From positions 290,355 through 354,354 of the forward strand of contig JAWQFM010000006.1 of NCBI GenBank assembly GCA_033442325.1: a DNA stretch of 64,000 nucleotides, in the 5' to 3' direction. A program made the position numbers and the translations under genes. The number at the start of each line of letters is the position of its first letter. Positions within the stretch are counted from its first letter, which is position 1. The notes beneath the pieces are model-generated. The model saw nothing but the letters and a program-made list of their open reading frames with translations. It searched no databases and was not told where the DNA came from. The DNA is from Salpingoeca rosetta. Its lineage: Eukaryota > Protista > Choanoflagellata. Below, piece after piece: positions 1 through 64,000 of the stretch.

Positions 1-171
1 CTGCCCCAGCTTTCATTCGGTAAGGGCATCTGTGTCCGTGTCTGTGTGTTTGCGTCTGTGTCTGTGTGTCTGTGTGTGTATGTGTCTGGGTCTGAGTCTG
101 TGTGTGCGTGTGTGTCTGGGTCTGAGTCTGTGTATGTGTGTGTGTGTGTCTGGGTCTGAGTCTGTGTATGC

Positions 172-212
<41 letters not shown>

Positions 213-924
213 TATCTATATGTGTGTGTGTTTTGTTTTGCTGCCCTCTGCGTTGCTGGCACCCCGTGGCGTGTTCGTGTTGCTGCATTCGTCACACACT
301 CACACACATTTTCTCTCCAACCGTTTGCTCATTCGTCACCTCCCTCTCCCTCCCGTGGCACCTCTGCCAGCGAGCGGGCTGCGTGGCTGGTGCTCGGGCT
401 GCCCCGTGATGAGGCCGTGTCGCTGCTCGAAGGAAAACCAACCGGGACATTCATCATCCGCGAGAGCCAGTCGTCCTCTGCACAGTGCGTTTGACTTGAC
501 CAGCACAATGTTGCTTGCTTGCTGCTGGCGCTGTTGTACTCTCTTCGCCTGTGTCTGCGTTTGTGCACTGTGCTGTGCAGGAATTGTGTGTGTATGTGTG
601 TGTGTTTGGCACACTCGTCACCTTTCCAAGTGTTGCAGACGTGCACATGCTCACCACATCACCTGCGCTTGCCTGCGTATGCACCGCCTCTCACACGCTC
701 TGCTCCATCCACCAAATGCCCTCGTTCCCTTGCTTGTGTGTTCTTGCGCGAGCAGCCTCGTGCTGTGTCTGGTTGATCCCACCAACACGATTGTGCAGGA
801 GTACATTGAGATGGGCGACCACGGCGTGTATCTGGAGAAGAATCCCGATGCGTGCTTCCCCACCCTCCACGGCCTCGTGGTGCGTCACCCAGAAGGGGCG
901 GTGTGTGTGGTGGGGGAGCAGGGG

Positions 925-988
<64 letters not shown>

Positions 989-1020
989 AGTTGTTGTTGT
1001 TGTTGTTGTTGTTGTTTAAG

Positions 1021-1069
<49 letters not shown>

Positions 1070-1070
1070 A

Positions 1071-1102
<32 letters not shown>

Positions 1103-3326
1103 AGTTGTTTAAGTTGTTGTTGTTGTTGTTGTTGTTTAAGTTGTTGTTGTTGTTGTTGTTGTTTAAGTTGTTGTTGTTGTTGTCGTTAGTGGTGGTGTTT
1201 TGATGATGATGGTTTGGTGTGATACTTTGACAGTGTGCCACCAACACCCCTCCCCTTCCCTTTCGCGCCTTCCTCTTTCAAATCACTGCTCGCAAATGTA
1301 CCTCCAACACGCACTCTGTCCCATCTGCACACGTATGCTTATTAACATGCCCCCTTTCCCCTTCCCCAAACAGCAACACTACTCGCAGCCGCAGCCCGAG
1401 CTGCCATGCCCGCTCGTGGTGTACGACACGCCACTGTGGGCGGCATCAACGCGTTCCCTCTCGGACACGTTCGTCTCTGCGCGCCCGCGGCAGGAGGAGC
1501 GACTGACGCTCGAATCGCAACACGCAGCATCCATGCGCGCACGCACCCGCCCCGAGCTCTTCCGGGACGACGATGCGGTGAGCTGCAAATGCGTGGAGGA
1601 CGTGGAAGATGTGCACATGCATGTGTGTGTGTGTTGGGGCGTGAGTGTATCTTGCTTTTGTGTTTGCGTGAGTGTGTATTGGTTTCTTTTTTTCTTTTTT
1701 GTGTGTGCATATTGCCTGCTGTTCACCCTTCCATCATCCACTCACTCCTGCACTTCACTACCTCCACCATCGTGCACCTCATCAACCCTCCCCTGATGTG
1801 CCAGCGGTTCTTCGTGCAGCACGCCGACGACCGCTCTGCAGAGCTGACGGCGATGCGCTCCGACCGCACACTCAAGTGGCGGTCCTTCACAGACAACACG
1901 GTGCGCTGGTGATGGCAGCACATTGTCCACTTGGATGGGTAATGGAGTGGGGTGGAGGACACATTGTCTCGATTACCGCTTGTGATGGTTGCCACAACAC
2001 CCCCGCTCATATACATACACATGGCTCGTGAACTCCCACTCACTCACATACACACGCTTACCCACAAATTGAAACACCTCGCCCACCATTGGCCATTGCA
2101 GCTGCCACTGGTCGGAACGGTTCAGAGCTCGCGGGAGATGCGACGTCACCAACAGCAGCAACAACAGCAGCGGCACCAGAAGCACACGCACCGCCGCACG
2201 CGCCAGCACCACGCCAACGGCAGGTGAGCCCACCGGTTGCTGCAAGATGCGTGCGCGCGTGACGCTATTTCTGGTTTCATGTTGTGAACTGATGGCTGCA
2301 AACCCCTGTACTTGGTTGTCTACTCACGTCCTTGTTCATGCCCTTCACCTCTCTCCCGACCACGCTTCTCGCTTGCTGCTCCATTCATGATGACAGCCGC
2401 ACCTTCGACGACAACCTGTTTGGCAACGTAAGCACGTGCTTATCCTGCCCGCTCCCACCGCTGCACACATCGAGTCTCGAATTGAATTTGTACTCACACG
2501 TCATCACTCACGCTGGCACGTTTCTCCCTGGTTTGCTTCTCTATCTATGTGTGTTTCTCTCTCCCCCCCCCCCCGTTGTGAATGCGCTGCTGCTGTCTCT
2601 CGACTGCATTAGCGCGAGGATGCTGTGAAGCGAACCTGCCGCCAACTCGGCCTCTACACAGACCCGACAAGCCAATCGTGAGTTCCTCTTTTGTGTGTGT
2701 GGTTTTGTGTGTTTGTGTGTGTTTGCGTATGTATTTGTGTTTTTGAGTGTGCTATTGTGTGTGATGTGTACTTGGGTGTGCTATTGTGTGTGATGTGCAC
2801 TTGCGTGCGCGCGTGTGTGTCATGTTTTCGTGCGCAACTTTGACATCGCACTGACATGATGTTCTCTTGTGGTTGATGGCTTGAAGGTGGATGTGCATCA
2901 AGCAGCCATTGGCGGACGTGCGGGTAAGTTAAAATGTGAGGTGGTTGAGGACATGGGCTAGTGATTGTCGTTGAACTTTCATTGTCTGCACAATTGTGAC
3001 CAGACTCACATCTGCAACTCACCCACACCCACACACACACACACACATACACCGCTGTTCCCTTTCGTGCTTTTCTTCAACTGCAACAGCATCTACTGAG
3101 ACACCAGGGTGACTTTGTGGTGCACAAGTCAGCGCACGGCAATTACGCGTGCCTGACAATGCAGCACGAAGGGAACGCCGTGTCGTTTGAGATGGTGCGC
3201 CGCAACGGCGGGCTTGGGCTCCTCGACTCGCGCGAAACCTTTGATCGCCTCACCCGCCTGATCGAGCACTACGTCCACCCGGCGCAGACAGACCTGCCGG
3301 CCTCTCTCGGTCCAAACTCCATGTGA
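1..3326 (+). CDS. SH2-domain protein (5' end outside window; two SH2 domains visible). Approx. exons: 1-19, 371-484, 756-~879, 1374-1577, 1805-1900, 2102-2223, 2397-2427, 2613-2677, 2887-2923, 3090-3326
   Basis: Spliced peptide gives WLVLGLPRDEAVSLLEGKPTGTFIIRESQSS..LVLCLV..FPTLHGLV..HY (SH2). It also gives WMCIKQPLADVRHLLRHQGDFVVHKS..YACLTM..FDRLTRLIEHYV..DLPASL* (SH2). GT-AG boundaries I checked have consistent phases. Confidence 0.8.
924..1182. repeat. Intronic (TTG)n microsatellite periodically interrupted by TTTAAG
   Basis: Directly visible; source of the poly-L/C/N ORFs. Confidence 0.95.
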
Positions 3327-3494
3327 TGCTGTGACGGCATGGGCGTGACTGTGACTATCAAACCGTCGTGTGCTGAACCGACGTGGTTGCCCGCCCGTAT
3401 CGTTGCTTGTGTGACGTGGCGGTGTGAGTTTTTGTGTTGAGGTGGCTCTTGCGTGACACTGTGTGACATAACTCTGTGTGTGTGTGTGCGTGTG

Positions 3495-3538
<44 letters not shown>

Positions 3539-3813
3539 CGTTTGAATGAGTAAACCTTGATCAGTGATGATGAGGAGGGTGGCTGTCCTCGCCGCAAGAT
3601 TAATGTTGCATCGAATCGATTTTGGCTGAGTCATCGTGTTGTTCCTGCTGTCCGCAAAGTGTTGACGATTGGTCGTGCCTTCTAACACACACAGATGCGA
3701 GGGAGACGTGCATCCACCTTCTTGTTTGCTGTTCCATTTTGTTGACACTGCTGTGTGGCTTGGTGTCCTGACACTGTGATTCCTTCCTTGGTGCCTGAAG
3801 CAACATTGAGACG

Positions 3814-5102
3814 ATGGACCGCATCAACAAATGGAGAAAGGCCCACAAGGCTTCGAAGGAAGCAAAATCGCAAAAGGAGAAAAGGGTATGCATTCCACCT
3901 CTCTTCAATGCCGTCCTGAATGTCGCAGCCAACTTTGCCAAAGTCGCCGGCCAAACGGAGTGGTCCAAGCTGGTCAAGGGCCTGGGCTTCCTGCCGCAGT
4001 ACTTTTCTGCCTCGTAAGCAATCCGTGTTTTGGTTTATGTTTTGGTTCATGTGGTGTTCCTGTGTCCTCCAGCTCTCCTGCACTGCCCCTTGTCCGGTTG
4101 TGGGCACCTTGTTGACTTTGGTGTGCTCACATCACTGTGTCCACTCATCATGGCTTGAATCACAAGTCGGACACATGTCATTCAGCAACTTGTCTACTCA
4201 CTCACACACACACACACACACACACTCACTCACTCACTCTCTCACACAAACGCACACACTCTCACACACACACACACACACACACACAGGACAACCCTTC
4301 GCGAGGCTGCGCTGGAGCTGGCCGTCGCCGTGCTCAGCAACGAGGATGCTCGAGCAAACTTGACTGAGGCCGCCGACGCCAGCGCATCTTTTCCTCCAGC
4401 TCCTCAACACTGTCGTCGATCAGTTTGTGGGCGCAAGCACTGATCCGGACACGATGAGTGGCCGGTCATTTGACCTGTGCGCCCAAATCTGTGTGCTCCT
4501 GCTTGAGCACAGGAACATCCTCGACACTGCCCACCGCCAACCGGACCTCCTCCGCACCCTCGCTCGTGCTTCGGTGCGCCAACCCCAGATTCGTGAACAC
4601 GTGTACCGTCACAAGAACAAGGGCATCGTCCACACGCTGGATGCCGCGGACACCAACAGCAAGGTGAGACAGCCCTACAACACTGCCGCACACACGCACA
4701 CGCACACGCACATGCAGTGTCACACGGCACGCACTGTCACACATAGACACGCACGTACATACACGCACGCGTGCACGCACATGGTCAGTCTGTGTCTGGC
4801 CTGCATAGCCTCGTCCTCTTGCACATTTCGCCTCGTTCTGCTCATCGTCCCTTGCATTGTCCATCACCACGAACAGGGACCATCCTCCCTTGTGCCCAAC
4901 TTTCGATTCACCTGGACCGATGATCGCGTGGATGAGATCAGCCAGGCGACCTGGGAGCACCAGCGCAAGCTCTGGCGTGTCGCCGACCCCCACCACTACC
5001 GCAGATTCACAGGCACGTCTAACAAACAGTGTGTTGCGCTCCTGTGCGCGTGCATCGCATGTGCTCATCAAGCCATTGCTGTTGCATGGCCATGCAACCA
5101 AC

Positions 5103-5142
<40 letters not shown>

Positions 5143-8100
5143 ACGCATGCATACATGCATGCGCCTTCACACATGACGTGGCAACGACACTCACCCCTTT
5201 CTCCTCCCTCGCCCCTTGCATGTTTGGACTGCAACACAGGCCCCGACACCCTCGCCCGCGTCTTTTCCCTTCTCACTTCAACCGATGATGAGCTCAACGA
5301 CTTCATTCGCCACGTGCTGCGTGAGTCCCTCGCCGCAAACCTCACCGCCGACGAAAGCAAGGACCTCATGTACAAGCTGGGCACCATTGCGTTTTCGACC
5401 AACGTCAGCAACACCCACGTGTCCGCATTTTGCCAACTGCTGGACGTGTCAGCATGGGAACGCGCGTTCACCGTGCTCACTGGCGCTGCATCGGACCCCG
5501 AAGCACACGAAGCCTTCCTCCAGTCCTCGACCCTTGCAACCGTCTGTGCTGCCGTTCGTGGCACTCTGGAATCGGGCCTGGCTGAATGGCTGTGCCAGCC
5601 AGCTCAGGACAACATCGCCCGCACCCGTCTCCTCCAAGCCGTTCAACAGCACGTGGACACAACGCTACAGCTGTCAGCCTCCGTCGCGGGTTCCTCAACG
5701 ACACCGCCATCTGACACTCTTCAAGCATCCCACACGCCCCATATCAACTCCACCAGTGCACTGGACACTCCCCAGCCCGACTCGGCACTCGGCACGTTCG
5801 TCTCGCCCAAATCCTCCTCGCCTGACTCTTCTAAAAACCCAAGCAACGATCTCAGCAACGCTGCTGATGATGATGATGACGATGACGATTGGGGTGCTGG
5901 CCACGATGACCAAACCGATGGTGTCGGCAATGATGCCAATGGTGCCAATCACACCACTGCTGCCGATAATGATGATGATGATTGGGGCGATGACAGCACC
6001 ACTGACAGCACCACTGACAGCACCACTTTCAATGGCGGTCCTCAAACGGATGCTGACACTCGCGCAGCTCTCATCCAGCGCGTGACCGACCTCATCAAGG
6101 AACACTTGAGCACACTGTACCACCTCGTTCTCCGCCGCACAAACACCATCCTTCAATTTCACCTGCAATCCAGCAACACAGAGGCAGTCTCCACGGTCTG
6201 TGTTGAGGTGCTGGAGATTGTGCACAAGAGCAGCACCTTGGCCTTGCTGGACCTGCATGAGGTTACCGACCTGAAGGATCTCCTCTCCAATCTCCTGCGC
6301 ATCAACACCGCCCCGTCCGATGGCCTCCTCGTCGCCCTCGTCCGCCACATCCGCCCAAAGCCTGCCACGCTGCATCACCTTGCCACAGAGTCGAACAGGC
6401 GCCGCCTCCTCGGTCGACTCCAACTCGTTCAACGCATCCTGGTTGAGTGTGTGGAGCGTGATCCCTCTGAAATGTACAACGCAACGGAAGAGACCCTCGA
6501 CTTGCTTGCTGCAGCCGTGCCAGACCACACCGCCTGTCCGGCTGACTGTGCCGCTGCCTTCCTGGCCATCTTCGGCAGTTCCGGTGCTTTCCAGTTCACG
6601 CCAGCCCACGCCAGCCACATCATCGAGGTCCTGGCTGCCACGTCGCTCGATGGTGAACATGCCACTCCAAGCAACACTCCAGCCACTGCTGATACAACTG
6701 TCATGGCGCCCACCACAACAACAGCCCACGCCTCTGTCGCTGACCCAAAGACTGAGCAGCGCACGCGCCTGTGCATGCTGTTGCTCTCGCTCACCCGTTC
6801 TGCTGATAAAGAGGTGATCCAGCGTAATTGGCAGTTCATTGCTGACAGGCTCCTCGCCGGCCTGCCCCTCATCACAGCCACGCCGCAGCAGCACAAGGCG
6901 TGTTGGCACGTCCTCTTCCGTGCAGCGCCAGCCCTGACTGCGAGGACCAAGATTCTGGCCGCCTTGTTCGAATTCTGCATGCAGCAGTGGCTTCAGCACG
7001 ACGAGCTAGCGTGGGCAAAGGGAGACGCCCTTGTCGACACCCTGCAAGTGCTGTCTCAGAGCAACCGCACCCGCACCCGCAACCTCATCAAGGACCAGAT
7101 CGCCAAAGCCATGCACACGCTCACGCACATGCTATCGTTCGACCGTCGAACTTCGCCAGCGTACGCCCTCCTGTTTGAGCTCGTGAAGCCCCACGACCCA
7201 GCCTCCGTCATCGACGGCAACGATGATGATGGCGAGTTTGACAGCGGTGCTCCATCCCGCAGTGAGCAGCTGCACGTCAGCGCCACAGACGCAGACTCCA
7301 AGTTCCCTCTCCCCGCAGCATTCAAGGAAGGCCTACAGCATGCTGTGGCAGAGTACAACACGAGCGAGGCTCATTCTTTCGAGATCATCAGCGATGGCGA
7401 GCGCGCCACCTTCAGTGGACACATCCTTGGCAACTGCTTCAACTCTGCGAGCGCGTATGCACAGGCTTGCAAGACGTTTCCGCCAGCAGACTGGGGCGTG
7501 GTCCCCACAACCCGCACCCTGCAGTACCTCAAGACCATCTTGTCCACACTTCGCACTAACGACAACCTGCTCCTGCAAGGCGAGACTGGTGTGGGCAAGA
7601 CGATGCTGACGCTCTTCGCCGGCCATCTCGCCAACCAGGTCGTGCTGCGCTTCAACGGGTCATCACACAGCAGCGTTGAGGACCTCTTTGGCAGCGCCAC
7701 CAACGACCCCACCAAGCCCGGCCACTTTGGGCTTGCCCCTGGCCCCGCCATCCTTGCCTATGCCTTTGGCTATTGGCTGTACATTGATGAGGCAAACCTG
7801 CTCAAGGAGGATCTGGTGCAGACCCTGGCCTGCCTGACTGAAGACCGTCTCTCTCTCGCCCCCTTTGCCAAAGGCCTCTCGATTCTCGACTGCACCTCTG
7901 CTTACACGGGCAAGCCCCTGCCCGTCATTGGCAGCGGCAGTGGCGGTGATGATGCTGTCCTCGTGCGAAAACACAAGAACTTCCGTCTCATCTTCGCCCA
8001 GAACCCTTGCGACAGCAGATACAACCGCGAAAAGCACAGCCTCAACGTCCTCAGTACCTTCGTGCCGCTGGATGTGACGTGGGGCTCGAACCTTGCATCC

Positions 8101-11100
8101 CGCAAGGCCGAGTGGACGATGATCGCTGCCAGTGCCCTTCGTGGTGTTCTGCCTGATGACATCCACCACAGTCTGTCTTCCGACAAGTTGGCGAGCCAGC
8201 TGGTGGACTTTCACGTGCGAATCACAGATGCACAGCTCCTCGAAGAGCTTCGTGCCATCGAGAACGAGGGCGAGGTGTACGAGCAGCAGCACTTCATGGA
8301 CTTGACGGTGCGCGAGCTCAAGCGTTTTGCCAGCGCTTGTCGCGCATACATGGGCCGCCTCAAGGGATCCGCTTCGAAGGCTTTCCAAACACACTTGACA
8401 GCGTTTGCGCTCATGCTCTCCTCCATCTACGGTGCCCGCTTCCAGTGCGCTGCGTCCCGCCAGCGCATTGCCGCGATTGCGTTTGAATGTCTCAACGCAG
8501 ATCAGGCGCAAGCAACAGGAGCCTCTCCTCAAGGCCGGTTGCAGATGCATGCGCAGGCTGTCTTCATTGATGGCATCCCACTCCAGCGCAAGGTGGCCGC
8601 ACCCGAGCATGATATCGTGGACATTGTTCACGACAAGATCATGCAGTGCGCGACACACCCCGACTTCATGCTCCAGTATGGCTGCTACGACTTTGTCAAC
8701 CACGCATGTGTGGATCGCGTCCGAGCCATGATGCGTGATGAAGGCCGGTCGCTGGGTCATGCCCTCCTGCATGCGTATGTGGCGCCCGTTCGCTGTGTCC
8801 GTGCTCGGGCGGACCTTCTCGCTGACATTTGCAAGACGCTGGATGCCACGCATGCAGCGGAGGCACAGCGCCTGCGTGACGTCGACCCGTCCTCTCTGCC
8901 AGAGCCCGACCAGTACATCTGCCCAATTGTGGTGACAGCAGAGCTGGTGACAGCAGCACGGGAGTGCGCAGTGGCGTTCCTCCTGCGCACACCCTTGATG
9001 ATCTGCGGCCCGAGCGGCGCTGGCAAACAGGTTCTCGTGCGGTTCCTGTCTGCCATGACCAACATCAGCCTCACCCACCTCCACCTGACAAAGGAGACGG
9101 AGGTGCAAGACTTCATTGGCATGGCCATCCCAGAGACAGACCACGCGACAGGGGACATGAACCTGCGGTGGCACGATGGCCACTTGCCTCGCACCATGCG
9201 CAATGGCGGCATTCTGGTTCTTGATGACATTCTCTCCCTGCAGTCGTCTCTGCTCGAACGGCTCAACCCGGTCTTGGAGGAGAAGCCCACGCTCGTGCTG
9301 TCCGAGAACAACCAAGTCTCACCGATACCTGAGGACGAGATCAGCGACTTTATGCGCTTTGTCGCCATTGTCGAAGCAAGGAACAAGGCCATGACGCCCG
9401 CCTTTGGCAACCGCTTTCACATGGTGTACCTCAACCCGCCACACAAATCATCGACATGGTTTGTGGCTGCCAGCCGTCTCTTGCTCGGGCATGAAATGGG
9501 TGATGGGGAATGTCCACGTGATGTCCGTGACCTGACAGCAAAGGCACATCAAGTCTGGTGCAGTTCAGAGGAGCGACCCAGTGTGCGGCGCTTCGTGATG
9601 CTGTTTGATGCCGCGTTTCACCTCACCCGCGGTACTACACCTCCCCCACTCAAGAACAAGGCTGCAGCCGCTGTCCGAGAGGCGTGTGAGCTCGTGCTCG
9701 CCCAACACCCGAAAACGGCAGAAGTCCTCAAGCAGCAGCTCGTCAATTCCCTTCCACCCAACAGCATTGACTATGTGGATGCGTTGCTAACGTCACCTCA
9801 GCCTGATGGTGGGGTAACCTTTGTCCTGGACAAGGACACAACACCACGGGTGTATGCAAACGCGAACAAGGTGCTGCGCGCCCTCAAGGCACGCGTTCCC
9901 GTCGTGTTTGAGGGCAGTCAGGCCGTGGGCAAGACGGCAACCGTGACTGCTCTCGTCCACTGGTTGACGCACAAGGCGATACTGCACAAGACCAACAGTG
10001 ATTCCACGCAAGCCACGGACTACCTCTCCTACTGGCGCCCCAGCAAGCAAGGCAACTTTGCCTTTGAAGAGGCAGAGTTCGTGCGCACCCTGCGCAGCGG
10101 CACATGCTTCCTGAACGACGAGTTCAACCTCGCCAACACGTCCACCCTCCTCTCTGTCTTCATCCCTGTGCTTGACAGCGGCTGCTTGGCGCTTCCAACA
10201 GGCGAGTACGTGCACAGAGCACCTGGCTTCTGGCTTGCAGCTTGCCAGAACCCCGTTGGCTTTGCTGGGCGCAAGCCTTTGGCTCGCAAGCTGGCTGACC
10301 GCGTGTGTGTCGTGCCGTTCGAGAACCTGACACAGGACGAGCTGACGGAGATTGCTGCCAAGCGCACAAGAAACGCCATGAGCACAGACATGCTGCGCAA
10401 GTTTGCTCAGCTGCAGGTGCAGATGCGTGAGCACACCGCACTCAAGCAAGACCCGGCAGTCACCGTGCGTGAGGTGTGTCGCTGGACACGCCGCATGCAG
10501 GCCACGCCAGATTCAGCGCCTCACGCCGTTGCGAACGGCATTGAGTTGCTGGTGGGGCGATCACAAGGCCAACCGCAGCTTGTCGATTTGGTCACGAAAG
10601 CGTTTGCCAACGAAGAAGACGGCCAGAACGTTGACAGATTGCACAGCGTAATGGCGGGTGGGGATTCCATCCCCGATGTTTGCTCTTTTACACTCCCTCG
10701 TGATGGCTGCGTGGAAATCAGATATGAGGGCCATCCAGCGTCAACAGTTCGGGTCGAGACACAGCTGCCACCAGCTGCCATTGCACCATTGCTGACAGCA
10801 CCCTGCTTCAAGTCCAAGCAGTTTTGCCTTGATTTCTACCGCTTCTGCAAGTGCTACACAAACAAGGAGCCTGTGCTGTTGATTGGCCCCACGAGCCGTA
10901 AGACTCTGCTCGTAGAGATGCTGGCCAAGGTGACGGGTCGCCCGCTCTCAACATACACGCTTGGAACGGATTCGACGGCAGAAGAGCTCATTGGCCGCGT
11001 CCTGCCAACAACACTCGACGCACAGATGGCAAGTGCCGTCGATGTCATCAGGCGCATCGACACCATCCTTGCTGCTCAAGGCACTGCTGATGCATCCTTG

Positions 11101-14100
11101 ACCGGCCAGGCGTCTTTGCTGGAAACGGCTGCTGGGTTCATCGGAAGAGCCGACCTCAACTACACGGACGTGGGCCAATGGCTCGAGCGAGTTGGCGCCG
11201 TATTCCCTGCTGCTTCATCGTTCGTGGAAGAGGGAAGGACACTCCTCAACGATTTGCAGGTGACTCCGAACAAGCAAGGTGATTCCAGCACGCGCACCGA
11301 GCACAACGGAGATGATAGTAGCAGTGATGGCGAAGATGATGATTGGGGTGACGATTCAAATGAGCGGTCATCGTTGCCCACCTCCGCAGCGGGTGATGGC
11401 ACGGAACGTGTTGGCGATGGCAATGCCGACGATGACGAGGATGATTGGGGTGACGACAGCGAAGATGCAGATATGGATGATGATGATGACGATGATGACG
11501 ATAACTGGGGCGATGATGGTGGCGCTGATGATGATGCGGGTGCCACACGAGGCAATGTAAGCAGCCACGACGACAGCTGGGGTGGTGACACCAGCGAGCA
11601 CAGCTCCCGTCGCTCGTCCTCATCACTCAGCATCATGGATGAAAAGCCCCAGGATGGCTCGGACGCCTGGTGGCTCCGGGAGGACATTATGGCACCAGGC
11701 GACGACACTGCCGATGATGAACCGCAGACAAACGCCGTGGACGTGCGAATCTCCGAGCTGAAGCTCAAGGTTGTGGTGTACAAAGTTGCCTTGCAAGCGC
11801 TGCAGTTCATCACAGCGTCTGTGTTGGCCGTTTCCGAGAGCCGTGACGAGCACACACAAATGCAACAAGAGCTGGCGGCCTGTATCGCTCTTCTTCGTCA
11901 CAGTGTGGATGCCCTCCTCAAGGAAGATGTTCAGCACTCGTCTGAATTCCAGCGCCCGCGCTTCCAATTCAAGGACGGCCCAGTCACGGACGCTGTGCGG
12001 CGTGGTGGCATGCTGCATCTGCGTGACTTGCACCGCGCCCCTGCATCTGCTGTGGAGAAGTTCAACTCTCTCTTGGAGTTGGAGCCTTCGCTCGAGACAA
12101 GCGAGTATGGCAACATCGACTGCCCGCAGTCGTTCTTCTTTGTCGCTTCCGTCACATCCGACCGCCGGCTCTTTGAGTGCGGCTTGTCACCGGCTCTCAT
12201 CTCGCGCGTCACAGTCATTGACGTGCAGCCGTACACCAACACTGAGTTTCAGCACCTGGTCAGAGGCGCCCTCGGTAGCGTGGCAGATACGACGAACGAG
12301 CTTGCCCACTTCATCAACGACGTGTTTGAAGCATATGGCTCCTTCAACACGCGCCTTGCGTACCAGATGATTGGCTTTGTGCAGCGACACAAGGACCGCT
12401 TCGTCCGCGTGCAAGACGGCGTTCTTCACGCTGTGGCGGCGCTCATAGCGCCTCGGCTGGATGACGCGGGAATTGACAAGCTCAACAAGGTCGTGACAGA
12501 TCGATTCCAGTTCAGACTGGAGGAGTTTGAAAAGCAACCCGTTGGCTTCTATTCACTGCCTCCCGCGCGACAAACAACGCATGCATCCTCGACACCAACG
12601 CAGCAGCCACAGAAGCTGGAAATCATCCCTGGCGAGCACATCCTGGAACAGGCACATTTCTTCTCAGCTGACGGTGATGGTGTGGTGTTCGGTCTTGGTC
12701 CTTTCTGCATCAGAAGTGTGCACACGTCCGCAGATGTGGCGCCAAATCTGCAGCTGTATCCCGGCATGAGCACCAACCACAATCTTCGCGCGATGGCTCG
12801 CGTTTTCAGCGCAGGACTATATCCTGTTCTCCTGGGCCCACCGGCAAGTGGCAAGCTGTCCTGTGCTCGAGAACTGGCGCGTGCGCTTGGCTACAGCAAC
12901 GTGACGCTGATCACGTTTGCGCGTTCCACATCGAGCGAGGATGTGATTGGCCGTTACCACCAAGCGCTGGACGGGTCGTTCCGGTGGGAAGATGGCGCGT
13001 TCATGACCGCTGTGAAGGCAAACCGATTCATCGTGCTCAAAGATATCCACCTCATCAACAACGAGCTTGCTGTCCAGATTGCTCGCATCTTGCGCGAGCA
13101 TTCAACACCCCCAACAACTGCAATGAGAACAAGCACAGCTTGTCAGGTGCCAAAGTCGCCGCTTGTGTGCGCGACTGCTCCAGCGTTGGAGAAGGTTGCA
13201 GATCAACTGCAAATTGCGTTTGCCCCGCTTTCCTTCCAACACATCCTGCCGAGCAGCCCACACCCTGACTTGGTGTATCCACTGGTCTGCCACGCATTCC
13301 GCGACATTGAACAGCTGAGTGTGAGCCACGAACTGTTCATGCCATTGGCCCGTCTATTGTGTGAACTGGTGGAATTGAGCGAGGACGACTCCACAGATCT
13401 GGTTGGCGCATTTCCGTCCTGGTCCCTGCGTGAAATGGAGAAAGTGAAGACCTTGTTCGTACCGCTCTTCGAGACACTGCAGTGCCTGCAGTGGGTGAAA
13501 CACGACGAGCAAGGCGCAGATGACGATGAAGATGGCGGCGTGCATCTAGACCATAGTCGGACAGAAAGCGATGGGCACCACGACAGCAGCCTGCATGCAG
13601 ACATGCAGCAGCTGGCGCTGCAAGTCCTGACCCAAGTGGCACAGCTGGTGTTTGTGGGCGGCCTTGAAGGTCGAGCTCGTGACCTGGCCTTGAAGAAGGT
13701 GGCCAAGTGTTTTCCTCAAACAGCGCCTGACACTCAGTCGGCAGTTGTGGTGGACACAACCCTAACGCACTGCGTGCGTGTGGGGTCGGTGTTCTTTCCG
13801 CGTCGCCAAACCACGCGAGAGACGCCCGCGAACGATGCACGGCAAACTGTCTCACCGGATGTCGTGCTCACACCACAGCATGCCAAAACGTTGCAGGACA
13901 TGGCGCTGGTGCTGCAGGCCCACCGCAGCCTCACCATGCGTGGTCCCACGGCCAGCGGCAAGACCCAGCTCATTCGCTGGTTCGCCCGTGCAGCCAATGC
14001 ACCCACCCTCGAACTCCATCTGAAGAAAGCAACGGAGATCGGAGATGTCATGGGCCAACTGCGCGCAGAAATGGGAATTGTGCGCGTGCAGAGACTGGCC

Positions 14101-17100
14101 AACGCTGTCTCCAGCGCCCTGTGCAGCATCTTCGTTGATCTCAACACGCACGTCCTCAGTGCGCAGGAGAACGCACCTCAGCACACAGCTCAGGGCACAG
14201 CTGCGCTTGCAACTTCACTTACCCACGATATCGCCAAGCTGGCTTCGTGCATGGACAAACTCGTGTGTGCTCTGCAAGCGGGAGACGTGGCCAAGGCGAT
14301 GCCCTTGAAGGATGACATCAATCAGCAACTCGCAGACCTCCAAGCCAGACTCGAGGCCTCTGCCGCACAGATTGGGCTGGATGTACAAGCATTTTCATCT
14401 GCTGCGCATGAGTTCACAGAGTCCATTGACCACTTGCTTGTGCGCCTGGATGACATGTGTTTTGACGCGGGGGATGGGCCTCTCCTGCAAGCTGCCCGCA
14501 ACGGCTGGTGGCTTGTCCTGAACGATGTCAACTTCTGCCCACACGACTTCTTGCTGCAGCTGCAAGGGTTTCTGGAGAACGACGTCGCTGACATGGGTGC
14601 ACACACTCCAAAAGACACCACCAACGGCACAAGCGCGTGGCAGGTGTCGCCAGACTTCCGCATTATCCTCACGTATGACCCAGACCGACCAGGCGTGGTT
14701 CCGCTGCCACCCTCTGTGCGCCAGCGCTCTGTTGAAGTTGCACTGCCAGCAGTCGATGCGGTGGAGCAGAGAGACACGTTGCATCACATCATGAGCCAGT
14801 GGATCTCAGAGATTGGATGCGACTATCCACAACGAGTGGCAAACGTGTTTGTGACCGCCCACTTTGCAGCAAAGCAGGCAATGTTACCTTCCGAGGCGGA
14901 CGGTCCGTTTGCAGTGACATTCCGAACAGCCATCCGCGCAATGAAGCTGTTCCGCACCCTCATCCCTCACGTGACGCACGCCAACCTGCAGCAGGCAGTG
15001 CTCTTTGTGCTGCGTCAAGTCTACGATCAGCATGGTGGTGGCGTCATCAAGCAGCCCTTGCTGGCCGAGCTCCAGCATTGGCCTGGCGAAGAGCCGAGGT
15101 CACTCAACACATGCATCGTATCATCTGGCGATACTGCCATCTCAACAATTGACGACACACTTGGTGCGCTCATATGGCACATGGCGGGTGTGGCGATGAA
15201 GGATGACAGCACAACCGACAGCACACAGGATATTTGTCACTGGGCGGTGGCCAGAGCCATGCAGTCCCTGGGCTGCGGCGGGGAGGAGCTGTCCCATGCT
15301 CACTTTCCTGACAAGCCGCAGCTCTTCTTCAACGCCTTCGCTGATCCCGAGCACTCCATTGCGCTTCTTGCTCTGGAAGCTCAAAGCGTAGAGATTGTGT
15401 CACGACAACAAGTGTTGGCGACTGTGCGCACTCTTCAACGCGCACTGGCAGATATTCCGCAAGTGGCAACCCTGCAGGACTGCGACAAATGGCGCAACAA
15501 GCTGCAACAGTGGTTGGAGGCATGTCAACACCTTGTGATCGCAGGTCGCACATTATCCAGGCGCCCTGGCATGCAAGACCTTGTCTCGTCCTTTGAAGGA
15601 GTGGTGGCTGCCCTGAGCAACTACGTGACTGCTTTTTCTGGACTGTTCAGGGAAGAGGTTGGTGCTCAGGTTCTGCTGTCTCGATTCAGAGCACTCATCG
15701 AAGCCGCGGAGCGACGCATGGCAACGGCGTTGCCTGACTCCAAAGGAAGGCTTGGATTCTTCATTGCACAAATGGAGGCAGTTGTTCGCGCCAAACTCGT
15801 GCCACTCTCCCTGCAAGACCAGTCCGTATTTCGCATTCTCGCCCAATCTCCATCGCTCCGAGGGCTCATGCTACGATTCAGCATGTTCCTTCCAAAAGCC
15901 ACCATCCATTTGTCAGCAGCAGCCCTCTGCCTGCGCAGGGACATACCTTTCTCCGCTGACGAGTACACGGCCACAGCAACCACGCTTGCCAGAATGGTCA
16001 GTGCCGCGGCCACCTCAAGTGATGCTGGCGGCAAGGAAGCCAACCCTCTCTTGTCCCAGGATTTCATCACAAAGGCCAACTTGATGCAAGACAAGTTTGA
16101 GGATGTGAAGGATATCCTTGGGCCTCGCTTCAACAAAGCTCGTCGAGAGTACAGGAAGGCCGTCGCGGAGAAGCTTGATGACGACACTCCCGACTCTGTT
16201 CGTACATTCCTGTCAAACTTTGAAGAGCCTGCATTGGCTCCACCGGAGGAGTGTGGGGAAGAGTTTGCAGAGCTTGTGGAGAAGCGACACCAAGTGGCGG
16301 GATTGCACGAGGAGATGACTGCGCTCAAGGAAGAGCTGGATGACCTCAAGCAATGCGTGTTTGAGATGTTGGAAGAGCACGGTCCCGCGCTTCAGCCATC
16401 GCAGCACCAGTTTGACGTAATGGAGGCCAAGCGTGTCCTTGAAGGTGGTGCTGATGCCGGCTTTGAGGAGAGCGATAAGATCCAAGACGCCTGGCATGTG
16501 TTCCGGAACTTTGCAGCGTCATCCCCGAACACATTCCTGGTTGTTGTGAACGCTGCGGCTGAAGACTGGCGCACACAAGTGGATGTGCAGCTGCTTTGCG
16601 AGCGTGGACATGACACTGCGGTCGTTGTTGTTGTTCCTGCATTCCTATTGAGAGAGCGCCACGTATCTGCGAACGAGAGCGAAGAAGTCATGGACGGCGG
16701 AGCACTGAAACTCAGGGTCACGCTCGTTGAGGAAGCTGAGACCGGCGCAGGGTCCAAAATGCTGGAGCAGGTCATCACTCAGCTCATGACACCTCACCGA
16801 GATGCAGACTTTTCCCTCGAGCGCAAAGTGGAGCGGTTTCAGGGACGAAGAAAAGCGCTGACAGGGCACAGCACGGCAAGCCATGTCATGACCAGAGCCA
16901 TTGTTACACACTGCTCCTCCCAGCGCAAGGTTGTGGCGGCCTCAAACTCGATCGTGAGGACGCTCGCCGCCTTGAAACGGCACGACATGGAGTCTGACGC
17001 GTGGGTGAGCAAAGTTGGCTTGCTCATCACCCACATCAAGGGCTTGCACAAGGCTGTTGACGCCAACAAGGATACTGAGCATCAAATGTCTGACGCAGTT

Positions 17101-20100
17101 GTCGAGTTTTGGGCATCGCAGTCTATTGATGAGCGTACGAAGATTGGCTTGCACCATGCCCTCGTCACGCTGGCCAACGACGATGTTCCTGGGTCTGCCC
17201 GCATGCTGCAAGCTCTTGACCAAGACACATTGGACAAGTACCGCTGCATGTTTGCGGTGGTGCGCGTGTGCACGCTTTATGCATCACACGGGGATGCCGG
17301 CATGTCCTCCGTTCAACCTGCAATCTCCTCCATGCTTTCAGCGTGGTTGGATGACGTTCCGCCACAATCCACAATGGCCGATGCGCTCTCAACCATCCTC
17401 TCCAGCTGTCCTCTAACCGCACGTGTCTTCAAGGACAATATCTCGGCTTTGTTGCAGCTGCTTGGTCAGAAACTTGTGGGCGGCAAGGAAGCACGTCAGC
17501 AGCTGGCGGCTGTTCTTGACCAACTGCGTGAACTGCAGGAGCAGCAACCAACGCCACCAGAGCTCGAGGCGGATATCAACCGGCTTTCCTCGTTGCTGAG
17601 CTCAGATGATGTTTGCGGAGTGGACATGACGTTTTGGCAGCGAAAGCCCGAGGAATGGCGAAAGCGTTTGCGTGAGGAGAAGCAGCGCCATGCAAGACGA
17701 GAACTCCGTTCAATGTTCAAACTGCCAGCTCTCGAAGGCACCCTCACGCATGAGCTGGTGGACGCCTTGAAGGGGCTGGCTGCAGATGTGAAGAAGTTCA
17801 ACCGATCGGCTGTGCAATGCTCAGATCTCCGGGCAAAGCTGAAACGTGTTCTGGCCGGCCAGGTTGTGGACAACATTGCTGATCTTGTCCACCAAATCGC
17901 GGGTCTGTGTGGCGAAGCCACACAACTTATGTCAAGACTGCAAGACAAGCAACACCTCGTGCTCCAACAACACAAGGTGCCAGCTGATGTGTTGCCACAC
18001 GTGCTCAAAGCGATGCAGCGTGTCGCCAGTGCCACGTGTATGACTCCAGATACGACTGAGTCCGCAGATTGGTTCAACCTCACACCAGATGAGCTGGTAC
18101 TTGGAGTGGTTCCAGCTGGGTGGCGCGTCGTGTTGTCCCGCGGCTTGAGTGCTGAAGAGATTGAGCAGCAAGCAGAGCAATTTTCGCATTGCACAACGAA
18201 TACCTTCGGACCCATGCATGAACGCTTTGCGGGAATGGAGCTCACCCTGAACAATTGTGCCGAACAGGTGCGTAGTTCACTTTGTGATCTGGTCAGAAGC
18301 ATCAAGGAAACGATCCAGCAGTCAGATCTGCAAGGTCACTCTCAAACAGGGATGAGAAAGCGAGAAGCGCAAGATCAAGTCGTGGACAAGCTGCAACAAG
18401 TCGAAGACGGGCTTGCAGCAGAGACCTCAGACGACATTGACAGCCACACCGAGGCCCAAGAGTGCTTGAATTTGGTCCTCCCTGGCACCAAGGCATCACA
18501 GCAACTCCAGCACATTTGCGGTGCACTCGATGTGATGCGCTGCTTTGACCAGTCCCAACACCAGGCCACGGAGGATTCAGCAAGTCCCTCCACAGACCTG
18601 ATCCGGCGCGAAGGGGAAAGTGTTGTTGACTGCGTCCAGCGTGTCCTTCAGCGAACCAACATTTCTGACCCGCACAATGTTGCCGTGCAGAGGGTGTGGT
18701 GCTGGTACTTGTCGACTCTGTTGATTGTGGGGGCGCGCAACAGCAGCGAGGTCAAGTGGGGCACGACAGATGTTTCGGAACAAGCGCGGGATGTTGCTGT
18801 GCGGTGCTGTCAGAGCCTGATGGACTTTGGCAGCGCCGTTTCCGTCACCAAACGCACCATCGAGTCATTTGAGCATGCGCTGTCCCAATGTGACCTGTCC
18901 ACCGGCACCTTCAAGTTCAGTGTGAAGGTGCTGCACTCGCTCAGCGTGCTTCACATTTTGACGCTTCCACGGCCGCTCATCGACGTTGCGTTTGCATTGT
19001 CGCGAACCTCCGCGGTAGAAGCCAACGTGGATGTGCCTGTTGCGGTGGGTCAGTTTGTGGAGGGCACGCTTCCTGAGTATGCTCGAGCGCTGCTTCAGAG
19101 CGCCTTGTCTGGCCAGCCACCATCAGTGATCGACGCGCTGGATGAGGTACTGCCACCTCCGAGTGAGGTGGAAACATTGGACGCTCTCATGCCTTGGGAA
19201 GGTGTGCTGTCGAACATCTCCGCCACGCCCGCTCCAGCAGGAGCTATTCCAGCCACGACTTTGGGCACCGAAGGGCCGTCCACCTTGACAACATTCACCG
19301 CAGCATTTGGGAACACCAACGAGGACAAAGATGATGACGAGGATGATGACATTGTTGGTGACAACACGACAGCATCGCAGGCAGCAAGTTTGTACGGCTT
19401 CAACCCTGATGATGCCGTTGATCGCATGAGCATCAGTCTCAAAAAGCTCATCTTTGACGAGGGTGCAACACCTGGCGACAGCGATGGTGATCACAGGTCC
19501 AGCGGTGACGGGAGCGGTGGATCAAGGCCTGGTGCCCATGTGGCCACACCAGCGCACGCTGATGGTGTTCGCATTTCTTCTTCGATGCTGGCAAACGCCA
19601 TCATCAAGACCAGCGCATCCACCTCATCTACCTCATCATCATCAGACAGAAAGCGGATGGTCACTTGCAAGGTCAAACTGACGAAAGAGGACATCATGGC
19701 TGCGACAAAGCAGTTCCAGCATCGGCGTGGAAGCGGGGAAGTGCGATTCCGACCTGCCGCGCTCTCTGCCGATCGTGAGATTGGACATGTGACCACGGTC
19801 AAAGACATTGACTTCAAGGATGGGTTCTCGTTTCAGGAGTCCCTGTTTGGCCGGCTGTGTCGTGCGCACCACATGAACATCCTGTCCCTTCAGCAAAAGG
19901 TGCTGGATCTGCTCATGCAAACACACGTTCGCGGTGTGGAGGTGCATCTTGAGGTGGCCATTCTGGTCGACAATTCGCTCTCCATGCAAGGCGGGTGCGG
20001 CAACCAAGCTCGCCAAACACTGGTGGTGCTGTTGGAGGCACTGCGGCGCCTGGAATTGAAGACTGCGGTCCTTTCGTTTGCTGGGAAGGGCCAGGAGCGG

Positions 20101-21801
20101 TGGCTGAAGAAGTTTGAGCACGCCATGTCCTGTGAGAAGGGTGAAGAAGTGCTGCTGCGCCTCAACTTCAACCAGTTTGGCACTGCAATTGCGGATGCAA
20201 TGCACTGTGCGCGCGCGCATCTGGCTGAGCGTCGACGCACGCGCTCCGCCAGTGGGAAAGCCGTGTATCCGCAGACAATGGTGGTGATCACAGACGGTCT
20301 GTCAAGCCAACTGAAGGCGGAGGGGCAGGCCCATTCTGCGTTCTCGCAGGTGCTGTCGAAAGCTACCTCAGAAGGCGTGAAGGTTGTTGGCATTGAGATG
20401 AGCAGCTCAACGGCGATGGGTGGAAGCGACTTGCGCAGCTTGGCCAAGCATGGGCTGGCATGGACCCAGCCAAACCTGAAGAGCATGAGCGTGGAGGTGC
20501 CCAGCGTGTTGTGCCGGGTGCTGGAGGAGCAGCTGAGGCAGCACAAGGGTGTTGTGTCACGCCAGCCTCCATTCGATGGCAACCGCGTGCGTCTGGGTGT
20601 CAACGGACGCATCTCAGCCTTTGAGCTTGATTTGCAGGAGCTGGCCAGCGATCGGTGGATTGACACGTACAAGCCAGGGCCGTACCGCCCGCCAAATGTG
20701 TGCGTGCAGGCCCTTGGTGCTCCACCGCAGAAGTGCAAGGCGCCGATGCTGCGTTCGGATGTTCTGCGGAAGATGCGTGTGACCCACACGATGTATCGAC
20801 GCGCCGCAACCCCGTGTGAACACTCAGCTCAGTGGTACACGGACACGTTGCAGAAGTACGGCCAGCAAGTGAACATGGTGCAAGATGTGCTGAAGCAGCA
20901 CCTGACGAAGCGTGCATCCATGCGCAAGAAGGCTGGCTTCACCAGCGGCAAGAGCGTCAACCCAGCCAAGCTGATGCAATGCAAGGCGACCCAATTCACC
21001 TCCACTGCGTATTGGGAACGCTACGTGCCTGAGGGCCGGCCAGCCTACCGCTTTGCACTGGCAATTGACATGAGCGCATCCACCGGTGACACGCCAACGT
21101 CCTTCTTCAATGCACAGTCCCTGGTGCTGCTGCTGGAGGCCTTCAAGCGATTTGGGCTGCATGACACAATTGTGTACGGGTTTGGCGAGAGCGCGTGCAC
21201 GCTGATGAAGGATCGCACAGAGCACGTGGACGCGACAGCGCTGAGCACCATCGTGCGCACGCTGGCAACTGTTGGGTTTGCGCAGCAGTCGACGAACGTG
21301 GCTGCCGCCATCGCCGCTGGCGTGGAGCTGTTGACGGAGGCGAATGACAACGACGCGAGTGTTGAGACGTCGACGCTGTTTGTGTTGACGGACGATACGC
21401 CAGATCCACAGCATGAGGCCGCGCTGCGGTACGCCGCTGCCCTCGGCATTGACGCGGTGCAGATTGTGATTGGCACGGTGCCCACGTCCACGCAGCGCGC
21501 GTTCACCCGCTTCATCGAAGTGTCGTCGCCGCTTGAGCTGCCAAAAGCACTTGACATGTACTTTAAGCGCGTGCATCTTCCGCAAGCACGAAGCCAAATG
21601 GTCCCCGTGCGCAGGGGTGATTTCGTGCTGAGTGATGATGGGCAGAAGGATGTGCAGGAAAAGGTCGCTGCTGAGTTGGCCAAAGACAGCCCGTATCGAG
21701 GGTATCTTGTTGAGGAAGAGGACGAGTTTGTCGTAGAGGCGCAAGTCGAAGGGACTGGGAATAGACAGCACTTGCTACTTGACATGAGCGAACTCTGTTG
21801 A
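3814..21801 (+). CDS. Giant midasin(Rea1/MDN1)-like protein: N-terminal helical region, 6 AAA+ modules, long linker, two vWA/MIDAS domains. Exons ~3814-4013 (or to 3885), ~4290/4400-4663, 4877-5012, 5240-21801
   Basis: Stop-free 5590-aa frame. P-loops: LQGETGVGKT (~7573), ICGPSGAGKQ (~9001), FEGSQAVGKT (~9907), LIGPTSRKT (~10879), LLGPPASGKL (~12829), MRGPTASGKT (~13936), each followed by a Walker-B-like strand. vWA motifs: ILVDNSLSM..GT..VITDG (~19960-20300) and LAIDMSAS..TN..VLTDD (~21058-21396). The 5' exon structure is uncertain. Confidence 0.85.
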
Positions 21802-22383
21802 AGTGATGCTTGTGTATTTGTGTGTTGTGTGTGTGGGGGGGGGTGCGTTATTGGGCTTGAAGTGTTCAAAGATGAGAGGACGTGTTTCTGTTTCTTCTGT
21901 TCAGGAGGGGGGCGGACTGTTGACGAGGAGAGAGTGCTTGAGTACTTTGAGTAGCAGATGAGGTATTCATCAAATTGCGTTGTTGCGTTGTTGCGTTGTA
22001 TTCGTTGATTTGAGTGTTTGCGGATTAAAAGAAACACATCATTGCTAAGTACATTCTAATGAAGCCACGCCAGCCACGTGAGCGTGTTCCTCGGAGAAAG
22101 TGGGCAAGGGATGGGAGACGCAAGAGACAGGGCTGTCACTGCGACACAAGTCTTTTACTTGAAGACCCCCGAGTCGTGCTTATGAAACAAGGGAACAGCC
22201 AGACAACCACAACGACAACTGCAACGGACCGGAAGCTGCTTCCACCTCATCCGAAGGGAAAACAAAAAGAACACCGCAAAACGTGTCTGACTGGAATAAA
22301 TCGTTCTGCGATTTACCGCGCGCTGCTGCTGCCTTCCTCACCACTGCCTCGCCAACTGCCTCATCGACCACTCCACTCCAACG

Positions 22384-22765
22384 ATGGCGTCCATCCACAC
22401 CGCTCCCGATCAAATCTCCGCTGAAGACTCAGTCGACACCCTCGGTGCGCACTTGCCATCCTTGCGTCTGTTGCCTCACAACGAACAGCCTTCATGTAGT
22501 GCGTGTGTCGATGTACGTACCTCTATGATTTCGTGTGTCTGTGTCTATGTGCGTTCATCTTCCGCTGCATGTGCATGTGTGGTGTGTATCCCAGGGACTG
22601 GGCCACAAGTCACAGCCACGACGCAACAACGCCAGGCACATGTCGCCACTCCGGGTTCTGATGCGATTGACACCGGTTCTGTTCCGGCACCAAAACGCAA
22701 ACCAAGCCGGCGCTCAGGTGAAACAGGATATCATGCACGTGTACACGAGCGTGCTCGTGCGCGTG

Positions 22766-22845
<80 letters not shown>

Positions 22846-22909
22846 TGTGTGTGTGTGTGCGTGTGTGTGTGTGTGTGCGTGTGTGAGAGAGAGAGAGAGA
22901 CACACACGC

Positions 22910-22972
<63 letters not shown>

Positions 22973-24108
22973 GCCAGACAGACACAGAGACACACCCACA
23001 CACGCGCAGACACACACAGACACATCNNNNNNNNNNNNNNNNNNNNNNNNNNNNNNNNNNNNNNNNNNNNNNNNNNNNNNNNNNNNNNNNNNNNNNNNNN
23101 NNNNNNNNNNNNNNNNNNNNNNNNNNNNNNNNNNNNNNNNNNNNNNNNNNNNNNNNNNNNNNNNNNNNNNNNNNNNNNNNNNNNNNNNNNNNNNNNNNNN
23201 NNNNNNNNNNNNNNNNNNNNNNNNNNNNNNNNNNNNNNNNNNNNNNNNNNNNNNNNNNNNNNNNNNNNNNNNNNNNNNNNNNNNNNNNNNNNNNNNNNNN
23301 NNNNNNNNNNNNNNNNNNNNNNNNNNNNNNNNNNNNNNNNNNNNNNNNNNNNNNNNNNNNNNNNNNNNNNNNNNNNNNNNNNNNNNNNNNNNNNNNNNNN
23401 NNNNNNNNNNNNNNNNNNNNNNNNNNNNNNNNNNNNNNNNNNNNNNNNNNNNNNNNNNNNNNNNNNNNNNNNNNNNNNNNNNNNNNNNNNNNNNNNNNNN
23501 NNNNNNNNNNNNNNNNNNNNNNNNNNNNNNNNNNNNNNNNNNNNNNNNNNNNNNNNNNNNNNNNNNNNNNNNNNNNNNNNNNNNNNNNNNNNNNNNNNNN
23601 NNNNNNNNNNNNNNNNNNNNNNNNNNNNNNNNNNNNNNNNNNNNNNNNNNNNNNNNNNNNNNNNNNNNNNNNNNNNNNNNNNNNNNNNNNNNNNNNNNNN
23701 NNNNNNNNNNNNNNNNNNNNNNNNNNNNNNNNNNNNNNNNNNNNNNNNNNNNNNNNNNNNNNNNNNNNNNNNNNNNNNNNNNNNNNNNNNNNNNNNNNNN
23801 NNNNNNNNNNNNNNNNNNNNNNNNNNNNNNNNNNNNNNNNNNNNNNNNNNNNNNNNNNNNNNNNNNNNNNNNNNNNNNNNNNNNNNNNNNNNNNNNNNNN
23901 NNNNNNNNNNNNNNNNNNNNNNNNNNNNNNNNNNNNNNNNNNNNNNNNNNNNNNNNNNNNNNNNNNNNNNNNNNNNNNNNNNNNNNNNNNNNNNNNNNNN
24001 NNNNNNNNNNNNNNCCAACCAACAATCTCATCGGCGACCGTACATTCTGCAAACATACAGATGATGCGCGGCAGCCGCAGTCGGAGTCAAATGACGCGGA
24101 GCACGCAG
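22384..24108 (+). CDS. Possible small multi-exon hypothetical gene interrupted by the assembly gap (exons ~22384-22444, 22595-22717, 24061-24108)
   Basis: ATG-initiated MASIHTAPDQISAEDSVDTL with phase-compatible GT-AG sites. No recognisable domain and no clear stop codon. Confidence 0.3.
22768..23026. repeat. Compound microsatellite (GA)n-(GT)n-(CAGA)n flanking the assembly gap
   Basis: Directly visible. Confidence 0.9.
23027..24014. other. Assembly gap (N run)
   Basis: Run of N. Confidence 1.
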
Positions 24109-24464
24109 GTACCCTTACTTTGACACACACACACACGCCAACACACACACACGCCAACACACACACACACACACACACCAACACACATGTCCTGACGTTG
24201 CTTCTTCCGCTTGTCACTCGCAACCTCAAGTGCAAGGTGCCCGGCGAACGGAGCCAGTTTTCCAGGAACAGCAGGTCCAATCTCGCGGCGAGGCTCTGGG
24301 TTCAGCGAAATGATGGTGTGTAGCTTGCCCACTTCGCCACATGTACCTTGCCTACTTCTCCAGCACGTTGTTCAAGTGGATCAACACGTACTCATCGTCC
24401 AAGCTGTTGGGGTGTGTTTTGACAACCAGGTGCGCCACTCGCTGTCTCCCTCCTGCAGTCACTG

Positions 24465-28390
<3,926 letters not shown>

Positions 28391-28876
28391 CACGCGCTGT
28401 GTTTGGATATGCTTGTTGTTGTACTTAAGCCCAACAGTGTGCGGATGGGAAGCGAGAAACGCAAGCTTGCTTGTTCTAAACGATCACCACTCAGACACAA
28501 CCTTGACAACCAACCAACACGAACCAAACACCCATTCTTTGAAGAGGAAAGTTAACGAGACGACAACCAAAGGGGCGAGACGAACGAATGAAGGCAGCGA
28601 GACAAAGGGGACAAAGGCAAATGATACAGGCACTGCCTTCAGGTTGTGTATGTGCGTGCGTATGCGCGCGCTTTGGGGCGACCACTGAATCAATGGACGA
28701 CAATGCCTGTGAGGCGGAAACATGAAGGAGCATGAAGGCGAGCAGCAGCAGCTATCAACGAAACACAGGAAAAGACGCATGGAAAGTGTCAACTTCACCT
28801 CAGCAGCACACGGAACAAAACACAACACCCCAAAGAATCAACCGAACGACAAGATCAACACTTTAAACGTGACACT

Positions 28877-29485
28877 TCAGCTGTGGAAGGGAAGATCTGT
28901 CATGATTGCAATGACCACAGCCAGCACGGCGAGAACAATCGCCAGCAGCAGTCCCCACAAGTGTCTGCTTGTTCCGCGATCCTCTTCACTCGCCGTTGCA
29001 GCCTGCCCATCGTTTGTTTGCGATGCTGCTGCTGCCGCTGCTCCCACATCACCATCACCATTACCGTCACCGTCACCATTGCCAGCAGTGCTGCGTGGTG
29101 TATCTGCAGCCTCCTCAAGCCTCTGCTGCACGGACGACTGCAGCTCAAGCTCCTCCTGTCGCCGTTTCGCCATCGCCTCGTCTGCAGCGCGACGCACTCG
29201 CTCGCTCTCCTCAGCCTGTGGTGGGTGATGAAGGTTGGGGTGGTGGTGGTGGTGGTGAAGGGATGGAAGGGTGAGCTGGGGCGACAGCGAAACATACAGA
29301 CCAGCAGTCAATGGGTTGAGGTGTTGATGAATGGCTTGAGGCGTATCGCTCTGATGACGGGTGGATGTCATTTGTTCCAACATGCGCAGGCCATCCTTCC
29401 AACACTCATATTGTTGCACTCTTCCTCTCCAACCACACACATACACACAGACACACACAGAGACACACAGACACACAGACACACA

Positions 29486-29521
<36 letters not shown>

Positions 29522-29913
29522 TGACAGACCTCGAGCTTCTTTGAGAGCGGGGTGGTTGGCGTCTCCTTGGCCACAGCAACAGCCCTGTCCTGCCCGTCCT
29601 TATCGTAGCGAAGATAGAGCTCAACCGTGTCGCCCGCGGCAGCAAGGCGGCTGATGGCGTCCGACAGCTTGGCACGGGTCATGTCCTCCCCGTTGATGGC
29701 CAGCAGCACCATGTTGGGGCGCACGTACGCGCGGTGGGCGGGGGAGTTGGGTGCAACGCGGAAGACGAAGATGCTGCGCTCACCCTTCAGCAGCTCCATG
29801 CCAAACAGCTACAACGGCGATTGTGGTCGTGATGATTGTGGCGGTAGTTGGTACAGGCGGTTTTATGAGAACAAAGATGATGAAGATCGGGGATGTGCAC
29901 ATTTGTGTGTGGT

Positions 29914-29998
<85 letters not shown>

Positions 29999-32810
29999 TG
30001 GTGTGTGCGTGTGTGTGTGTGGTTGTGCGTGTGTGTCACGCCAACAAGTTGCACGTCCCCTTCCCCTTTCCAAACGCACACAACCATCACTGTAAGGCGC
30101 ATCGCAATCGCATCCAATCCCCCTCTCACCTCGTCTGGGGAATTCTTCTGCAGGAGGAAGGTTGCGGCCCTGAATTCGGACGTGCGGCGAAGGTGCAGGG
30201 TCGATGCGCTGCGCTGCATGCTGGATGCAGCCACCTCCGGTTGCCGCGGCGTGCCATACAGGTTGCCTTTGTTCTCGCCGTACTCAATAAACTCATCCCG
30301 CTTCACCATCTCCTCAAAGACATCGCGCGAGACAAAGTGGTAGTGCTTGCCGTCCACCTCGCCCTCGCGTGGCGGGCGGGTTGTGTATGGGATTGTCTTT
30401 GCGTACACGTCGCGTCGAAGGTCAGCCCGCGCCGCACGCATGTCCGGGCGGTTGAAGACAGCCGACGTCAGGAAGTCGTGCGCGCTGATGCGGTAGTCTG
30501 TGCAAGCGGAGTGGCGCGGGGAGAAGACATGGCGAGGAATGGGATGGTTACAGGCAGAGAAAAACACAGAGGGGCAGACACAAGGACACGGCCCACGCAA
30601 TCACAAGCGTACACACGCACACACATGCACACAGACACACATGCACACAGACACACACACGCACGCACATGCACACAGACACGCAAACACGCATGCACGC
30701 GCACATTATACTTACTTGAGTCGAGGAGGCTCTCATCAACGCATGTTGTCGTAATCTCGACGGGGTCGCCGCACTTTGCGACAATCTTCTCAGCCTCAAC
30801 AGAGGAGCACGCAGCCACGCTCTGGCCGTCAACCGCAAGCAGGCAGTCGCCCTGCACAAAGCAAAAGGGGGGTAATCGTAACGGTGGTGGTGGTGGTGGT
30901 GGTGGTGGTGGTGGTGGTGGTGGTGGTGATAGTGGTGATGGTAATGTCAATAAGCGCACGTAGAAAACGCAGAGCCATGGCACATAGACGCTTGCACATC
31001 ATGTGCGCTGACAGGTGCACACACACGCACACACACACACACGCACGCACGCACGCACGCACACACTCTCTGACACGCTCCGCTCATCCCTTCGCCCTCT
31101 TGTCGCCATCCCGGTCTCTCCCCCCCAACGCCATTTACAGCTGCAAACGCACCACGCGCAGGTCGCGGTTTGTGGTGGAGAGGATGTGGACGTCACCAAT
31201 GTGGCGAATGGAGAGCAGGGTGCCGTGTTCCACACCGCCGTCAAAGGCAAACCCAAGCCGGCCACCCTCGCCGCGCGCCAGCACGAGTGTCTGCACCATT
31301 GGCGCGTCGCCCGTCTGCAGCCGCTTCATGTCCGCTTTTGACAGGAGCGGCTCGTGTGTCCGGGACGCGATGGACGATGCGTCCGATCCGGCATCACTCA
31401 CGCGGATGGAAACGCTCGTTCGCGCAGACGCAGACGCCGCTGGTGTGTGTGTAGGCATGTGTGTGTGCGTATGTGTGTGTGCGCGCGTGCGTGTGTGTGT
31501 GTAGGCATGTGTCAACTGTGCGACGACAGAGCGGTGACATGGCGGGTCACCTGGTAATGCAAACTGCTGCAACACACAAACCCACAAACTAACGACGACG
31601 ACCAGAAGCGTGACCATCACGTTGTACCTCCTGCTTTTCGTTGTGCTGTGGATGGAGATGAAGACGTCACTGCTGCCGCTGCTGCTGCAGCGGGCTGGCG
31701 TTGCGTCATGGCTGCACCGTTGGGTTGGGATGAGAGTGCCTCTTGTCCGCGCATGTGTGCAATCAAGTCCTTTGTTGGAAGAATCGTCCCGTACATGTCC
31801 CCGCGCTCATCCGTTCGGTACTCCAGCATCCTGTGTGCGTGCGTGCGTGCGTGCGTGTGTGTGTGTGTGTGTGTGTGTGCGTGTGAGAGCGAGAGAGAAA
31901 GAGAGCGAGAACGTGTGTGTTTGGAAATCATTTCGTCATGCGTAGGAGCGAAGCTGCCACACCACAACCTCATGTTTACTCCGTCGCCTGACTGCGCGCA
32001 CCTGTTTGACTCAATGAGCTTCTGGAAGAGGTCCTTTGAGATGAAGTAGTAATCCTTCCCTTGCACGTCCTCTGCACACACATGCGCATATATGTGTGAG
32101 TTGAGGGCAACACAGGCGGTGCACGCTTGCTCCTCTCGTCTCACCAGCAACAACAACAGCCATCTCTACCACCCATCACAGCAACAACAAGCAGCAACAG
32201 CTACACCAACGCACGTGCGTCCTTGCTGCGTGTGGTGCAGGGGATGATGAGGGAGTAAACGGTCTTCTTGACGCGCGCCTGCAGCTCAGCCAACAGCGGG
32301 TCCGGCTGTTGAAGGTTGAACACAGTGCTGATCCTAAGGTGTTACGCGCGCGCGCGTGTGAGTGAGTGCATGTGTGTGTGTGTTAGTGAGTGAGTGCGTG
32401 AGTGCGTGAGTGTGTGTGTGTGTGTGCGCGCTTTGTGAACAGATCCACAACTTGCTCACATTTCAGCGATCATGAATGACTGCGTAGGCACATACATGCA
32501 CACACACATACACGCATGAGCAGCGGGGTCTGACTTGATGAGGTCGTCGCGGCCAATGGTGCCGAGGGAGAGGCGAACGTCCTGTGCAGACTGCGCAATC
32601 AACTCCGTCACCCGCTCATGCGATTCGCCGGCGACGTCCACGCCGTTCACCTCCAGTATCAGGTCCTTGTCATGCAGCTTGCCCGACCTGGCAGGTGTTG
32701 CACACGTGTGAGCCTTGAGAGAACGACCGTGGCACATGGACGTCAAGCGCAACGTGGCCAAATCACTTGTACACAAGAGGGCACACACAAAGTAGTGGAT
32801 TCAGGCACAC

Positions 32811-32841
<31 letters not shown>

Positions 32842-33342
32842 CACACAGACAGACAGACACACACAGACAGACTCACACACAACACCTCCTTACCTCACGT
32901 GCGGCTTCTCCTTGCCGAGTTCAATGAAGCAGAAGGAGTTACTCTCCAGCCCTCCAGCCACAGTGAAACCAAACCGCCCGTTTGCAGACTTTGCCACAAC
33001 GGCGTCACGAATCACGAGGTCCTGGGCAGCACACGAGCGTTCGTGCAGTGTGTGTGTGTGATTATGAGTGCGCGCGCGTGTGTGTGACCTTGATGCGTGG
33101 GTGCTCTGTCACACACACACAACAAAGAGAGTCTTCACACAGGCACACGTACACACACAGACAGACACAGTCACAAACAAACAAACACACACACACAGAA
33201 AAACACGGACACACACACCCACTGACACAGACACAGACAGACAGACACACGAACACACAGACGTACACACAGACGTACACACATGCACTGTGCTCACCTT
33301 TTTCCGCTTTGAGCGGCGAAAGAAGCTTGGTGTCTTCGGCAT
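28877..33342 (-). CDS. MAGI-like MAGUK: PDZ-GK-PDZ-GK-PDZ, coiled coil, C-terminal transmembrane helix (~11 exons)
   Basis: PDZ1: [39 protein letters not shown]1: [29 protein letters not shown]2: [24 protein letters not shown]2: [45 protein letters not shown]3: [25 protein letters not shown]. Tail: [27 protein letters not shown]. Confidence 0.85.
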
Positions 33343-34085
33343 GGTTCCCTGTGTTTCGTCCTGTTTGCCTCGTTCCCTTCCGCTGTTCGTCTCGTCTTGT
33401 CTCAGCTCGTCTGCCCACCAACAGTCAGCAAGCAGCACGTGTGTCCAGCCGACTGGTCCTTCAAAATGACAGACAGCTGTTGTCTACTCAGTGTGCTCTC
33501 TGCTCGGTGATGTGAAATGATGGGACGCGGTGGTTCTGCTTCGCTTCCTGAACGCAGAGGTTGTGATGAAGATGATGAGCGCACCAGCGTGAGGCATACA
33601 CCAGAGCCAGGCAAGCACACACACACACTCATTCACACTCACACACACTCACCCACTCTCTCACACACACACACACACACAAGCACTCACTTCAAGTACA
33701 GCAACACACACACACACACACACTGATGATGATGATCATCAACCTTCGTCCCCCAATCAAACACACACACGAAGCAGCAAACAGCAAACGGCGCACCACT
33801 CCCTCCAGCACCTTTTTTGCTTGCAGCGCGCAGAAGAAGTGAAGAGGCGAAAAAAAGGGCACAGGCAAGCAAGAGAGCAAGATTGTGATTATTTTTATTC
33901 TAGTGATAGTTGCTGGGTATCTTCAACAAATCACGGTTTCGCGGGTAGGAGCTTCAATCAGGTGTCGTCCTGGTCAGGCAAAGCAGGATTCCGTTGGCTG
34001 CGATGCACCGAAGGCTGGAATGCGCCAACTTGAAAAACTGGCCGATGGGTGACAACCTTGCTTGCTTGCTCCGCTGGTTCGAGAT

Positions 34086-34129
<44 letters not shown>

Positions 34130-34371
34130 CCAATCACACACCAGCAGACTGCACCACACCACACACCAACCAACCAAACCAGAGATCACGCACGACCAAA
34201 GCAAGTGGGCTCAAAAGAACCGCCTGCAAAGTCGCGGCCACCAAAGGAGCTTTGCGCTGCCCACGCCAGAGACAAGTCGCAGCACACGGCCTGCCGGCGT
34301 TGCCGTTCGCATTCACACCACCACATACTTGCTTGCTTGATTCAGACAGCATCACAAGCGTCATCTCTCTC

Positions 34372-34404
<33 letters not shown>

Positions 34405-34577
34405 GTGCGTTGTGTATTCCATCACACACGTCCACTTCCAACCACTCCAAACCGCTACAGCAACGCGTCGCAGCTGCACCGCAGTCAGCAAGGGACTGAC
34501 CAAAGTCTCAAGACAAGAACGAACAAGGCCGGCGTTGATTGCGCTGTCTCACTCTTGGTGTTGATTGAGAGGCCAAG

Positions 34578-37500
34578 ATGACGACGGAGGCGCCCTCGGC
34601 TACGTCCAGTCGCGGCTCAAACAGGCTCAGCGACACAAGCAAGCGTGCGAGCGACTTACCGTCCAGCACGACGTTCTCCCACAACATTGGGCTGCAGTCG
34701 CTGTTCACTGCCGTCGCCTACAATGATGGCAAGACCAGCCTCATGTCCGACTTTACCCAGCGCTCAGACAACCCCGTCCCACTCGAGCTAAGGTAACACC
34801 ATACACGTGTGTACTTGTGCAGGTGCAGGTGCGCGTGCGTGTGTGTGTTTTCATGTGACGTTGCACAGGGGACGTAGCATTGGGTTGTTTCAAGGGTGGT
34901 ATTGTGGCGTGTGGGGTGAGGTGCGTCCGGGCCAGTTGCGTCGCAAGTGGTTCTCCATGACTGACTGATGAGCGTCGTCTTGGCTGATACTTGGGTGGCA
35001 TTGGGCTTTACAGGATTGAGTTCAGCCTGTTGCATCTGTTCAAGGCGCAGCAGTCGCGCACCAAGCCGTCAGCGGGCGTGCAAATCCTCAACGAGCAGGT
35101 AACGTTCGTTGATGGTGGGTGTCTAGAGTGCGGCTGAGGAGGGGGGGGGTGAGTATGCAGCGTGTCTTGTCCTAAACACGTACCAGCTACAGCAGTGCTG
35201 GACACACTGACAGCACTCACGGCCCATCATGCATCACCGAAACGACTGACAACGCACGTGCAGTTGAAGCGCATTGAGGAGCGGCATCGTGCCGAGACCA
35301 CCATGTACGAGGAGATGCAAGAATACCTCAAGCAGCGGTCCCGTCTGGAGTACGAGCACGCACAGAACTTGACGAAGCTCACCCAGCAGGTGCCGTGCCG
35401 TACTGTGGAGGGAAGGAGCGGGAGTGAGTGTGTGAGTGTGTGTTAGTGTGTGTGGGTATGCGCGAGTCTCTGTGTGTGTCTGTGTGTGTGTGACTCCATG
35501 CGACCAAGTGAGTGATTGAGTGATTGATTGAGCGGCGGGGTTGGGCAGCAGGCTTTCTCGTGTGAATTGGAACACAGCACGTAACTTGAGGTCTCTCTCT
35601 GTCTCTCTCTGTCTCTGTCTCTCTGTCTCTTTCTGTCTCTTATCTGCTCACGCTTTGCAACATGGATGTTGTTCACACAGTTCCACCAGCGCGCCAAGTT
35701 TCCAGACTGGACGTTCAAGGAGGGCCACGAGAAGATGTGAGTGTCGGCTGTTGGTTGTCTGTCTCCTGGCGGTTCCCACAACAGCCACTATTCATGTGAA
35801 CACAACTCTTCAACGTCGCACACACACTCACACACACTCACACACACTCACACACACACACACACTCACACACTCTCTCTCTTACTCGCTCACACACACT
35901 CACACACACACTCTCTCTCACTCGCTCACACACACTCACACACACTCACACACACTCACACACACTCACACACACTCACACACACTCACACTCACACACA
36001 CACACACTTGCGCTATGCAGCCTGGCCATGGACCTGTACCGGATGCTGCTGGAGAAAGACGTGGAGAATGCGCTGATCCAGCAGCGCGCGGCAGAGAAGG
36101 TGTTCAAGATGGCTGGCGAGCAGATGGAGGCCCGTCTCGAGGACAAGCGCTCCATGGACAGATGCGTACGTTCGCGCAACAGAGAGCCGGGGAGGGGAGA
36201 GATGACAGATGGATGGAAGTTTGGATGGGTGGATGGGTAGATGGATGCATGGTTGGTTGATTGGTGTGAGGGTGGTGTGAGATTGCAATCGGGGTGGGTG
36301 CATCGACCACTTCCGCTCACCCCAATCTGTCCTCCTGTCGTCATGTCTCTACCACCCTTCTTGCAGGCCGTTCGCGTGCTCGGCGCTCTGCAAGAAGAGC
36401 TCTGCTCCCTCGACGCCGCCGTCACAAAGGTGGAGGGTGTTTGCTTGCTTGTTTGGTTGGTTGTTTGTTTGTTTGTTTGTTTGTTTGTTTGTTTGTTTGT
36501 TTGTTTGTTTGTTTGTTTGTTTGTTTGTTTGTTTGTTTGTCTGTTTGTTTGTTTGTTTGTTTGTGTGTGTGGATGCAGCATGAGTGGCGCCAAGGTCTCG
36601 CATCATGTGTCACAGTGCTGCTTCTCACGATATGTGTGGCGTTTTGCGTTTTGACGCGTGATTAGGCCAAGAAAATGTACGACGGCAGCATGAAGGAGCT
36701 CGAGTCCTTCCAGAAGAAGAAATCAGGTCTGTGCCACGTCCAGGGTGGAGTGGAGTGCAATCAGCAGTGTCCCTCTGCCATCAGTTCTCAATTCTCGTTT
36801 CCACCAGTTTCTTCGTCTTCTTTCTCCTTACAACCCACGCACAGTGTCTTGCCCTCAAACACAATCTCACACCCACAACACACACCACACGCACACACTC
36901 ACAACACACACAACACACACACACACACACACAGCCAAGAAGAAGCCGGACTATCCCGCCAAACTGCGGGCGCTCGAGTCCAAAGCGCGCAGTCTGAAGA
37001 TGGAGTACCTGCTGGAACTTGCGTCCGCCAACGCGCGCTACCTCAAGTTCAGGGACCACCAGATGCCAGAGGTCTTTGATGTGAGTACCCACGTAGAAGA
37101 CGGGAAGACGGGAAGATGGGAAGTGGAGGTTTAAGTTCACGGTGGAAAGCGAACAATGCATTTGAAGTTGAAGGTGGAAGTTGGGGTTGAAGGGGTCGCT
37201 GGTTGGTGCGCAATTTAATTTGTACGCATTACTTTTCTGTCACTTCAAAGCTGGTACTGTTTGTAGTTGCGTCCATCGTCAGCGACGACGACCACACAAT
37301 TCCTCACGTCGCATGTGCTTGTTATGTCGCATGTGACACAGACCATCAACCAGCAGACGATGGAGTGGCTCAAGGTGTTTCTCAAAGCGATTGTCAACAC
37401 CCAGCTTCAGCCAGCCCACGTCCAAATCGAGGTGCATGTGTGCATGTGCGTGTGTGCATGTGTATTTTGTATGTGTACGATCTTCTGTCTGCGGATGTGC

Positions 37501-39515
37501 GCTTGAGTAGAGGTTCTACGCTTCTTCAGCCTCATTGCAGCCACCGACAACTACTTGGATTCTCATGACTCAATCAATACTTCACCACGTCAAACTCACA
37601 CCAATTCTTTCATCATCACCACCACCACCGCCTTTATCGTCATCATCATTAGAGTGGCACGCTGCTGCAAGAGCGGACAGACATGCTCGATGTCGAGTTT
37701 GAGCGCCGCAACTTCATGCACGCAAACCGGAAGGATTTTCCTGGTCGCCACCTCTTCCAGATGGTCCCGTACTCCCCCGATGACGACCCGTGAGTTGCGT
37801 GTACGGCTTTGTGCGAACGTGTGTGAGTGACTGAGTGTGTATGAACTGATGTTTTCTCTTTTCCCCCGCTCAGTGTGCATGAGAGAGAATGTATGTGTAT
37901 GCGCGCGTGTGTGTGCACGTGTGTGAGTGTGTGTGCACGTGTTTTGTGAACGTGCCTTGCCTCCCTTCCACTGCATGTGTGTGCTTGTACTTGAACGTTG
38001 TCCTTCCTTGATGCATCTTCTTGTTGTTCAGTGCACTCTACGTACCCACGTTTTATCGTACCTCACCTCACCTCATCACAACACGGCATCGCACCACCAT
38101 GGCAGCAACCTCGAGGTGTCGAACAAGTCGAAACTCATCCTCACACAGACGCGCAATCTCCTCCGCCACCACGTCGACACCATGACAAAGGAGCTTGAGA
38201 AGAAGGAGGAGCAAGTAGAGTCTCTGCTTCAGCTCTATCAGCACTACGCAAAGGCTGGTGCTGTCCTCGATAAGACACAGAACCAGGCCGAGGTGTGTAC
38301 ATCAAGAGAAGTGCGTGTGTGCGTGTGTGTGTGTGCGTGCGTGTGTGTGCGTGTGTGTGTGTACATGTGTGTGTACACGTGTGTGCGCATGTGTGCGTTC
38401 CCTCGCCTGAAGGAGAGCTATCAAATCTCATGTATTGTTGTCCGTGTGCATACTCGTCTGCTTCGTGGTTGCTTGTCACAGACGATGAAGCAGAAGATGG
38501 AGCAAGTCTACGCTGAGATTGAGGTGAGACCAGTGTGTGTGTGTGTGTGTGCGTGCGTGCGTGCGTGTGTTGGGTTTACACCTACAAACATCACAGAGGT
38601 GCATGTTGGCGCAGCGACACCAACACATGAGCATTCCAGTTGTGTTTGGGCACGCACATCACGCTCACACCCCTATTCCCCTTCAACCTTGCATCAGGCG
38701 CTTGCTGACCACCGCTCAAGCCTGCAGTCGAAGATCAACTTCATTACGCAATCCGGCGTTGACGAAATCGAGGACTTGACGCTCATCAACCAGAGCCAAG
38801 GTTCCGGCGTCATCGACATCACAGAGGCACAGGTGTGTGTGTGTGTGTATGTGTGTGCGTGTGCGTTTGCTTGTGCATGTGCTTGAGTGAAGACACTTTC
38901 TGAGATGTCTTGCGCTTCCTTCTCGTTCTCCCGTTCACCACCTCTACCACCACCACCACAACCACGACCAACCACCCTCATTGTCTCGGTTTCATCCGAC
39001 AGGAGCGGGAGGCGGAGCGCCGGCGCCATTTCCTGGAGAAGACAACATCGTCGCTCGCCATCGAACAAGACGTATCCTCGGCGCAGGTTGAGGTGCGCCA
39101 CCACTTGTACTTGCACACACATCTGTGAGATGGTTTGTTTTGTTAGTTTTGTTTGTTTTGTGTGTTTGTTTGTTTGTTTGTTTGTTTGTGTGGATTTTAT
39201 GTTTGTTTGTTTGTTTGTTTGTTTGTTTGTTTGTTTGTTTGTGTGGATTGTTTGTGTGTGTGTGTGTGTGTGTGTGTGGATTTTTTGTTTGTTTGTTTGT
39301 TATGTGCGCGTGTGCGTGTGACTGTGGACGAATTGCTTGATCATGCACTCATGATCACCACATCATCATCACGACCACTACAGCGGGTTCGGTCCCAGGC
39401 GAAGGTTGCAGCAGACGATCTTGTGAGCGTCGCAGGCGATGATGTGGCGGCATCTCATGTCTGTCACACATACAATCCACCCACGCATGCGCATGTGTTA
39501 CACACAAAAAACAAA

Positions 39516-39551
<36 letters not shown>

Positions 39552-42500
39552 TGCGCTGGTTGCTTCGTTGCATGTTCCTTGCGTGATTTATTGTCCCTTT
39601 TCGACAGCTCACAGCCCATTCTGCTTCTTCCTTTCCCACACCGTACAGAGCTGGTCCTCTGACACGAGTGAACCTCCATCGCCCTCCACTGCCCGCAAGC
39701 AAAGCCGCTTCTCAAACATGCTTGGTTTGCGTCGCAACAAGCGGGAGCAAAACGCCCAGAAGGTGCAGAATGTCGTGTGTGTGTTTGTGTGTGTTTGATT
39801 GTTGTGCGCTTGTCGTGTGTGTGTGTGTGTATGTGTGCGTGTTTATCGTGTGTCTGCGTGATTGAACGTTCAACATTGTATTCAGTCACAATCACAACAC
39901 ATCCACTTGCCTTGCTTCTTCTTCCTCATGTCTCGCTTGCCAATCCAAACACACTCTGACACGACACTCACACGGTTCCATGTTGTCGTCCCTTGCGTCC
40001 CTCTTCCCCTCCTCGCACATCCTCTCGTGCTCAGACGAAGAGCGGCACGAAACTGCGCGAATCGGACGAGGCCGCACCCCCGCCACCACCAGGGCCGCCA
40101 CCACCACCAACACCAGCATCAAACACAACAGCCCCTCCACCGCCGCCGCCACCGCCGCCACCAGGCGGGATGTTGCAGGCGACGTCGAACAGCAACGAGT
40201 CCGCTGACGACGACGACGATGACGATGGTGATGACGCACCATCACCGTTTCTCGCCAGCTCGCCGCTGCTGAAGCGACTCAGGTCAAAGCCAGCGGAGGC
40301 AACGTCCACGCCGCCACCGCCACCAGCACCAGCGGCAAAGCCAACCACGCCAACCACAACCGCTGCACCCCCTCCACCACCACCGCCACCGCCACCGGCC
40401 CCCATGGCGTCCATGCCTGGACCACCACCGCCACCGCCGCCACCACCAGGGCCACTGGACACAGCAAACACAGCAGCGCCACCGCCACCACCAGCGATGC
40501 CACCAGCACCCTCCATACCCGTACCACCACCGCCACCACCACCTGCAACGATGGAAACGAACACAGCGGCCGACACCATCCCATCGCCCATCACCCCGCC
40601 ACCACCACCATCGGCGTTTGGCGCAGGCGACGAAAATCCTCTTGCCAACGAGGAATTCTTTCCGCCACCGCCACCGCCAATGTCTCCACCGCAGCGGCAG
40701 GACGAGACAGATGTTGTTGTCAGGCGACGCGGAGCAAAAACGCGCAAGCGTAGTAAGTGTGTGCGCGTGTGTTTCATGTGCGGATGTATGTGTGCGAGTG
40801 CTTGTGAATGTTGTGCTGGTGTGTACATGCAAGAGGGAGAGAGAGTGTGTGTGTGTGAGTGTGTGTGTATGTGTGTGTGCATGTGGGTGTTGTATTTGTT
40901 CATGTGGTTATTTGCTTGTGTGTGTGTACATGCGAGCGTGTGCGTTTTGTGTGTGGCTGACCTCGGACGCAGTGTGTGGCATGAGCACGGCAAAGATGTG
41001 TGTGTGTGTGTGTGTTTGCTTGCTGTTTGCTCACTCAACACCTTGCACCATCCATTGCCCGTGCTGTGAATTTGACTTGTGCAGGCTCGTTTGAGGATGT
41101 TAGACAAAGTGGGTTTGGGCGCCATTTTTTCCACACGCTTACACCAAACAGACGAATGTGCATGCTTGTCATGCTTTCACAGAACTCCTCTGCTCAACAG
41201 TTTTGGCGTGTCTTTCGCTCACACTGTCTCTCCGCTCACTCCTTCTCCCTGCTCTCCTTCCGTGTCGACCAGGCCTGCGTGCACCACCACCGCCACCTCC
41301 ACCAGAGGATGAGCCAGCCATTCTTCCGCCCCGTGAAGGTGAGCAGCACAAATACCAAGACTACGCATGTGCATTCGCTTGCATGATGCTTTGCATTCGC
41401 CCGCAAGCACTACCTCTCATCACTTTCTGCAAACAACACACCTATGCCTGCGTGTATGGTGCGTGTGTGCGTGCATGCGTACATGCGTGTGTGCGTGTGT
41501 GTGTGCGTTTACGTGTGTGTGTGTGTGTGTGCATTCATGTGTTTTTCATGTGTTTACAGCGTTGATTCCGCTGTATCGCGCGAATTACGACTACGAGCCT
41601 GCACAGCAGGACGACCTCGGCCTGCGGGCAAAGGAGATTCTCTTCATTCTCGTTGTCCGTGAAGACGGGTGGTCACTGGTGAGTGGCAGCCGGCATTGTG
41701 CCATGGAGCTCGCTTGCTTGCTTGTCCCCTCCCTACCTTCCTTACATCTCTTGCTTGCTGGCTTGCTTGCTTCCTCATCCTCTTGCTGGACTTGCTGCTG
41801 CCTCGCCTCGCTGCTGTGACAACACGTGTATGTGTATTGCTTCCACTTGTTATGTTGCTCATCCTGTTAACACCGCCACCAACCAACCACCATCGCCACC
41901 ACCACCACCACCACACACGGCAGGGCATGTCTCTGCACGGCAAAGTTGGTTTCCTGCCGTCGTCGTATGTGGAGGAGATCAAGGAGCCTGAGAAGTACCC
42001 GTGCGAAAAGGTGCGCAAGCCCTGCTTGCTTGTGCGCCGTCCTTTGCTTGTTGATGCGTGGATGCACATGTTTATGGTTGAGTTTTGCCTGCAAGCAAGC
42101 GAGTGGTCATGAATGCATGCATGCAGGCTGTCGCCACAACCTAGACACACATCATCATGTGTTCACGCTGACCATCTTGTGGATGCGATTGACAGGCTCG
42201 CCTCGTGCATGTGCCGCGCGAGTATGTGCTGAAGGACATGAAGGTGACAGCAGGATCACCCGCCATCCTTTCAAAGGTAAAGCTGCAGTTGCTGTGGAGA
42301 TGATGTTCCATGCCAGCAGTTGTGTCGTTTGTGCCTACACGCGCCTGTGCGGTGCTCACCCGCGCTCAACCTCACCTGCATCTCATGACTTTTATCTCAC
42401 ACATGGTTGGCATATCTCACGCTCACCAACCATACATCCTCTCTCTTTCATCCCTCTCTCCCGCCCCCTTCCTCTCCGTCCGTCCCTCCTGCTCTCTCTC

Positions 42501-42732
42501 CTTCTCCCTCCCGTCCCTTTCTGGCAGATTAAGCCTGGCTCGATTGCTGAGCGCTGTGGTCTTCGCAACGGTGACATTGTGATTGAGGTCAACTCAAAGC
42601 CAAGCGCCACAAAGTCGGCAGACAGCGTGAAGAAGTTGCTCAAGGCAGCTGTGGGCGAGCACGTGGCATTCTGCGTTCTCAACCAAAACGGCCTCTTGCA
42701 GTCTGCAGAAGCCCTCAACAGAAGGAGGTGGG

Positions 42733-42763
<31 letters not shown>

Positions 42764-43126
42764 GGGTTGTTGTTGTTGTTGTGGGTTGTTGTTGTTGGTG
42801 GTGGTGGTGTGTTTGATTTTTTATCAACACATTTTCGTTCGATCTGTGTGTACATGTGTCTGTTGTGATGTACTTGTGCTTTGTGCAGTCACGTGCGGTG
42901 TGAATGTCATATCTTGCGTTTGTGGCATGTTTTGTGTGAGTACAACTGCATTTGCGTGACTTCCACTCGAAGCAAGCGCTAGTTTTTCCTCCAACGCCCA
43001 CATGCTCACATGCTCACATGCTCACATATTCATACGCACGCACACGCGCACACGCACACACGCGTTCTTGCACTGGCTTCATGCACACATTACAGCAAGC
43101 GCCCTTCCAACGTGAACATGGTGTAA
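34578..43126 (+). CDS. F-BAR (srGAP/FCHSD-like) protein with coiled coil, long polyproline region, SH3 and PDZ domains (~22 exons)
   Basis: F-BAR: LNEQLKRIEERH..MQEYLKQRSRLEYEHAQNLTKL and EYLLELASANA..KFRDHQMPEVFD. Polyproline exon at ~40035-40755. SH3: YRANYDYEPAQQDDLGL..EDGWSLG..GKVGFLPSSYV. PDZ: IKPGSIAERCGLRNGDIVIEVNSK. Final exon ~43096-43126 ends SKRPSNVNMV*. Confidence 0.8.
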
Positions 43127-43575
43127 TGCGTGGCCGTTGGTCGCCACGAGGCCTTGGTCTACTTGTTACCAAACGCACCTTGATGCTTGCAAGCAACCGT
43201 ACATACAGCCAACACCTTCTGGCTGCTGAATTCTGTCGTTGTGTTCATTCTCATTCTCAGTGACTCTACGTTGTCATTCCATCACTAGTTGCTATTGACC
43301 ACCTTGTATGTACACCCACTGTTATCCCCCTCGTCAATGGTCTTGTGGCGATGATGTTAATGTGTTGTTGTATTTTGCGTGTCTTTTTGATTTGTTTCTC
43401 TTTGATGGAAGTGTTCTCCCACGATAGGTGTTGATGTCATGTCACTTTGCCCCATTGCTGTTGGTTACAGCACCCAGTAAACCACCACAAATGTCACCCC
43501 AGCTCGTTGGACGTGCGTGAACAATTGAGTGCGTGTCGCAACGCAGCAGCAAGAACACGCACGCCCACACACGCG

Positions 43576-43646
<71 letters not shown>

Positions 43647-44257
43647 GCAGGTTATTTCTGACAGATTGTTGTGCGAATGGTTTAATTTGTGTTTCTCGTT
43701 TGGTAATACATATCTTCTGTTCACACGCGGATGTTGCTGCGATGCATCAAGAGCATGAGAGCAGTACTACCAGCAGCAGCAGCAGCATCAGCATGGTGGA
43801 CAGGCAGAGGAGAGGGGAGGAGGACACAGAAAAGGATGAGGAAGGGGGGGGGAAGCAATTCTAGGCCATACGCAACGTGCTTGAGTGCAACGGAGCGCAT
43901 CAGCTGACACAAAGGAAGGACAGAAGGCAAATCTACGCAAATACAAATATGGTTGTAGGCTGTTGGGAATGGAGAAGAGGATACATCCGAGTCACGGTGT
44001 GGCAGTGGTCCAAACAAACAAAACTAACACGCACACATGTCACAAACAATGGTGGCCAAAAGACGGGCATCGATTGAATGATACATCCATGCAAACACCC
44101 ATTCCTACGCACTCGTTCATACACACACGTGCATACATGCGTACATCATACATACGGCCACAACCCACCACATTCAACTACATCAAACCACGAAAACGCA
44201 AAATAGAAAACACACAAGCAGTACACGAGGCGACAACGCAAAAGACGCGTGATCATG

Positions 44258-45193
44258 TCACTCCTTTGCGCCGTGCTGTTGAATCTCCTGAAGGAGTTGA
44301 GTTTTCAGCAGCTGCTGCGGCCGCTGCTGCACCTGCTCCAGCATCTTCGACTTGAGCTTCTGCTGTGGTGCGCGCTCAATCTCAACCAGCAGCGACTTTG
44401 CCTTCTCCACGTGCTCCTGGGGCGGCGCAGGCACTTCTTCCGGCCGCTGATAACCGATGGTGTCGAGTTGCCGCTTCCTGTCCTCCCAGTCGCGCTTGAC
44501 TTCCTCGTCCTCCGGTGCGGCCTCAGGCAGGCCTTCTTCCGGCAGGAACATGGTCTCGTCCAGGTCGAGGCTGTTGTCGCTGCCGTCGCGGCACATGGAC
44601 GGGCGCGCGTACTCGCGTTGCTGCAGGAGGCAAGGTGTGAAGCAGTGAGAAATGGTCGTGGTTGTGAGTAATCAGAAAGCCGAAGGAAGGAAGGAAGGAA
44701 GGAAGGAAGGAAGGAAGGAAGGAAGGAAGGAAGGAAGGAAGGAAGGAAGGAAGTGGTGTGTGTGTGTGTGTGTGTGGATACATTTGTGCGTATGGATGTA
44801 TGTACATGTATGTGTGCATCGTCTGGTCTCCCTCGCCCTCTTCTAATCCCTCTCTATCCCCCAACAACATTCACACACACACACACGCAACTTCATGGTC
44901 CATCGCACCTTCTTTGCGGCGGTGGCCTCCGTCATGTTGAAGGAGCGCGTCCAAGCGGAACCGCAGCCGGCAAGCGCCGTGCCGGAGTACCCGAGGTCGG
45001 AGACGGTGCCTGTAAGGGCGCACTCCTTGGTTTGGATGACGAGCTCCTCATCGTTCGCTTGCTCCAGCTCCTGGTTGTTCGTGTAGTTGTTGTTGGCAGC
45101 TTTGTTGTTTCCGAGGATGGTGTTGTTCTTCTCAAGATCCGAACGCCTGCGGCCCTTGCGGCGGTTCAGCGTGCCTCGAAGCGAGCGCAGCAT
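44258..45193 (-). CDS. Small hypothetical protein (~215 aa; exons 45193-44909 and 44620-44258)
   Basis: Two codon-like ORFs joined by a phase-0 GT-AG intron (AAG|GTGCGA ... CTGCAG|CAA) containing (GGAA)n. No recognised domain. Confidence 0.7.
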
Positions 45194-46236
45194 GGCTCTC
45201 GATTATTAAGTAAGATGGTAGATGCGCGGAGGTGCGAGGCAGTGCGATGCGCTGGTGCGTGCTGCTGTGTGCGTGTGTGTGTGTGTGCGATGCGCTGGTG
45301 CGTGCTGTGTGTGTGTGTGCGAGTCGTGCGGATGTGCGGCGAGTTTCCGCGTCTGCGTTTCTGTTGTGTGGGGTGTGCTTGGCTGTTGCTGTGCCAACGA
45401 GGCAAAGGGGAGGAGTGGAAGGTCACGACAACGAGTGCGTGTGTGTTGAACGATAGTGGAAGCAAGGAAAATGTACACAAGACCAATCGTGCACACACAC
45501 ACATCTGCCGCAAGCTAGGCGAGCCAAGGTGTGCTGACCTCTTGTCTTGACCTTGACAAATCGGCCACGTTTTGCGCCCAAAACAGCAGCACTGCACTGC
45601 GCGCGCGCGCGCGTGTGTGTGTCCGTTGTGTGCATATCTGTCATGCCACGGCATGCCGGCACTGGCCATATCTCCCCCATCCTGGTCATTCCTGGCGCGC
45701 CACGCGAGCCATCGCACACTGGCGCATTTGCCATCTTTGCTGCCTTGTGTCAAATGTAGTGGAAAGTCTTCGGTGCACCGAATAGTGGACAATTTATCAA
45801 TGTTTTCTACAACTATTCGGCAACGCGACGCTGACGAAGCTGTAAAGCGCGCAATGCGCGTTCCCGTGATTCCGGACCGACCACACACAAACACACACAC
45901 AAACAAACAATCAACACACCAACCACACTCAGCCACCAACCACACACACGCCAACCACAACGTCACAATCATCACACGCACTTCACCATTGCAGCCAGCC
46001 CACTTGACGTCGCTGTGTTGACGTCCTTTTCTTGAACACATAACTTTTCTTCTCAACAACACCCGTCGAGGACACCACTTACCTGAGCGTTCACCTTCAC
46101 GACAAAACCAAAACCTGGGTGTGTCGCTGTGCATGCACTGTGTGTGTGAGAGAGAGAGGCACATCCTGATCCACTCCAATTGTTTTGCAGCAGCCAAGTG
46201 GCGCTGTGTTGTTTTGAGTGCCTGCTCCACACAGCC

Positions 46237-46339
<103 letters not shown>

Positions 46340-46495
46340 GGCCGTCACCGACCAGCAGTACAGACGACGCACTCGTTGTGTTGTTGAGCCGTCAACAACT
46401 GAGCAGCATCCCGCTCCGCCCCCCTCCCAAGCTGATCGATCACCCCCTTACCTAATCACAGTGTCTTCAACAGCAACAGCACCAGTCGGCACACG

Positions 46496-51774
<5,279 letters not shown>

Positions 51775-52594
51775 TCCGTGCACGGTGTTTATGTATGTGA
51801 TTGCGATTGTGTGTGTGTGTGTGTGTGTGTGTTGATGCGATTGTGTGTGTGTGTGTGCTGGTGCTTGGAGGAAGGGAAGGAGTGAGAACGAGAGAGGGAG
51901 AATGTGTGAGTGAGTGTGTGTGAGTGTGTGTGTGTGAGTTTGAGTGAGTGTGTGTGAGAGAGAGTGAGTGTGTGAGTGTGTGAGTGTGCGAGAGAAGAAA
52001 GGAAGAGAGTGTCATGTGTGTATCATTTCATCTTTGGAACTCGACTCTTTTACGGTATCCAAGCAGGACGCTTCGTTTCTTTTCTTCTTTCTTTGTTAAA
52101 TCTTCATGCGTTGTGTGGTTGTGACTTGTTCGCTGTGTCTCCGTTTCATGCTGTCAGCTCTCACTAAACAAGAGAGGACGAACAAATGTGCATCTGCACC
52201 ATGTGTTTGTTTGTTTGTTTTGTTTGTTTGCTCGTGTGTGTTTGGGATGGATATCAACGGTGCACGTGGTTGAGGCGTGTATTGGTGGAGTGGGAAACAA
52301 GCCCTGGGCGAAGAGAGAACGCGTTGGTTGAAGAAAGGCGCGTCCACGAGAGAGGGTGAAAAGCATCGCAGGAAAGCAGGGTGCCGACGACTTGCATGGG
52401 TGACAGCAGGAAAGCGGTGAAGGCGATAATGAAAGTGTTACAGCGACGGAAATGGTGACATGATGACCCATGGCATTCCAGAGGGGTCAGGCTCAAGCAT
52501 CAAAAATCACAGCAAAAACCACATCATCACATCATCGCGCCACGTTACATCCAGGCGAGTCAGCAGCACCGAGCAAGTGCGAGCCGTGCTCTGC

Positions 52595-55681
<3,087 letters not shown>

Positions 55682-55783
55682 TGTGGTAAGCAAGCAGGAG
55701 GAGGCAGGGTGGAGCGTCTGTGTATGGGATGGTGTGTAATGACGAAAAATGGATGACACGGGTTGAAGTCGCAAACACAAAAC

Positions 55784-58614
<2,831 letters not shown>

Positions 58615-61189
58615 GCCAGCACTGGAAGTGCCACATCCCCGGACTCGCCACCGTAGTGTGACGCGGCACCTTTCAGACATCTCATCCGCACTTTTTGAAA
58701 AACACCCAATCCCCAATCTCCATAAGCAACCTTGCTTGCTTGCTGTTGTGCCTTCCTCTTCTCCTCTTCTCCTCTTCTCTCTTGCTTGCCTGTTTTCTTG
58801 CATCAGCGGCAATTGTTTTAAACCTTTGGCGGCGTGCATATTGAGATGTGGGTTGGGTTTGGCTGTGTTGGACATTGCATGTCCCGCCTGTCAGTGCGTG
58901 CATGCATGCAAACAATTACAATAAAAATAAATAAATTCCTTCCCTTCCGCCAAGCCACGCCAATTTTGCTACTGATTGGCCATCGTTGGTGGGCAACACC
59001 ACGCAAGCGATCCACCACCACTGGCTGCGGATAATTTGCGAGCATCACACGCCAACTATCTTCATCTTTATCGCCACCTGTGCCTCGACCGAGAATGGTG
59101 CATGCATGCATGCATGCATGCAAGCAAGCATTTCCACAAACTGTGACGTGTGACTGAGAGGGAAAAACCACAAAACAACCTGGCACTGCGCGTGCCGTGC
59201 TTGCCGACTTGAGGGATCGCTGTCACTTATTTACGAAAACACACGCTTGTGCTCGCGCGCACCATCCCGAACCAAGCCCCTGTTCTTGCCTTTCCGCCCA
59301 CACACAGCACACGCACGCACGCACGCTGCAGCGTCCCACTTCCCTTCGCTCCACTTTGCACGCCTTGCTGAAAGGTCTCGTATCTTCGCTTTGCCCACCC
59401 TACCTCACCTCCAGCCAAGCCAGGCCACGTAACGTCGTTCCCACCACCAGACAGCAACAACAACGCCACGCGTGTGAAACCAAAAAAAAACTCACAGCAC
59501 GTCATCATCTCCGCCCTCCACACCACTGCCGCTGCTTTGCTTTTCCTCGCCCGCCTTCCTTCCTGGCTGTGCGCGTGAGCATTTTTCCCCTTTGTTTTCC
59601 CCCCAACCCACCACTTTTTTCGCACGCGCAGGTTTGGCGGTTGCAGACGCACCCTGCTCCTCTCCTCTCCTTTCCTTTCCTTTTCCTTTGCTTTCCACAC
59701 CCCTCTCCCCCACCAAACAGCCAGCCGAGCTTGTGCCGCCGTTGTTCGTTGTGTGCGTACAATCATTTTTCTCCCACCAAACCAACCAACCAACCAACCA
59801 ACCCTTCTCCAACGGAAAACCCTCGAGAAGACCACCAACAACACCAACACCAGCCCGCTTTGCTTTGCCTTGCTGTTCAAAAAGCTGACGACATCCCTCC
59901 ACCGGTTCTTTCTTGCCTCTCTCTGCCTCGCGTGCCAACACGCCTGTAACCGCCAACCCACCGGCCACGGAAACCACCCTTCTTCCCTTCCTCCCTCCCC
60001 CCTTGCCTGACTCGCTTGCTGGTGGTGCGTATTCTCCTCTCTGCACGCACGACTTTGGAGTGAGCTGACGAGCGAGCGAACGAGTGAGCGAGGTGAAATT
60101 CGTTGTGCGAGAACCGTGCGCACAATGCTCTCTCCCACCTGCAACTTGCCTGGCCCCTAAGAGTGCCTGCCTGCCCTCGTTCGCTCTTCAGACCAACCAT
60201 CACCACCTCACGCTAACCTGACCTGACACTTGTCTCGGGTGTTCAACCGTTTTGGCGCTCGTATCACATCATCATCATCACACACCTACACACACAGCAC
60301 GAGAGTTGCTGTCCGCGCGCCTCCTTCACCACCAACTCGAGCCACCACATTTGGTCAGTGTGCCATATCATGCATGCATGCGGGTGCATGCGATGCAAGT
60401 GGTGGATGCGATGCATGTGGTGCATGCAGTGCAAGTGGTGCCCAAGGTGCACGTGATGCCATGATATGATGCCCACCATCCACCATCCATCACCATCCAC
60501 CATCCATCACCATCCATTGCGCACTCACCCTCTCGCGTGCACACGCATATCTTCATATCTTCCTCCACCCCACACCCCACCGCCAACCAATCACATCATG
60601 GCCTTCAATCCACCTCAGCAGTAGCAGTTGTGTGTGCCGAAGCTGGTTCGCCCCCCCCCCCACTGCTTTTGTTTTTGCCTGCAAGCAATCAAGCACACGC
60701 GAATCCCCCCCACCTTCCCAAGAGAGGATCTCTGCATCGATAACACAAGCCCCATCCATAACAACAGCAACAACGACGACAACAACACTTGCCCACCACA
60801 CACCACCACAGACAGCCCCATAACAACAGCAACAAACCCCAGCACGAGCCACCTCAACCATGATGGTCAGCGGCGGCCCTGCCTCATCGGCAGCAACGTC
60901 ATCAACCACATCAGGAGCCCCAGTCTCCTCCAACCCGCTTGGCACAGCCTCACCCGCACGGTACGCCCTGGCACCTTGCTTGCACGCATGCACGCGTGCA
61001 CGCCGTTTGATGTCTCCCTCTCACCACCAATCAACACCAATCAACGCGACACCGCACCCTCCTCTCTGCTCTCCCTCTCGGGTGTGACATGATGTGACCT
61101 CACCCTGTCACCCTTGTCTCTGTCGCTCTGTGATCCTGTTATTGTTCCTGTTATGTTCCACTGGCCGCACCCGCAGGTACGGAGGCGCG

Positions 61190-63694
61190 ATGTTTAGTGG
61201 CCACAACCACGTGATTGTGTACCCGCAACATCAGCAACACCAACAGCAACAGCCACCCCACAAACAGCACCAGCAGCACCTGCCCATGCCACAGTTCCAT
61301 CAGCAACACCAGCAGCGGCAGCAGCATGTCGAGCAGCAGCTCCAACAGCTCCAGCGCGCCGCTGCAGCCGCCGCAGCAGCAACCAACGGCGCAAACGCCT
61401 TCTCCTACGACCAGGCCTTCACCACAGCCATTGACGAGAAGATCAGCCAGCTCCAGTCCAAGAAGACAAAGAAATCCAGCAAAAAGAAGAAATCCGTCTG
61501 CCCACGCTGGACCAAGGAAGAGGTGTGTTTGTGTGTGTGTGCGTGTGCGTGTGCGTGCGTGTGCGTGCGTGCGTTTGCGTGTGCATGTGTGCGTTCGTGC
61601 ATGTGCGTGTGTGCCTGTGCGTGTGGTGCAGCTGTATGTGTGCGTGCGGTGCAGCTGTGTGTTGCGAGCGAGTTGCATGTGCGTGTGCAACCGCTACCCA
61701 TACCTTCTTTTCAAACTACTCCCCGTCTCACCTGAACCCAAACACACTCGCCCGTGGCACAACACCAGGACTCCAGGCTCAAGACGCTGGTGAAGCAGTT
61801 TGAGGCCGAGGGCATCACAGACGACACCACTCTCTGGCAGAAGGTGGCCGAGCAGATGCCTGGGCGCGACTGCAGCCACTGCGCGCACCGCTGGAAGAAC
61901 ATGCTCGACCCTTCCCTGGTCAAGGGCGCATGGTCCAAGGAAGAGGATGCCAAGGTGGTGGAGCTCGTCAAGATCTACGGGCCCCGCAACTGGTCGAAGA
62001 TTGCCCAGCACCTCAAGGGCCGCATCGGCAAGCAATGCCGCGAGCGCTGGCACAACACGCTCAACCCAGACCTCAAGCGCGGGCCTTGGTCAGAGGAGGA
62101 GCAGCGCATCCTCGAGGAAGCGCACGCCCGCCTTGGCAACAAGTGGGCAGCCATCGCCAAGCTGCTGCCCGGCCGCACAGACAACCACATCAAAAACCAC
62201 TGGAACTCCATGATGGCAAAGCAGGCAAATAAGGCCACAGGCAAGTCCAGCGCCAGTTCGGCGGGCAAGACCAGCGCCAGCAGCAGCGCCAGCAACCCAA
62301 AGTCTGCTCGTCGCACCGCTGCCGGCAAGGCGCGCACAGCCAAGCGCAGCGCCAGTAGCGCCTCCCGCCGCCCCACCGCCCGCCAGCAGCGCTCCCAACA
62401 ACAACAACAACAACAGCAACACCAGCAGCAGCAGCAGCAGCAATTGCGACAGCGGCGTCGCCAGGCCGGCAAGGCAAACCTGCAGCAGCGTATGGGGGGC
62501 GCAGAGCAGCGTGCGCATGGCGACAGCATCGCCGCATCCGCCGATGCCCTTGGTGTTGGTCTGCTGGACGTGCCACAGCACTCGCCCGGCCTGGGGCTCA
62601 ACTTCATGTCCGCGTTCCCGCTCATCAAGGCGCACGGGTTCCCCACGTCCCCGGGCAAGGCGGCACCCTCCTCCTCGTCCGCATCCATCACCCCGCCGTC
62701 CGTGCAGTCGCAGTCGCAGTACCAGCAGCAGCTGAGCCAGCTCGCTGCCAGCTCCAGCGACACGCTGCGGGCGCTCTTTGGCGGCCTCCCCTCGCCCTCA
62801 GCATCGGCACAGACGGCCGAGCACAGGCACGCGCGCAGGGCGGTTGCGCCGCTGACCAAGGAGGACGAGGACCCTGCTGCTGACGACGGCCTGCCCAGCG
62901 CCAAGCGCGCCAAGACGGGCTACTCCACGGCAAGCACGCTCAACGCCGACAGCATCTACGACGCCATGACGCGCGCCGCTGCCCTCAGCAGCCCGCTGTT
63001 TTCGCTCAACACGCCGAGCCCAACGGCGGCGCCCGGCCCCTCGCACCACGACGCCAGCGCCCAGCTCCTGCAGAGCCTGCAGCAGCAGCGGCGGCAGTGG
63101 CAGGAGGCTGCGGCCCACACCGGTGACAACAGTGGCGCCGACGTGGCCACGACAACCCCGCAGGGCCAGCAGCACGGCCGGCAAGTGCCTGCAGGCAGCG
63201 ACGCGTTCCGCGGCTGTGAGGAGACGCCCACCCTGTGGCCGCTGTCCACGGCCGCAGCGAACAGTAAGCCTGGCGAGTCCTCATCTTCCGCCCTGGGCGG
63301 CATGGGGAGCAGCAGCCACGCGGCCAGCCTGGCCAGCACCGTGGCCCACCTGCACAACCACCCGGCCGTGGCAGGCCTGCGCACGCCAGAGGGCAGCCCC
63401 TCCCGCCCTGTGACGGACCCGTCGCTGTCTCCGCTCTGGCAGCGCCGCGGCGTGAGCCCCATGCCACTGCTGTTCTCCCCTGGCAAGGACAACACGGGCC
63501 TGCTCTCGTCCCCGGCGTTCACCTTCCCCACCACCACCTTGGGTGGGTTTACGCCCCGGAGCGCGCTTTCCCCGCGCAACCTGTTTACGCCCTCTGAGTT
63601 TGCCACATCCCCCGGGCGCATGCCACACGACTTGCCCCAGACACCCATCCAGCTCAAGCAGGCCCTTGCCCGCTTGGAACAGTCGAATGCATGA
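61190..63694 (+). CDS. MYB: Three-repeat (R1R2R3) Myb transcription factor (exons 61190-61522 and 61769-63694)
   Basis: R1: [28 protein letters not shown]2: [34 protein letters not shown]3: [31 protein letters not shown]-terminal [14 protein letters not shown] and many S/TP sites. Confidence 0.93.
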
Positions 63695-63933
63695 GAGAGA
63701 ACTGCGAACCACTGTGTGCGTGTGTGCGTGTGTGCGTTGCACGCATGCAAGCACTTGTGTGCCTGTAGGCCTGTATTGGCACTGTTCCATGAGATGATCT
63801 GTATATTTCCTTCGCTTGCTTGCTTTCTTGCTTTCTTTCTTGCCCCCCCCCCTTGTCTCTGTTGTAACGTTACGTTAGAAGCCTCTTGCTGTATCGTTAA
63901 CGAGACATTTCAAGTTGTTCCTTTCTTTCGTTC

Positions 63934-63990
<57 letters not shown>

Positions 63991-64000
63991 GTTGTCGTTG

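Follow-up and report, generated by a model that had tools for sequence, protein, structure and literature searches.

Single polypeptide chains that carry a ring of six AAA modules are known from dynein, midasin (MDN1/Rea1) and RNF213, each of which is central to a major field of cell biology. In midasin, complexes between the MIDAS domain and UBL domains (PDB 6qta, 6qtb and 8ql1) provide a mechanistic precedent for the machine described below, which we found in a choanoflagellate, a member of the closest relatives of animals. A related principle is distributed over two proteins in the bacterial MoxR/vWA couples, where single-module homohexamers work with a separate vWA protein; in the NorQ/NorD couple, the vWA plugs the pore of the ring (bioRxiv 10.1101/2022.11.16.516607).

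The gene analysed here lies on the forward strand of the window, that is, the whole stretch of 64,000 nucleotides under study, and all features given below are on that strand. Positions 5029-21801 form one open frame of 5,590 codons, corresponding to a motor-like protein of about 5,600 residues. The main exon is placed at 5240..21801 and ends at the stop codon: the open frame reaches back to 5029, with an acceptor site and the start of conservation at 5240, and no splice joint was seen within 17500-21801 in four runs. A provisional first coding exon (3814..4013; ATG at 3814, MDRINKWRKAHK...) has a translated match to the third paralogue of the gene at E 8e-5; its ATG and GTAAG donor are shared with a full-length sister copy, to which DNA similarity starts at 3832. 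A conserved upstream coding exon (4877..5012; GPSSLVPNFRFTW...RRFTG) has 57% identity with the third paralogue across 47 residues (E 2e-13), a conserved CAG acceptor and a GC donor that is also GC in the sister copy and GT in the third paralogue. The 5' splice model is provisional because the phase of exon 3814..4013 mismatches that of exon 4877..5012. A GT/GC-AG model joining 3814-4008, 4877-5012 and 5240-21801 gives a single open frame, and was set aside because a conserved strong donor stands at 4013/4014 in another phase. About 770 residues precede the ring, and the D/E-rich stretches of the protein are limited to aa 271-330 and the interior of the AAA4 insert. Beyond the gene, the apparent dip in GC at 22001-24000 is artefactual and arises from a run of N (23027-24014).

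Pfam recognises six AAA_5 stretches in the protein (E 2e-48 and 3e-21 for the two halves), and an iterated module profile, which was used to set the boundaries, agrees with the six modules counted in the earlier note. Canonical Walker A and B motifs are kept together only in module 1 (7537..7863, aa 837-945; GETGVGKT / YIDEA; module profile and motif scan) and module 3 (9868..10317, aa 1614-1763; GSQAVGKT / LNDEF). Module 2 (8965..9432, aa 1313-1468; GPSGAGKQ / VLDDI) is degenerate, as is module 5 (12793..13209, aa 2589-2727; GPPASGKL / VLKD), delimited by the module profile and motif scan. Module 4 (10846..12225, aa 1940-2399) is interrupted by some 280 inserted residues, D/E-rich and with DDDWGDD motifs; its P-loop is degenerate (GPT-SRKT) and its Walker B glutamate is missing. 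Module 6 (13900..14745, aa 2958-3239; GPTASGKT) is also split by an insert and has a Walker B without glutamate (VLNDV), like MDN1 AAA6.

The ring is followed by a region predicted to be all-helical (14746..19308; AlphaFold2 on 15 sequences, pLDDT 65). The span from ring to first vWA is about 1,500-1,700 residues, close to the 1600-residue linker proposed earlier. Its first 120 residues or so are the lid of AAA6, which matches the dynein and Rea1/Mdn1 lids with Z of 9.6-12.7; past this lid, the Rea1 linker gave no match to the region with Foldseek or VIA-align, and hhalign, run on shallow alignments, returned a probability of 0.05% for similarity to the midasin linker.

The chain then carries two vWA domains, whose motifs occupy exactly the positions that the earlier note had assigned to them. 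The first (19951..20466) corresponds to one Pfam VWA/VWA_2 match at aa 4976-5127 (E 6e-10 for VWA), with DNSLS at 19969-19983, the GT of FGTAIAD at 20176-20196 and VITDG at 20284-20298. The second (21046..21573) is of MIDAS type, with DMSAS at 21067-21081, the TN of QSTNVA at 21286-21303 and VLTDD at 21382-21396, and is preceded by a pre-MIDAS element (20875..21045; …KAGFTSGKSVNPAKLMQCKATQF…YWERY…) that includes a KAGFTSGKS motif at 20929-20955. Pfam alone did not detect vWA2 in this protein; it was recognised by phmmer, a family profile and AlphaFold2/Foldseek. With phmmer against PDB chains, the best match of vWA2 is the midasin MIDAS domain (6qt8, E 7.5e-5), in an alignment that spans the pre-MIDAS element, and a profile of seven family sequences finds S. 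pombe Mdn1 4418-4644 at E 9e-18 and 6qt8 at 2e-17, bearing out the parallel drawn earlier between this element and that of Rea1/Mdn1. The family profile of vWA1 finds the human MDN1 MIDAS chain 8ql1_A at E 3e-13. An AlphaFold2 model of aa 4880-5590 contains two alpha/beta domains (mean pLDDT 63.5, about 75-85 in the domain cores), for which Foldseek ranks MDN1/Rea1 MIDAS structures first (TM by target 0.71-0.73, E about 1e-10), with two-vWA proteins and NorD next; both DxSxS regions are thus predicted to adopt vWA folds. Overall, the AlphaFold2 models of the protein are of middling confidence (pLDDT 63-65).

A genome search returned three distinct copies of this gene family. A sister gene of 8,012 aa lies 1 Mb away on the same contig (G000:C6:1289197-1313232), with 93% protein and 94.8% DNA identity to the window copy and a dS of about 0.11, indicating a recent duplication; the third copy, of 8,145 aa on contig C12, has 60% protein identity to the window copy. 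Both full-length copies carry Ig-like domains, a U-box and a third vWA, all three of which the window copy lacks, and Pfam found neither Ig-like (CFAP65/MSP-type) nor U-box nor RING domains in its protein. Deletion 1, with its junction at 19307..19309 in a 3-nt microhomology (TTG), took 6,798 nt (2,266 codons) of the sister sequence, including the Ig-like domains and the U-box. Deletion 2, in the region 21760..21801, took about 212 codons holding the third vWA, which is of VWA_4 type in the sister. Both are in-frame, and the second leaves the final codons and stop of the family intact (…MSEL-x-stop). Only because of these two recent events does the window copy have two vWA domains and a short post-ring part, with 2,350 residues after the ring versus about 4,800-5,500 in the other relatives examined.

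Relatives were found in Monosiga, Barroeca, green algae, Chlorarachnion, Rhodomonas and a rotifer, several of them metagenomic and all unnamed. A kinetoplastid origin of the DNA, to which the giant intronless frame and CA repeats had pointed, was rejected in view of the choanoflagellate relatives. Those from choanoflagellates (Barroeca monosierra EP01147_P007263, 7,806 aa; Monosiga brevicollis XP_001742639.1, 7,261 aa; a fragment from Salpingoeca kvevrii) are either unnamed or labelled just 'VWFA domain-containing protein'. The window copy, its sisters and these relatives share a ring in which AAA2 is contiguous, inserts divide AAA4 and AAA6, and canonical motifs are confined to modules 1 and 3; common to the window copy and relatives are also the helical region, vWA1, the pre-MIDAS element with vWA2, and a C-terminal …SEL motif. 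Ig-like domains and a U-box or RING occur in the sisters, Barroeca, S. kvevrii and Monosiga. The vWA order of the family is vWA1, pre-MIDAS with vWA2, then vWA3 (VWA_4 type, DxTxS…DAPQHG), the last being absent from the window copy. The search among protists suggested in the earlier note did uncover a wide family, whose norm is not the six-AAA, two-vWA layout but some 8,000 residues comprising ring, helical region, Ig-like domains, U-box or RING, and three vWA domains. On the alignments, the window gene is certainly, by descent, a recently shortened member of this ubiquitin-ligase family. Our literature search found no paper describing a six-AAA, two-vWA architecture, in agreement with the earlier view of it as a candidate undescribed system. 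When the sister's sequence from U-box to vWA3 served as query, a word-based protein search gave no scored match, though the same database contains a known relative. Marin (2010, PMC3087547) described Mb_UBOXa of Monosiga brevicollis, which combines a U-box with VWA; relatives were noted in Naegleria, Trimastix and Spironucleus but not in animals, and an AAA ring is not mentioned. Compared by description, and under an accession that differs from XP_001742639.1, Mb_UBOXa may represent the C-terminal portion of a member of the present family.

Given that midasin is the best solved-structure match of both the ring (E 3e-53) and vWA2, the gene could be taken for a divergent midasin of the organism, acting in 60S ribosome maturation. 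The two have in common a single-chain build of six AAA_5 modules, inserts in both AAA4 and AAA6, and a MIDAS-type vWA with the same upstream element, DxSxS motif and T and D metal ligands. However, the genome holds a separate canonical MDN1 (G000:C1, about 1043594-1065139), colinear with fungal midasin through the MIDAS domain at 36% identity (E 2e-39); its identity rests on tblastn colinearity, as Pfam gave no match on its post-ring part. In the module tree, the six MDN1 module clades (SH-aLRT 95-100), which span fungi, an oomycete, a green alga, a nematode and those pieces of the organism's own MDN1 that were long enough (modules 1 and 3-5), exclude the window family, module 3 alone being sister to its MDN1 counterpart (support 93). 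The two proteins differ further in their Walker B pattern, with the aspartate-glutamate pair present in modules 2-5 of the aligned MDN1 and canonical A and B motifs in modules 1 and 3 here; in AAA2, split by a helix-2 insert in MDN1 and contiguous in the window gene; in the long D/E-rich tether of midasin, which has no equivalent here; in the post-ring region, where no similarity to the midasin linker was detected; in the number of vWA domains, two here and normally three in the family against the midasin MIDAS; and in the N-terminal region of some 770 residues, which sets the window gene apart. By these sequence comparisons the gene is not an MDN1 orthologue, and a role as the cell's midasin is very improbable. 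The earlier note had proposed a midasin paralogue whose extra vWA replaced the tether; the results instead point to a separate family, shortened here by two deletions. It had also listed three findings that would speak against it, namely a sole midasin branching with the MDN1 orthologues, a DNSLS region without a vWA fold, and an architecture already characterised; since a separate MDN1 is present, vWA folds are predicted and no describing paper was found, none of the three was obtained.

Two copies with 95% identity on one contig invite misassembly, and the short form might be a collapse or misjoin of an 8,000-residue gene. Against this, contigs of two runs that belong to different studies, X1 and X11, cross the deletion 1 junction with no mismatch, the X11 contig being 2,653 nt long, and four runs span the 3' end (21603-22035 and beyond). 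At least half of the words sampled from the stretch are present in each of 19 runs, drawn from 8 studies, and the genome keeps the three copies distinct. An artefact is thus hardly credible. More serious is the idea that a young, dispensable duplicate is turning into a pseudogene, its frame open only because the duplication is recent and gene conversion from the sisters has patched it. The low dS fits this idea, and so do the loss of the U-box, the only recognisable catalytic output, together with the Ig-like domains and the third vWA, and a post-ring part shorter than in any other relative examined. Synonymous differences among the three copies are 0.01-0.26 in modules 1-3 and vWA2 versus about 0.7 elsewhere, with nucleotide identity of 93-99% across all three copies in those parts: gene conversion demonstrably holds them near-identical, as read from these differences, and even in a dispensable copy, conversion from intact sisters could make some parts appear sound. 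Yet dN/dS between window copy and sister is 0.29 over 5,524 codons, and amino-acid changes polarised by the third copy are equally distributed, with 76 on the window copy versus 68 on the sister, and 31 versus 35 outside the conversion tracts (bins summed by hand). Under neutrality, 430 substitutions would have introduced 12.5 stops, and none of 2,000 simulations stayed open, while neither stop nor frameshift is observed in 5,590 codons. Both deletions preserve the frame, and the second retains the C-terminal motif. Moreover, runs X11 and X19 carry the spliced joint of the next gene, from 22445 to 22596, and are therefore regarded as RNA, a label inferred from one spliced contig; on this evidence the window copy is transcribed, the assembled contigs speaking to neither transcript ends nor level. 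Judged by its substitution pattern and open frame, the window copy is not decaying, and incipient pseudogenisation is unlikely.

Our favoured reading, with a probability of roughly 0.68, is therefore that the window gene, which two in-frame deletions shortened after a recent duplication, is a functional and expressed paralogue in a family of giant single-chain AAA+ proteins. The ancestral order, present twice in the genome, is N-terminal region, six AAA_5 modules, helical region, Ig-like domains, U-box and three vWA domains; after duplication, the window copy lost the Ig-like/U-box part and vWA3, whereas its ring and helical region were retained together with vWA1 and the MIDAS-type vWA2. If midasin and MoxR/vWA systems are a guide, ATP turnover at modules 1 and 3 could drive the ring and its helical extension, while vWA2, and probably vWA1, would use a bound metal ion to grip an acidic residue on a client, so that the machine may pull on or remodel what it holds. 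The full-length sisters could also ubiquitinate their clients, which the window copy presumably cannot. It may thus be a remodeller without ligase activity, or it may compete for its sisters' clients or modulate the sisters, since gene conversion keeps its ring core and vWA2 near-identical to theirs.

More speculatively, the family might represent a third ancient lineage of single-chain six-AAA rings beside dynein and midasin, coupling a MIDAS-type grip to ubiquitin ligation, with the window copy as an evolved ligase-less antagonist or decoy. If so, conversion that matches engine and grip to those of the sisters would fit a regulator that is built into a quality-control system or an immune-like conflict system. 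The defence role proposed in the earlier note finds no support in homology, the PADLOC anti-phage profiles having no match for the ring or vWA region. The gene is part of an additional, still unstudied lineage with members among choanoflagellates, green algae, rhizarians and cryptophytes and in a rotifer. As it combines the engine and MIDAS-type grip of its sisters with the absence of a ubiquitin ligase, it may serve as a natural separation-of-function allele: comparing copy and sister in a tractable choanoflagellate could separate the role of ring and grip from that of the ligase, and the restriction of conversion patches to modules 1-3 and vWA2 would mark which parts are held constant and which are free to diverge.

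Among other known systems, RNF213 (mysterin), a giant single chain with a six-AAA ring and a RING-type ligase, is an analogue of the full-length sisters only: it has no vWA domains, whereas the window copy has no ligase domain and no RING, and in a PDB search no RNF213 chain matched the window protein at E <= 0.001. The dynein heavy chain is defined by its DHC_N2 linker, AAA_6..AAA_9 and stalk, of which the window protein shows only a P-loop-level AAA_7 match; a true dynein of the same genome, the AAA_5 match on contig C22, displays the full dynein domain set. Further AAA_5 matches lie on C14 and C3, where the opposite-strand ORFs scanned gave nothing. VWA8, compared by description, differs in module number and size, with two to three AAA_5 modules, one C-terminal vWA and about 1,900 aa. 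Closer in principle are NorQ-NorD and CbbQ-CbbO: the window AAA modules match NorQ and CbbQ (E 5e-6 to 3e-5), NorD is a structural match to the window vWA model, and a ring ATPase paired with a metal-site vWA adaptor is the shared principle. What the MoxR/vWA couples achieve with identical single modules and a separate partner is brought together in the window gene as six diverged modules and their vWA domains on one chain.

The gene studied here, a plus-strand frame open from 5029 to 21801 (5,590 codons), encodes a ring of the MoxR/midasin type with MIDAS vWA domains; it belongs to a widespread and unstudied family, within which it arose recently as a form without the ligase. Pfam detects six AAA_5 stretches and a weak midasin AAA-lid match in its product, and module boundaries were taken from an iterated module profile. 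Canonical Walker motifs are confined to modules 1 (aa 837-945; GETGVGKT and YIDEA) and 3 (aa 1614-1763; GSQAVGKT and LNDEF). They are degenerate in modules 2 (aa 1313-1468), 4 (aa 1940-2399) and 5 (aa 2589-2727), while module 6 (aa 2958-3239), split by an insert as is module 4, keeps its P-loop and no more.

An earlier note had described six AAA modules followed by two vWA domains, and this observation is confirmed by Pfam and the module profile for the ring, and by Pfam, phmmer, a family profile and AlphaFold2/Foldseek for the vWA domains; the positions it gave for the DNSLS (19969) and DMSAS (21067) motifs, and for the T and D motifs, are exact. vWA1 is a single VWA/VWA_2 match in Pfam (aa 4976-5127), and vWA2 is undetected by Pfam. 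In a phmmer search of solved structures, the best match of vWA2 is the midasin MIDAS domain 6qt8 (E 7.5e-5), in an alignment that covers the pre-MIDAS element. A seven-sequence family profile relates vWA2 to the S. pombe Mdn1 MIDAS (E 9e-18) and vWA1 to the human MDN1 MIDAS chain (E 3e-13). AlphaFold2 models aa 4880-5590 as two alpha/beta domains (pLDDT 63.5, domain cores ~75-85); the top Foldseek matches of this model are MDN1/Rea1 MIDAS crystal structures (TM 0.71-0.73), followed by tandem-vWA proteins and NorD, with 6qta, 6qtb and 8ql1 among the structures listed.

The gene is not midasin. A separate canonical MDN1, which the earlier note had proposed to look for, is present on contig C1 of the genome assembly (55.4 Mb, 68 contigs): this contig holds the sole above-threshold match to the midasin AAA-lid family, and a fungal midasin (P0002) is colinear with C1:1043594-1065139, where it matches AAA1 and AAA3-AAA6 at 33-59% identity, AAA2 via short exon pieces, further parts of the linker, and the MIDAS domain at 36% identity (E 2e-39). 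The same fungal protein matches the window weakly. When the genome is searched with vWA2, the matches are the three copies of the family, no more, and, at 21% identity, the C1 MIDAS domain. An N run (withheld sequence) at G000:C1:1065228-1066214 starts less than 100 nt beyond the point where the MIDAS match of this canonical MDN1 stops. A maximum-likelihood tree built from 74 individual AAA modules recovers one clade per MDN1 module (SH-aLRT 95-100), joining sequences from fungi, an oomycete, a green alga and a nematode. For modules 1 and 3-5 these clades also take in the C1 pieces, and the window modules group with their own relatives in separate clades, module 3 alone being sister to its MDN1 counterpart (93). 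The two proteins also differ in their Walker motif pattern and in AAA2, which is split by an insert in MDN1 but not in the window protein. No long acidic tether was found in the latter. Profile-profile comparison, on shallow alignments, detected no similarity between its post-ring region, predicted to be all-helical, and the midasin linker (probability 0.05%), and Foldseek gave no match between the two; in VIA-align of this region against midasin, the AAA6 lid alone matches (Z 9.6-12.7) and the linker gives nothing.

The interpretation first offered for the gene, a divergent MDN1 paralogue possibly acting in defence or quality control, stands only in part: its distinctness from MDN1 is upheld by the C1 gene and the module tree, but the gene is a copy, shortened by two deletions, of one that encodes 8,000 residues, and a defence role finds no support by homology, PADLOC giving no match for the ring or the vWA region. 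Two longer frames in the genome encode related proteins: one of 8,012 codons, 1 Mb away on the same contig (the sister copy), shares 93% protein identity with the window protein, and one of 8,145 codons on contig C12 (the third copy) shares 60%. DNA identity with the sister is 94.8%: the alignment spans 3832-19309, jumps 6,798 nt of the sister and restarts at 19307-21714. This first deletion measures exactly 2,266 codons, has 3-nt microhomology, and removed a segment that in the sisters encodes Ig-like (CFAP65-type) domains and a U-box (E 8e-13 and 2e-8). The sisters also have a third vWA (VWA_4) downstream of vWA2. Because the final ~8 codons of the window gene, its stop and the subsequent TG tract are those of the family C-terminus (…MSEL-x-stop), this third vWA was lost via a second internal deletion (~212 codons) and not by truncation. 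Both deletions are in frame.

The closest relatives outside the genome are found in the choanoflagellates Barroeca monosierra, Salpingoeca kvevrii and Monosiga brevicollis, and the genome was accordingly taken to be that of a choanoflagellate. The Barroeca protein (7,806 residues) has the full architecture of six AAA_5, Ig, U-box, VWA_2 and VWA_4, and at the position of its U-box the proteins of S. kvevrii and Monosiga carry a RING; Pfam detects a U-box or RING in choanoflagellate members alone. Six DDDWGDD-type acidic tryptophan motifs lie in the N-terminal region (aa 280-330, ~5866-6018) and the AAA4 insert (aa 2100-2190, ~11326-11598) of the window protein; there are five in the sister and none in the third paralogue, Barroeca, Monosiga or MDN1.

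Searched against 1.84 billion representatives, the vWA-region profile finds 213 proteins at E <= 1e-30, many of them giant proteins whose C-terminus matches the entire vWA1-vWA2-vWA3 profile. They include proteins of Monosiga brevicollis (XP_001742639.1), Bryopsis sp. (GMH42204.1), Chlorarachnion reptans, Mesostigma viride, Rhodomonas salina and the rotifer Adineta steineri, annotated as hypothetical or 'VWFA domain-containing' and nothing more. Other members have ~4,800-5,500 residues after the ring, against 2,350 in the window protein. Three of the giant proteins compared, P0005, P0044 (Bryopsis) and P0071 (Chlorarachnion), are distant members with a fourth C-terminal vWA and no U-box or RING by Pfam; P0005 has canonical Walker motifs in module 5 too. 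Another, P0006 (7,557 aa; NCBI/JGI/ENA), combines N-terminal HEAT/ARM repeats, six AAA_5 at aa 4071-6484 and a MIDAS-like vWA. Its odd and even modules cluster among themselves in the module tree, so that its ring is an independent triplication of a two-module unit, and it was rejected as a family member. No description of the AAA ring/Ig/U-box/multi-vWA architecture was found in the literature. The Monosiga gene Mb_UBOXa (XM_001744651.1) has been reported as a U-box and VWA gene, related sequences being recorded from Naegleria, Trimastix and Spironucleus and from no animal (Marin 2010, PMC3087547); going by this description, it may be part of such a giant gene.

Synonymous differences between the window copy and the C12 copy (G000:C12:1153959-1178393) are ~0.7 across most of the gene and fall to 0.01-0.26 at aa 872-971, 1173-1876 and 5249-5548 (~7642-7941, 8545-10656 and 20773-21672 on the plus strand). 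These tracts cover ring modules 1-3 and vWA2, their DNA identity is 93-99% among all three copies, and in one of them the window copy is nearer to C12 than to its own sister. The three paralogues, which lie on two contigs, have therefore undergone gene conversion in patches, and only in ring modules 1-3 and the MIDAS-type vWA2. This keeps the core of the engine and its MIDAS-type grip uniform among the copies, and divergence is seen in the N-terminal region, the helical region and vWA1 (23-65% protein identity).

Between the window copy and its sister, dN/dS is 0.29 over 5,524 codons. Polarised by the third copy, amino-acid changes number 76 on the window copy and 68 on the sister; outside the conversion tracts (bins summed by hand), they number 31 versus 35. 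Some 430 neutral substitutions would be expected to create 12.5 stop codons, and in all 2,000 simulations the frame was interrupted. Nineteen sequencing runs from 8 studies each contain half or more of the words sampled from the stretch. The first deletion junction is spanned mismatch-free by contigs of X1 and X11, the X11 contig being 2,653 nt long, and the 3' end of the gene is crossed in four runs. At protein level this junction (19308/19309) reads …TFTAAF|GNTNEDK…, a sequence that the window copy alone has. Runs X11 and X19 are RNA assemblies, since they carry the spliced joint 22445 -> 22596, which removes a GT-AG intron from the gene downstream; assembled contigs give neither transcript level nor ends. 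We conclude that the short copy is a genuine gene that is transcribed and kept by purifying selection, with the caveat that gene conversion could be helping to preserve it.

Downstream (21802-22596), the RNA contigs continue unbroken past the coding end and a 580-nt spacer, enter exon 1 of the neighbouring gene, whose ATG is at 22385, and are then spliced, a continuity that suggests overlapping UTRs or read-through. N runs of withheld sequence occupy 23027-24014 and 57588-57854, the former making the tabulated GC content look as low as 27%. Upstream of the main frame, an ATG lies at 3814, and two plus-strand coding segments are conserved with the third paralogue (~3832-4005, E 8e-5; 4877-5012, E 2e-13). 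The splice junction 5012 -> 5240 is supported in all copies; its intron (5013-5239) has a GC donor (CAG/GCACGT) in the window copy and its sister, and GT at the same place in the third paralogue. The 5' end remains provisional, since the reading phase between the two upstream segments does not fit.

In midasin, the MIDAS domain grips an acidic residue of a UBL domain via a metal ion, and the ring pulls. By analogy, the ring described here would be driven by ATP turnover at modules 1 and 3, with a client gripped by vWA2 and vWA1 and, in the full-length sisters, ubiquitinated via the U-box. The window protein, devoid of the ligase, would work either as a stand-alone remodeller or, on the clients shared with its sisters, as a competitor or modulator. 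A further known pairing of ring and vWA is NorQ/NorD, in which the vWA plugs the ring pore (bioRxiv 10.1101/2022.11.16.516607).
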